From Octopus vulgaris (lineage: Eukaryota): a DNA stretch of 64,000 bases. The notes beneath the pieces were generated by a model. It saw only the letters and a list, made by a program, of their open reading frames with translations, had not been told where the DNA came from and did no database searches. Made by a program: the position numbers and the translations under genes. The stretch is taken from the NCBI GenBank assembly GCA_951406725.2, contig OX597825.1, positions 71,610,001 to 71,674,000 of the forward strand, read 5' to 3'. Each line of letters opens with the position of its first letter. The first letter of the stretch is position 1. Below are positions 1 to 64,000 of this stretch, one piece after another.

Positions 1-182
1 TGCTGGAGCACCACCTTAATGGGTTTTTAGCCGAAGCAATTGACCGCAGGACTTATTCTTTTAAGCCTAGTAAGCACTATCTATCGGTCTATTTTGCAGA
101 ACTGCTGAGATACAGGGTGTAGACACACTGACATTGGTTGTCAAGAGATGGTGGGGGGGGGGACAAACACAGACACAAAGAT

Positions 183-245
<63 letters not shown>

Positions 246-2097
246 TACATATATGTATATGATAGGCTTCTTTCAGTTTCTGTCTACCAAATCCACTGAC
301 AAGGCTTTGGTCAGCACAAGGCTATAGAAGAAGACACTTTCCCAAGGTGCCACGCAATGGGATTGAACCCGGAACCATGTGGAGGAGAAGCAAGATTCTT
401 ACCACACAGCCATGCTTGTGGCTGTAATGGAAAACATTTGAAAAATTGAAGACATTATACTCAGTAACAATTCTCTTTTGTTTATATTCTTTGGTGAAGG
501 GTATTACAACTTCAGACTATGGTCAACTACCACAACAGAAGATGATATTGTTAAGATATATTGATGCAAAGATGTGAAAGGAATGTGTGTATACATGCGC
601 AATGCAGTAGGTTTTTTTTTATAAATTACAAAATTTGATCTGGATACATAATATTAGAATTGGTAAGAAGGGTGCTTTTTACATGCCAGTCACAATGTCA
701 GTGTTGTGTGGCTGGCATGTAAAACGCACCCTTTGAACATTGGGTGACATGCTTGAGAAGACCTGTTAAGCCAAATGAAATCGTAGTTGTGGCTGATGCC
801 AGTGCTATGTGACTGGCACCTGTGCCAGTGGCACATAAAAAGCACCATTCAAATGTTGGGCCTCATGTAGGCAGTGACAGGTGACTGAGACCTTTGGCAA
901 TATACTGTGCTTGAGATGACCTGTCAAGCCAAGTGAGATCATAATTGAGGCCAATGCCGGTGACACATAACTGGCACCCATGGTTGTAGCATGTAAAAGG
1001 CACTCACTAGACTCTTGGATTGGTTGGCATTAGGAAGGGCATCCAGCCATAGAAACCATACCAAACCAGTCTGGAACTTGGTGCAGCTCCCCAGCTTATC
1101 AGTTCTCAGTCAAACCATCCAACCCATGCCAGCATGGAAAGCAGAAGTTAAATGATGACGTTATCAAAAGAGATAGGTAACTGAAGCCATTAAGTAGCAA
1201 AACATTAAGTAGCCCCCAAAAAAAAAAATTTGAAATAGAAACCATGTTCCCATATGCTGAAAAGACTAATTAATAACAAATGAAACAGCAATTACAGGAG
1301 TTTGTATAAATCAAATGCACATATACATGCACACACGTACACACACAAGAATGTATGTGTGTATGCATGTATGTATGTCATAGAAAGGCTTTGAAACAGT
1401 GTCCTTGAGGAAAATGAATTTGATTTTTGAAATCTGCATCCCAAGAAGGTTTTCACTTATTATTAATCAAAAAATATGATTTCCTACAAAAAATAACTCA
1501 ACTTTTAGATTGCCAAATCTACCTGGCTTTCTCTTTCTTTTACACTTTTCCCCTCTCTCTATATATTTGCCAGATTCTATGTTACTCTTTGTCTATATAA
1601 GTATCTCTCTTGCATGCTGCTCTATCTCTCTCTCTCTCTTACATGCTGCTCTATCTCTCTCTTGATATGACATTTAATGCAATATCAAGAGCTTAATGAA
1701 TAATCATTAAAACTTAATAAAACTTCTTACAACTTTCATCATTGTTATGTTTTGCTCTCATTTTGTATAAAACTGTGTTGTCATAATGTTTTTGCTTTTG
1801 TTTTGTGATAGACAACTATCACGCAGAAAATGCTAGCTTCCAATTCCTGTTTTCTGATTGGGTAATAATGATGATATTTTAAACTTCTGTAATATTTTTC
1901 TGAAGATTTTCTAGAATAAATGAATCACAAAATCAGATTCAGCATGAAAAAATTATATCAATATATCAAATTTGAAAATTTTCACTTAATCTTAAAATTT
2001 CAAAAACTGTAACAGCAGAAAAGACCCCTCTCTCTATCTACCTGTCTGTCTGTCTTTTATGCTTTTCTCATTGGTAACTTTCCCCCTCTATCTATAT

Positions 2098-3392
2098 ATT
2101 AGGTTGTCAAGTATGAAATTTATAGAAAAGAAAAAATTGTTTGCTAATGTTTTATAAATACAAGGAATAGTTTTATTCATCAAAGTATACACCCCTATTG
2201 TCAATACACTTTTGCCATTTCAACAGTAGCTTGTACAGCCCAGAACTGTAAAAGCCTGGCAATCTAGAGTCAGTAAAATCTTTGAAGGCCTGTTTTACAG
2301 CTTTGTCAGAATTAAACTTTTTTCTTATCAAAAAGTTATCCAAATTCTGGAAGAAGTGGTAGTCAGTGGGGACAAGATCAGGTGAGTATGGCAGATGATG
2401 AAGAACTTCCAACTCCAACTCCTATAGTTTCACCAATGTCATTTTTGCAATGTGTGGTCTGGCATTGTCTTGCAATAAAATAGGAGTGGATCTGCTGACT
2501 AATCTAGGCTGTTTTTTTTTTTTTTTGTAAGTTTCTGCATCATTTGGTCCAGTTGGCTGGAGTAAACTTGGGCTGTGATTGATGAGCCAGGCTTAATGAA
2601 ATCATAAAGGATCACACCTGTGCCAGACCACCAAACACATGCCATCAGCTTCTTTTGATGAATTTTGCTTTTTGGACTGTGATTTGGTGGTTCCTCTTTG
2701 TCCAACCATTGTGCTGAATGCTTACGGTTGTTGTATTGGATCCATTTCTCATCACGTTACAATTTGATTAAAAAATGATTCATTTTTGTGACAAGAATGT
2801 AGCTTAATGAAGGCTTTCAGACATTGCTGTTTCTGATTTTCATGGAATTCATGTGGAACCTACTTATCCAACTTATTCACTTTACCAATTTGAACTAGGT
2901 GAGTCAATACTGTTTGCTTGCTAACACCAAACAACAACAATAATTCATGGGCACTTTAAGATGGACCTGGCTTGACGGTGGCTTTCAGTTCGTCATTATC
3001 CACCTTTGTTTCTGATCAACCATGTTGCTCATTTGTAAGGTCAAAGTTACCAGAACAAAATTTTGCAAACCAATTTGATACTGTCTGCTATGTAATAACA
3101 TTAGAATGAAATACTCCATTAATATTCTGAGGTGTCTGTGATGCTGTATTTCCAAGAAAGAACTTATATTTCAAAACTGTACGAATTTCTGACTTACCCA
3201 TCTCTAAGCAAAAATAGCCAAAAACGATTTATAAATACTTTATAAAGTGCAAAATGAGTTAGAATAAAGAAATAGATATATCAGCTTTCTAACAAAAAAT
3301 AAAGATTGTCAAAATATAATAGTGGCGCAAAATGAGCAGTTGTCAAAGTTTACCATATACCTTACTACAAATTTCATACTTGAGAACCTAAT
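2098..3392 (-). mobile_element. Full-length (~1.3 kb) decayed mariner transposon
   Basis: TIRs attaggttgtcaagtatgaaatt / aatttcatacttgagaacctaat in TA context. Transposase fragments KIHQKKLMACVWW and LPYSPDLVPTDYHFF (YSPDLAPxD motif), with frameshifts and stops. Confidence 0.92.
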
Positions 3393-3626
3393 ATATATGC
3401 CACACTATCTCTCACTCTTTCTATGCGTGTGTATGTCACTCACAAAAAATTTCATGAGGCCAACAGAGTTGAAAGATGCTCCAAAAGTATCAGCAGCAAG
3501 CTGAGAAAAACTTTATATCTATGCACCAAATGGGGAAAAAAAAACATCAAGACATTGCCCCAATTAATGCAGAAATCCATCCTGATCAAGAGGCCTATCT
3601 GTCAGAGAAGACATGGTCTTAAAAGG

Positions 3627-3667
<41 letters not shown>

Positions 3668-3994
3668 GCGGACTCGCGGTCATAGGATTGTGGTTTTGAT
3701 TCCCAGACCAGGTGTTGTGCGTGTTTATTGAGCGAAAACACCTAAAAGCTCCACGAGGCTCCGGCAGGGGGGGGGGGGGTGATCCCTGCTGTACTCTTTC
3801 ACCACTCTTTCTGTTACTCTTTCTTCTGTTGGCCTGCTCGCTTAGCCAGCAGCGTGGCATCATTCGAAGACTAAAACAATGCAAACGCATTGTGACCAGC
3901 GATGTGTAGCAACTTTTGATGGTCTGGTCGGTCATGTGATCACGTGATATATATATATTAAATGATATACTGACTGCTACAGTTGCATGCATAT

Positions 3995-4034
<40 letters not shown>

Positions 4035-5468
4035 TCTTGGTTGTGTGGCTACTTGAAGAAGAAAAAATACATACATTAATACACACACACATTTTTATAG
4101 CCTATTTTACCACAAATGTTTTATTACATCTCCTTTTAAAACTGAACGACATAATATAGTGCCTATAACTTTGTAGTAAATTATTACAGCAAAAAATGTA
4201 CTCTTTCAGTTTGACCAAAATATTTGCTCCACTAACCACTGTTAATACCTCTTACTCTAGCCATTATTCTTACCCTCACTCACCCTTTCCTGTTAGGAGT
4301 AATGTGATAAAAACCCTCATCCTTTTACTTGCGTTCATTTTACTTCTCTTTCTGCCATTCACTCACTCAATCATTTACTCTCCTATTTCAACATTATCTC
4401 TTCTCATTAGTGTGACTGTGGACAAACTTGCAGATCTATTATAAGTGAATAAGGCAGAAGAGTGATTGCATCAATAGAACAAGTTGGAAGATTTCAACAC
4501 AGTGAACTTCACTACTAAGAGTTTCTTGCTGGTTTTTAGACTTTTCAGTAATATATTTTCTCTGAGGATAAATGATAATGTATTTACATACATATATGTC
4601 TAAACACACTGACAAGCTCATAACACACAGGCTCCTATGCAGAGAAGAAAAGAAGAAAAATAAAACAGCATACTGGTTAAACAAAGAAAAATTGACATTT
4701 CCTGGTAGCAATCAATTCGCACAAACACGAAACATTTCACCAGAGAGAGACAGCCGAACTACTGCTGGTGAAAGAAGAACAAGAAGGAGGAGGAGGAGGA
4801 GGAAGGAAAGCAGAAAGAGGTGACAAAAAAGAAAGCAAAGGAGAAGAGGAAGACGATGAGAAGAGACACACAGAACAACCAAACTAGAAAGTTTGTCCTT
4901 CAACAGAAAAATCTCCTAAATCATCTGTTGTTGGTGTGAAAGATTAAGTTTAACATTTCATTTTTATCATTTCAATTGAGACCAACTTTCTTCGCCACCC
5001 CACCCCCCACCTCTCTCTCCCCCTCTCTCATTCACTGTAAGATGAACAACATATACAGAAATAGCCTAATTCCATATTTCATCGGATCAAATTCCTGAAT
5101 TATCAGGAAAGTAGCATGGAGACTAAACTGCGCTGTGCTGAAAACATTAATTAAGAAACTAACTCAGCAACATTGTTTTACAAAATAAATGTCATGATGT
5201 AGTTAATCATCATCATCATCATCATTTTAATGTCCACATTTCCATGCTTACATGGGTTGGACACAGAATTTATTGAGGTGGATTTTCTACAGCTGGATAT
5301 CCTTCCTGACACCAACTCTCACCTGTTTCCAAGTAAAGGTAATATACCTCCATGATCAGATGTGCTTTTATAAAAGATTCGAAACATAGAACACCACCAC
5401 CTGACAGTGACACTCATTTGAAGAAAAGCAACAGTAACATACACACACACATATATATATATATATAT

Positions 5469-5735
5469 CACTTGATCACTTTGACCGACCAGTCCGTCAG
5501 GCGTCCATTTGACACCGCTGGTCACAGCACGCTGTCCACTCCTCTCTGGATCGCGCCTTTCTCATCCACGTGATCCCAATCATCCTCTTGAAATCGTCAC
5601 TCCACCGTCGTGGAGATCTTCTGGGTGGTCTTTTCCGCTCACGTGGGTACCAAGTATAGATGGGCTGGACACGTCGCCCGGCTCACCGATAATCGGTGGA
5701 CGCACGCAGTTGTCGAGTGGTACCCGAGTGGTACC
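5469..5735 (-). mobile_element. 5'-truncated RTE-clade LINE 3' end
   Basis: Minus-strand translation WYPRERKRPPRRSPRRWSDDFKRMIGITWMRKARSREEW (RTE C-terminal motif); tail gtgatcaagtga; embedded in (TA)n. Confidence 0.75.
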
Positions 5736-6041
5736 TATATATATATATATAAATAGCAGTGACAATGCTGTCTTCCACATAAATTCCTTAAATGGAGCTC
5801 TGAAACCCCCTTTTACCCCATTTCTATAATTAGAAAATCTTTATTGTTTCCTTCCACTTATTCTTCCCTCTCAGAACCTTACAGTGGCCTGGAACAACCA
5901 AATCTTAGTCAGTCAGTTGATGGGCTCCACTACCTCAAATGTTCTTAAAATTTAAATCCACATCTTTGTCTATATATCTACCTTCTCTATAATGTTGCCA
6001 CTTGATATGAAAATTTTTGTATTAATGGAAAACCTCTATAA

Positions 6042-6127
6042 TTGGCTGATGAGTACTCAGCATTTTAAATCTGTTGTAATACTTACAACATTTAATAAAA
6101 TGATGTAGTATGAAACGATCGTACCAA
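6042..6127 (+). ncRNA. Type I hammerhead ribozyme motif (Penelope-like element type)
   Basis: ttgg-CTGATGA-gtact...agtat-GAAA-cgatcGTA-ccaa: intact core, stem I ttgg/ccaa, long stem II with catttta/taaaatg and tgttgtaa/ttacaaca, palindromic minimal stem III. Confidence 0.75.
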
Positions 6128-7418
6128 ATTACCAATGTTATTCTTGTTGCTTATTTTGATTATATATATATATACACATTCTCTTCTCTAAGAATCACCT
6201 TGTTACCACACTTATAGAGCCATCTTACAAATGTAAGCACTGGCAGAAACATACCGTTAGCTCATATAAGTGATTTTACCAGTCTTTATAGTTTAAACAG
6301 TTAGTTTAACTTGCACTTTACTTCAATAGAGAAATCTACTTCCAAGCCTTTGAACATTTTTTCAACCAATATATCCCTCTTTATTTGTTCTCTACTTATT
6401 ATTTCTTTACCCCTTCTCTTTCTAGTATCTGCTTTTGATGTTGAATCTACTAACGGTTTTTTTTAAATACTTAATAACATTCTGTTTATCATTTATGCAG
6501 TCATCAAAATTGTTATAATGTCTTGTTGTTGAAATAGGCTCTCTTTCTTTCCTGATGAGAAGGTTGCATTTTACACCATTTATTCCTTTGGAATAAAACC
6601 AATGTTGTCTTCGAAACATATGTCGAAAGTAAAAGAATTTGAATAGCATCTGTGTTCAACTTCATTTATTTACTTATATATATATATATATAGCATATCT
6701 TGTGAGTACATTTAGATGTACAATTGTTAGGGTTGAGTTTATCATCATCCAGTCAGCTTCAAGTATAGTGTTTAGATTACTACTATACTCAGTGATTAGA
6801 GCGTCGAGCTTACGATCATGAGGTAGTGAGTTCAAATCCCAGACCGGACTGCATGTTGTGTTCTTGAGCAAGACACTTTATTTCACGTTGCTCCAGTTCA
6901 CTCAGCTGTAGAAATGAGTTGCAACATCACAGGTGGCAAGCTGTATCGGTCGTTGCCTTTCTCTTGGATAACACTGGTGGCGTGGAGATGGGAGGCAGGT
7001 ATGCATGGGCAACTGCTGGTCTTCCATAAACAACCTTGCCCGGACTTGTGCCTGCGAGGGTAACTTTCTAGGTGCAATCCCACGGTCAGTCATGACTAAA
7101 GGGCATCTCAGCAGCATACTTAGTAGTATACACATAGCAAATACATGTATATACATGTATATGCAATTGATTCCTAAATACATACAACATCATACATGGT
7201 TGACTGTGCAATATTGAAGTACAAGAGTTTAATGTGACATTAATGTCTCATATGGGACGCCATTATGTGCTAGGCCTTTAAAGTATATCATAAATTATAT
7301 ATGATTTATGTGGTATCCTTGAGTCACTGAGTGTACTATTGCTTTCAAAACACCCAGTCGCTCTAAGATGCAACATGTCCAAGCCCTGCATCTATAGAAA
7401 TATGTCAAACTAATATAC

Positions 7419-7477
<59 letters not shown>

Positions 7478-10400
7478 GAGAGAGAGAGAGAGACAGAGAC
7501 AGAGAGAGATAAGCGTGGATAAGATGTTCTAAATAATCAGTATCTGGAAAAAGTGGGTGTTGTACCTGTGTGTGTATGTGTACAGTATTATATCATGGGG
7601 ATGTACTTGCATAGCAAGTAACCTGATCTGAGATTGTGTGCTGGAACAAAAACAATTGCAGCGTGGAAGGTGTTTATAAGCCATTTAAGAAACACACAAA
7701 AACCGTTAGATTCACTGCAACATTAAATTTAAATTGCCAAAATTCCATGCTATATAAAATACACGTAGTGGAGTGCATATTTATTATAATAAAGTTACAA
7801 ATTAACTTTAATTATCATAATAATAACCAGAACGTTACCCATTTTATGATGGGTAAGTTTGAAATATACTTTTGCTACCATAGGTAAACTGTCACTATTA
7901 ATATCAAATATTGCACACACATACATATCTGGCTATCTAAACCCACTGCTTCTTTATCTTCCCCTACCAATGGTTTGACATGTTTTTCCTTCTACTTTGT
8001 TATATACACAACACATCATATGCTATTATGATCAAAAAGAACAATAGAAACATGACCATCACCATCACTACTACTGGTATAAAGAATAAACAAATATACC
8101 ATTAGACAGGAACTGAATAAAAAACAATATTACAGCCTTAAAATAACAACAAAGTGTTTTCAAGAAAATGATACCTGAAGCAAGACAGTCAATATAAATT
8201 ACTACCCTGGTGGAGGAAATACAAAATATCTTATTGTCTACAAAGATGGTTTCTCTGATAAAGGAAATATAAAGTGTTTTATCAATAGTAAAAGAAGATT
8301 CAGCCATATTTAACCCAGTGCATTGCTTAATAAAACTTAACAACAACGTTGGCTGGGTCATGCCCTGCGTCGTCAACTAGGAGAATTCATCTACAAAGCA
8401 ATTGCCCCAGCTCCTCTTCAGGGTTGGCGAAAGCAATGTGGTGGACAATGAAAAACCTGGCTGATGACAGTCAAGGCTGATCTGGAACCCAACCTAAACC
8501 CCCATGTCTAGGTATTTCATCTGTCTTTTTGTTCTGAGTTCAAATACTACTGAGGTCGACTTTGCCTTTCATCCTTTTGGGGTTGATTAAATAAGTACCA
8601 GTTACGCACTGGGGTCGATATAACCGACAATCCGTTTGTCTGTCCTTGTTTGTCCTCTCTGTGTTTAGCCCCTTGTGGGTAGTAAAGAAATAGGTATTTC
8701 ATCTGTCTTTTTGTTCTGAGCTCAAATGCTACTGAGGTCGACTTTGTCTTTCATCCTTCAGGGGTCAATAGAAATAAGTATCAGTTGAGCACTGGGGTTG
8801 ATGTAATCAACTAATCTCCTCTCCCATAATTGCTGGTGTTGGGCCAATATTTGAAACCAAGGTGGCGATCTGGCAGAATTGTTACTGTGCCAGGCAAAAC
8901 GCCACTAGGCATTTTGTCTGGTTTTTTTTTTTACATTCTGAGTTCAAATTCTGCTGAGGTCAACTTTACCTTTCATTCTTGGGGTTGATAAATAAGTACC
9001 GGTTGAATACTAGAGTCAAATGTAAGCAACTAGCCCCCTCTCTTGAAATCGCTGGTCTTGTGCCAAAAGTCAAAACCAATATAACTTATTGCTTTGAAAT
9101 CTATTGAACAACTGAACTGCTATGAAACTTGCTGAATACTTTAAATTTCATAAAGTGCTTTCCTTTTTTTTTTTTAGTAAGCTTTATTATTACAGAAGTT
9201 TTTTCCTGTGCATTCATTTACTTTAAAACTTTTATCTTCCTTTTTATTTGCCACTGTAAAACAAAACAAACAAAAGAAAATTGCAGGAACCAGTATAGAA
9301 TTTTGATAAATTTGTAAAAGTCTTAAATAAAAAAAAAAACCAACTAGAATTTGATTTAAAACTCAAATGCATTTCCAACTCCAAAACCAATTCTCCTATA
9401 TTCCTACTTGTGTGGAAGTAAACCTTTTGCCTTTCTCTTTCTCTCTCACACACTCACGCACACTCTTTTATAAGAACAGTGAATTTCAAAGCAAATAAAG
9501 CTATAAATAAAAACGTGAATATTGGTTTAAAATCCTTTGAATAGAAAAAGATGAAGGATTTTTGGTATTTGTTGTTCAGTTTTACAGCATGATCTAGATA
9601 GTATTTTGTGATAATGTAATTTATCAGAACAAATAGTCATCAGAAAAGCATGTAAAATTCAATGGCGACACAGTTAGGTTGTTATCTCTGCAGCCAACAC
9701 AGTTCAAGATGTAATCTTGCAGAGTCAACTCTTGGGTGTTCAAAATGGCTCAGGAATAAAATCAGCAGGAAGAAACCACATATTACACACACACACACAT
9801 ACACACAAAACCATACAGCGCAATTTCCAGGAGATGTCGTCTCTGCTCCGAGGAATCCCTGTCTATTCTGTGGACTAATACTCTTTAGTCTCTTATTACT
9901 TGTTCCAGTCATTTGACTGCGGCCACGCTGGAGCACTACCTTTATAAAACATACACACAGGCGAAATACCTATTTCTTTACTACCCACAAGGGGCTAAAC
10001 ACAGAGAGGACAAGCAAGGACAGACAAACAGATTAAGTCGATTATATCAACCCCAGTGCGTAACTGGTACTTATTTAATCGACCCCGAAAGGATGAAAGG
10101 CAAAGTCGACCTCGGTGGAATTTGAACTCAGAATGTAGCGGCAGATGAAATACCTATTTCTTTACTAACCACAAGGAGCTAAACACAGAGAGGACAAACA
10201 AGGACAAACGGATTAAGCCGATTACATCGACCCCAGTGTGTAACTGGTACTTAATTTATCGACACCAAGAGGAATTTGAACTCAAGAACGTAGCGGCAGA
10301 CGAAATACCGCTAAGCATTTTGCCCGGCATGCTAACGATTCAGCCAGCTCGCTAGATATTAATAGAATTTCTGAAAGACTATTGAGATGCCTACACATAT

Positions 10401-11231
10401 ATAAATGTACTTTTGCACAATGCTGTGAGAATAAATTTTGAGTGACCGTTAACTTAGTATAATTTTATTTTATTTTATTTTAAGGTATGGATGACTTAAA
10501 TTTACTTCAAACCTTCCCATTCTTCTAAACACCTACTAAATATCTAACTCGCTTTGTAATTATGAGTGTGCCTAACCTCCCATGTGCATATACTCTTTAC
10601 TCTTTTTACTTTTTTACTTGTTTCAGCCATTTGACTGCGGCCATGCTGGAGCACTGCCTTTAGTCGAGCAAACCGACCCCGGGACTTATTCTTTCTAAGC
10701 CCACTACTTATTCTATCGGTCTCTTTTGCCGAACCGCTAGTGACGGGGACATAAACACACCAGCATCGGTTGTCAAGTAATGCTAGGGGAACAAACACAC
10801 ACACACGCATACATATATACGACAGGCTTCTTTCAGTTTCCGTCTACCAAATCCACTCACAAGACATTGGTCGGCCCAGGGCTATAGCAGAAGACACTTG
10901 CCCAAGATGCCACACACTGGGACTGAACCCGGAACCATGTGGTTGGTAAGCAAGCTACTTACCACACAGCCACTCCTATGCCTATGCTCACATTTTTGCT
11001 AATGCTCGCATGAGCGTGTGTACTAGTGCCATGCTGCTTGCCCGAGTGCGTTTATACATCCATGTCAGTCAATGATTATTTTCAATACTTTACTCGCTGG
11101 ATTAAGTGCGCATATGTCTGTGCATGTTTATCTTTGACTCTCACAGCTCGACAGTTTGGATTGGTTTCTTTATATCCTCTTAACTTAGCCATCTGGCAAA
11201 CAGAGACTAATAGAGTAATTACCAGCTTTAA

Positions 11232-11452
11232 CCCTTTAATGTTCACATTATTCTGCCCAAATTAGTCCTTTTTTATCCACATTGCCTTGAACTAATCAGG
11301 CATTATCTTGGTGCTATGAGATTTTGATGAGGTAGCTGTTCATTTTTAAAACGATATGGTAGGGCTGGTATGAGAGACCAGATCTGGCCAGTTTGAGCAT
11401 AAAATAGGCAGAATACTTTTGGCTTGATATGGCCGGGTTAAATGCTAAAGGG
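11232..11452. mobile_element. piggyBac-like MITE
   Basis: TTAA|CCCTTTA...TAAAGGG|TTAA; homologous copy at 39853-40028. Confidence 0.8.
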
Positions 11453-14114
11453 TTAAAATAGATACTGGAGTCAATTTATTTGATTAAACCCTCCAAGGCA
11501 GTGAGTACTCCAGCATGGCTGCAATCAAATGATTGAAACAAGCAAGAGAATAAAAGAATAATACTCATACAAAAAAAAAAAACACAAGAAAAGCCATTGA
11601 AAATACGCATAAATAAAAAGCAGTGATCAATAACAGACTCGTTAACAAATTTAAAAAGTAGTATCAAATCTACTTCACCATCACTACTGCCACTACCACC
11701 AACCTGTGCATATTTAACAAGGATTTTTACAGTAGGGAACAGATGGCGTCAGAAACATACTATTAAAAAGTAAATGATGCAACCAAATGTTACTGCATTT
11801 CAATTTGTTGTTGTTTTTATTATCAGAGTCTCATAGCTTGTGGATGGATTATTTTCATATTTGTCTAAGACAGCTGTCAGTTGAAGCTTCTCTTGTTAAT
11901 CCTATGTAGATTGTGCAATTGCTCAGAGCACCCAACTGCAAATAGATACTATCAAGAAATGGAGGTTAAAAGAACATGCTGTTCTTTTTCTCTTCGTGGG
12001 GTATCTTATAATAATTCTGCTTGTCACTGTGTTACTTAGCCCGTCCGTAACACTTTCACGTGATTAGAGGAAAAGTGGGAGAAAGAAAAGAGGGAGAGAG
12101 AAGCACCCATGACATGAGGTAGAGGGAATGTAACTGGAACACTTTCACATGATTAGCTGAAGGGAAAGAAAGGAGAAATAAAAAGGAGAGAAAAAGAAGA
12201 TAAGGCGAAGAGTGAAACAGAGAGAGGGAGAGAGAGGAGGAAGTGAGAGGAGGGAGAAAGAGAGTTGATGACGGTGATGGTAATCAGATACTAAAAAGTG
12301 TATTATTCTTTTTAATTGAACGAAGCATTTTTATATCAACTATCACTTAATGCATGTGCATAAGTGCAATTCTGTGAAATATTCACACTTATTTACCTGA
12401 CAGATATATGCAATTTAACTAAAGGTTGTATCATATGTATAGGATATTTTTTTTTGTTTATGGGGAAAATGGAAAAATAAGACTGAATATTTATTTTATG
12501 AGTGCAGAGTATTAAGTTAATAAAATTGTGCCATAAAGTATATAAAGTGTATATATATATATGTGCATTAAGTAATCATCACATTCCAATTTCTTTCACT
12601 TTTCAATGAATAGCAGATAAGCAACTCTCTTCCCAAACAGACACAACACAGGCTACGCTTTCAGGTTTTTTGGATAAAGTTTTCAAAAGAAACTCTGCCA
12701 AATCAGATTGGAGCCCGGTGCAGCCATCTGGCTTGCCAGTTCTCAGTCAAACCATCCAACCCATGCCAGCATGGAAAGCAGACGTTAAACGATGATGATG
12801 ATGATGATGAACCCAGTAGGTTTACCATTAATTCCGTGAAATATTCATAGGTGCCGCTAGTACTTAATTAATGGGCATCAATGATCATGAACCTCATCCG
12901 TGGCAAATTTACAGTTTCTCTAGCAATCTTCTTAATGGGATCAAATCAAAACAAAGTCATTCTTCTCTACAAAACTTGCCCTCAAGACACAGGTACTACT
13001 TAAAACTTAAACCAGTGGTTCCCAAGCAATAGTGTGGTTGCTTGAGTTGCTAGAAGCAGCAGCTAAATCACCCTCAAATCACAGCCTACCACCTTAGAAT
13101 GGGAAGTATACATAAAAATAATGTGGTTCTGAATAAAAGGCGAGAATGTTTCACAGTTAGAATATTTTTGATCAGAGATGAACTAAACCACCACCACCAC
13201 AACAATGACAACAACCATCACACTGACCACTAATATGGCCACCATGCTATCTGTTAACCTAGATGTAGGTGACCCTACTGAAAAACCAACATCCTTTTAA
13301 CACAACTTGTACATCTCTGACAGTTCATTTTGAAAACCAGGTTGAAGCAGAAAAAAAGAAAAAATGTTTGTACAGAGTTACAAGAACAATTTAATGAAAA
13401 GTAGCACAATTTTTTTAAAAATAAAGACTGATTTAGAAAGTAGCCCCAAATTTTCATGTTGCTAATAAATTAAACACACACACACACACACACATTCATT
13501 TTATTTTTAGTTGTTTTTCAGTCGTTAAAATGGGAATATGCTAATTTATTTTCATGTAAAGATTAGCTGGTAAAAGTGACACCAGGACTTAATTAATGTC
13601 TGGTACTGATTTAATTTATGTCTGGTGCTATCCGTATTGACCTCTAATTATCACACTGAACTGCTAAATGGTAGGGATGCAAACCAACAGTAAAAGAAAC
13701 AGAAAGACTCACATACATGTATACACTCACTCACTCACACACACACACACACACACACGAAGAGCTTCTATATAGTTTCACAAGGCATCGGTCAGCCTAG
13801 AGCAATAGGAAAACACATTTGCCCCAAGTGCTGTGCATTAGGATTGAACCTGAAACTTGGTTGTTGTGAATATCCAAAATGTATGAATTCCAGGTTTTAT
13901 CAGAGTGTACAATAATTCCCTTTGGCAATTTCAGTTTGTATAGTAGGTCCTTTAGATTGTTTTTTGGTAGGTGTTATTCCTCAGAGGGTGTCCTTTGTAT
14001 TGTAGTTTTTAAAATAACTAATATGCAAGATTATTAAATTATTGAACATTTTCTTCTTCCTGCTTTTTACTTACACTTTCTTTCTCTCTATTCCCTTTTG
14101 TTTATCTTTGCTTT

Positions 14115-14190
14115 CTTCATTCTGATGATGTATATCAATTGTAACGAGATGTATTTACCCCAGCGTGATATATGGAAACAGCTGTAAACT
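14115..14190 (+). ncRNA. Degenerate hammerhead ribozyme motif
   Basis: CTGATGA-tgtatatca...tgatatatg-GAAA-cagctGTA; stem I poorly paired. Confidence 0.45.
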
Positions 14191-14432
14191 TACTCTATTA
14201 TACTCCCAGCTTACTTAATTAAATAATGGCTTTATAACACCAAAGATCCACGTCTCATTGTTATTTATTTCTCCATTTTCTTATCGCCTATATATACATT
14301 AAACTACGGTTTACCTTTAAATTACCCACTACCATATACCTTATAACAAAGATTATACACACTGAGGCAATTACCATACCAGGAGTGCCTCTGGATACAT
14401 CTATCCCTTAGATAGTTTTTATGCATCTAACT

Positions 14433-14470
<38 letters not shown>

Positions 14471-14473
14471 TTT

Positions 14474-14536
14474 ATAATTAGGGTTCAGCAAAGATTTGCT
14501 TTACCACCTACCAAATCTTTGCTGAACCCTAATTAT
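14474..14536. repeat. 25-bp perfect inverted repeat with 13-nt loop
   Basis: ataattagggttcagcaaagatttg / caaatctttgctgaaccctaattat. Confidence 0.85.
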
Positions 14537-14645
14537 TAAGTATTACTTAAGTTTACCATGAAATGGTCCTTTTTTCATGCCAAATTCTACTTGGTGAAAT
14601 TATTGATTACTTAATTAATTAATTAATTTTACCATTTGTTATTAT

Positions 14646-14701
<56 letters not shown>

Positions 14702-14999
14702 ATTGCTTTTGGGTCACTTACAATTTACTTGGTGTATAATTTAATAAGACAGTTAGCAGTATGTCTTACCTTAAAAAGATTAAAATTTTAACATAGCCAC
14801 TCCCCAGCTACCTTCTACCCCACAAAAAGCTAGTGCCATGCAGTGGTGAAAAGAAAATAGTGTAATTTGCTACTTGTAGCTCAATCTGACAACCCCATTT
14901 TTGTACAAGACACTTCTTCAAGCATCTGGATATGTTGCCCTTTATCTTTCTTTTATAAAAACCTTCTTTCCTCATCTCATTTCATACATATCAACACTG

Positions 15000-15041
<42 letters not shown>

Positions 15042-15046
<5 letters not shown>

Positions 15047-15585
15047 ATACAATATGTTACATTACTCGGTAGTCAAGATAAAACTCTGAGTTTCAGATGC
15101 CGAAGTGGAAATCCACAACACCATCTCTTCGGTTATCTGGCTATTTGAAAACGTTATAAAAATACCGTTAAAAATGAAGGGAAATTACTCTGTTATAACT
15201 CTGCTTTGCCTGCGTACTTATACATCGCTCGCATTTTTCGTCATAAAAAATATATAAAAATACATAAAAAATATATAAAAATATATAAAAATATATATAT
15301 ATTTTTATATTTATATATTTTTATATATTTTTATATTTTTATATATTTTTATATATTTTTTATGTATTTTTATATAATTTTTATGACGAAAAATGCGAGC
15401 GATGTATAAGTACGCAGGCAAAGCAGAGTTATAACAGAGTAATTTCCCTTCATTTTTAACGGTATTTTTATAACGTTTTCAAATAGCCAGATAACCGAAG
15501 AGATGGTGTTGTGGATTTCCACTTCGGCATCTGAAACTCAGAGTTTTATCTTGACTACCGAGTAATGTAACATATTGTATAGATA
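15042..15585. repeat. ~540-bp near-perfect palindrome
   Basis: 15042-~15250 is the reverse complement of ~15375-15585; the AT-rich centre is itself largely self-complementary. Confidence 0.92.
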
Positions 15586-15647
15586 AATTTCCTCTATTTA
15601 CATAATATTGAGGTCTCTTTCTTTCTTTTGTTATCTTACCGTTTTAT

Positions 15648-15687
<40 letters not shown>

Positions 15688-18349
15688 GCAGATGTGTCTG
15701 CACACAGTATGTATGTTTGTATGAAGGCATGTATGTATATAGGTTGGTAGGTACATAAACCACCACCCCTATATATATAGGTATGTTTGTATGTAGGTAC
15801 ATACAAATGTATGTATTAGATACATATGTAGGTAGGTGTGTATGTATAGAGTGTAAGGTAGGTAGGTATGTCGCATGAACATTTTTGCTGGCAAGGCTTA
15901 TTGGTTTATTTTGTCACAATGAATGAACAGATTGTTAGATAGTTGTTGTTTGATGTATGTATGAAGTCTTTACATCCTGCTTGCTAGCTTAGAGTTGTTT
16001 CTTCAGGCAAGGAAGGCTAGTGATAAAGAAAGAATTGTCTTCCCCCCACCACCACTTCGGTTACCCAATTTCTCTCTTTCTCTGCTATCTCACCAAGCTG
16101 TACATATAAAACAAGGTAAGGGAAGAAAGAAAGAGGGGACATTCCATAAAAAAAAAATACTGAATAGTTCATCAGATTTAATTGACCAAGCTGGAGAAGC
16201 TCCCACTATCAAGTACAATGGCAAGCCAATGAGGAAGCTTCTACATATACAGTCACTCAACCCAATAGAAATGGCATGTAGTCCCTATTGTACAAAAAGA
16301 AGGGATGGCCGTGGATGGAAACGCTTCTGATCATATGCCTGCTAGATAAAACCAACCATAAGCTGAACAACAGAGACAACAAAGATAATATACTGCTATA
16401 GTTTTCGCTGAGGAATCTGTCTTTATTTTTTGACCAGCCTTCCATACATGACCACCTCCCCCTTTTTCTTGGGTTATTATATCCTAATGAATTACCCACA
16501 GAGTCACCTGTTCTTAAGACGACAGGCATGGTTATATGGTTAAGAAGTTTACTTCCCAACCATATGGTTTCAGGTTCAAAGTAGCACACACATTTATATA
16601 CTTAGGGCTTCTTTCAGTTTCCATCAACCAAATCCACTTACAAGGCTTTGGTTGGCCCAAGACTATAATAGCAGACACTTGCCCAAGGTGGTGTCATGCA
16701 GTGGGGTTGAATCTAAAATCATGTTGAGACATGAACTTACTACAGTCACACCTGCACCTTGTCATGTGTGTGCGTGCGTATTCATGTCTCATAGTTTTAA
16801 CCTCACATGATAGTTGTTACTGACTGTAACCCTCATATAAGCAGAGTCCTTTGTTTTCTTATCTTTTGCAAACGTGTCTGGCCATGAGGAAACATTAGCC
16901 TGCTTGGAAAGAGCTTATGATTGGCAAGAGGAAAGACACCCAGTCACTGAAAATCTCCCTCAACAAATTCCGCTTGACTCATGCACACATGGAAAAGTGG
17001 ATACCAAAACAATGATGATGTATAGAGAAGTTTGAAGGTTTGGCTGCTATTACTAGCAGGTCAAACGATTGCAAAGAAGCTTTTGCATCAGTACCCACAC
17101 TGCACCAGAGGCCTTAATTAGATGAAGATATGGATCTCTGTTGGTACAAAAGAATATTCCAGCTCAGTGAATCCCAGCATAAATGGCTGCGTATTCCACA
17201 GACACATGTAACTGTTACATAATCCTCAAGCTGACTCGGTGACATAATATGTGATCAGCTAGACCTTTAAAATTACAGGTATAATGCAGGCTTCCACACA
17301 GTTTCCATCATTCAAGTTTCACTCACAAGGTATGGCTAGGTCTGAGACTGCGGTAAAACACACTTGTTCATCATACCATAAAGTGAGAGTGAACCTGAAA
17401 ATTTATAATTGCAAAGCCTACTTTTTAACTATCTGATCAGGTCAGCAGCCACATACACACATGGATATCACACACACACACAACATACATAGGTATACAC
17501 ATACATACATGCATGCATACATACACACACATACATGCATATACACACACATACAGATACATACATACAGATGTATATTATACACACACATATGCACTAA
17601 GTATATATGTTGTCATTACCAGCATCACCTTACTGGCACTTGTGCCGGTGGCATATGAAAAAACATTTGAGTGCGGTCGTTGCCAGTGCCGCTGGACTGG
17701 CTCCTGTGCAGGTGGCACGTAAAAAACATTTGAGCATGGCCATTACCAGTACCGCCTGACTGGCCCTCGTGCCAGTGGCACATAAAAGTACCTACTACAC
17801 TCTCAGAGTGGTTGGCGTTAGGAATGGCATCCAGATGTAGAAACTGTGCCAGATCAGATTGGAGCCTGGTGCAGCTATCTGGTTCACCAGTCCTCAATCA
17901 AATCGTCTAACCCATGCTAGCATGGAAAGCGGACGTTAAACAATGATAATGATGATAATGATGTGTGTGTGCATGTGCATGCGTGAATGCACACTCATGC
18001 ATGCGTGTCCTTTCCTGTCTATGTTTACATAAGTTAAGCCAGGTATTGACTTCATGTTAGGTCTTTTTATGCTACACGACTCAGTGGTTCAAGAAACAGA
18101 GATCAATAAAATAACTACCAGACAGGGATAAATACTGAGGGATCAATATGATTGACCAGGACCCTGGAAGGCCTGCTCTAACATGGCCATTATCCAATGA
18201 CTGTAACCAGCAAAACAGTATGTAAAACAGCATCAAAATGAAAACTTTTTTCTTTTAAATACATAATTATATATATTATATACTTATATAGATATATAAT
18301 TATAATTTTAAATTGTTCTATATATCATACAGTTAGATATTATATAGTT

Positions 18350-18390
<41 letters not shown>

Positions 18391-18557
18391 GGGAGAGTTC
18401 ACGAAAAAAACAAATGACGAAGACAGGTGGTGTACAAAACAAACAGATGTATTAGTATAACGCTGAGGAATTGAAAAAGGTCTTTTACGTTTCGAGCCTA
18501 CGCTCTTCTACAGAAAGGGACACAGAAAAAAACAAAGAGAGAAACAAAGAGAGAAAA

Positions 18558-18594
<37 letters not shown>

Positions 18595-21424
18595 TTTATA
18601 TATATAATTATATAGATTAATAACTTATAAAAATTGGAAGAACATTTAAAATTGCAATGATTAATTGCAACTATAAAGTGCATATGGTGAAGGAACGGTA
18701 TAATTTTAGGACTAGCATTACAAGTTGGTATTGATTCTAGTTTGGCACAGAAACTATCAGAATGTCTGTAAGAGAAGAAAGTACCAACATAAAAATACAC
18801 ACGCGCGTGTGTGTGGTGGGGGGGGATGGGAGGGGAAGGCAGTCGGACTAAAAACTATTGCTTACCAAACATCCATTTGAATAAAACTTAAGTCAAGCGA
18901 TCCAATTTCAAACAGCAGACTTCACTCTCTTTATTTTACGGCATAATCTAGACAATCAGATAGTATTTAACATTTTGAATGATTATTCTGTGTTTGTTGT
19001 GTTGGTGCTTTGTTGAAACTAAGCGAAAACAAAGAAATGCCACACTAGACCTTGCTGTGTAGTTTCACTCGCAAATAAACAGTCACACATACACATCTTT
19101 TATCTTTTAACCTTTTGCTTGTTTCAGTCACTGAACAGCAGTTGGAGCAAGACCTCGAAGGGTTTAGTTGGACAAACCCCCCACCTAGTACTTACTTTTT
19201 AAAGTCTAGTACTTTAAAAAGTACTACTCTATCAATTTCTTTTGCTGAACCACTGAGTTACAGGGATGTAAACAAACTGACACTAGCTGTCAAACAGTGA
19301 GGGGACAAGCACACACATGCATACACACACACACACTCTCTCTCACACACATATTCACATATCTAAGAGAATAAAGAAGAGCCTAGTTTAGTACATCACC
19401 TCCAGTGTGCAACTGGTACTTGCTTAATTGTCTCCAAATGGATGAAAAGCAAAGTTAACCTCAGCAAAATTTGAACTCAGAACATAAAGACAGACAAGAT
19501 ACCACTAAGTATTTTGTCCAATATGCTAATGATTCTACCAGCATGCTATCTTAATAATAATGATGATGATGATGATGATGGTGATAATGATGATTCTTTC
19601 TGTTATAGGCAAAAGGCCTGAAATCTGGGGGAGGGGAAAGTCAGTTACATCAACCTCAGTGCTCAACTAGTACATCATCATCATCATCGTTTAGCGTCCG
19701 CTTTCGATGGGTTGGATGGTTCAACTGGGGTCTGGGAAGCCAGAAGGCTGCACCAGGCCCAGTCTGATCTGGCAATGTTTCTATGGCTGGATGCCCTTCC
19801 TAACGCCAACCACTCCATGAGTGTAGTGGGTGCTTTTTATGTGCCACCAGCTGGCAAATGGCCATGATCGGATGGTGCTTTTTACGTGCCACCGGCACGG
19901 AGGCCAGGCGAGGCTGACAATGGCCATGATCGGATATAAAACTTATTTTATCAATCCCAGAAGGATGAAAAGCAAAGTTGACTTCAGCAAAATCTGAACT
20001 CAGAATGTAAAGATGGACAAAATGACGCTAAGCATTTTGTCAGGGGTGCTAACAATTCTGCCAACTTGCTGCTTTAATAACCAGAAGAAGAAGAATGCTT
20101 TCTTTATTTTCTAAAATGGTACATACAAAAAATGATGACAATGCTAGACATGCTATATCCATAAGAGAAGTATGCCTCAAAAAACAAACCAAAATTTCTA
20201 ATTATGAAGAGAAAGTAGTTATAGAGAGTTCAAGATTTCAGACATATACACTTTCATTGTGGCTATATAAGCAATAGTCATACCAGAAGTAATGAGAAGA
20301 GCAAGATAATGGACACATTCCTTAACAAAAATTATGGGAGTACCTGGTTAGTTTTTAACCCAAGAATGACAAAGATTTTATTTTTAGGACACACCCATAT
20401 TAAATGTCTCCATTCCTTTTTCTCTCTATACATAAGAAGAAAAATACCAGAGACAGAAAAAAAAAAATGCAATGGAATAGGCACTATACCTCAACATGTA
20501 GGTGTGTGTGTGTGTGTGTGTATGAAAATGTTTTATGATTATTTAGGGCAAACACAAGTAAAACGCAAATTCTTTTCACTTTAATATTTTTTGCCAATAT
20601 TTAATTTCGATTTGCATATTGTTTGTCAATTCGCTACAACCTCGTTAAAGTAAACAAAATCAAAATTTTAAATTGGGGGAGTGGGGAGGATCAAATTTAA
20701 AAAATCTTTTTTTTTTTGCATATTCGTTATCTCCGACATCTAAAATGGAGGAATCTGAAAAAAATTTTTTCTAAAAAGTGCATTTTTCCAGGACAGGTGC
20801 AATTCTGCATTAACCCCAATAAATCAACCCCAATATTTAATTTTCTAAAATTCTAGCATTTATTCTATGAGTCTCTATAAGGATGTAAACAAAGTTACAG
20901 GTTGTTGAGCAGTGGGTGGAACAAACACAAAGACATACATATACACACGGATATACAAATATATATTTGGAAAAAAACGAATAAGAATGACTTTCCTGAT
21001 AATTATCTTGCACTTTAATGATTAGCTGTTTACAAATCGGTTAGTAAATATCAAGCGATGAGCTGGCAGAGACGTTAGCATGCCGGGCGAAATGCTTAAT
21101 GATATTTCATCTGCGTTACGTTGTGAGTTCAAATTCCGCCGAGGTCGACTTTGCCTTTCATCCTTTCGGGGTCGATAAATTAAGTACCAGTTACGCACTG
21201 GGGTCAATGTAATCGACTAAATACCTATGTCTGTCCTTGTTTGTCCCCTCTGTGTTTAGCCCCTTGTGGGTAATAAAGAAATAGGTTAGTAAATATCAAG
21301 CAATTTGTAATCATTTAACCATAAAAGTGCAAAATAATTATCAGATAAGTCATTTTTATTCATTTTTGCCAAATATACATCTCTGTACCAAGGATTATTT
21401 TATTCATATTTCTACAAGCTCACG

Positions 21425-21618
21425 TATGAGGGTTGCTGAAAAGCTTCAGGCTTTGAGTAAAAGAAAATACAGTAAGATCAGTTATTTGTGATTTTATTCA
21501 ATACACCCACCTTTCCTTCAGTTTTTCTAAGCCCTGTAAAAGAACTCAGAAGGTTGGGCTTCCAGCCAGGCCTTTCACGATACCCTTAACACCAGGAACT
21601 TTTCAGCATCCCCTTGTA
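21425..21618. mobile_element. Mariner-derived MITE (~190 bp)
   Basis: Imperfect TIRs gagggttgctgaaaag / cttttcagcatcccc with flanking TA. Confidence 0.65.
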
Positions 21619-23032
21619 TATGAAATTAGATAGATGATAGAGGAACAGGAAATTATAAAATGAGCTTCATATTTCTTTGTCATCCATCTAATTTCATATT
21701 ATGTTCTGTACTTGACTTGACACTTTATTCTGAAGCATATGATGTATATTGGGTTCTAACACCAGGGTATTTGTGTCACTTTGTCTATATGCAAAACATG
21801 CACAAACATTCAGTGGTGCCATATAAAAAGAACCCATGTCGGCAACACACAAATAGCAGCAATGCTGGCACTATGTAAAAATTACCAATGCCGGAACCAC
21901 ACAAAAAGCACCAGTGCTGGCACCTTGTAAGGAACACCTATGCTGGTGCCACATAAAAAAGCAACTGTATTGGCACCTCATAGCAAAACACCCAATACAC
22001 TCTATAAAGTGGTTGGCATTAGGAAGGGTATCCAGCAGTAGAAACCATGCCAAAACAGAGAGCTGGATCTTGGTGCAGCCCTTTGTCTTGCCAGCTCATC
22101 AAACTGTTCAATATATGGAAAAATGAATGTTGAATGATGATGATGATGATTAATGAGGATAATGATACATACACACACATAAGACAGGCTTCCATACAGT
22201 TTCCATCATCTACGAAATTCGCTCAAAAGTCATTGTAGAAGACACTTGCTCAAGATGCTGTACTGTAGAACTGGGCCCAAAACCACGTGATCACAAAGCA
22301 AGCTTCTTAACCACACGGCCGTGCTGGTACCTATAATGCCATACCGGTTCTTATTTGTTTCTTTTTACTTGAATTAAGACCTCATATTTATAAGAAAAGA
22401 AAAATACAATTCTCTGGTATTCACGCCTTTCCCTGTGGTTAAACAACAACAGCAACAATAATTTTTTATGTTGTTATTATTATTTTTTTTCTCTACAACT
22501 AAGATGTCAGATTTATAAGAAAACGAAAAAAAATACGACCCTTTGGTATTCATGTCTTTCCCAAGAGACATTACAATCAATCATAAATGAAAAACCCCCA
22601 AAAACAAAATCCAAAAAGGAAAATGTAATCAAACAAGTGGTAGACATCGGTATAGGGAGCAATTAACATTTATTACCAACACCATTAACTTCCTATTTCT
22701 GCTGCAATAACACAACTTTTAAAACTACCTCAAAGTTTACAGAAAGAGAAGATATTGATACAGAAATACACCCAATAAATATAAATAAATGTGTGAAGAG
22801 GAAAAACAAAACAAAAAAAAAGAAGAGCAAAAAAAAACGGAATGGAAATGTCATTTGAAGTCAAGTGTTGCTATAAAGTTACATCAAGAGAAAGACGTGG
22901 AAGTTGCCACGGGTACAAATGTTTTAACTATTATTTCCGACATTTTATACATAAACACACAAACACACACATGCATGAACACACAAAATAGCCTAGTCAC
23001 GGAGCTATAGAGAAAAACCGTCATCACTTCAC

Positions 23033-23077
<45 letters not shown>

Positions 23078-23780
23078 TGTGTTTCACTCTCTTATTGATA
23101 CATATATATATATATATACTCTTTTACTTGTTTCAGTCATTTTGACTGTGGCCATGCTGGAGCACTGCCTTTAGTCGAGCAAATCGACCCCAGGATTTAT
23201 TCTTTGTAATCCTAGTACTTATTCTATCGGACTCTTTTGCCGAACTGCTAAGTTACGGGGACGTAAACACACCAGCATCGGTTGTCAAGCGATGTTGGGG
23301 ACACACACACACAAACATATACACACACATACATATAAATATATATATATATATAGCACCCACTACACTCACGGAGTGGTTGGCGTTAGGAAGGGCATCC
23401 AGCCGTAGAAACACTGCCAGATTTGACTGGGCCTGATGAAGCCTTCTGGCTTCACAGACCCCAGTAGAACCGTCCAACCCATGCTAGCATGGAAAACGGA
23501 CGCTAAACGATGATGATGATGATGATGATATATATATATATACATATAGATATATACATATATATATATACGATAGGCTTCTTTCAGTTTCCATCTACCA
23601 AATCCACTCACAAGGCTTTGGTCGGCCCGAGGCTATAGTAGAAGACACTTGCCTGAGGTGCCATGCAGTGGGATTGAACCCAGAACCATGTGGTTCGTAA
23701 GCAAGCTACTTACCACACAGCCACTTATATATATAATACACACACACACACACACATATATGTCTGTGTCTCACTCTCTC

Positions 23781-23840
<60 letters not shown>

Positions 23841-25169
23841 TAGTTGGTAGACTTAATCCATCACCTTGTCCAAATTTAGCAGAGACAACTTTGTTGCAAG
23901 CATTCAGACCAGGTCTTCAGTTTGAGAATACTTTCCTCCATCTCTCCCACCAGTCTCAAGGCCTGAAATTGGGGGGGGGGGGGGATTCGATTACATTGAT
24001 TCCAGTGCATAACTGATACTTAATTTATCAACCCTGAAAGGAAAGGCAAAGTCAACCTCAGCAGAATTTGAACACAGACTGTATAGACAAACGAGATACT
24101 ACTAAGCACTTTGCTAGGCATTGCTAACGATTCTGCCAGCTTGCTACCTTAATAATAATAATAATAATGATAATCCTTTCTACTATGGGCACAGGGCCTG
24201 AAATCTTGGAGGAGGGGGTTAGTTGATTACATCAACCCCAGTGATCACCTGGTACTTATTTTACCAACCCTGAAAGGAAGGAAGGCAAAGTTGACCTTGG
24301 TGGAATTTGAACTCAGAACATAAAGATGGATGAAATGCTGCTAAGCATTTTGTCCAGTGTGCTAACAATTCTACCAGCTCACTGCCCTAATCATCATCAT
24401 CATCGTTTAACGTCTGTTTTCCCTGCTAGCATGGGTTGGGCGGTTCGACGGGGTCTGGGAAGTCAGGAGGCTGCAACAGGCTCCAGTCTGATCTGGAAGT
24501 GTTTCTACAGTTGGATGCCCTTCCTAACATCAACCACTTCACAAAGTGTACTGGGTACTTTTCGTGTGGCACTAGTGAGGTCGCCATGTAACTTTCATGA
24601 CATAACTTTACCTCAACTGATGAAGGTGTGGTATTGAGGACGGTGACTTTTATGCCTGGTGATGAGAGGTTAAAGTATAATAGAGGGTCAGGAACCGGTA
24701 TCTTGGTGTAGAGGAGGTACATGGCACCCCAAATGGGAGAAGAGAGAATGATGGTAAAGAGTTATCTGGACGTGGCCTCAAGCTACAGGAAAATGAATAT
24801 TTAAGAAGTGGTCCAGAGGATCGCTTTGCATCCATTTGGTTTTTGGGTTCAATCAAATTGTTCAATCTTAAGCAAGTGTCTTCTACTATAGATTTGGACC
24901 AACCAATGATTGTGAGTGAATTTGAATGATGATAATGATGATGATGTAATACACTGGCTGAAAATATACCACAGTTTTTCTGCTATATACAGTTTTTCAA
25001 CATCAATTAGTCAAGATTGACCATGCACCGACGCATATATGCAGCCATAAGCACGTATGTTTATTGACACATTTAAATACTGTTTTAAATGCCTGATTTT
25101 TATTGCTAAATCTTCAAATATACATTAAATAGATACTAAATAGCACCACAATGTCCAGTCCTTGCTGCT

Positions 25170-25178
25170 GTGTGGTTA

Positions 25179-25210
<32 letters not shown>

Positions 25211-25635
25211 CAGGGAGGTGTAAGTTGGATAGGTCAAAGGATAGAAGCTGGGCTAATAGGGACCACCTCTTCCCAGAGGTAAAAATGGGTTTGCATAGGG
25301 CCAACACCCCTGTCTAGGAAAAAGCAAAGTTTTAGAAGTATTGGTGACAATTCAAAAGCAACAAGCCCTTGGAAAGGGAGGCTTTTCCTGCAGGGAAGCA
25401 TATAACAGAGTGCAGCAAAATCTGGAAAGAACCCAACATCCAGTATTACACTTAGATGTCAGGCCCTGACCTGGAACCCGCAAAGGAGGCAAAGAAAGGA
25501 TAGCCTAAAATTAATGAAGATGGGGTACTCAGGCAGGGCTGAAAAACCAGGGATACAGTTGGAAAGGAACTGAAAAGACAGTGCAGAGACAAGAATAGTG
25601 GAGAAAATTTGTTGATAGCCTATGCACACACACGA
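25170..25635 (+). mobile_element. Decayed RTE/RTE-X-like LINE remnant
   Basis: The 3' part encodes a degenerate ALTWNPQ..GYSW..DKNSGENLL/ALC-type RTE C-terminus across frameshifts. Confidence 0.5.
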
Positions 25636-26116
25636 GAGAGGGACTTCAGAAATAAAAATACATTAAATAGATGAGCTGACATGAGAGCCTACCCCTTACG
25701 TGGTTGCTCAAACTGTTAAAATTAGCAAGCAAATTCACTCAGATCAGATATCTTACTGTCTTAAAAAAAGGACACTACCGGACACCTGTAAGGTTTTGCC
25801 TGTTTCTTAGTAAACTTTATGTCATGAATTTAGAAATAGTTCTTTGATTCCTTCACTGTTATTCTGCTTGAACACATACACACTTACATTACATAATGCT
25901 TTAAAAAAAATACTATAAAGTAGTATTTCAAGTTTGATTCTGTATATAGGTGCAGGAGTGGCTGTGTGGTAAGTAGCTTGTTTACCAACCACATGGTTCC
26001 GGCTTCAGTCCCACTGTGTGGCACCTTGGGCAAGTATCTTCTACTATAGCCTCGGGCCGACCAAAGCCTTGTGAGTGGATTTGGTAGACGGAAACTGAAA
26101 GAAGCCCGTCGTATAC

Positions 26117-26149
<33 letters not shown>

Positions 26150-27612
26150 CATGTATGTTTGTGTGTCTGTGTTTGTCCGCCTAGCATTACTTGACAACCG
26201 ATGCTGGTGTGTTTATGTCCCCGTCACTTAGCGGTTCGGCAAAAGAGACCGATAGAATAAGTACTGGGCTTACAAAGAATAAGTCCCCGGGGTCGAGTTG
26301 CTCGATTAAAGGCGGTGCTCCAGCATGGCCGCAGTCAAATGACTGAAACAAGTAAAAGAGTAAAAAGAGAGAGTAAAGAGTATATAGAATTAAATTAATG
26401 GGATGGGATAATTAGTAATAAATTAAACATTGGGGGTTTATATTAGAATGTGTCATTTTATTTCTAGAAGGGCAAGCTACAAGAGAGAGAGAGAGGGGTA
26501 CATGGTAGAAATGGGGGTAAACAGAGAGCTATCGTAGTAATGGTATAATTAACCACAGAACTGGTTAGGTTCCTGAACATAAAGAAATAAAAAAAACAAT
26601 CGTAGAAAAGAACATTTTACATCCCCCCCACTCCCCCCCCCCTTTGTCTTTCATGGTTTTACTGCTGCAAATGAATTCACCACTACATTGCATTTAAACT
26701 TGTTGTTATCAGAGAGATAGCTGTCTGATGATAATGATATTGGAATAATTATGTTAACGCCCAATTAATTATAAAGAGTGCCACACAAACACAAACACAC
26801 ATCCATTGAGGAATTACAGAAGTGATAAAGATAGGAAAGAGTTGAACAAATTGTGTGGGGTAAAAAAAAAAAAAAAAAAAACACCCCACCCAGATAAAAT
26901 TCAGTGAAAAGCCTTGCCCTAATTTCATTGCTATATGAATCCACGTATCAACAGGGCATGCAACAACATTTTATGCTTTTATTATTTCATTGGTGAATAA
27001 TAAAAAAATGAATACCAATTATACACTATTGTGAATTGAAAAAACTGAGCAGTCACACACATACACGTATCATTCAATCTGTGCCAGTATGGAAAGCAGA
27101 CGTTAAATGATGATGATGATTGTGTGTATGTGTGTATATATATATATATATATATTATTACTTCTTTACTTGTTTCAGTCATTTGACTGTGGCCATTCTG
27201 GAGCACCACCATTAGTCGAGCAAGTCAACCCCAGGACTTATTCTTTGTAAGCCTGGTACTTATTCTATCGATCTCTTTTGCCGAACCACTAAGTTACGTA
27301 GGCGTAAACACATCAGCATCGGCTGTCAGCGATGTTGGGGGGGGGGGGGAGAAACACAGACGCACAAACATATACACACACATACACATATATATATACA
27401 TACATATATACGACAGGCTTTTTTCAGTTTCCGTCTACCAAATCCACTCACAAGGCTTTGGTCGGCCTGAGGCTATAGTAGAAGATACTTGCCTAAGGTG
27501 CCACGCAGTGGGACTGAACCCGGAACCATGTGGTTGGTAAGCAAGCTACTTACCACACAGCCACTCTTACGCCTATATATATATATATATAATTACATAT
27601 ATATTACATATA

Positions 27613-28410
27613 GATGAGGTGTTATCAAAAAGTTCCCGGACTAGTTCTGTAGTGCACTAACAGATGGCAGCACACAGTGTGAGCTAGCAGTGACCTTCAT
27701 GAAGTAGTGTGCCAAGTGACAGCACTGTGTTTATTTCACAAGTTGTAAAATTTGTGTTTTTGCGATCACATGTATACTGTAGTTTGCAATCTTTGTCATG
27801 GACAGGAAATTGGAACAAAGGGCCAATGTGAAATTCAGCATTAAACTTGGGAAGTCTGCTACAGAGACATTGAGCATTCTTCGGCAAGCTTACAGCAATG
27901 AGGCAATGGGTCGCACATAATGTTTTGAGTGGCACAGGTGCTTCAAAAGTAGAAGAATGTCCATGGAAGACCTGCCATAATCATCACCCCTGGAAATGTA
28001 GAGAAAATTCAGCAGTCTGTGCATGAGGATTGCAAGAAGACAATCAATGATGTTATGAAGCATTTGAGGAAGGATATCCGTTGAAAGCAACCAGATCTGT
28101 GGAGCGTTAAAGATTGGATTCTTCTCAATGACAATACACCTTGTCACTGAGCTCCGCTCACTCGTGACTTCCACCTCTTCCCCAAGATGAAAATGCAGCT
28201 CAAAGGTCACCGTTTTAACACCATTGTTGAGATTAAGAGTAACACACAGGTCTTCAACTCACTTATGGAAAACAACTTCCAGGCCAGATTCCAAAAGCAA
28301 CAGGAACACTGGGACCTGTGTATTGCTGCACAAAGAGATGATGTTAAAACTTAAGTAAATAAGTATTTTTTACTAAACATAACTACCCTGGGAACTTTTT
28401 GATACCAGTT
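27613..28410 (+). mobile_element. Internally deleted mariner-family element
   Basis: TIRs ggtgttatcaaaaagttccc / gggaactttttgatacc. Translation EQRANVKFSIKLGKSATETLSILRQAY..CFEWHRCFK (mariner HTH) and DFHLFPKMKMQLKGHRF. Confidence 0.85.
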
Positions 28411-29296
28411 ATATATATATATATATATATATAAATATGTATATATATGTACATTATCATCATATAACATTATCATCATTTAATGTCTGTTTACCATGTT
28501 GGCATGGGTTGAACAGTTTGGCTAGAGCTGGCAGGCTGGAGAGCTGCACCAGGTTCCAGTTGTCTGTTTTGGCTTGGCTTCTATGGCTGGATGCCCTTCC
28601 TAACACGAAGCACTTTACAGAGTGTACTGGGCGCTTTTTACATGACACTGGCATAGGTGCTCTTTATGTGGAACTAGCACAGGTGCTTTTTACGTGGCAC
28701 CTGCACCAACAGGGTCACCAAGTAACTTACAAGACAAAAATCCCTTCAGCCGGGAAGGGAGCATTAACCGAAGTGGTTTAGGATATCAATTCTGCAGTGA
28801 TGGGTGGGTCATCTTAAGTACAGCAAGATGTCATCTATCTTGGTCCTTTGTATGTCCTTCATAAGGCTCAGTGTCGTGAGATCAACCTTCAGTACTTTAT
28901 CTCATACTTTCCTGGGTTTCCCGGATGCCAGTCATCGAATTTGTTCAAAGGTCGTTTTTCACCACTTCAACAGGTTCCCTCACATATATATATATTGTAT
29001 GTGTGATGGAAGGGTAGGATAGAATAATGGCTTTAAACACACCTATCTAGAATCTATAAAATAATTAAATTAATTCACCAACAGACATTATTAGGTTCAT
29101 ATAGCAAATGAATATGAACTCATTTAGGTCATAGCAGTGCAACCGGTTATTTGAGGTAAACTCAATTAACTATTGTACATATCTGTATTAATAGATCTCA
29201 AAATAAATAAATAGAATAGGGAAATAAAATTTAAGCAAAGCATGGGTGGAATACAAGTAGCTAGTTTGATCCTGTCCATATATATATATGAATATA

Positions 29297-30660
29297 CAGG
29301 CATACCTCACCCTACATTGTTAATTGGTTCCAGTTGGATTAACTTGTCTCTAGGCTAGGCTGTGTTTACTTGTCTCTAGACTATGCCAATAATAACCATT
29401 CCCAGTTCTATACTTTATTTATGAATACATTTTCAATAATACTGTGGTTAATAAAAACCTATTTTAAGCTTACAAACAAACGGTTTTTATTTTTTAACAC
29501 AGTACAGTAAAAAAAAAAATCTAAATTTACGAATACAATTTGGCGGTGTTTACCATACATTGCAGATGCTTTATTTATGAATGAGGTTTGCAATAAGACA
29601 TGGTGAAATAAAAGCCTTTTTTCAGCTTAAAAAATAAATTCAGTAATCATTATTATTTTGCAATAGTGAAAAAAACTAAATTATTTTAAATTTACCAATG
29701 CGTACATACAATTTGGTGGTTTACATCATGGATGTAGATGGCTGTGGATCATCAACATCAACAGCTGACTCTGGCTGTTCTTGTTCGATGCGCTTAAAAA
29801 ACCGGTTGAGAGTTCCTTGAATTGTCTTCTTTCTTTCAAAGATTACACTATAAGGAGCAAAAGCTTCGTGACAAGCCCACCCCCACCCCCATAATCTTGG
29901 AAAAGTGTTGGGCATTTGAATCCATATTCTTGAACAAAGAAAGACCTTTTTCAATATATGCAAATGCTTGCTGCAATTAATAATGATAAAGTGGCATGGC
30001 TCAGGTTTGACTTCCTCTTCTTTATTTTGCTGCTCGTGAAGCTCTATCAAATCCTCGTTCGTCAGGGATTGCTTGTCTTTTTCAAATAAATCTGTGAAAT
30101 CCTCCTCCTCCGAATCCATTTCCAGTTCTTTGCTTGAAGTCACCAACGTTCTGTTGATGGCAACATTATCAAACCCTTTAGAATCATTCACAAATTGCAG
30201 GCATAGCTTCTTCCCTACACCATTCATAGCCATGCACTGTATATCATTTCATGCTGCTGCTATGTTCTTGTACAACCTTGTAAATATTATATCTCTTCCA
30301 AAAGTCACGAAGTGTGATCGACTCATCAGGATCAGTCGTAGCTATTTCTTGCCACAGAGTATGCTTCATATAGTAACACTTGAAGATAGCAATTATTCCC
30401 TGATCCATTGGCTGCAGAGGGGAGGTATACGATGGTAATGTTGGGGTCAAAATCTAGGATGTTTTATGGGTGGCCAGGAGCATTATCTAAGATAAGTAAA
30501 ACCTTGGAAACCTCTTCTCCTTACAGTATTTCTTTGCTGGTGGGATAAAATGATGAAGGACCAATCTTCAAAAATAACAACAGTAACCCATGCTTTTGAA
30601 TTAGCCATCCATACAACAGAGAGAGATGCCTTTTATGTTCTTCACTCAAATTCATAAAAG
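29297..30660 (-). mobile_element. Decayed pogo/Tigger-like DNA transposon (3' part)
   Basis: End CAGGCATACCTC after TA. Transposase fragments LILDNAPGHP, TSPLQPMDQGIIAIFKCYY, TLRDFWKRYNI, LTNEDLIEL, QGTLNRFFK. Truncated by later insertions near 30670. Confidence 0.88.
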
Positions 30661-30917
30661 GATGGGATATATATATGTATATACATTTGCAAGTTACTTG
30701 GTGATCCTGCCGGTGCTGGCACCGAGTAAAAATCACTCAGTCCACTCTGCAGAGTAGTTGGTGCTAGGAAGGGCATCCAGCCATAAAAAACCCTGCCAAA
30801 ACAGACACGGTAGTCTGGGGTAGTCTTCTACCTGGCTGGCTCCTGTCAACCATCATACCCATGCATGTATGGGAGACGGACATTAAACAATGATGATGAT
30901 GATGATATATATATATA

Positions 30918-31325
30918 TCTATTATATAAAATCTGTTCTGTCTGTCTGTGTGTGTGTCTTCTAGGATCTCGGGCTTCTTCTGTCCGATTGCGCTCAAATT
31001 TGATATGTAGATACTGATGGTATTAGGGCGTGTATAAGTTTTGAAAAAATTACAAAAATCGATTCCAGGTGAGAATGCGATTGATAAAGCCGTGGGAACA
31101 TGCATTTATACGTGCAAGTACATCAGCTGTTGCAATGTACTTACTGGGACATTAAACTCTCCGGTTGCATATTTGTGTGAATAAAATCGTTTTTCTTTGG
31201 AATAGAAAAATATCTGTCTTTATTTCTTCTTTTGCTGGTGTCTCAAATTTAGGTTAAATAAGTATTTCTCAAAGGGGAGGCCTATGGGATGGTCGGACAA
31301 GTTGTTTTGAGAAAATTTGGTTTAA
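30918..31325 (+). mobile_element. Non-autonomous Helitron-like 5' end fragment
   Basis: Starts TCTATTATATAAAA followed by (GTCT)n and 'ccgattgcgctcaaatttgatatg', a layout typical of invertebrate non-autonomous Helitrons. Confidence 0.5.
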
Positions 31326-32668
31326 ATGTTTGACAACTCGTATATATATATATATATATATATATACGAGCAAAACGCCCACCCCCATCCAATGGACGGT
31401 ACTGAGTTGTCATATATATACATATATACATACACACACACATACATATATTCATTCCAGGTGACCAGTTTTAATGCCATGTCCATTAAAAGACCTGCAA
31501 GTCATGTAGAGGATTGAAATGGCACTTGAAAATTCATGATAAACAAGCAGAAAATGGAGCCGTAACAGAAATGGGATACTGTTGCAATATATGTGATCAG
31601 CTCTTTAAATGCTTTTCAGGGTTCAAAGCCATTTAAGATTTCACACTAAGAAAGTGCCATTATGGGTGCAAGAATGGGGTCAAACTCTGCAAGGAACAGT
31701 CACGAGTATACAAAGGTAAAGATGACTGTACAATAATGATGATGATACACATACACAGCCTGAAGAGAATACCATCATACACAGATATACGCACAATCAC
31801 AAACACCCGCAAACAGAATTACATATAAACACATATGCGCACACACACACACACACACATACACAAACATGAATTGACATATATACCTATCAAAACACAC
31901 TAAATACACACACATATATACACAACTACATACACACACACACACACACATCTGGTGTGTATGTGTGTGTGTGTGTGTTGCAAAAACTAGGGAGAGAACA
32001 ATCAAACTATATAACCACTGAAATACTGAACAAGGGATAGCCTTTATGTGATCACTCAACCTGCAAGAAATAGCAGCCAAATCTCTGCCATCAACAAATC
32101 GCATGATATCACCCAGAGTTGCTATAAATGGGAGACTAGCAGATTATGTTACACTACTTTTCAGGACTACATTCTATTTGTGCTATTTCACAGAAGAAAA
32201 AAAAAAGCAAACGAAGAAATAGAAGAAAGAAAAAAAAAGGAAAAGAAAATCCCGTTTATTCAATGCTTTAAATTTTCAGTTTGCAGAAGTAAAACTCTTA
32301 TTAAGTATCAAATTAAATAAACGACTGAATAAACGAGAAGTGAGCCATGTTGGTTTTTTTTTGGTGGGGTGGGGATATGAAGGCATGTAAGCTTGTGGTT
32401 GCAGTGTTAGATGCCTGATCTTCAAGATTGTGAGTTTCATTCCTGGACATTTTATGTCCAATGTATAGATTCACACACATGTATACACATACATGTGTAC
32501 AAACACACACGCACATATATAAATACATTTAAATACACAAACATATGTAGGCTCAGGAGTGGCTGTGTGGTAAGTAGGTTGCTTACGAACCACATGGTTC
32601 CGGGTTCATTCCCACTGCGTGGCACCTTGTGAGTGGATTTGGCAGACAGAAACTGAAAGAAGCCTGTC

Positions 32669-32709
<41 letters not shown>

Positions 32710-33699
32710 TGTGCATGTATGTGTGTGTGTTTGTGTGTCAGTGTTTGTCCCCCCAACATCGCTTGACAACCGACGGTGGTGTGTTTACATCCCTGTAACT
32801 TAGCGGTTCGGCAAAAGAGACCGATAGAATAAGTACTAGACTTCCAAAGTTCTGGGGTCGATTTGCTCAGCTAAAAGGCAGTGCTCCAGCATGCCCGCAG
32901 TCAAATGACTGAAACAAGTAAAAAGAGTAAAAGAGTATTAAGTTAGACATGGCCTGGACCAATCTTTGGTCGAAACATATCTAAGTTTATATACATGAAC
33001 ACACATGTATACATGAACGCACATGCATGTTATACATGCACAAGGATGTATATACACAAATATGTATACACACACATATGCAAAAACAAACCTTTTCACT
33101 TATGATATTGTATACACACATCTCTGCCAAGGTCGAGCTTGCCTTCCTTCCCTTCAGTTGAATACTGAGGTCGATGTAACCGACTTAATCCTCCTCTATT
33201 ACTGCTGGCCTTGTGCCTTGATTAGAAACCAATATTATACATACACACATACATGTATATATACACACTGTGCTTGAGAAGACTCATCAAGCTAAGTGAA
33301 ATAGAAGTCATGGACAGTGTCAGTGACACAAAAAGACATCTGTGCCAGTGGCACATAAAAGGCACCCATGTTGGTTACACATAAAAGGCACCCATTACTC
33401 TCTTGGGGTTGTTGACCTTGGGAAGGGAATCCAGCCATAGAAACCAAGCCAAAATCATATTGGAGCCTGGTGCAGCTCTCCAGCTCACTAGTTCTAGTCA
33501 AACCATCTAACCCATGCCAGCATAGAACAGAACTCCAGATTTTCATGTTACCAGAATAGACAAACTCATTGGCAAAAACCTGTCGATTGTAATGGTACTT
33601 ACTTTGATGAATAAAATTTCCGCATTGTTGAAATATATTGTGGTGAATTTCATGTTTCAAAATGTTGCTTACTCTTTACTCAGCCTGATTTTTATACAG

Positions 33700-34190
33700 G
33701 TTGAGGCAAGTGAAATCGAAATCAAATCAAATTCACAAATTCGATGATTGGCACCCGTGCCAGTGGAACGCTAAGAGCATGATCGCTGCCAGAGCAGCTT
33801 CCGTGCTGGTGGAACATAAAAAGCACCATTCAAACATGATTGTTACCAGTGTCGCCTTACTGGCACTTGTGCTGGTGGCATGTGAAAAACATTCGAGCGA
33901 GGTCATTGCCAGTGCCACTGGAGTGGCTCCTGTGCAGGTGGCACGTAAAAAACACCACTTGAACGTGGCCATTGCCAGTACTGCTTGACTGGCCCTCGTG
34001 CTGGTGACACATAAAAGCACTCATTACACTCTCAGAGTGGTTGGCGTTAGGAAAGGCCAGCTGTAGAAACTTTGCCAGATCAGATTAGAATCTGGTGCAG
34101 CCATCTGGTTCGCCAGTCCGCAATCATATCGTCCAACCCATGCTAGCATGGAAAGCAGACGCTAAATGATGATGATGATGACGATGATAG
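33700..34190 (+). mobile_element. SINE-like family C with internal hairpin-repeat array and (GAT)n tail; representative copy
   Basis: Repeated gtgc(c/t)ggtggcacgtaaaaagcacc units, then ggttggcgttaggaagggcatccagc...aacccatgctagcatggaaagc..aaacgatgatgat. Copies at about 730-1160, 17620-17960, 19675-19935(-), 21810-22150, 37760-38180 and 44895-45270(-). Confidence 0.8.
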
Positions 34191-37100
34191 TTCATTATCA
34201 TAATCTGTTTAGCAACTACTCTTCCATCTTCACAGAGAATCAATCAGATAAGACTTCATTGAAGTCTATAGGGAAATGCTCTTCCTATCACCAACCTTCA
34301 ACTGTTTCCAAGCAAGGTAATAATTTTCCTTAGCCTATTGAACGACAAATAACCAGGATATGCTTCCACAGAGGATAGCAAACCAATTACCTCATTTGTA
34401 TGAATGGCAATGCTTTGTTTACAGTCAGCGTGCACATTTCAAGATGAAGGAAATACACACTCAGTCACACACATGACAAACTTCTTCCAGTTTCCACCTA
34501 CTAGATTTCACTCCCGACATATTGGACAGCTGGTGGCTGTAGTAGAGGATACCAGCCAATAGTGTCCTTGCAGAGGAAACAATCCTGCCCCTCCAAACCA
34601 CAATGGTTCTCATCACACTTCTTCGCCAGACAGCCATGGCTGTTTCTAGCAAAAATTTTCACTTTAGTGCATTATGCTGGTGGCACGTAAAAAGCACTCA
34701 GCAAATTTTGTTAAGTGGTTGATGTTATGAAGGGTATCTGGCCATAGAAACCATGCCACAGCAGACAGCTGGAGTCTGGAAGCTCCCTGCTAGCCAGCTC
34801 CATACCAAAGAAACCATCCAACCCATGCTAGCATGGAGAGCAGACATTAAATGATGATGATGATGATGACGACGACGACAATGATGATGACGATGATGAT
34901 GATGAAGCCACTCATATATTTTGCAATATCTTTTATGAACTAGATTTTGTGAGAAAAAAAAAAACACAGTAGAGACACCTTTAGTCATGTTTACTGAATT
35001 ACAGCTGGCTTTAGGCTAAACAAAACAACACCTGACTGAAAGGTCAGTGATTCATATCCTAGTACTGTATCAATAGACAAGGCTATTGCACAATAATTCT
35101 GAGGCTTTATAATTTTCTCAAACCCAGATCAGACAATTCAGATTGCTAAGAGATCATACTTTATTTGAAGGGTTCTCAATCTGGAGTGCCTGTACCTTAT
35201 GAATGTGTGAGATGGCATTTGAGGTGGTGCAACTAAGAAGGAAGTCAATAAGTTACTAAAATCCATCCATCCATTCCTTTTCACTACCCCCTGTTCAAGA
35301 GAGGGCCATTAGGGTAGAGTCCTCAGGCACTTCCTCCATAGGGTCCTATCAGAAACTACCATCATTACACTTCTGGGCTGAATTACCAAGCATGACCAAC
35401 TGAGACTATGAACGTTATCCAAACATCTTACTCTTGGTCTACTCCTAGGTCTATTGCAGGTTGATTCAGCTTAAAGAATCTGTCTTGTAATCCTTTCCTG
35501 CAACATTCTGATCACGTCATTAGCGTGGAGGCACATGGCCTAGTTGTTAGAGCAGCGGACCTGCGGTCGAGGGATCGCGGGTTTGAATCTCAGACCGGGC
35601 GATGTGTGTGTTTATGAGCGAAACACTTCACCTCCATGTGGCTCCGGCAGAAGGTAATGGCAAACTTCTGCTGACTCTTTCGCCACAACTTTCTCTCGCT
35701 CTTTCCTCCTGCATCTTGCAGCTCACCTGCGACGGACCGACGTCCCGTCCAGGTGGGGAACCTATACGCCAAGGAAACCGGGAAACTGGCCCTTATAAGC
35801 CAGGTATGGCTCGAGAAAGAACAAACAATGTGTCATTAGTAGCAGACATACAGACAAGTAGCAGCTTGATTTGAAGAGACTCCCTGTTGAGTAACATTAT
35901 TCCCAAGACCCTTCAGAGAAGCCCCATTATGGCTGCTTATACTCATGATTATATTTTTTTGGCCATTACTCAGCATTCATGACCTTGATAGGTATGTAAA
36001 TCGAACTGAAGATACCTGTCCAGAATATAATTTTTAACTTACATTTAAAAATAACAGAAAATAACCTTGTTCCACTAAACACACCAAGAATTTTATTTAG
36101 CAGTACTGAATATGGTTAAATCTAATGAATAAATAAATAAATTAGTTATTAGAAAATCGATTCTTTTTCATCTTTGAATAGGATATTACTTTCATAGGAT
36201 GTGTGAAAGTTAATCAAGTCTTTCCTTAGGGTAAGAGGCCAAGAAGAGGTAAGGAAGCACAGCTGTATTCTATGGAACTTCTTAACAATAGAGATTTCTC
36301 ACATTAAGTACAACAGGAATTTTAAGGATAGGGAGAGAGTGCGGTCAATTGAATTGACTTTAGTAGTTGACTAGTACTTATTTTATCAACCCAAAAAAGA
36401 TGAAAGGTAAGATGAGATCTCATAGGATTTGAACTCAAAATATAAAGAGCTGAAGCTAGGTACTACCAGGTATCTTCTCCAGAACTTTACTGCTTCTGCC
36501 AACCACTGCCTTTGATCATCCTCGTTATCATCATCATGTAATGTCCTTTTTTCCATGCAGGCATGGGTTGGACAGTTTGACATGAACAGACAAACCAGAG
36601 GGTTGCACTGAACTCTAATGTCTGCTTTGGTATGGTTTCTACAGCTGTATGCTTTTCCTAATGCCAACCATTTTTCAGAGTCTGCTGGGTGCTTTTTATC
36701 ATGGCACCAGCATTGGTGAAGTCACCAAGTACTCGCAAGACAAGAGAATGGAGGATAGTATTGAACAAGAAAGTAAAATATTATTCAGCTTGTCATGTGT
36801 TAGAGTGTTACACAGTAAACAAATACAGGTATAGAACACACTCAAAGAAATAATCAAAATATTTAACACAATGATTTCTGATTTAAGCACAAGGCCAGCA
36901 ATTCTGAATGGAGGGCTAATTCACTGATTTAGCAACAAATATAAAAGAGTGATAAATACTCAATACATATTTCCATTATGCAAATTATCGGCAACATGAG
37001 TAGTATAGTGTAGTGGGAGATAAACAGTAGTTTGAGGCCATGCCTTTTCATATTTAAGTGGACAGACATATACTCTTTTACTTGTTTCAGTCATTTGACT

Positions 37101-38719
37101 GCGGCCATGCTGGAGCACCGCCTTCAATCGAGCAACTCGACCCCGGGACTTATTCTTTTGGAAGCCCAGTACTTATTCTATCGGTCTCTTTTGCCGAACC
37201 GCTAAGTAACGGGGACACACCAGCATCGGTTGTCAAGCAATGCGAGGGGGGACAAACACAGACACACAAACACACACATGCATAAATATATATATATATA
37301 CATACATATATACGACAGGCTTCTTTTCAGTTTCCGTCTACCAATTCCACTCACAAGGCTTTGGTCGGCCCGAGGCTATAGTAGAAGACACTTGCCCAAG
37401 GTGCCACGCAGTGGGACTGAACCCGGAATCATGTGGTTGGTAAACAAGCTACTTACCACACAGCCACTCCTGCGCCTTTCTAATAACTATGTACACATTC
37501 TTACACATATGCGAATGTGTAAGACTGCAGCAAATAAACATATATAAATAAAGAAGCCACCCTGTGCTGTCTGCTCACAACATACCTTAGTTCCCTTACA
37601 AGGCTGATCCTGCACCTAACCTCAGTTAGATGAAAGCTCTTAACTGGTATTTTATTTTAGAGACCAATCAGTTCTTGACTGATACTTAATTTTACAGACC
37701 CCCCACAAAAGGATGAAGTGCAAAGTTGGCCCTCAGTGGGATTTGATTTCAGAAACCTGCTGTGCTTGAGGAAACCCCTGCTGTGCTTAAGAAGACCTAT
37801 TGAGTCAAGTACATCAACATCAAAATAGATATCAAATAGAAATTGAAGTTGTGATACCTGTGCCTGTGGTACGTAAAAAGCACCATCCGAACGTGGCCGA
37901 TGCCAGCACCGCCTTGACTGGCTTCTGTGCTGGTGGCACATAAAAAGCACCAACCAATCATGGCCACTGCCAGCCTCCCCTGGCACCTGTGCCGGCGGCA
38001 CGTAAAAAGCACCCACAACACTCACAGAGTGGTTGACGTTAGGAAGGGCACCCAGCTGTAGAAACACTGCCACATCAGACTGGAGCCTGGTGCAGCCTCC
38101 TGGCTTCCCAGATCCTGGTCGAACCATCCAACCCATGCTAGCACGGAAAACAGACGTTAAACGATGATAATGATGATGAATACCAAAAGCTGGAGCAGAT
38201 AATACAAGGTATTTTTTTTCAGATGCTCTAATGAATCTGCTAGTCTGAAACAATGTTTTGATGATGGATAAAATTATGTACTAAAATACAAATAAGCATA
38301 TTTATTAAATGATGGAGCTATGGTGCTTTCCAAACTCTACTACAGCACACAACACTGAAAGGTAGTTAATCTGTTGCTCTCAGCTTCTACAATTCTACCA
38401 CCTAACCCAATATTAAAATAAATTCTTCTATTTTTATTTTTAACATAGGAAATAGAGCTTCAGATTTGTAGGATTGGAGAGGAAATTAAAAATTGTAGTT
38501 TTCATATTCTACCAAAGAACATCAGACATGTAAATGAAGAATTTGTTCTAATAAAAATAATAATGATTTCATGTAATTGCCACCAGTGTGATGGATGAGG
38601 GGGATAATAGAAAGACAGACACAAAGTGTGGGGGTTTGCATATAATGAAATAAATAAACAATAAAAAAGAAAATAGAGTCAGTATATATGGTATACAATG
38701 AAAAGGAAGGGAAATATAC

Positions 38720-39470
38720 ATAGTATACAAAGGTTAAAAACAGTGGCGGGGGAGTGACGGAGATGTAGTCCTGAGTCAGGATGACCTCTAGGGATATTCA
38801 AGGAACTCCACTGTCCAAGATCTCCCTGAACAACAAAGGCAAGTGCCATCTCCAATTCCCTTCCTTCAACTCACAGGTCTATACTCAAAGAGGTACCATC
38901 CACAGGTGCCATTTTTGCAACTTTCACTCACCTTTGAATAAACTCACTCAAAGACAGCACTTCCCTTTTCACCTTCAATTTCCTTTTCAAGTGAAACCTG
39001 AAGTCAATGAGACCTCTATCAAAGAGGACTGTGTCTGTCCTCATGCATTTCAACCTCATCCACAAGACACCTCCTTTGCCATAGCCACCAGGCAGAAGAA
39101 AACTGCTTTACCTACCTGATTAGAGAAGGGTGGCAGGATAATCACCATTAGGGACTCAGCCAATAGATGGACCCATCCTACATGTGACAGCAGCTATTTG
39201 ACATAACCCCACAAGTCAGTAATCCCCGGACACTAAACAAGTGCATGTGGAATGGTTTTGTCACTGTGTGCATCTCGAACAAGCCCGTCTATCAGCATAT
39301 CTGTGCCTGTAGAGTTTATCTCAAACCGGTAGCACTGCCAGGCCAAAGACATCTGGAAATTATCCATGATAGTTCCCAACCAGAAAGTCCTCTGGAACAG
39401 ACCAGCAAGTTCATTTTCATTGGTGCCCAGAGTCTTCCTCAGAACATCATCACACATCCTCGCCATTAAT
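38720..39470 (-). mobile_element. Decayed L1/Tx1-like LINE 3' fragment
   Basis: Minus strand gives ..KLKVKREVLS..FIQR*VKVAKMA and a CLVAMAKEVS-type stretch, typical of a Tx1 ORF2 C-terminus; many stops. Confidence 0.45.
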
Positions 39471-39852
39471 CCTCTACTAATAATAAAGTAAAAACCAAGT
39501 TCACATATTCACAGGAGTGGCTGTGTGGTAAGTAGCTTGCTTAGCAACCACATGGTTCCGGGTTCAGTCCCACTGCGTGGCACCTTGGGCAAGTGTCTTC
39601 TACTATAGCCTCGGGCCGACAAAAGCCTTGTGAGTGGATTTGGTAGACGGAAACTGAAAGAAGCCCGTCGTATATATGTATATATATATGTGCGTGTATG
39701 TTTGTGTGTCTGTGTTTGTCCCCCTAGCATTGCTTGACAACCGATGCTGGTGTGTTTATGTCCCCGTCACTTAGCGGTTTGGCAAAAGAGACCGATAGAA
39801 TAAGTACTGGGCTTTTCAAAGAATAAGTCCCGGGGTCGAGTTGCTCGATTAA

Positions 39853-40028
39853 CCCTTTAGTGTTCAGGTTACTCTGTTAAATGTAATGCTTTCTTATTTA
39901 AATTGTTTTGAATTAATCATGCATTACCTTATAGCTTTGAGGTTTCAATGATGTGATTGTTTAGTTTTAGAATGTCAATGTAGGTTAGGTGTGAGAGGCT
40001 AGATATGGCCAGTTTAAACACTAAAGAG
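39853..40028. mobile_element. piggyBac-like MITE inserted into a SINE
   Basis: Interrupts the SINE exactly at its 'cgaTTAAagg' site; TTAA is duplicated on both sides. Confidence 0.85.
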
Positions 40029-41426
40029 TTAAAGGTGGTGCTCCAGCATGGCCGCAGTCAAATGACTGAAACAAGTAAAAGAGTAAAAGGAGTAAGAGTA
40101 TTCAATTCATCAAGAACAACAAGTATACTACCACTGCTTCAAAATTCAGTAAAAGGTTAATGGGGCTAAACCAGGTGAAGAATTAAACCCACCAATCAAT
40201 TCAAGAACAACTAGGAATGCAAAGAGAAACCAAAACAAATACTGCAAAACACAGGGGTAAACATGGCAGCAAGTTTGCTTCCCAACCATGTGGTTTCGGG
40301 TTCAGTCCCACTGCAGAGCACCTTGGGTGGGCAAGTGTCTCTTTCTATACAAAATCTATCTGCATGGCTTTCTCCTTGTGAACAGATTTAGTATACAGAA
40401 ACTGAAAGAAGCCTGTTGTGTACAAATATGGAAACAAATGAGGGTTGGTGACAGGAAGGCCATCTGGCCATAAAGAATCTGCCTCAACAAATTCCATCTG
40501 ACCCGTGGAAGCATGGAAAAGTGGACATTAGAACAATGATGATGATGGTTACAGCACTGATAGAGATTTCTCATACACATGCAAGGTTATAAGATTGCCT
40601 TGTGCTCCAATACCTACTTTGGTATGGTTTCTATGGTTGGATGCTCTTCCTAACACCAACTACTTTACAGAGTGTACCGGATGTTTTACTTTTTTTTATG
40701 GCACCAGCACTAGTGAGGTTGCCATGATTACAGATTCTGTAATGCCCAGTTTGAATTCTCTTGACTCCATAGAGAGCAAAATATAATCATCACTCATCAA
40801 GGTTGAAACCAGGATAAAGCTAAACATGGCATCTGTCATTTCAAGAAGTTTGTGCAAGAATTTGGATTATCATGAGAGGGGACTATTCCAGATAATCAGC
40901 CTCGTTCTCATAGCACTGATTTCCTAAATCAGTTGGAAGGTGGGCCAATGTAATTAGTGGTATACAAAGACACAGTGGGATGGTGAGGACAGTCTGCATA
41001 TCACGCTGAACTCTGAGGTGCGATTCTCACAGCACTGCTGTTTGACATTATCTGTTTGCCTGATGAAAGTTGACCCCTGATGGTTAAAGAGTTCCCCTAT
41101 ACAGTTGTTGGGAAAGCCAGTCTTCAGATGTATAGAGTGACATCATCATCATCACTTTTTAACAGCCGTCTTCCATGTTGGCATGGGCTGGACAGTTCAA
41201 AAGAATCTCATTGTTTGGAAGACTGCCTTGTGCTCCAATACCTGCTTTGGTACAGTTTCTATGGTTGGATGCTCTTCCTAACACCAACTACTTTACAGAG
41301 TGTACCAGATGCTTTACTTTTTTTTTATAGCACCAGCACTAGTGAGGTTGCCATGTAGCTCACAAAACCAACATCCCCTTTGATTGAGTGGAAGTACAGC
41401 ACAGAGAGAGACAGCTTAGTACTTAC

Positions 41427-41639
41427 CTGTTATCAACAGTCAATTTTTTTTTTATTTACTAAAGGATTAGTGAATAAGTTATTATACTAATGAGATAGGT
41501 GTAATAGTTGATTGATGGACTTCCAGAATAGCAATCACTACATCATGGAGAAAGAAAGGGACAATGAATTGAGTGATTGTTTAATGGTCTATTAACTAAT
41601 CCTTTACTAAATAAAAAAAATTGGCTGTTGAAAACAGGG
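41427..41639. mobile_element. Old MITE-like inverted-repeat element
   Basis: ctgttatcaacagtcaatttt..tatttactaaaggattagt is mirrored by actaatcctttactaaataaaaaaaattggctgttgaaaacag. Confidence 0.55.
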
Positions 41640-44600
41640 AAGTATGAGTAGCTCTATGTCAGGCAATGAGAGACAAAAATGTATGAAAGGGACTGGAACA
41701 AGTTTTTCCATGTTGTGATTTTTCATTGCCTGGTTTTCCACAGAGTTTAAGACTTGTTGGCTACACTCAATCTGGATAAAGCATGAATATCAACCAATTC
41801 CTCTTCAGTCAAAGAATGTGGCCTTCAAACAAAAAAAAAGAAGAAAGAAATCACTATTCTGAAGTGTTGCTGGTTGGTCATAAACTAGCACTGTGATTAA
41901 ACATATACCTATGTTCAAAGATATTTCAGTTATGGCCACTCCAACTTGCTTTCAGAGTTGATGTATCTCAAAACTACATTTTCCAATGCAATGTGAACAT
42001 TTTTTTTCATATTGAAGGGCAATATAGGCGCAGGAGTGGCTGTGTGGTAAGTAGCTCGTTTACCAACCACATGGTTCCGGGTTCAGTCCCACTGCGTGGC
42101 ATCTTGGGCAAGTGTCTTCTGCTATAGCCCCGGGCCGACCAAAGCCTTGTGAGTGGATTTGGTAGACGGAAACTGAAAGAAGCCTGTCGTATATATGTAT
42201 GTGTGTCTGCATTTGTCCCTCTAGCATTGCTTGACAACCGATGCTGGTGTGTTTACGTCCCTGTCACTTAGCGGTTCGGCAACAGAGACCGATAGAATAA
42301 GTACTGAGCTTACAAAGGATAAGTCCCGGTGTCGATTTGCTCGACTAAAGGCAGTGCTCCAGCATGGCCGCAGTCAAATGACTGAAACAAGTAAAAGAGT
42401 AAGGGTGTAATTTGAGCTAAATCTGGCTGTTGTTTCTAGCAAGTGGAGTGACTACATGGAGAACCTCTCGTATGATGATGATGTCTCTAGGAACTTGTGA
42501 AAAAAATGATTTAAAGTTTAAAACCAAAACAGTAATTTAATATAAGATGCATGACTATGAACTGGTAAAAATTAAATACAAAGGCACAGGCATGGCTGTG
42601 TGGTTAAAAAGCTTGCTTCTCAACCATGTGGTTTGAGGTTCAGTCCTACTGTGCAGCAGCTTGGGCAAGTGCTTTCTATTATAGCCAGAAACTGACCATA
42701 GACTTGTGAGTAGATTTCATAGAAAGACAGTGAAAGAAGCATGTGTGTGTGTGTGTGTCTGGTTTGTTTACAGTTGCAGTTCTCTGAAAACTGCTTTATG
42801 CCGTCAAAGACATACTCTTTACTCTTTTACTCTTTTACTTGTTTCAGTCATTTGACTGCGGCCATGCTGGAGCACCGCCTTTTAGTCGAGCAAATTGACC
42901 CCGGGACTTATTCTTTGTAAGCCCAGTACTTATTCTATCGGTCTCTTTTGCCGAACCGCTAAATGACGGGAACGTAAACACACTAGCATCGGTTGTCAAG
43001 CAATGCTGGGGGGGACAAACACAGACACACAAACACATACATACATATATACGACAGGCTTCTTTCAGTTTCCGTCTACCAAATCCACTCACAAGGCATT
43101 GGTCGGCCCGGGGCTATAGCAGAAGACACTTGCCCAAGATGCCACGCAGTGGGACTGAACCCGGAACCATGAGGTTGGTAAGTAAGCTACTTACCACACA
43201 GCCACTTCTGCACCTATGTGGAATAAAATTTTTTAATCTAAAATCAAGTAAAAGTAAGTGACAGGAAAGGCATCTGATTGTAAAACAGCACCTCAATAAT
43301 TTCATCTAATCCATGCTAACATGGAAAAATGGATGTAAAAGGAAAATGAACAAATGATCAATGTCCTCAGCACAGACATGACTCACATTCTTATGAACCT
43401 ACAATCCCTCCTCGGTACTAGAAAAAAGATTCTCATTCCTAAGAGATTCACTCCTTTGTGGTGATTAAAGTGGGAGAAAGAATTAATGGCAGAGTTTTAT
43501 AATATATGTCCTTTGAAGTCCCATACCACATGAGAAAAAATAAGGGCTCAGAAATGGAGAGTGAGCAAAAATGTAGAGTGGCTGTGTGGTAAGTAGCTTG
43601 CTAACCAACTACATGGTTCCGCGTTCAGTCCCACTGCATGGCATCTTGGGCAAGTGTCTTCTGCTATAGCCCCGGGCCGACCAATGCCTTGCGAGTGGAT
43701 TTGGTAGACAGAAACTGAAAGAAGCCTGTCATATATATATATATATATATATGTACATATGTGTGTTTGTGTGTCTGTGTTTGTCCCCCTAGCATTGCTT
43801 GACAACCGATGCTGGTGTGTTTACGTCCCCGTCACTTAGCGGTTCGGCAAAAGAGACCGATAGAATAAGTACTGGGCTTACAAAAGAATAAGTCCCGGGG
43901 TCGATCTGCTCGACTAAAGGTAGTGCTCCAGTATGGCCGCAGTCAAATGACTGAAACAAGTAAAAAAAAATAGTAAATATATATATATATATTTTTTTTT
44001 TGCAGAATCGTAATTTCCATTGTCAGAAACACAGGAAGAATACTAAAAAAAAAAAAAGAGAATGGAGGAGGAGAAAAATAACTATCCTTTTTTTTTTTTT
44101 CCATAAGGTATTATTAGACTTTGAGATGCAGCTATTCCAAAATTCTGCCAAATTAATTAAGCACAAGGTGAAATCAAGTCTACTTTGACCTGGTTTCCAT
44201 ACTCCACAAAGATAGGCAACTAGATTCAAACCTATCAGATTCCTCTGTTCCTTTTCCTCGGGGTTTTCACAACAGCAAAACGTTGTCATTTACAACATGA
44301 TTTAATGTTTGTAAAGCATTTGGGAAAAGTAATGATCAACTTCTAGCAACTGTCAGCAGAAACTGTTCCTGTCAATTATATCTTGCAAAGAATTCCAGTC
44401 CGGTGTCTACACAAAGACTACCAGATCAATTTCAATGAAAAGTAGAACAAAGTTTTAAAACATAGCATATTATGTAAGAAAAGTATCCCAAATTGAAGAC
44501 TTTATGGCATAATTAGTTTGACGCCCATAAAACCTTGTTTAATGATTCATAAACCTTTAAATGAAATTTGCCAAAGTTAAGTTTTTCAAAGGTGTAGGAT

Positions 44601-44770
44601 GATGATTATGGTGACAAACTTTGTTTTCTTTTTTTTTTTACACCTTTGAAAATTAATTTTTGCAAAATTTCACTAATGTTACTAGTAAATTACAAAAATA
44701 TAGTTAAACATTATTTAGTTGCTAATTACAAGAATACATTTAAGAATATCGGCATAGTTGCTAATTACAA

Positions 44771-44801
<31 letters not shown>

Positions 44802-44815
44802 TAGAGAGAGAGACG

Positions 44816-44861
<46 letters not shown>

Positions 44862-47085
44862 AGAGATACACACACATATATATATATATATATTCATCAT
44901 CATCCGCTTTCCATGCTGGCATGGGTTGGACGTTTGACTGAGGACCGGTGAGCCAGAAGGCTGCACCAGGCTTAATCTGATTTAGCCAAGTTTCTACAGC
45001 TGGATGCCCTTCCTAACACCAAGCACTCCTAGAGTGTAGTGGGTGCTTTTATGTGCCACAGGCAAGAGGGCCAGTCAGGTGGTTCTGGCAACGACCATGC
45101 TCAAAAGGTGTTTTTTACGTGCCACCTGCACAGGAGCCAGTCCAGGAGCACTGGTAACGACTATGCTCGAATGTTGGTTTTCACATGCCACCAGCACATG
45201 TGCCAGTAAGGCAACGCTGGCAATGATCATGCTTGAATGGTGCTTTTTACATGCCACCAACACAGGAGCCAATTTGTGGCCCTAAATTACAAATCGTGGA
45301 GGTGCGTGGTTTAGTGATTGTAAGATTGTGGTTTCAATTCCAGGACCACATGAAGCTTTGTGTTCTTGAGCAAAACACTTCATTTCATGGTACTCCAGTC
45401 CACTAAGCTTGTAAAAATGGGCAATCCTGCAACGGATTGGCATCTTGTCTGGGGGGATGGGTATATATATACCAAAGAATCTGGGAAACCAGCTTTATAA
45501 GAGCCTGTGGTTGAGGAAGGACCTTTGATCCCTTTTTCTTCTTTCTTTTCAAGTTGCTAATTACTAATTAATTACAAGAAAATGTGTAAGGATTGTTTAG
45601 TTGATCATTACAAGAATACATATAAGGATTCCTTAGTTGCTAATTGTAAAACTATTAGTAAGGATTGTGAAAATACATATAGGGATCACTTAGCTATGAA
45701 TTGCAAGAATATATGTAAGGATTACTTAGTAGCTAATTCGATATGATATTTAATAAGGTTAACTTTAAAGCAGCAAATAGCCCAAATTAAAAACAAAAAA
45801 AGAAGTAAAATACTAGCATAAATTTAAGTTGTAGCCCAATCTGGCCGACCTTGCATGTAGATATACAGATCAAATTAACAGGTGGGATCAGCTTGAAACA
45901 ATGTGAGAAGTCTGGATCTTTGAAAAGAGAGAACAAAGGAGTTGTAGTGGGCTGGTGCTTCATTTATCAATATTGAATTACAAATTCACTTCGGCAGGAT
46001 ACGAGGTCAGAGCGCAGAGGAACAAAAGACTGGGGAGAAATGCAAAGCATTTTATCCAAGGATTTCACAATTCAGTCAGTTTTGCTACCTTATGATTTCC
46101 CTAAGTATATTGATCGATTAGCTTAGAATGAACTTCATCTCTTGAGTTCCAAGCACATTTCAGGCAAGGTTATTGTATAAAGCTTCGTACCACCTTTCAT
46201 AAAGAGAATGGAGTGCAATTTGTTTAAAAGTTTCATTTCATTTTGCTTCTTTAACTTTCCGGTTCAAAATTCCGTTGAGATCGATAAAATAAGTACCAGT
46301 TGAAAAGTGGGGTCGAGATAATCAACTTGTTCTCTCCGCCTAAAATTGCTGGCCTTGTGCGATAATTTGAAACTCTTTCTCTCTCTTTTAACTTTTTAGT
46401 TTGAATTCTAAGGTCTCAACATCGTCTTTCATTCCTCCAAAGATCAAAATTGTATTTGTGATGATTGTTACATTGAAATTTTCTCCTCTTTTCTAATTTG
46501 TATCCTTGAACCAATGAAGGAAATCACTATTCGTCTCAAGTGTTACCCATACTTCATTCTTTCGATGAAAGTAACCAAAACCAGTACGGGTCAGGAGTTT
46601 TGAATAACACACGACTTGGAATAATAACTCTGTTGGTTATCTACAATTAAGTTAAGACTGAGCGAAGAAGAAGCACAAAGTGAGCAGTTGAGTAAGTTCA
46701 AGAAAAACAGTGAACTTGAAAATAACCACCTGATAGATTTGGTAAACTGTATTAGGGACGATGACAGCCATACAGAAATATTTACAGAGGTGAAGGAGGA
46801 AGGATAAGGGTGCAAGAAGTATTCTGTAGAGTAAGGTTTGTGAATATATGATTACTATTATTACTGAATGCAAAATGTCAGATTACACACGCACAGACAC
46901 ACACCGGTTTAGTGGACGAAAAGAGAAACAGAGCAATATTTATTTTTAATCGACTGAAAATGACTCGAGGCACTCATCAAAGCTTAACATGTTATGCAGA
47001 AGTCTCGGCTGTAGAGACACTTTTGTAACTTTTCGCTGATAGATATATGTAAGATCAGACAAGAAAAGTAAAAAACGAGAATAAA

Positions 47086-47132
<47 letters not shown>

Positions 47133-47308
47133 AATTAATAAATAAAACATATGCATATATACATGCATATATGGGTACAGGACATATATATATATTAGAA
47201 GGTTTGGAGATGATGTACAGGTATTTTATATTAGAAGAAATGAGGTACTCAGAAATTCGGATGGTTTTATATTTACAGATATTTATTTGTATATTACATG
47301 TTTTTATA

Positions 47309-47356
<48 letters not shown>

Positions 47357-48799
47357 TTATTATTATTATTATTATTAGCTATGAGGATACATGTCTGAGG
47401 AGCCTTGGGTTTCGTTTCAAAAGTACTTGTTAAAATAGACAAGTATCAAGTTTCACATGTGATTCGAAACGAAAATCCAAGCGCTTGAGTAACGTTGTGT
47501 TACCACAGTTCATTATAACAAACTGCATGGGTGTGTGCGTATTAGAGGGTGGCATTCATGTCGTTACAGTACACGTGGAAGTTGACAAAATTGTGTTGAC
47601 GTGAGAAAAAGTTAAGTGATATACGAAGTTGGAGGTGGCAAAAGAGAAAGACGGTGATGTGGGCAATCTGTCCATGTGTTAAATTAGGAAAAGTGAAAAA
47701 AAAGATGTCTTTGTGTTTATATGCATATACTATCCATTGTGGTGTGTTCATAACCATGTGTTTAAGTGAAACAGGAGGAAAGAATCTCCCATGCAAGCTG
47801 AATGGTGAAGTATTTATGTACATTTTCATGCTTGTAATATGTGCATACAAGGACTGTTGTTGCTTAGCAGCAAGTCAGCCTTGATCGAGCAGTCGTCTTA
47901 TCAAAGTCGTTTCTGTTGTGACCATCCCAGCTTTTTTTGCATATTTATGGTTACGTTGATCAACACGTCCTTCCTTTACGACGGTTGGGGGTGGTTCGAG
48001 GGAGATCTGGCCGTAATTTCTCGCAGGTTGAGCAATTATGTAGGTCGTGTGTGTGCAAGTAGTAAGTGATACGCGGTCTAGTTCTAAGAGACATGGTGTT
48101 TTGCATATCGGAGACGAAAAGAGTGTCATTAAAGACATATGAAAAAAAAAATCTTAGAATGAAATGCGATTACGACGTGTATTAAAAGCAAGGTGGGTCT
48201 CTGAGTGTAATTAAGGGTTTCACTAAAATGTGTATATGGCTGATTCGCCCCAGGACAGCCCTGATCGAGCGGCGTAAGATCAAAAACAGTCCTGCCGCGA
48301 CTGTTCTGTTCTTTTTTCCTACATGCAGAGAGGGAACCCAGGACTTATATCATTCAACGTATTCATTTCTTAGACGATAAAGTGTGATTTGTGGGAGATT
48401 CGGCTGTTATTCCTAACAAGCCGATCAACCACGTAGAGGATCCCGTTTTGTCTCGGGTGGGTATAGGTGAAATATGCACATGGGTACGTGTATGTGGTGT
48501 TGTAAATAAGAGCAAGTTTGTGTAAGCGATGGGCGATTTGTTGTGAATTAAGATCAATCACTGTGTGTGTGAATGGTGTGTTGCGGCGTCAAACTATGAT
48601 TTTGTGCGCACAGACACATATATGGAAGAGAGGTGTAAACGTGACGATGCAATTCTTAGGTAGAAATACAAATCGTTTGTTTTTCTTTTGTATTTTCAGC
48701 ACAAACAGAAAGGTTGTGAAGTTTATGCTTCAACAGACTACAATAAATAAAATAAAGCTTAATAAAGAAAAAAAAAGATTTAAAGAAAAAAAAACTGAC

Positions 48800-48971
48800 C
48801 GTTGAGTTGGGACGATAAAGATTCTCTGTCTCTTTTAAACTTCTCACTAACAATTTCGGAATGTCGAAGGCGGGACTGGATGTCATGATACATATAGACA
48901 AAATACATTAAAGACACCAAGGTTATGGCAATCAGTAGATTCCGGATTGCAGCTCCGTTTCGCTTGATCAT
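48800..48971 (-). CDS. GOLIM4: First coding exon of a GOLIM4 (GPP130)-like type II Golgi membrane protein
   Basis: MIKRNGAAIRNLLIAITLVSLMYFVYMYHDIQSRLRHSEIVSEKFKRDRESLSSQLN: short basic N-terminus, signal anchor, then coiled coil, closely resembling vertebrate GOLIM4 (..YYELQTQLRKAEAVALKYQQHQESLSAQLQ). Ends at a phase-1 donor AAC G|GTCAG at 48800/48799. No downstream exons were confidently found in this window. Confidence 0.8.
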
Positions 48972-51204
48972 ACTTTTTTCACTGGTTTGGAGTCGTTTAC
49001 ACAGATGTTGTTGGATGGACACAAGTAAAAAAAAAAAGAAAAATTAGATAAGCGTGTAAACCTATATGTATGAATGTATATATGTGGATGTGGACGTGGA
49101 TAGATGGAGTGGCTAGAAGTATGTAATATATAAATATATAATATATATTATACTTTCGTACTAATTATTTGCTGACGTTGTTATTACACTTGCTTTTAGT
49201 ATCGGTCTGGTTGTTCGTTGCAGGGCTATTTAAGAAAGGTTATTAAATTTTCCTTTTTGTGTTCTCTAACTCCCTAAGACATCGATCTATCTATCAATAC
49301 ATCTATTTAGCTATCGATCCATCATCTATTGATCTTCAGTAAATATTTTCGTGTATGTGAGTGCATACGTATCCTATATTACTCCGAGACGTTCTCTTCC
49401 TGTCGTTAGCTACTAACTATGGTACCAAGGCCACTAAGACTTCTGTTAACTATGTGTTTGTGCGTGTATGTGTGTATGTGGCTATGAGAGGGTACATGTG
49501 TCAGCAATAAGTGTGTGATAACTATACGTGTATGTCTACTAACACCAAAGCAAACACTAATAACGATTTGTCAGTGTATGGATACATGTGAGAATATGCG
49601 GAAATTTGCATACTGGCACACACACACACACATACATACATATATATATATATGTGGTTGTATATGCATGAGAATCTAGAATATAGACATGTGAATTCAT
49701 CTACTATAATACGGTCTATACCAAAACAAATGGCATTTGTTTTCTAGTAGGCTATACGTGTGTGTATACATGCGTTTGTGTACCTATAATTGCCTGCGAA
49801 CGCATAAGTTTTATGTGTTACGACAAAGAAGCTAAACGTAAACCTCATTAATTGTGATTTTCGTGCGTAGAGAAAAAAATCTGACATTATTTGTATGTCC
49901 CTAAATGTGTGTGTGTTGTAATCAGTGTACAGTTTTGTTTTGTTTTTTTTTTTTCAAAAATGTGTATGCTTATAACTACTTACGAATTCATTTATCACTG
50001 TATATAAATGCCAATATATATCGATCTCTTTGTCTTTCTCTATGAATAAATATTGACAGAGGTGGATATGCGATACGGGTTTGTGTGCGCGCGTCTGCCC
50101 AGCTATGAGTTAATCACTCAGAAGAAACTTTTACTGCCTTCAGACGGCCCACCTGACACGTCATTTATCGACTAAACTGCACTTGAGTCGAAACTGGCCT
50201 ATTGTAGTGTCCAGGGGCGATGTTTTCCTTCTTCCTTAGGTTCTTACTTCAACTTTTGCGGAGGTCAGTTTTGCTATTTATCCCTCCTGGTCGATAAATA
50301 AAAGTACCAGTCAAGTACTAGAATTGGTGCTGTCGATTAACCCACATCCGCTAAACATTTCTGGACTTGTGCTTTAATTAGAAATTTTTATATAGCCACT
50401 GGACCAACGTAAAACAATACAGCTATATTTATTTCAAGGAGTTAATGAAATATAAAATACATACTGATGTAAATAAATTTGAGAATATGTTTAAAACGTT
50501 TAGATATATATGATAGATTTTATATTAATATAAAATGATATATTTATCATAAGGTCTCAGTATATAGTGAAAACCAAGTGAAAAATAAACAACGTAGATA
50601 GATCTGAGAATGATTTTTCTTTTCTTAGTTGAAGCAATTTCACTTTATTATTCCCTGGGAAAATATGTTTGCCCACAACCTTTAATTCTACTTCAAATAA
50701 ATAGGGTGTTTGTCGAACAGAAACCAATATTATAACATGTTGGGATGTTTTAATCCTGAAAAAAAAAAAAGCATTTATCACAGGTTTTCTCTTAGTTTCA
50801 AATTTCACACATTATATCAAAAATTGTTGAATGTTTCTCTTGAATAGCTTCCACCCACCAAAAAAAAAAAAAAAAAACACAAAATTTTAGGGTGACGTAT
50901 ACGAAGACAGAGAATATTTAATTTCCCCCTAACAATCAACATTAGGGACGTGAGAAAAATGAATTGGATTCAATCGTGATTCGAACCTGAATTGCCGATA
51001 TTCAGGTGACCGAGCCTAAATACTCCATTACATGAAATAGACAAGTATTTAATATCAGATATATCTAAACCGATTAACTACAAACACATGTGGTGTGACA
51101 TTTGAAGAGTATTTCAAATTACATTAAAATATTTTATTAAAAAATTTTATTAAAAATACCAAAATGTTTTGTTTAGAAATTTTGGCGTCAAATTAAGGTG
51201 TGTA

Positions 51205-51220
51205 AACGTCACTTCCGGTT
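51205..51220 (-). promoter_or_regulatory. Overlapping ETS/CRE composite motif (CCGGAAGTGACG); candidate promoter element of the GOLIM4-like gene
   Basis: Minus strand reads AACCGGAAGTGACGTT, about 2.2 kb upstream of the GOLIM4-like ATG, in non-repeat CpG-retaining DNA. Confidence 0.4.
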
Positions 51221-51571
51221 TAGCTTTTACAACTTAATTTTTCTAGAGAGCGACTCAGTTATTGCACGGTGAAGGTAGTTTACTTCCGCATTAGAAGCTT
51301 TCATGTAATTATTTATAGTAGAGAGCGGCTCGCACAGTGGTCACAGTCTCTCTCTCTCTCTCTCTCTCCTCTTTTACTTGTTTCAGTCATTTGACTGCGG
51401 CCATGCTGGTGCACCGCCTTTAGTCGAGCAACTCGACCCCGGGACTTATTCTTTTGTAAGCCCAGTACTTATTCTATCGGTCTCTTTTGCCGAACCTCTA
51501 AGTAACGGGGACATAAACACACCAGCATCGGTTGTCAAGCAATGCTAGGGGGACAAACACAGACACACACA

Positions 51572-51622
<51 letters not shown>

Positions 51623-51777
51623 GTATAGAAATTAAATATAAAATATAAATTACAAAGTGGGACAAGAACGCAAAAACACACAAAGCGACGACAAAAAAAA
51701 AAACAGACGGGTCACTGGAAGCCTCTAATCTTCAGTCGGAACCGGATCATCTTAGCAATTTCGGCTGTTTAATCTCG

Positions 51778-51838
<61 letters not shown>

Positions 51839-52871
51839 TACGACAGGCTTCTTTCAGTTTCCGTCTACCAAATCCACTCACAAGGCTTTGGTCGGCTCGA
51901 GGCTATAGTAGAAGACACTTGCCTAAGGTGCCACGCAGTGGGACTGAACGTGGAACCATGTGGTTGGTAAACAAGCTACTTACCACACAGCCACTCGGTT
52001 ACATAATATTGAAAATATTTTCATTTTGTTGAGTTTGGAGGGAGTATTCATATTGAGCACAGGCGTTATCTAAACGCGACACAGTGCGAACTAGTTTTAT
52101 AATTTCCGTCACCTTTCGTTTTTTATTCGTGTCTAATTGTTATATATTTGGGAGTCGCTGGTAATCCTGAAGAATAGAGTCGGAAATTTTCCAGATCACC
52201 AAAAGCCGTAACCTCTTCGGATTTGTATGTTTTAAACATCGAAGATTGGTACTACGTAAGAAGAGTGGTCCCGGTGCGCGTACTCGCGTATCCGTGCTAG
52301 CTAGTCATGACTACCCTAGCAAAGTAAATAAAACACAAAATAAATAATTTACTGTTTATCCTTCCTGGTCGATAAATAAAAGTACCAGTCAAGTACTAGA
52401 ATCGGTGCTGTCGATTAACCACATCAAAATTTTATTCCTCCCACCTTAAAAACTTCTAAAAAAAATTTTTTTTTTATTCGAAACGAAACCTAACAAAATA
52501 ATTGAATTTGTGAAAATCTATATTTGCATAATCGTAAAGCAGAAATCTGAAAAAATATTTTGAAGAAAAAAAAAATCAAAAACAAAAATGTTCGGAAAAG
52601 GGGAGGGGGAATATTTCAAATTTTATTTTTTTATTTGCGCCAGTCATCAGACTGCGGCCATACTCGGGTACTGATTTAAAGGGTTAAGACGAGCAATATC
52701 AAACTTAGAACTGGTACTCATTCTATTGGTCTATTTTGACGAACGACTAGATCATGGGGATGTAAACGAACCAACAGCCAGTCGGTTGCTCCACCTCATT
52801 TATCAATGTTTCATTTCCGAAATCATAGAACTTCTCACCTCTCTTTTCCTTCATTTCTAATGACATTCTTC

Positions 52872-53281
52872 GGATCTTTTCTGTTTGACCGACAGTTTTT
52901 AAAATAATTTCCACGTAACTAAAAAAATTTAAACTTCGTATACTGGTAGAATGCGTTTATAAAACATCTTTTTCTCTTGGCTTTATTGAGAAAATTCTAT
53001 AGTTTGTAAGATATTTGTTGGGTTTTTTTTCTTCAATTTCTGCAATTTCAACCAATCAATGACGTCCATTGAGGTGAAAACATTCTGTGCCGTATGAATA
53101 TGTCCCTCGTTTAAGAAACAGATTGGGTTTATTTTCATTTCTGAAGAAAAAAAGATACCCTTCCCCCCACCCCTAACCCTAACTCTAACCCTAAAACAGA
53201 TTGAAATGCAATAGATCGATACTACGGTCATAATTATGGGTGACAATTTCATATGACACTGCTAGAAAAAACTGCCGTTCA
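52872..53281. mobile_element. MITE, same family as 54505-54914, opposite orientation
   Basis: Left TIR ggatcttttctgtttgacc, clipped right TIR ctgccgttca; internal ccctaaccctaa. Confidence 0.75.
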
Positions 53282-53658
53282 TGCTGCACAATTCCCCTCG
53301 ACTCATTCCGTCCACATCTCTCCTGGCATCTATTGCTTGTTACGATACATCTTTTCCATTCAACGTGTTTCCTAAGTAATAAAATGTTTTCGCACTTTCT
53401 GTCGGCACGTCATAATCATGATCCAGCTCAACGGTCCCTCTACTTTACACCTTACAATTTAATTAATAACCCTGCCACATTAATTAATAATCCTCTTACA
53501 TATTACACTTTCGATGAACCCAGCCAGCACGTATGAAATTTTTATGAAATTTACTCCAATACACACCCTGTCACATTGCACTTGACCACTTTCCTCTACT
53601 TTCCACCTTACCACATGCCTCTTCTCGTCATCCTATTTAAACTCAATATATATTCCTT

Positions 53659-53964
53659 GTGGAGGCGCAATGGCCCAGTGGTTAGGGCAGCGGACTCGCG
53701 GTCGTAGGATCGCGGATTCGATTCCCAGACCGGGCGTTGTGAGTGTTTATTGAGCGAAAACACCTAAAAAGTTCCACGAGGGTCCGGCAGGGGATGGTGA
53801 TCCCTGCTGTACTCTTTCACCACACTTTCTCTCACTCTTTCTTCTGTTGGCCTGCTCGCTTAGCCAGCGGGGTGGCGTCATTCGAAGGCTAAAACAATGC
53901 GAACGCATTGTGACCAGCGATGTGTAACTACATCTGATGGTCTGGTCGGTCACGTGATCACGTG
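53659..53964 (+). mobile_element. tRNA-derived SINE with RTE-like 3' tail and 11-bp TSD
   Basis: Head gtggaggcgcaatggcccagtggttagggcagcggactcgcgg..gttcgattccc-like; TSD atatattcctt at 53648-53658 and 53965-53975. Related copies at about 3665-3950, 6795-7100, 35524-35828, 45296-45520 and 55637-55830. Confidence 0.9.
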
Positions 53965-54098
53965 ATATATTCCTTACATCTATTTATCTTCTCATTCAAA
54001 CTTTCCATGCTCCTTCATATTAACACCAAATGATCTCATCATCATCATCAACATTTAACGTCCGTTTTCCAAGCTGGCATGGGTTGGACGGCTTGACA

Positions 54099-54315
54099 GG
54101 CGGCGAGCTGGCAGAAACTTTAGTACGCCGGACGAAATGCTTAGCCATATTTCGTCTGAGTTCAAATTCCGTCGAGGTCGAGTTAGCCTTTCATCCTTTC
54201 GGAGTCGATAAATTAAGTACCAGTTACACACTGGGGTCGATATAAACGACTTAATCCATTTGTCTGTCCTTGTTTGTCCCCTCTGTGTTTAGCCCCTTGT
54301 GGGTAATAAAGAAAT
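54099..54315 (+). mobile_element. SINE family B (gcctttcatcctttcggggtcgataaa central domain); representative copy
   Basis: ggcggcgagctggcagaa head and aataaagaaata tail. Other copies or tandem multimers at about 8510-9080, 9965-10335(-), 19395-19555(-), 21055-21285 and 23955-24385(-). Confidence 0.8.
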
Positions 54316-54504
54316 ATATTTAAACTCAATATATATTCCTTACATCTATTTATCTTTTCATTCAAACTTTCCATGCTCATTCATATTAACACCAAATGAT
54401 CTCATCATCATCATCAACATTTAACGTCCGTTTTCCAAGCTGGCATGGATTGGACGGCTTGACAGGAACTGGCAAGGCCCGGGGATGTGCCAAGTTCCAT
54501 TGTC

Positions 54505-54914
54505 GGATCTTTTCGGTTTGAACGGCAGTTTTTTTCTTGAGGTGTCGTATGAAATCGTCACCCATAATTATGACCCTAGTATCGATCTATTGCATTTCTA
54601 GCTGTTTTAGGGTTAGGGTTGGGGGGGGGGTATCTTTTTTTCTTCAGAAATGTAAATAAACCCAATCTGTTTCTTAAACGAGGAACATATTCATACGGAA
54701 CAGAATGTTGTTTACCTAAATGGACGTCAGTGGTTGGTTAAAATTGCCGAAATGCAAGAAATTAAAGACGAAATATGTTACAAAATACAGAATTTTCTCA
54801 AGAAAGCCAAGAGAAAATGATGTTTTATAAACACATTCTACCAGTATACGAAGTTTAAAATTTCTTAGTTACCTAGAAATTATGTTAAAGCTGCCGTTCA
54901 AACCGAAAAGATCC
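54505..54914. mobile_element. MITE with ggatcttttcggtttgaacggcag TIRs
   Basis: ~24-bp TIRs; inserted within a GAT-tailed SINE; inverted sister copy at 52872-53281. Confidence 0.8.
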
Positions 54915-56025
54915 CCATCTACAGCTGGATGCCCTTCCTAACGCCAACCACTTCACAGAGTGTACTAGATGCTTTTTACGTAGCACCAGCATCTACACTG
55001 ATATTTTTTACGTTGTAAATTGGTTTTAGGACCGGTGTACAACAATTTCGTTGGTAAATTTTCGTTCTAAGCTGAACTTTCCTTATATATTCAGGTAGTA
55101 TTAGGTCTCATACTTTCCTCTTGTCGCCGAGCGACCTTCACTCCAAGCTCACTTTTCATCCTTATACCATGTGCTTTCACACAGACATCGCTACTCAAAC
55201 CATCACTCGTCTGTCAGCACTCATGTCACTATTTCAAGTGGAATTTTATCAAAAGCTTTCCCCAGATCAAAACGAAGCATCATCTTCCTCGTGTCCCTTT
55301 ATTTCTGTAATTGCCTTGCGTAAAAATTGCATAATTTGTTTTTCTTAATTTCATAAATCCAAACTACTGCACTTCTTTGAACTTCACTTCACTAACAGCC
55401 TTTCCAATGTCTTACTGACTGAATAACCTGCTCAGCTGAAACTTAGTCCCAGGTCCCAGTCAACAAGAAAAAGTCGATGAGGAATCTTCGAAAGTAGAAA
55501 GTCTCTGCCCTCAGACCTTTCAACCTCCTTCACTACACAACCTTCTAGAAGGAAATTATAGTTATAGGAAAGCATTGCAATCGTCACGAAGAACTCCATT
55601 GATAGTTGGATCCGTCCTACACGCAACAACAGCTGTTGTGGAGGTGCAATGGTCCAGTGGTTAGGGCAGCGGACTCGCGGTCGTAAGGACGCGGTTTCGA
55701 TTCCCAGACCGGGCATTGTGAGTGTTTATTGAGCAAAAACACCTAAGCTCCAGGATGCTCTGGCGGGGGCTAGTAGTGAACCCTGCTGTACTCTTTCACC
55801 ACAACTTTCTCTCACTCTTTCTTCCTACTTCTTCCACAAAGCAGAGGAATCATGGTGTAACCCACTATGGTGTGGTAAACTTTCAGACCCTAGTCTAGAA
55901 TGCGAATCCCCTGTACCCCAGGATGGTTCAGCTCTCCACCCGTTAAAAGCCACAGTTTACGGAATGAGGATAACAACGTAGCTTTCGCGCCCGTGCAACC
56001 ACCAGTCTATCGCGTGTGGTGGGTG

Positions 56026-56058
56026 GATCTTCAAGTTGCCTGTGGCAACTTGAAGATC
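56026..56058. repeat. 15-bp perfect hairpin with 3-nt loop
   Basis: gatcttcaagttgcc-tgt-ggcaacttgaagatc. Confidence 0.85.
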
Positions 56059-56111
56059 TTTGAGTAGGCTCGAATTAGAGATTATTTTTTGTGGCTAATG
56101 GCGTGAGTCCT

Positions 56112-56240
56112 GATAATAATAATAAGAATAAGAATAATAGTGATGATGATGGTGGTGGTGGTGGTGGTGGTGAAGATGATGATGATGATGAGGAGGAGGA
56201 GGAGGAGAAGAAGAAAAAGAAGAAGAAGAAGACAACAACA
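56112..56240. repeat. Compound trinucleotide microsatellite
   Basis: (TAA)(GAT)(GGT)(GAT)(GAG)(AAG)(CAA) runs in series. Confidence 0.9.
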
Positions 56241-56870
56241 GCTCTTCAACAAAGCACTACAATGCCCGGATACTGAACGAGTGCTTGCAGTATTTTCTTT
56301 TTCGTGTTTTAGGGCACGAATCTTAGCTCTAACAAAGTAGCTATATGTTTTGCGTTGAAGAAACAATAAAGGACCATTCTCGATGCTAGCAGGTTAGCAC
56401 GATGTATTTACTAACCACGTCTTCTAAATTGCTGACTAGTTACCCCTCCACTCCAATCATGAGTTTGAGGCCTGTGTCGCCGATCAAGTTGAACTGTGGA
56501 CATCTTATACTGTCCACAACTCCTAGTTGTGCTCCTCAGACCTCAAATTCCTAATTTGCTCCATCGGCTTAGATAAGACTCGTAGATAGGGACCTTACTC
56601 GCTAGCCTGACAAACACTCTATTCACATTCGATGCGTATGATCCGTTGTGGTTGCTCCACGTTTCTACTGACCAGCGGCGGCTCGTGTATAGGAACTGCG
56701 GAACTGCAGCACTCCCTGTTTCCACTCGATATTATCGATGACATTCAATATAATGAGTCCTTTTTTTCTTTAATCTTTTCTTTATACTTGTACATTATAT
56801 AATCCTTAAGCTTAATGTCAGTAGCCATCCCTTAGTTTATGAAAAAAAACATACAATGTCTCCAGCTGAA

Positions 56871-57265
56871 GACGCAGGAGTGGCTGTGTGGTAAGTAGCT
56901 TGCTAACCAACCACATGGTTCCGGGTTCAGTCCCACTGCGTGGCACCTTGGGCAAGTGTCTTCTACTATAGCCTCGGGCCGACCAATGCCTTGTGAGTGG
57001 ATTTCGTAGACGGAAACTGAAAGAAGCCTGTCGTATATATATATATGTGTGCGTGTGTATTTGTGTGTCTGTGTTTGTCCCCCTAGCATTGTTTGACAAC
57101 CGATGCTGGTGTGTTTATGTCCCCGTTACTTAGCGGTTCGGCAAAAGAGACCGATAGAATAAGTACTGGGCTTACAAAAGAATAAGTCCCGGGGTCGAGT
57201 TGCTCGATTAAAGGCGGTGCTCCAGCATGGCCGCAGTCAAAATAACTGAAACAAGGAAAAAGAAA
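56871..57265 (+). mobile_element. SINE family A (tRNA-like head, central (TA)n(TG)n, gtaaaaga tail); representative copy
   Basis: ggcgcaggagtggctgtgtggtaag...ggttcagtccc (A/B-box-like) ...cagtcaaatgactgaaacaag. Other copies at about 1-420(-), 10594-10985(-), 23119-23725(-), 25949-26380(+), 27160-27575(-), 32549-32936(+), 37072-37476(-), 39510-40100(+), 42027-42402(+), 42814-43215(-), 43575-43965(+) and 51369-51996(-). Confidence 0.9.
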
Positions 57266-58098
57266 GAATAAGAAAAATACAAAAATCCTTGTATAGAACT
57301 GTACGCTTCACAGTTCCAGCATCGCGGTGTTTGGCTGATGTGCGCATGCTCACATGCCCGAAATAAGAAGCTGCTCGCTAAGGAGAGAGAGCTCTGTGAA
57401 CGACAGTGCCGACCCCGGTGATCCGGAGAAAGCTAGTGTTTCTTTTTGACTCCGGGTGTGTTATGCTCAAAAACGTGTTTATATTCTTGAATGTGATAAA
57501 GTGTAGAATTAGATTATTTTCCTGCTTCCAGCTACAGTGTTGCTGTCAGGATTTGAAAAATTGGGCAGATTTCCACCCCCTTATTTTGTGATTTAGTGGG
57601 GATTTTTGAAAAACAAAGGGGAATTTGCGGCGGTGTTCAGTGAACAAATTAAACATACTACCCGGCAATGACTAAAACACGAACCGATCAAGTTTATGTA
57701 TAAATTTTCTTTTTATATGTTTGTTTCCTTTTGTTACACATTCATATCTATGTGTTTGCGTATGCCAAACTACATCCCCACTCTTGGCACTATTTTGTTA
57801 GTGAACAGTACAACTGTGTGTAAAGTATATAATGTATCACTACGCTGAATGTCGTCGTCCGTGTATCATGAATAGTCAATAAACACGTAACCATAACAAT
57901 GGTTTTCATTTGGTTGTCTATCCTATCAGAACGCAAACTACACACAACACCTTTTACACAATACTAAAACAACGGCTAAAATTTTTCTGAAGCAGCATCC
58001 TCCACTAACTTTATCTGCGAGCACCCACTGCTACTGACATACCAGGAAAATCCATTCAACACTTGTCAGACATTTGGAAACTTCTGAGTAGGTTTTCG

Positions 58099-58835
58099 TT
58101 TTTTTACATAAGTAATGAGAGCGAAAGAGACTAAGAGGAAGCGATTTTACGACGAGAAGGTTTCACTTTGAAGTCGGCCTGTGTGTGTTTGATGGGGTGT
58201 GGGAGACAGACAGTATGTTGTGTAAGTGAAGTGCTTCTGTTAGTATGTGCGAAGAGACAGACATACATATACACATACACCGAGTAAAAAATTACGATGA
58301 ATCGGCCATACATACATACATACACACACACACATACATAGATACATACACACACACACATACATGCAGACATACATATACACATACACCGAGTAAAAAA
58401 TTACACTGAATCGACCATACATACATACACACATACATACATACACATACATAGATACATACACACACACACATACATGCAGACATACATATACACATAC
58501 ACCGAGTAAAAAATTACGATGAATCGGCCATACATACATACATACACACACACATACTTACACACACACACATACATAGATACATACACACACACACACA
58601 TACATGCATACATACATATACACATACACCGAGTAAAAAATCAGTTATCTCTCTCTTTCACACATTACTCTCTCTGTCTCTTCGCACACACTAACAGAAG
58701 CACTTCACTTACACAACATACTGTCTGTCTCCCACACCCCATCAAACACACACAGGCCGATTTCAAAGTGAAACCTTCTCGTCATAAAATCGCTTCCTCT
58801 TAGTCTCTTTCGCTCTCATTACTTATGTAAAAAAA
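58099..58835. repeat. Foldback structure: ~160-bp inverted arms around a tandem array
   Basis: Arms at 58099-58262 and 58674-58835 with few mismatches; interior has four 'catacaccgagtaaaaaa' anchors at ~110-125 bp spacing separated by (CATA/CA)n. Confidence 0.88.
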
Positions 58836-59089
58836 TAAAAGTTTTTTACGGAAATCGACGGAAATCTGAGCTACGACATGCGAAACTTCGCCCTTTTTTC
58901 AACATAACGTACCTTCGACTACAGCAAACACGTATATAAAGTGTCCGCCCTGTACAGGCCGCACACCCCACCCTATATTGCTGACTCGTTGTCCATGCGA
59001 GGCCCAAATGTGTTACGGGGAACCTCGCGGATGAGTTTTATAGTTGCAGGCGATGGAAAGGTGAGCCGGCAACTTTAAGTCAGATGCTG

Positions 59090-59364
59090 GGTACTACTTA
59101 AGAAGAGTGGTCCCGGTGCGCGCACTCGCGTACTCGCGCATCCGCGCTAGCTAGTCGTGACTAGTCGATCCTTACTTTGTGTTTTTGTGTTTCATTTACT
59201 TTGTTTTAAAAAAACTATTTACTTTGTGTAAAAAAAATTATTTATTTTGTGTTTTAATTACTTTTGCTAGGCAGTCGTTGTAGGATCAATTAGTCACGAC
59301 TAGCTAGCGCGGATGCGCGAGTACGCGAGTGCACGCACCGGGACCACTCTTCTTAAGTAGTACC
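59090..59364. mobile_element. MITE with ~80-bp TIRs and 8-bp TSD (Merlin-like)
   Basis: TIR ggtactacttaagaagagtggtcccggtgcg... is mirrored at 59282-59364. TSD agatgctg at 59082-59089 and 59365-59372. Truncated copy at about 52248-52350. Confidence 0.85.
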
Positions 59365-59540
59365 AGATGCTGAACGAGGACAGAGGTTGCCGAATCTCAC
59401 AAAAAAGCTCCACATGCTGCCTGCAAGTGTTGTGAAAAACGATGTTGCAGATGAACTGCGTAGACGAACGGATTGTGGCATCTGGTTTGTCGAGATGTCC
59501 TAACATGGTGCGCTGCGCAGCCAAAGAAGAATTTGGCAGA

Positions 59541-59654
59541 GGTAAAGAATACGTACACCACCCGTTTTCAGCATAACAAAAACCCTAACCCTAACCCAAA
59601 CCCAAACCCTAAAACCTAACCCTAACTCCAAACACCGGGTGTGCGTATTCTTTA
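59541..59654. mobile_element. Tiny MITE-like element with internal telomere-like repeats
   Basis: taaagaatacgtacacc / ggtgtgcgtattcttta inverted ends around degenerate (CCCTAA)n. Confidence 0.55.
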
Positions 59655-60747
59655 GGTAGAACGATACAGTTCTTCAACATAAACAGGGCTCGATAATAAT
59701 TAATTAGGTGCAACATGTGCGCAGTCTTTATTGGGTTCTGGGCATAAAAGGACAAATTCCTTTTTTGCGTCGGTAGCTGTTGAAACCGCAGCTAACTTTT
59801 GTCCTTGAAGTGTCATTCTCTTCCATCAAATTGGAATGAAAGCACTGCGCCTCAGGAAAGAACATTATGAGACAGAATGGTTGATCTAACGAATATCATG
59901 AGTGTTTGCTTTTAGTTTCTTTGTTTTTTTTTTCGCTCTGTATAAGTACTGAATAAAAATATTGGAATAAGCTTCATTTCGTAGTTATACACACAGACAG
60001 ACGTACACATACATACACACGAATCAACAAAAACGTCTGTTTGTTCGCATGAACTGTTAGAATTAGCGGGGAAAATGTCTCAAATAATATCTTGAATAAT
60101 ATCTTGGATAATATAAAAAATAACAGAGGATAATATAGTATGTATTAAATATAATGACTGCAAAAAAAGTTGGGGGGTTAGTCATTACTGGAATGTTTTT
60201 GGTCATAAGTCTGCAGTACCTTGAACTAAAGAAGAACAACACACTCACGTGCGTTCATATCAGCATAGAAGTAAGCGTAAATATTATCATGTGTAAGAGA
60301 ACTTTAAATAGTAAAATTAAAGAGTTACAGCTAATGACTCCTTTCCGGTATCTATTCCACCGATGTTGAAATCAGTAATATTAATCCATGGTGTACATTT
60401 AATCAGAACCGATCTTTATCAACAGGGAGTCAAATTCAAAGTAATAGCGTTGAGAGGAAATAAGTTGTTTCAAAAAGAATGACGCTAAACAAACGCGATA
60501 TTGCCAACTGTCTGACATTTTCATGAAGGATGGATATTAAAATGAACATAATAGATAAGAATCCCGCTTTTTGAAGATATATAAAATCAGTAAGATTTTT
60601 GGTTTTCATTTCTCGTGTGCTTATTTGCATAATTCGGTATATATACAATTATATATTTCTTCATGTTATATTTTTCTATATTCCTCTGTCTCGCTCATCC
60701 AATCAAATATTGTTGACGATTTAAATTTCATTAATTATGGTGGAATT

Positions 60748-63144
60748 ATGAAGCTACAGACATTGCTAAGCACATATGTTTTAACCGTCCTTCTACAACA
60801 TTCAGACGAAGAACAACTAAGTTCAGATTCCGATACGTATCTGACCGTACAACTTCTGATAGACCTGGAAAGTCCCGAACAGCAGAAATTGGATCGCTTT
60901 TTTAACATTGAAACCATGATTGATTTATCGACCAAGAAATTTTATTTTTTCGAAGATTCAGTAACTCTGCGCCTTTACGTTCCCAGCTCAAAGATCGGTT
61001 ATCCCATTCAATTTTTGCAATTTGTCAACAATCGCCCATACGAAATAGTTTTCAACGAAACCTGTACTAAAAATGGAAATATGGACTATTTCTGCCAGCA
61101 GACTAATTCAGACAGCAATTCGTACAAGGTCAAAGGGTACTGTTGTCCTGAAAGTGTTCAGATTCGTTGTATTTTCTATGATCCTTTATGGTATTCTATT
61201 AATACGCTCGACGACCCTGTAATCATTCAGGGTATAAAAATGGAGGTCTTCACAAAGGAAGCAGGCGGCGAATCAGATGTTCTAAAGAAAAAAATCGCCG
61301 AAAGCAATCGTTTTCTTGTCAACGGCAAAACTATCGAGAAGGAAGACGATAAACTTTATTTCACGGCCCGCGTTCATAATCTGGCTAACACTACTTCTTC
61401 TGCTTGTAAAAACCCATTTTGTCCAAAGTTAAATTATTTATTGGTACCTCTTTCAAGAATGCCATCAAACGTCAGTCTACAGATATTGGAAGGTGTTCGT
61501 GAATACTTGCTTATTAAGAAGAAAGATTTTGATATAAAAGGAATAGTGTGCGCTACAACTGGAATATCTATCGGTTCTGTTACAAGAAAGAGCGACAGAT
61601 GTTCAGACACCTTTGTAAAAGATTGCTCCAAAACTCAGTATGACAAAAATGAGGAGATAAAAATCAGCGGTGGCAATATAAAGAAATCAAAATATTTTCT
61701 ATCGAGGTTTGCCTTACCTGTAGCCCCTTATATTGGGAAAATTCCTGGCTGGAAATCTAGTACGACATTGTTATTTGTAGCTAATCCAAAGCGTTCAGAT
61801 AAAGCGAAGCTGGAAATTATTATAAATCTCAATAAAAACCTTTTTCCTTTTGCAATTCCATTAATAGGTAAAGGTTCTATCAGAACTATATACAGCCATC
61901 CATTTACAAATTATGACACCCAGTATGAGATTGGAGTAAGTATTCTTAACATAGGGCTAGTTACAGGAAGCTTTAAAATATCATTAAACTGTGAACCGAA
62001 AAATCAGTTCAAGACTTTAATATTGATGCCATTTCAAGGACAAATAGTGAGATTTTATCAGAATATTGAATTAACTATTGAAAAAGAAAGCGCGAACACT
62101 ACCTCTAAAAACACCAATAAAAAACTGTTACCATCGCTGTGTCGAATAGAATTGTTGAATGAAGATGAGAAAACAACGCAATCAAAAGAAATTATTTTAG
62201 AAGAAAGTAAAATATGCATATGTTTAGTCGGTTGTAAATGTATTTGTGATCAACCATATACATGCGAAATGATAGACAAGAGAACCACCACTGAATCTCC
62301 TGTCAAAGACTTTCCTCATGAGAAACTCTGGGTTATTGTGTGCACAATTTTATTTCTACTTATGCTACTCAATTTACTAAAATTCTCTTTTGGCTTTTGC
62401 TTCCCAATTCCCGTTGGCGAAGCAGGGCTATGTGTTTTTATAACAAGTAGCTTTCAGTGTGAATATCTCGAAAAAGATCTTCAGCAAAAAGCAGTAGAGT
62501 ACGATGAAGACGGTTACCCAGTGCATCCGAAAACTAAAGAAAGAGTGCGTGCTTTGCAGTACAAGACAATGGGTGCTCTGAATTTATTATTCTTCTTTTA
62601 CTTGCCATTTATTGTCTTTCATTGGTTTTTAGCACGAAACAAGATAAATAAAAAGAAAAAGGATATAACGTGGGACAAGTTAGAAACAACTGTTGAAATG
62701 GTCAAAGAAGGCGATGACAACTTTTGTTTGCACCGTGCTTTGAAAAGAGCATCATGTCAAACAATATCATCAGATCAGTCCGAATTGCCAGACCCCGTCC
62801 AAGAAGAAAGGAATTCTATATTAGAGGAATATGGTAGAAGAATATATAAAGGGAAATGTGGTGAGGAGTCAGTGAAACACCCGTGCGAAAAGTCTCCGAA
62901 ATTATCTAAGGATTGCCAACGAAAGAGTAAATTGAAATGTGTGTTTAATAATTTTCGAAAAACAGAGAAAGAACCTAGTTCATGTGAAAGTTCAGACTGT
63001 CAGAAAAGTATTACGGATAATCTTTCAGCATGTATCATACCTGATATTACCCAAACTATTCGCGACGGTCACGAGAGTAGTTCATCTGAGCCTTCTTCAT
63101 GTTCATCATTCAAGAGAACTCCTAAAAAAGATAAATGTTCTTGA
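60748..63144 (+). CDS. HAP2: HAP2/GCS1-like class II fusogen (fusexin) homologue, single exon, 798 aa
   Basis: Uninterrupted ORF; the first in-frame ATG (60748) is followed by a signal-peptide-like stretch MKLQTLLSTYVLTVLLQHS. Family motifs occur in canonical order: YPIQFLQFVNNRPYE (cf. YPLxYxxxxNxKPxE), GYCC, CIFYDPLWY (cf. HCLxFDxLWY), LLIKKKDFDIKGIVCATTGIS..RC..DC..Q (cf. LDGxECNKIGVS..C..SCLxNQ), domain III NIGLVTGSFKISLNC and CRIELLN, Cys cluster CICLVGCKCIC, TM segment, Cys/Ser/Lys-rich tail. Identified by motif recall, not by database search. Confidence 0.85.
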   Translation: MKLQTLLSTYVLTVLLQHSDEEQLSSDSDTYLTVQLLIDLESPEQQKLDRFFNIETMIDLSTKKFYFFEDSVTLRLYVPSSKIGYPIQFLQFVNNRPYEIVFNETCTKNGNMDYFCQQTNSDSNSYKVKGYCCPESVQIRCIFYDPLWYSINTLDDPVIIQGIKMEVFTKEAGGESDVLKKKIAESNRFLVNGKTIEKEDDKLYFTARVHNLANTTSSACKNPFCPKLNYLLVPLSRMPSNVSLQILEGVREYLLIKKKDFDIKGIVCATTGISIGSVTRKSDRCSDTFVKDCSKTQYDKNEEIKISGGNIKKSKYFLSRFALPVAPYIGKIPGWKSSTTLLFVANPKRSDKAKLEIIINLNKNLFPFAIPLIGKGSIRTIYSHPFTNYDTQYEIGVSILNIGLVTGSFKISLNCEPKNQFKTLILMPFQGQIVRFYQNIELTIEKESANTTSKNTNKKLLPSLCRIELLNEDEKTTQSKEIILEESKICICLVGCKCICDQPYTCEMIDKRTTTESPVKDFPHEKLWVIVCTILFLLMLLNLLKFSFGFCFPIPVGEAGLCVFITSSFQCEYLEKDLQQKAVEYDEDGYPVHPKTKERVRALQYKTMGALNLLFFFYLPFIVFHWFLARNKINKKKKDITWDKLETTVEMVKEGDDNFCLHRALKRASCQTISSDQSELPDPVQEERNSILEEYGRRIYKGKCGEESVKHPCEKSPKLSKDCQRKSKLKCVFNNFRKTEKEPSSCESSDCQKSITDNLSACIIPDITQTIRDGHESSSSEPSSCSSFKRTPKKDKCS

Positions 63145-63146
63145 AT

Positions 63147-63760
63147 TTCATTGGCAGAATTTGTGAAACAGTTTAATATAAAAGTTGCCATTAAAAATAT
63201 TTGTAAATCTTGGGGGAAAGTGACAAACTGCAACATATTTTACCATTGTTCATTGGTAGAATTTGTGAACCTGTTTAATATATTTTTAAAAAAACGCCAT
63301 TTAAAATATTCTTGAATCGTGGGGAAATGTGAAAACCAACATATTTGATTTCAGTGTGCTTAATATTTCAATGACACACTAACAGAGGAATTTTTTTGAA
63401 GAAATACTTAACATTGGAATAGAGCTTGGTTTCGTAAAAATAGACGATATAGATGTTCACGATTTATTTGAATCCTATTCGAAAGGACTAACTCTCAGGA
63501 CATTCTTAATGTAGATCAACAAGCGGGTATACAAAGAAGACGAAGCTGAGTCGATGAAATGTACCACAAATTAAAGGAGTGACTGTAAAATAATTTTATG
63601 TTATGTTTCTCGAATACGAAATTTAAACTATTTGTGATGAATATCGATCCTAACGAACTTCATAACTATAGACAGTTACAGGCAAAGGCAACGAAAGAAG
63701 AATATATTAATGCGTATCAAATTACCATGGTTAAGTATTTTTATTTTTTCAAAGGAAAAA
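63147..63760 (+). mobile_element. Ancient pogo/Tigger-like transposase remnant directly after the HAP2 stop, with an internal ~100-bp tandem duplication
   Basis: LAEFVKQFNIKVAIKNICKSWGKV (repeated as LVEFVNLFNI..NILESWGNV) and ELGFVKIDDIDVHDLFESYSKGLT resemble the Tigger segments TLRDFWKRYNI and ELEMDSEEEDFTDLFEKDKQSLT seen at 29.7-30.4 kb. Confidence 0.6.
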
Positions 63761-64000
63761 ATTCGTGAAAAGATTATTTTCCGACGTTTTTAGGTAGACT
63801 GCAGTAAAACAATGTTGCATTTCCAATAAATTGTTGAATACTAAGCACATTTTTACCTGTCCTTATTACATTTTCTTCTTTAAGGATAAAACATAAATGA
63901 TAAAATAGTGACCAAGTGTTTTCACACATATACACACGTGCACACTCATACATACATGTATATAGTACATTTAAAAGTAGACAAGGAATACAATAAATAA

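Follow-up and report, generated by a model that had tools for sequence, protein, structure and literature searches.

Structures of HAP2 (GCS1) have been solved for Chlamydomonas (5MF1, 6DBS, 6E18), Arabidopsis (5OW3), Cyanidioschyzon (7S0K) and Trypanosoma (5OW4). In the Chlamydomonas protein the loop cysteines C167 and C190 pair with each other. The cd loop is hydrophobic in all solved HAP2s (PMC8777248) and is held by an Arg-Glu bridge. Nine residues of the tip, among them those of the Arg-Glu salt bridge, are invariant across 38 HAP2s (Fedry 2018; PMC6089408). In Chlamydomonas, the substitution R185A/Q or loss of TRA abolishes both fusion and liposome binding, and F376 and Q379 of the ij loop are the cage residues (PMC5332557). 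In Arabidopsis, fusion is abolished by R163A or by deletion of the fusion helix; in a Tetrahymena Arg mutant, mating persists (PMC6089408).

EFF-1 and AFF-1 of C. elegans have no true fusion loop and work from both membranes; in mammalian cells, bilateral action is also possible for Arabidopsis HAP2 (PMC8777248). The archaeal Fsx1, which is HAP2-like and also bilateral, has a fusion loop, requires it, and carries an additional domain IV (PMC9259645). Dictyostelium has two HAP2 homologues, HgrA and HgrB, present in both membranes (PMC8784728). In animals, Hydra HAP2 is restricted to spermatogenic cells, and the HAP2 genes of sponges and cnidarians contain introns (PMC2766252).

Molluscan HAP2 is already known from databases, which hold the proteins of the bivalves Pecten maximus (XP_033735139.1, named as such) and Solemya velum (KAL5009314.1, unnamed) along with those of two nemerteans, Lineus and Tubulanus. 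Thus the finding of HAP2 in a mollusc is in itself unsurprising. Here we describe two tandem HAP2-derived genes of an octopus, copies A and B, in which the cd loop is absent.

Gene structure and transcription

Copy A occupies 60748..63144 on the plus strand (ATG at 60748, stop codon ending at 63144) and encodes 798 amino acids. It is the sole frame of more than 210 codons within the 64-kb stretch of DNA analysed here (the window), and at 36% GC the random occurrence of a frame of this length has a probability of about 1e-25. The frame is seen in the list of open reading frames, in the Pfam profile match and in a contig of a relative that crosses it without a joint.

The coding region (all features on the plus strand) starts with a weak candidate signal peptide at approximately residues 1-20 (60748..60810). 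Domains I and II of the class II fold, approximately residues 26-370 (60823..61857), are supported by the profile, the alignments and the predicted fold. They are followed by an Ig-like domain III and the beginning of a Cys-rich stem, approximately residues 371-500 (61858..62247). The predicted membrane region (62323..62631; hydropathy and model) consists of a helix at 526-544, a hydrophobic segment at 548-566 and a second hydrophobic helix at 610-628. The basic, Cys-rich tail occupies 62632..63141.

The initial annotation of this locus had listed a signal peptide, a Cys-patterned ectodomain, a TM region and a tail in a 798-codon open frame. The frame, the ectodomain and the tail, which is Cys-rich with a basic start, are present, and hydropathy and the model support an anchor and a tail. 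The signal peptide is less clear, as the N-terminal hydrophobic stretch is of moderate strength (best 11-residue mean 2.17 by hydropathy). The hydrophobic segment at 526-544 is present, but there are three such segments, not one. Although HAP2 is described as single-pass, conservation of the second and third segments, which follow the main helix, extends to other bilaterian HAP2s.

The likely transcript covers 60108..63844 on the plus strand, as judged from contigs of relatives, with a 5' leader of about 640 nt, the open frame and a 3' trailer of about 700 nt. The stretch or a part of it is contained in 18 of the 24 sequencing runs listed, none of which is recorded as RNA; contigs of four runs were aligned, and the RNA status of X5 and X6 is a guess. 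In X5 a single contig of 3,762 nt (record 15, 92% identical) spans 60108-63844 without a joint, and there is no depth upstream of about 60100. The X6 contigs, which come from another study, span 61312-63844 and thus share the end at 63844. A poly(A) signal AATAAA (63825..63830, plus strand) lies 14 nt before this common end. All six gap letters of X6 over 61312-63268 form two in-frame triplets. Such a joint-free contig and a shared end behind AATAAA fit a single-exon mRNA in two related organisms, and expression of the gene is likely. In view of the introns of the sponge and cnidarian genes, the line leading to copy A has lost introns. Low-depth contigs with a patchy match, as expected of copy B, occur in X5, X6 and X18.

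The region upstream of copy A contains an inverted repeat at 59090-59364 (83-nt arms, 96% complementary, 109 nt apart) that looks like a small non-autonomous transposon, and a short run of degenerate, telomere-like CCCTAA repeats at 59580-59631. A FAR-17a/AIG1-like gene in one open frame (L011:3866-4594, minus strand) lies about 70 kb downstream.

Relationship to known HAP2 proteins

The gene is a HAP2/GCS1 descendant, as the initial annotation had proposed, and this is confirmed by profile, tree and predicted fold. Copy A matches the Pfam profile PF10699 (HAP2-GCS1) with 78.4 bits (E 5.7e-22) at a curated cut-off of 27.4; the scores of copy B, the protein P0003 and Solemya HAP2 are 86.3, 95.6 and 256.9 bits, respectively. 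In a Pfam scan up to E 1 this is the only family matched by copy A, with no match to PF14884 (EFF-1/AFF-1). Among 1.84 billion cluster representatives there are 20 matches: a partial model of copy A itself, P0003 (31% identity), which is likely a distant cephalopod protein, and then proteins of bivalves, nemerteans, arthropods and dinoflagellates, many of them bearing the name 'hapless 2'. The partial model, which is the public database entry for copy A, has 561 amino acids and begins at Met238; it does not include the tip, and thus the loss described below was hidden.

In a tree of 22 rows, copies A and B and P0003 form a clade with support 100/100, and this clade groups with the two bivalves with support 95/99. 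The mollusc grouping retains support 96 in a tree of 15 rows from which the loop region was excluded. No branch is longer than the stem of the loop-less clade, at 2.21 changes per column (loop excluded), and both sets of rows are without gastropods and Nautilus. The placement among molluscan HAP2s indicates that copy A is a vertically inherited, fast-evolving molluscan HAP2. The bivalve and nemertean orthologues have an identical domain order and the same three hydrophobic segments; identity of the Solemya protein to copy A is 23% over 742 columns.

The AlphaFold2 model of copy A (mean pLDDT 66, pTM 0.45) has a class II fold with domains I-III. Solved HAP2 chains occupy ranks 1-8 in Foldseek and 1-6 in VIA when compared with this model. 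The model was built from a HAP2 alignment, and the fold match is thus not independent of the sequence match. The class II fold is also shared with Fsx1 (Foldseek E 2.7e-12), which like copy A has several membrane segments, and with EFF-1/AFF-1 (E 2.6e-10), a separate family by Pfam.

Loss of the cd fusion loop

The tip of copy A has collapsed (C132-C141, 61141..61170, plus strand; alignments and model). Only 7 residues separate C133 from C141 in copies A and B and in P0003, versus 30-142 in all 19 other HAP2s compared, the lengths being rough in six of them, all insects, as the upstream CC is unaligned there; P0002, a fragment of copy A, was excluded. In the solved Chlamydomonas HAP2 the matching cysteines are 44 residues apart, and the gap is seen against this protein as well. 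Bivalve and nemertean HAP2s have a cd loop of 33-38 residues, the Arg, both Cys and the ij-loop Gln, whereas copy A has none of these. The model joins strand c (130-133) to strand d (138-144) through a turn of four residues (pLDDT 75).

In the insect models P0007, P0011, P0016, P0017, P0019 and P0021 the CC pair and the surrounding strand b-c region are unaligned, and the Arg motif is kept in five of the six; this may be real divergence or gene-model error.

Other residues of the tip have changed together with the loop. A clear Arg...Cys motif is present in 18 of the 19 loop-bearing HAP2s, and all 19 have the Phe and Gln of the ij loop. In copy A the invariant Arg and two invariant cysteines are gone along with the cd loop. 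The ij loop (C268-C293, 61549..61626, plus strand) retains its cysteines, but the cage Phe is replaced by Val278 and the Gln by Lys281. The Gln is also replaced in copy B (Lys) and P0003 (Asn), and the Phe is Val in copy B. The conserved strand-b Glu, E99 (61042..61044, plus strand), which by alignment corresponds to Chlamydomonas E126, is still there without its Arg partner. Six of the nine invariant tip residues are kept in copies A and B, which miss the Arg and the two Cys, and five in P0003, where the Glu is absent too.

The gap does not stem from misalignment. A profile-profile alignment places it at the identical position, the two loop cysteines have disappeared as a pair, and the Gln that helps to keep the Arg in place is replaced, which argues for a tidy, co-ordinated loss. 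Since the cd loop, the Arg, the two Cys and the cage Gln are missing from two tandem copies and from a relative with 31% identity, the loss is old.

The initial annotation had also reported HAP2 motifs in the correct order and called the fusogen intact. The order is correct; however, the fusion-loop motif between these motifs is missing, so that "intact" applies to the reading frame and not to the fusion machinery, and the loop and Arg required for fusion in Chlamydomonas and Arabidopsis are absent. By its sequence, copy A is HAP2 by descent and would not be filed as a canonical HAP2 fusogen.

The second copy and selection

An exon-wise search of the genome (2.8 Gb, 227 contigs) found at least two PF10699 matches. 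Copy B, 52-57% identical to copy A, starts 18,230 bp downstream of it, beyond the window (G000:C12:71688978-71711598, covered by L004-L008). Most of its 22.6-kb coding span is a Ser/Arg-rich tandem repeat with units of 153 and 51 nt (51 and 17 amino acids). The first frame has 2,752 codons, and the stop is reached 22.6 kb past the ATG after five frame switches in the tail; one of these coincides with a C9 run, and three others with shortened GA runs. The switches may be assembly errors or true slippage; in the former case copy B would have approximately 7,500 residues. Of the 75 repeat spacings, 70 are multiples of three. Single-exon structure and long Ser/Arg repeat tails are common in testis genes.

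Behind the repeat, the C-terminus of copy B is formed by a domain of about 105 amino acids (L008:1266-1595), which it shares with P0003, both bivalves and both nemerteans. This domain occurs once in the genome, is missing from copy A, scores in no arthropod HAP2 examined, and has neither a Pfam match nor a convincing Atlas match. Its presence in copy B only indicates that copy B is the full-length orthologue and copy A a shortened duplicate. Copy A has also evolved about three times faster (branch lengths 0.58 versus 0.20 in the 22-row tree).

Selection on the gene is purifying but weak. The dN/dS ratio between the copies is 0.62 (95% CI 0.51-0.76; simple Nei-Gojobori counts), which supports the earlier claim of a selected gene. 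It is 0.68 for the ectodomain and 0.42 for the stem and membrane region, the best conserved part. Both ectodomains are still open at a dS of about 0.5-0.6.

The 5' leader and first codons of copy A (60270..60858, plus strand) are 94.7% identical to copy B over 589 nt. This exceeds what a dS of about 0.58 elsewhere permits, and the leader has thus likely undergone gene conversion. Of the 29 differences from X5 listed in the comparison, 13 are sites where A equals B. The near-identity of the leaders suggests shared expression of the two genes rather than expression in opposite gametes. As in Dictyostelium, there are two HAP2 homologues in one genome, but here they arose by tandem duplication and their 5' ends have been homogenised.

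Possible functions

The reading that we prefer, with a probability of about 0.4, is that this HAP2 descendant serves as a non-inserting docking or scaffold protein of gametes, fusion having probably been handed over to other machinery. Without the cd loop the protein has likely lost the ability to insert into the membrane of the partner, and it would act at the gamete surface rather than fuse gametes by itself. The model predicts a class II rod in which a short turn closes off strands c and d. The fast-evolving ectodomain may bind an egg or sperm protein, and expression in sperm would be expected by analogy with Hydra and other HAP2s. A fast ectodomain with a better-kept membrane region is a pattern known for gamete recognition proteins.

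Lipid merging would then likely be done by other proteins of this genome, for instance those of the DCST1/2 type. There are two DC-STAMP-domain genes, each in one open frame, encoding 758 amino acids (L021:2087-4363, C18) and 682 amino acids (L022:1983-4031, C12). Both are intact and have C-terminal Cys clusters; we take them to be DCST1/2-like by domain and length, not by a tree. Coding introns seem to be absent from them, as from the HAP2 copies. According to a proposal in a 2026 preprint, HAP2 was supplemented by DCST-based fusion or gave way to it (PMC13192892). In the same source, loop-bearing HAP2 and DCST1/2 coexist in some invertebrates, and thus the presence of DCST is not specific.

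Docking is favoured because one-sided, virus-like attack needs an inserting tip and none of the known kind is present here; the fast ectodomain with a kept anchor, the DC-STAMP-domain genes and the DCST proposal point the same way. On the other hand, the class II architecture, the stem and the membrane region are completely retained, beyond what docking would obviously need. Moreover, EFF-1 and AFF-1 fuse cells without a fusion loop, so a protein that has lost its loop may still be able to fuse membranes.

Next in order, though doubtful, is a loop-less two-sided fusogen converging on EFF-1/AFF-1, with copies on both gametes zippering into trimers across the gap and drawing the membranes together without insertion. 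Each copy could pair with itself, or A could pair with B. Domains I-III, the stem cysteines and the membrane region are there for this, two copies are available, and bilateral action has the precedents of EFF-1/AFF-1, Arabidopsis HAP2 and Dictyostelium. However, the bilateral Fsx1 needs its loop, the near-identical leaders suggest shared expression instead of opposite gametes, and the residual cd turn, with net charge 0, -1 and -1 in the loop-less proteins, is not acidic, unlike the cd loop of EFF-1. It is similarly unlikely that cephalopod HAP2 became such a fusogen as an independent, EFF-1-like invention, with fertilisation in the octopus relying on a partnership of the short copy and the copy whose tail runs to several thousand residues.

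A one-sided sperm fusogen with a rebuilt tip, in which the bc connection would combine with the short cd turn in a manner comparable to the several small loops of Trypanosoma HAP2, is also unlikely and takes third place. HAP2 tips are highly variable, and there are orthologues in which variable region 1 of the bc connection may touch the membrane (PMC6089408). The bc connection of copy A has seven large hydrophobic residues, and the new Lys281 of the ij loop could conceivably pair with the retained E99, although the model was not the source of this pairing. However, with 30-33 residues and 6-7 large hydrophobics the bc connection is neither longer nor more hydrophobic than in loop-bearing HAP2s (27-52 residues, 3-11 hydrophobics). 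A, B and P0003 show no conservation of these hydrophobics, and P0003 has lost the Glu.

It is improbable that the locus is a slowly decaying relic on which selection relaxed once other proteins had taken over fusion, copy A being a fast-evolving truncated duplicate and copy B carrying a broken runaway repeat. The dN/dS of 0.62-0.68, the long branch of copy A, its missing C-terminal domain and the five frame switches of copy B would be explained, but the confidence interval excludes 1, the ectodomains have stayed open, the X6 gaps and most repeat spacings preserve the frame, copy B ends in an intact conserved domain, and the loop was lost before the split from the distant P0003. Least probable of all is somatic co-option for cell adhesion or syncytium formation instead of fertilisation, for which a contig of word depth 1819 in one run could be cited (word depth being a poor measure of level), against the sperm-restricted expression in Hydra and the testis-type single-exon structure and Ser/Arg tail.

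Neither a HAP2 without the cd loop and Arg nor any cephalopod HAP2 was found in the open literature searched, subscription papers being outside its scope; this literature included PMC7688107, PMC6826153, PMC8784728 and PMC13218726, and no mollusc term occurs in the examined supplements of PMC6089408. Figure 4 and the supplements of the preprint PMC13192892 may list a cephalopod HAP2.

All solved HAP2s have a hydrophobic cd loop held by the Arg-Glu bridge, and here both have been removed and the gene kept. If the protein is active in fusion, HAP2 can fuse without inserting. If it is inactive, it would be a naturally occurring intermediate of the shift from HAP2 to DCST-based fertilisation that has been proposed for animals. 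The loop-bearing HAP2 of bivalves is an available control in either case, and copies A and B are concrete candidates for sperm-egg interaction in cephalopods.

Follow-up and report, generated by a model that had tools for sequence, protein, structure and literature searches.

A HAP2/GCS1-family gene in Octopus vulgaris whose predicted protein lacks the cd fusion loop

The HAP2 locus and the domain layout of copy A

The window analyzed here, a stretch of 64,000 nucleotides of Octopus vulgaris DNA (contig OX597825.1, positions 71,610,001 to 71,674,000), contains an intron-free HAP2/GCS1-family gene, hereafter copy A, whose reading frame starts with an ATG at 60748 and ends with a stop codon at 63144. 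A by-eye reading of the 26 frames of at least 110 amino acids between positions 1 and 56000 revealed no other evident gene. A second HAP2 gene, copy B, starts about 18 kb downstream on the same strand (G000:C12:71688978).

The predicted protein of copy A matched the Pfam profile PF10699 (HAP2-GCS1) with an E value of 5.7e-22 and 78.4 bits, against a cut-off of 27.4. No family except HAP2-GCS1 was returned by the Pfam scan at E values up to 10, and the EFF-AFF profile (PF14884) was unmatched. An AlphaFold2 model built on a 46-row alignment (mean pLDDT 74.4, pTM 0.62) shows a three-domain class II fold (I to III) that is nearest to the solved HAP2s. In the Foldseek search with this model, HAP2 chains occupied ranks 1 to 8 (best E 8.7e-21), followed by Fsx1, hantavirus Gc and EFF-1, and VIA-align superposed the model on 7s0k with a Z of 15.5 and an rmsd of 8.5 over 398 residues. 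Copy A is thus a member of the HAP2/GCS1 family by profile, fold and descent. Word-indexed protein searches gave the protein itself, one distant HAP2 and P0003, a protein of 1163 aa from sequence-read assemblies that is 33% identical to copy A; they missed the named relatives that HMMER found.

The features of copy A are as follows.

60748..63144, + strand: HAP2/GCS1-family gene, copy A, single exon, 798 aa (open reading frame, Pfam, Foldseek)
60748..60810, + strand: likely signal peptide (first Met of the frame; DNA 96% identical to the start of copy B; judged by eye)
61042..61062, + strand: strand b with Glu99 (equivalent to Chlamydomonas E126) and the N-glycan sequon N103-E-T at the domain II tip (alignment)
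61063..61095, + strand: bc connection, C106-C116, with Met112 and Tyr114 unconserved (alignment, cross-species variants)
61135..61194, + strand: strands c and d with a 4-residue turn between them (alignment, AlphaFold2 model)
61579..61626, + strand: remodelled ij loop, with the conserved Phe replaced by Val278, the conserved Gln by Lys281, one additional residue, and Phe289-Val290 within C285-C293 (alignment)
61627..61665, + strand: first part of helix alpha2, shorter by 3 residues than that of copy B and with substitutions at the conserved Trp and Asp (seen in copy A alone)
61873..62199, + strand: domain III, Ig-like (model strands)
62215..62265, + strand: Cys-rich stem, C490-C506 (six Cys, all conserved among animal HAP2s)
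62326..62637, + strand: transmembrane helix, conserved juxtamembrane motif and second hydrophobic segment, together the membrane module (hydropathy, dN/dS)
62638..63141, + strand: short tail, without the C-terminal domain of bivalve/nemertean HAP2s, P0003 and copy B

Ectodomain, membrane anchor and tail are therefore all present in copy A. Domain III superposed on domain 3 of Plasmodium HAP2 with a Z of 13.0 and an rmsd of 1.9 over 92 residues. Hydropathy peaks at residues 524-555, and the membrane module is the most constrained part of copy A and is present in the compared animal HAP2s. Within the residues encoded at 60748..60810, no 19-residue window reached a hydropathy of at least 1.6.

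Absence of the cd fusion loop

The segment 61135-61194 (+), which lies within the open frame of copy A, encodes GYCCPESVQIRCIFYDPLWY. The Cys pair C132/C133 is found at 61141-61146 and C141, the strand-d Cys, at 61168-61170, leaving 7 residues between C133 and C141. The model places a 4-residue turn (block pLDDT 85) between two strands, which span residues 130-133 and 138-144; the turn (P-E-S) is non-hydrophobic. According to portions of PMC5332557 and PMC6089408, the cd loop of HAP2 is variable and is framed by conserved Cys and by an invariant Glu-Arg bridge.

To place this spacing within the family, we used a full HMMER search that retrieved 91 proteins at E values up to 0.001, 55 of which were aligned with both genomic copies (alignment A2, 57 rows). 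The CC pair and the strand-d Cys were aligned in 30 of the 57 rows, the other 27 being partial or devoid of these Cys. Among the 30 scorable rows, the spacing is 7 residues in only three (copy A, copy B and P0003), 11 in one tick model and 27-408 in 26. The third Cys occurs in all 26 long-spaced rows and the Arg-Gly/Ser motif in 25; the cd segment holds no Cys in copy A and at least 2 in all 27 rows that are not loop-less. The tick model, P0011, was considered as a second natural case and left uncounted: its 11 residues include both Cys, it is without the Arg, and it has large gaps elsewhere.

The five named bivalve and nemertean HAP2s carry 27-38 residues with the Arg and both loop Cys, and the cd segment of copy A is 31 residues shorter than that of two bivalve HAP2s. 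Counted by hand in solved chains, the segment has 44 residues in Chlamydomonas, 34 in 7s0k and 31 in T. cruzi, in agreement with the several tens of residues that the first-pass annotation had given as typical of characterized HAP2 proteins. Its central claim, that the cd fusion loop is missing together with the third Cys, the partner Cys and the loop Arg, is borne out by these rows (7 residues against 27-408 in 26 of the 27 other scorable HAP2s). The alignment likewise agrees with its observations that the Glu of R-P-Y-E is retained (Glu99) and that H-C has become R-C (Arg140). It had also named, as a result that would speak against the loss, a normal-length loop displaced to another part of the tip, and the AlphaFold2 model contains none.

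Loop-inserting HAP2 fusogens have an invariant Glu-Arg salt bridge (E126-R185 in Chlamydomonas) with the Q379 network (PMC5332557, PMC6089408); in copy A the Glu is kept, the Arg is deleted and the Gln has become Lys. Copy A has no hydrophobic cd loop of the usual size, some 30 residues or longer; it fails three defining features of loop-inserting HAP2 fusogens and is hence not to be classed among them. Since the whole cd loop is lost in copies A and B, the mode of cell fusion known for HAP2 has likely been abandoned, and the protein of copy A, being without the membrane-inserting loop, likely no longer fuses cells in that way.

The deletion in reads, relatives and other organisms

Contigs from three of four runs (X15, X1 and X20, one of which may be the source sample) bridge the site without gaps. 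In a further comparison, with other organisms, a contig of organism C (X9) spans 60700-61337 and is free of gaps. A single contig of organism B (X5) runs from one end of the gene to the other with about 91% identity and 6 gap letters, all near the 3' end, and the site is also covered in organism E (X13, about 85%), for which 13 of 23 gap letters were listed; the contigs of X10 did not reach it. X9, X5 and X13 each have, in addition, a second, paralogue-like contig that is gap-free over 61132-61229, indicating that two diverged HAP2 copies are kept adjacent in several organisms. Indels in the X5 and X9 contigs are multiples of three. The bridging contigs thus show the same loop-less site, and because copy B, P0003 and contigs from several runs and organisms all have the identical spacing, an assembly error, which the first-pass annotation had raised as a possible cause, was rejected as having a next to nil probability.

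The second copy and the search for a loop-bearing HAP2

The tip of copy B reads GYCCPESLQMHCILYDPLWY. Its ectodomain is 54% identical to that of copy A, with a dS of about 0.5, and it continues into a giant repeat tail with the conserved C-terminal domain at its end. This C-terminal domain matches the genome only at G000:C12:71711281-71711586. A search of the genome with the HAP2 family profile gave two places, copies A and B, with 10 of 10 candidates scored. A loop-bearing bivalve HAP2 used as query matched three places at the stricter first pass, namely copy A, copy B and the distant C-terminus of copy B. The bivalve loop segment alone had no match in the genome, in a search that lacked a positive control. 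A loop-bearing HAP2 was consequently not found by the family and protein searches, which are six-frame searches that a many-exon gene could escape.

Remodelling of the domain II tip

The loop-less proteins differ from other HAP2s in more than the deleted segment. Seventy-one alignment columns are conserved in 80% or more of 43 other HAP2s; copy A keeps 42 of them, copy B 44 and P0003 54. All 18 ectodomain Cys are common to copies A and B, and the two Cys that form the loop disulfide were lost together; an N-terminal Cys pair is seemingly lost in copy A, in a region where the alignment is weak. The Arg-holding Gln of Chlamydomonas HAP2 is present in 40 of 42 other HAP2s and is replaced by Lys in copies A and B and by Asn in P0003. 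The Glu of strand b is kept in both copies and is Asn in P0003, and the stretch following strand b is shortened. The tip sequon reads N-Q-T in copy B and is missing from P0003.

The Arg of Q-I-R-C had been put forward as a possible replacement for the conserved salt bridge, a suggestion that the alignment does not bear out. The position of R140 is His in 36 of 36 other HAP2s as well as in copy B and P0003, so that R140 is private to copy A, and Lys281 is a better candidate partner for Glu99.

The ij loop carries 7 residues between its Cys, with Phe-Val, in all three loop-less proteins, and 6 in 51 other matched records; Phe at this position was found in none of 42 other aligned HAP2s. In the AlphaFold2 model, the Phe-Val of copy A lies on a short predicted helix (residues 287-294). 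Judging from the alignment, the Phe-Val gained in the lengthened ij loop is a possible substitute membrane anchor. A hydrophobic bc loop was also considered as compensation and rejected, since its Met and Tyr vary across species; among the 40 of 522 variant rows listed, those at 61082, 61083 and 61087 in the contigs of other organisms fall here. In copy A alone, the beginning of helix alpha2 is shortened by 3 residues and has lost its conserved Trp; part of PMC6089408 describes this helix as a hallmark of HAP2. Taken together, the aligned sequences show a tip that has been remodelled as well as shortened in the loop-less HAP2s.

Phylogeny and selection

An ectodomain tree was built from 34 of the 46 rows of alignment A4, those with at least 78% ectodomain coverage, after dropping insert columns. 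Copies A and B and P0003 form one clade (100/100) with a long stem. Whether the tip is included or left out, this clade falls with bivalve HAP2s, with support of 93-96; in the quick tip-less tree of 39 rows, with protist rows at the root, the SH-aLRT value is 93. The placement beside bivalves is weakened by the long branches. The branches since the duplication measure 0.64 for copy A vs 0.20 for copy B in the ectodomain tree and 0.37 vs 0.27 in the tip-less tree.

Between copies A and B, dN/dS is 0.59 (NG86) or 0.80 (YN00) for the ectodomain and 0.37 (NG86) or 0.48 (YN00) for the membrane module, indicating purifying but weak selection, as estimated from this one pair. Identity of the two copies to P0003 is 38-42% in the trimmed tip, 25-33% in ij/alpha2 and 44% in the membrane module, and that between Pecten and Solemya is 54%, 56% and 37%, respectively. 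The trimmed tip is 62% identical between A and B and is among the best-conserved parts of the ectodomain. By these comparisons, constraint has moved off the fusion core, with the tip still constrained.

By the trees, the deletion is old and common to the whole clade. A single deletion in the ancestor of the clade would have been followed by the tandem duplication giving copies A and B, after which copy A would have become short and fast-evolving and copy B giant. Retroposition of an mRNA that had skipped an exon is a conceivable source of the loop-less gene.

Possible roles of the loop-less HAP2s

The reading that we prefer, at about an even chance and in part by analogy, is that copy A is a non-inserting cell-surface protein, with membrane merger likely left to DCST1/2. 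Such a protein would act through protein contacts and not by piercing the partner membrane, its blunt tip serving in adhesion or as a scaffold, and the merger itself would be done by other machinery, for which DCST1/2 is the leading candidate. By analogy with Hydra, plants and protists (from part of PMC2766252), the protein would probably be located on sperm. Chlamydomonas HAP2 deprived of the loop Arg or of the hydrophobic residues is folded and reaches the surface and is fusion-dead (sections of PMC5332557 and PMC8289870), and it is this combination of surface display and loss of fusion that favors a non-inserting surface protein. Consistent with it are the joint loss of the Arg, the loop disulfide and the Arg-holding Gln, the non-hydrophobic P-E-S turn, the variable Met and Tyr of the bc connection, the tip sequon in both copies, the loss of part of alpha2 in copy A, and the lower conservation of ij/alpha2 relative to the membrane module, the reverse of what the two bivalves show.

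Two further observations make a non-inserting role feasible. In a separate insect clade, all 12 rows are without the nine domain I-II Cys positions of copy A (6 are named, all Lepidoptera), so that animals can retain a HAP2 without the canonical tip. The genome also has two DC-STAMP genes, both intact and with RING-like motifs at the C terminus, of which one was matched to DCST2 at 0.98. A preprint (2026; PMC13192892, portions) offers the speculation that HAP2 was supplemented or replaced by fusion through DCST proteins. The same portions describe a distribution of DCST1/2 that partly overlaps HAP2-bearing lineages, so that its presence in this genome supports such a hand-over weakly. Several findings point the other way: the tip is conserved and all 18 ectodomain Cys are kept, as a working fusogen would need; copies A and B are the only HAP2 genes detected in the genome; P0003 is without the tip sequon; the Phe-Val could insert instead of the loop; and EFF-1 fuses with an acidic cd loop and Fsx1 with one of 6 residues.

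We give a clearly smaller, though substantial, share to the view that these HAP2s are still fusogens in rebuilt form, acting through the ij Phe-Val anchor or bilaterally with the short and giant copies paired. A bilateral fusogen of the EFF-1/AFF-1 or Fsx1 type, present in both membranes of gametes or somatic cells, appears unlikely, at somewhat over one chance in five. Trimers zipping across the gap would join both membranes and make an inserting loop unneeded, and copies A and B could be the pair, being diverged and adjacent in several organisms. The full fusexin fold, stem and anchor of copy A would suit this action, EFF-1 has an acidic cd loop and acts bilaterally, and Arabidopsis HAP2 fused cultured cells bilaterally only (both from sections of PMC8784728); Leishmania HAP2-2 is also reported to be required in both partners. 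Fsx1, however, needs its short uncharged loop (PMC9259645, in part), where copy A has P-E-S, and alpha2 is shortened in copy A. Less probable still is a one-sided fusogen whose anchor has been relocated, the ij loop placing Phe289-Val290 at the tip for insertion into the egg membrane. The 7-residue spacing with Phe-Val shared by the loop-less proteins, set against 6 in the 51 others, fits this arrangement, as does hantavirus Gc, in which a longer ij loop with Phe250 is used for full fusion. Hantavirus Gc still requires its cd-loop Trp, though (both from part of PMC5082683), and the Phe-Val sits on a predicted helix between two Cys, where it may merely fill the pocket of the lost Arg.

Two other readings have a low probability. 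Copy A could be decaying under relaxed selection, its ectodomain having no current role, as the ectodomain dN/dS of 0.59-0.80, the long branches and the retention of 42 of 71 conserved columns might suggest; we consider this improbable in view of the open frame of 798 codons, the indels in multiples of three in X5 and X9, the pairwise loss of Cys and the 7-residue spacing held at 33% identity. Lowest of the functional readings stands a role as decoy, or as partner in a heterotrimer, for a loop-bearing HAP2 whose gene would lie at another place in the genome; we regard this role as very improbable. Paired HAP2 genes are reported in Plasmodium, Leishmania and Dictyostelium, and a many-exon gene could be missed by a six-frame search; but this role, which the first-pass annotation had proposed, needs a loop-bearing HAP2, and the family and protein searches gave two loop-less copies only, with the loop segment unmatched in the search without a control. 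The idea of a partner for a normal HAP2 is therefore unsupported. A role in giant-axon fusion, considered in the light of PMC12407032, finds no footing in the present results.

The cd loop and the Arg-Glu bridge have been held invariant and essential in every studied HAP2. A clade in which only loop-less HAP2s were detected, with the fold under selection, leaves two conclusions, a second, non-fusogenic job of the family in animals or another fusion route. Both bear on the question of how animal sperm and eggs are fused, and on the idea that DCST1/2-type machinery took over from HAP2. A rebuilt fusogen would mean that a HAP2 in nature can fuse membranes without the loop and the salt bridge, and that an EFF-1-like mode was reached independently from HAP2.

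Comparison with known systems

Copy A shares with the HAP2/GCS1 proteins (PF10699; 5MF1, 6DBS, 6E18, 5OW3, 5OW4 and 7S0K) the three-domain class II fold and bdc sheet, the ij-loop Cys, the Glu of strand b, the stem and the membrane anchor. It differs from the solved chains, with their 31-44 cd residues, in having 7, without the Arg, the disulfide or the Gln, and in an ij loop one residue longer that carries Phe-Val.

EFF-1/AFF-1 (PF14884) have the same fold (Foldseek E 2.3e-11) and, like copy A, no hydrophobic cd loop; they belong to another sequence family, and bilateral fusion, established for EFF-1, would be only a possibility for copy A. The EFF-AFF family search of the genome gave no match, and its control gave none either. 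Fsx1 (PDB 7P4L) is alike in fold (E 1.1e-11) and has a very short cd loop; according to part of PMC9259645, this 6-residue loop is Ca2+-shaped, uncharged and fusion-essential, and Fsx1 has a domain IV. In hantavirus Gc, too, the ij loop is lengthened and bears a Phe close to the tip; the protein is viral and keeps an inserting cd loop, and is therefore a structural analogy only. In Lepidoptera (Manduca XP_030027111.2, Galleria XP_031770018.2 and others), animal HAP2 genes also occur without the canonical domain II tip, although these HAP2-domain proteins form a separate insect clade and their tip is a long Cys-free sequence and not a trimmed turn.

A literature search, with subscription journals mostly outside its reach, returned no paper on a cephalopod HAP2 or on a natural loop-less HAP2. 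HAP2 is unmentioned in the available part of PMC8055269, and 'hap2' in the corresponding part of the cuttlefish genome paper PMC13218726 stands for haplotype 2.

The nearest named relatives are the 'hapless 2-like' proteins of bivalves and nemerteans, namely Solemya KAL5009314.1, Pecten XP_033735139.1, Mytilus CAC5374079.1, Lineus XP_064623729.1 and Tubulanus XP_074662084.1. The juxtamembrane motif is common to these and to copy A, which differs from them in being single-exon and tandem-duplicated, while all five keep the loop of 27-38 residues. The loop-bearing bivalve orthologues thus provide a natural control, which makes the question testable with standard cell-fusion and liposome assays.

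Tandem HAP2 copies

The second copy of HAP2 (copy B) lies past the end of the window and, as in the single-exon gene within the window (copy A), its tip has no loop.

G000:C12:71688978-71711598 (stretches L004-L007 of the same genome), copy B of HAP2

The tail of copy B is very long and consists of a Ser/Arg-rich repeat split among several frames (2815, 2050, 447, 661, 855 and 994 aa), after which the protein terminates in the conserved molluscan C-terminal domain. The frame breaks in this tail may be assembly slips within the repeat. Comparison of the two copies revealed a common block of 1.1 kb with 85% identity (window 60278-61375 versus L004 4508-5602). The first 25 codons are 96% identical, whereas the remainder is only about 70% identical, and this difference suggests a recent gene conversion at the 5' end.

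Two inverted repeat pairs, found by eye upstream of copy A, are probably mobile element remnants. A CA- and TA-rich tandem array occupies the space between the arms of pair 1.

58031-58240 and 58640-58830, inverted repeat pair 1
59100-59180 and 59290-59365, inverted repeat pair 2

Cysteines and membrane module

The cysteines C220 and C225 (window 61405-61422) are present in both copies, and a similar pair occurs in P0003, the loop-less relative of 1163 aa, while the bivalve and nemertean HAP2s compared do not have it. The pattern indicates that C220-C225 is likely a clade-specific disulfide.

62380-62637, post-helix motif and second hydrophobic segment, from the alignment of animal HAP2s

The motif, 3' of the first membrane helix, and the second hydrophobic segment are common to all aligned animal HAP2s but missing from the two protist rows, so the topology of the tail is uncertain.

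DC-STAMP genes

Each of two further loci carries a single-frame DC-STAMP gene with a C-terminal RING-like motif. They are likely DCST2 and DCST1, and both coding regions appear to lack introns, as in HAP2 here.

L011 560-2863, + strand, DC-STAMP gene
L012 683-2770, - strand, DC-STAMP gene

Arthropod HAP2s with altered tip

The Arg motif of the loop is also missing in two arthropod HAP2 models, P0032 (Ischnura) and P0011 (Rhipicephalus), which may reflect gene-model errors or further losses. An insect clade of HAP2-domain proteins (P0039, P0048, P0054, P0057, P0058, P0060, P0065, P0073, P0076, P0082, P0086 and P0088; the six named members are all Lepidoptera) is missing the cysteines of domains I-II and has kept domain III, the stem and the membrane module. 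In this clade the canonical HAP2 tip has been lost for a second time, independently.
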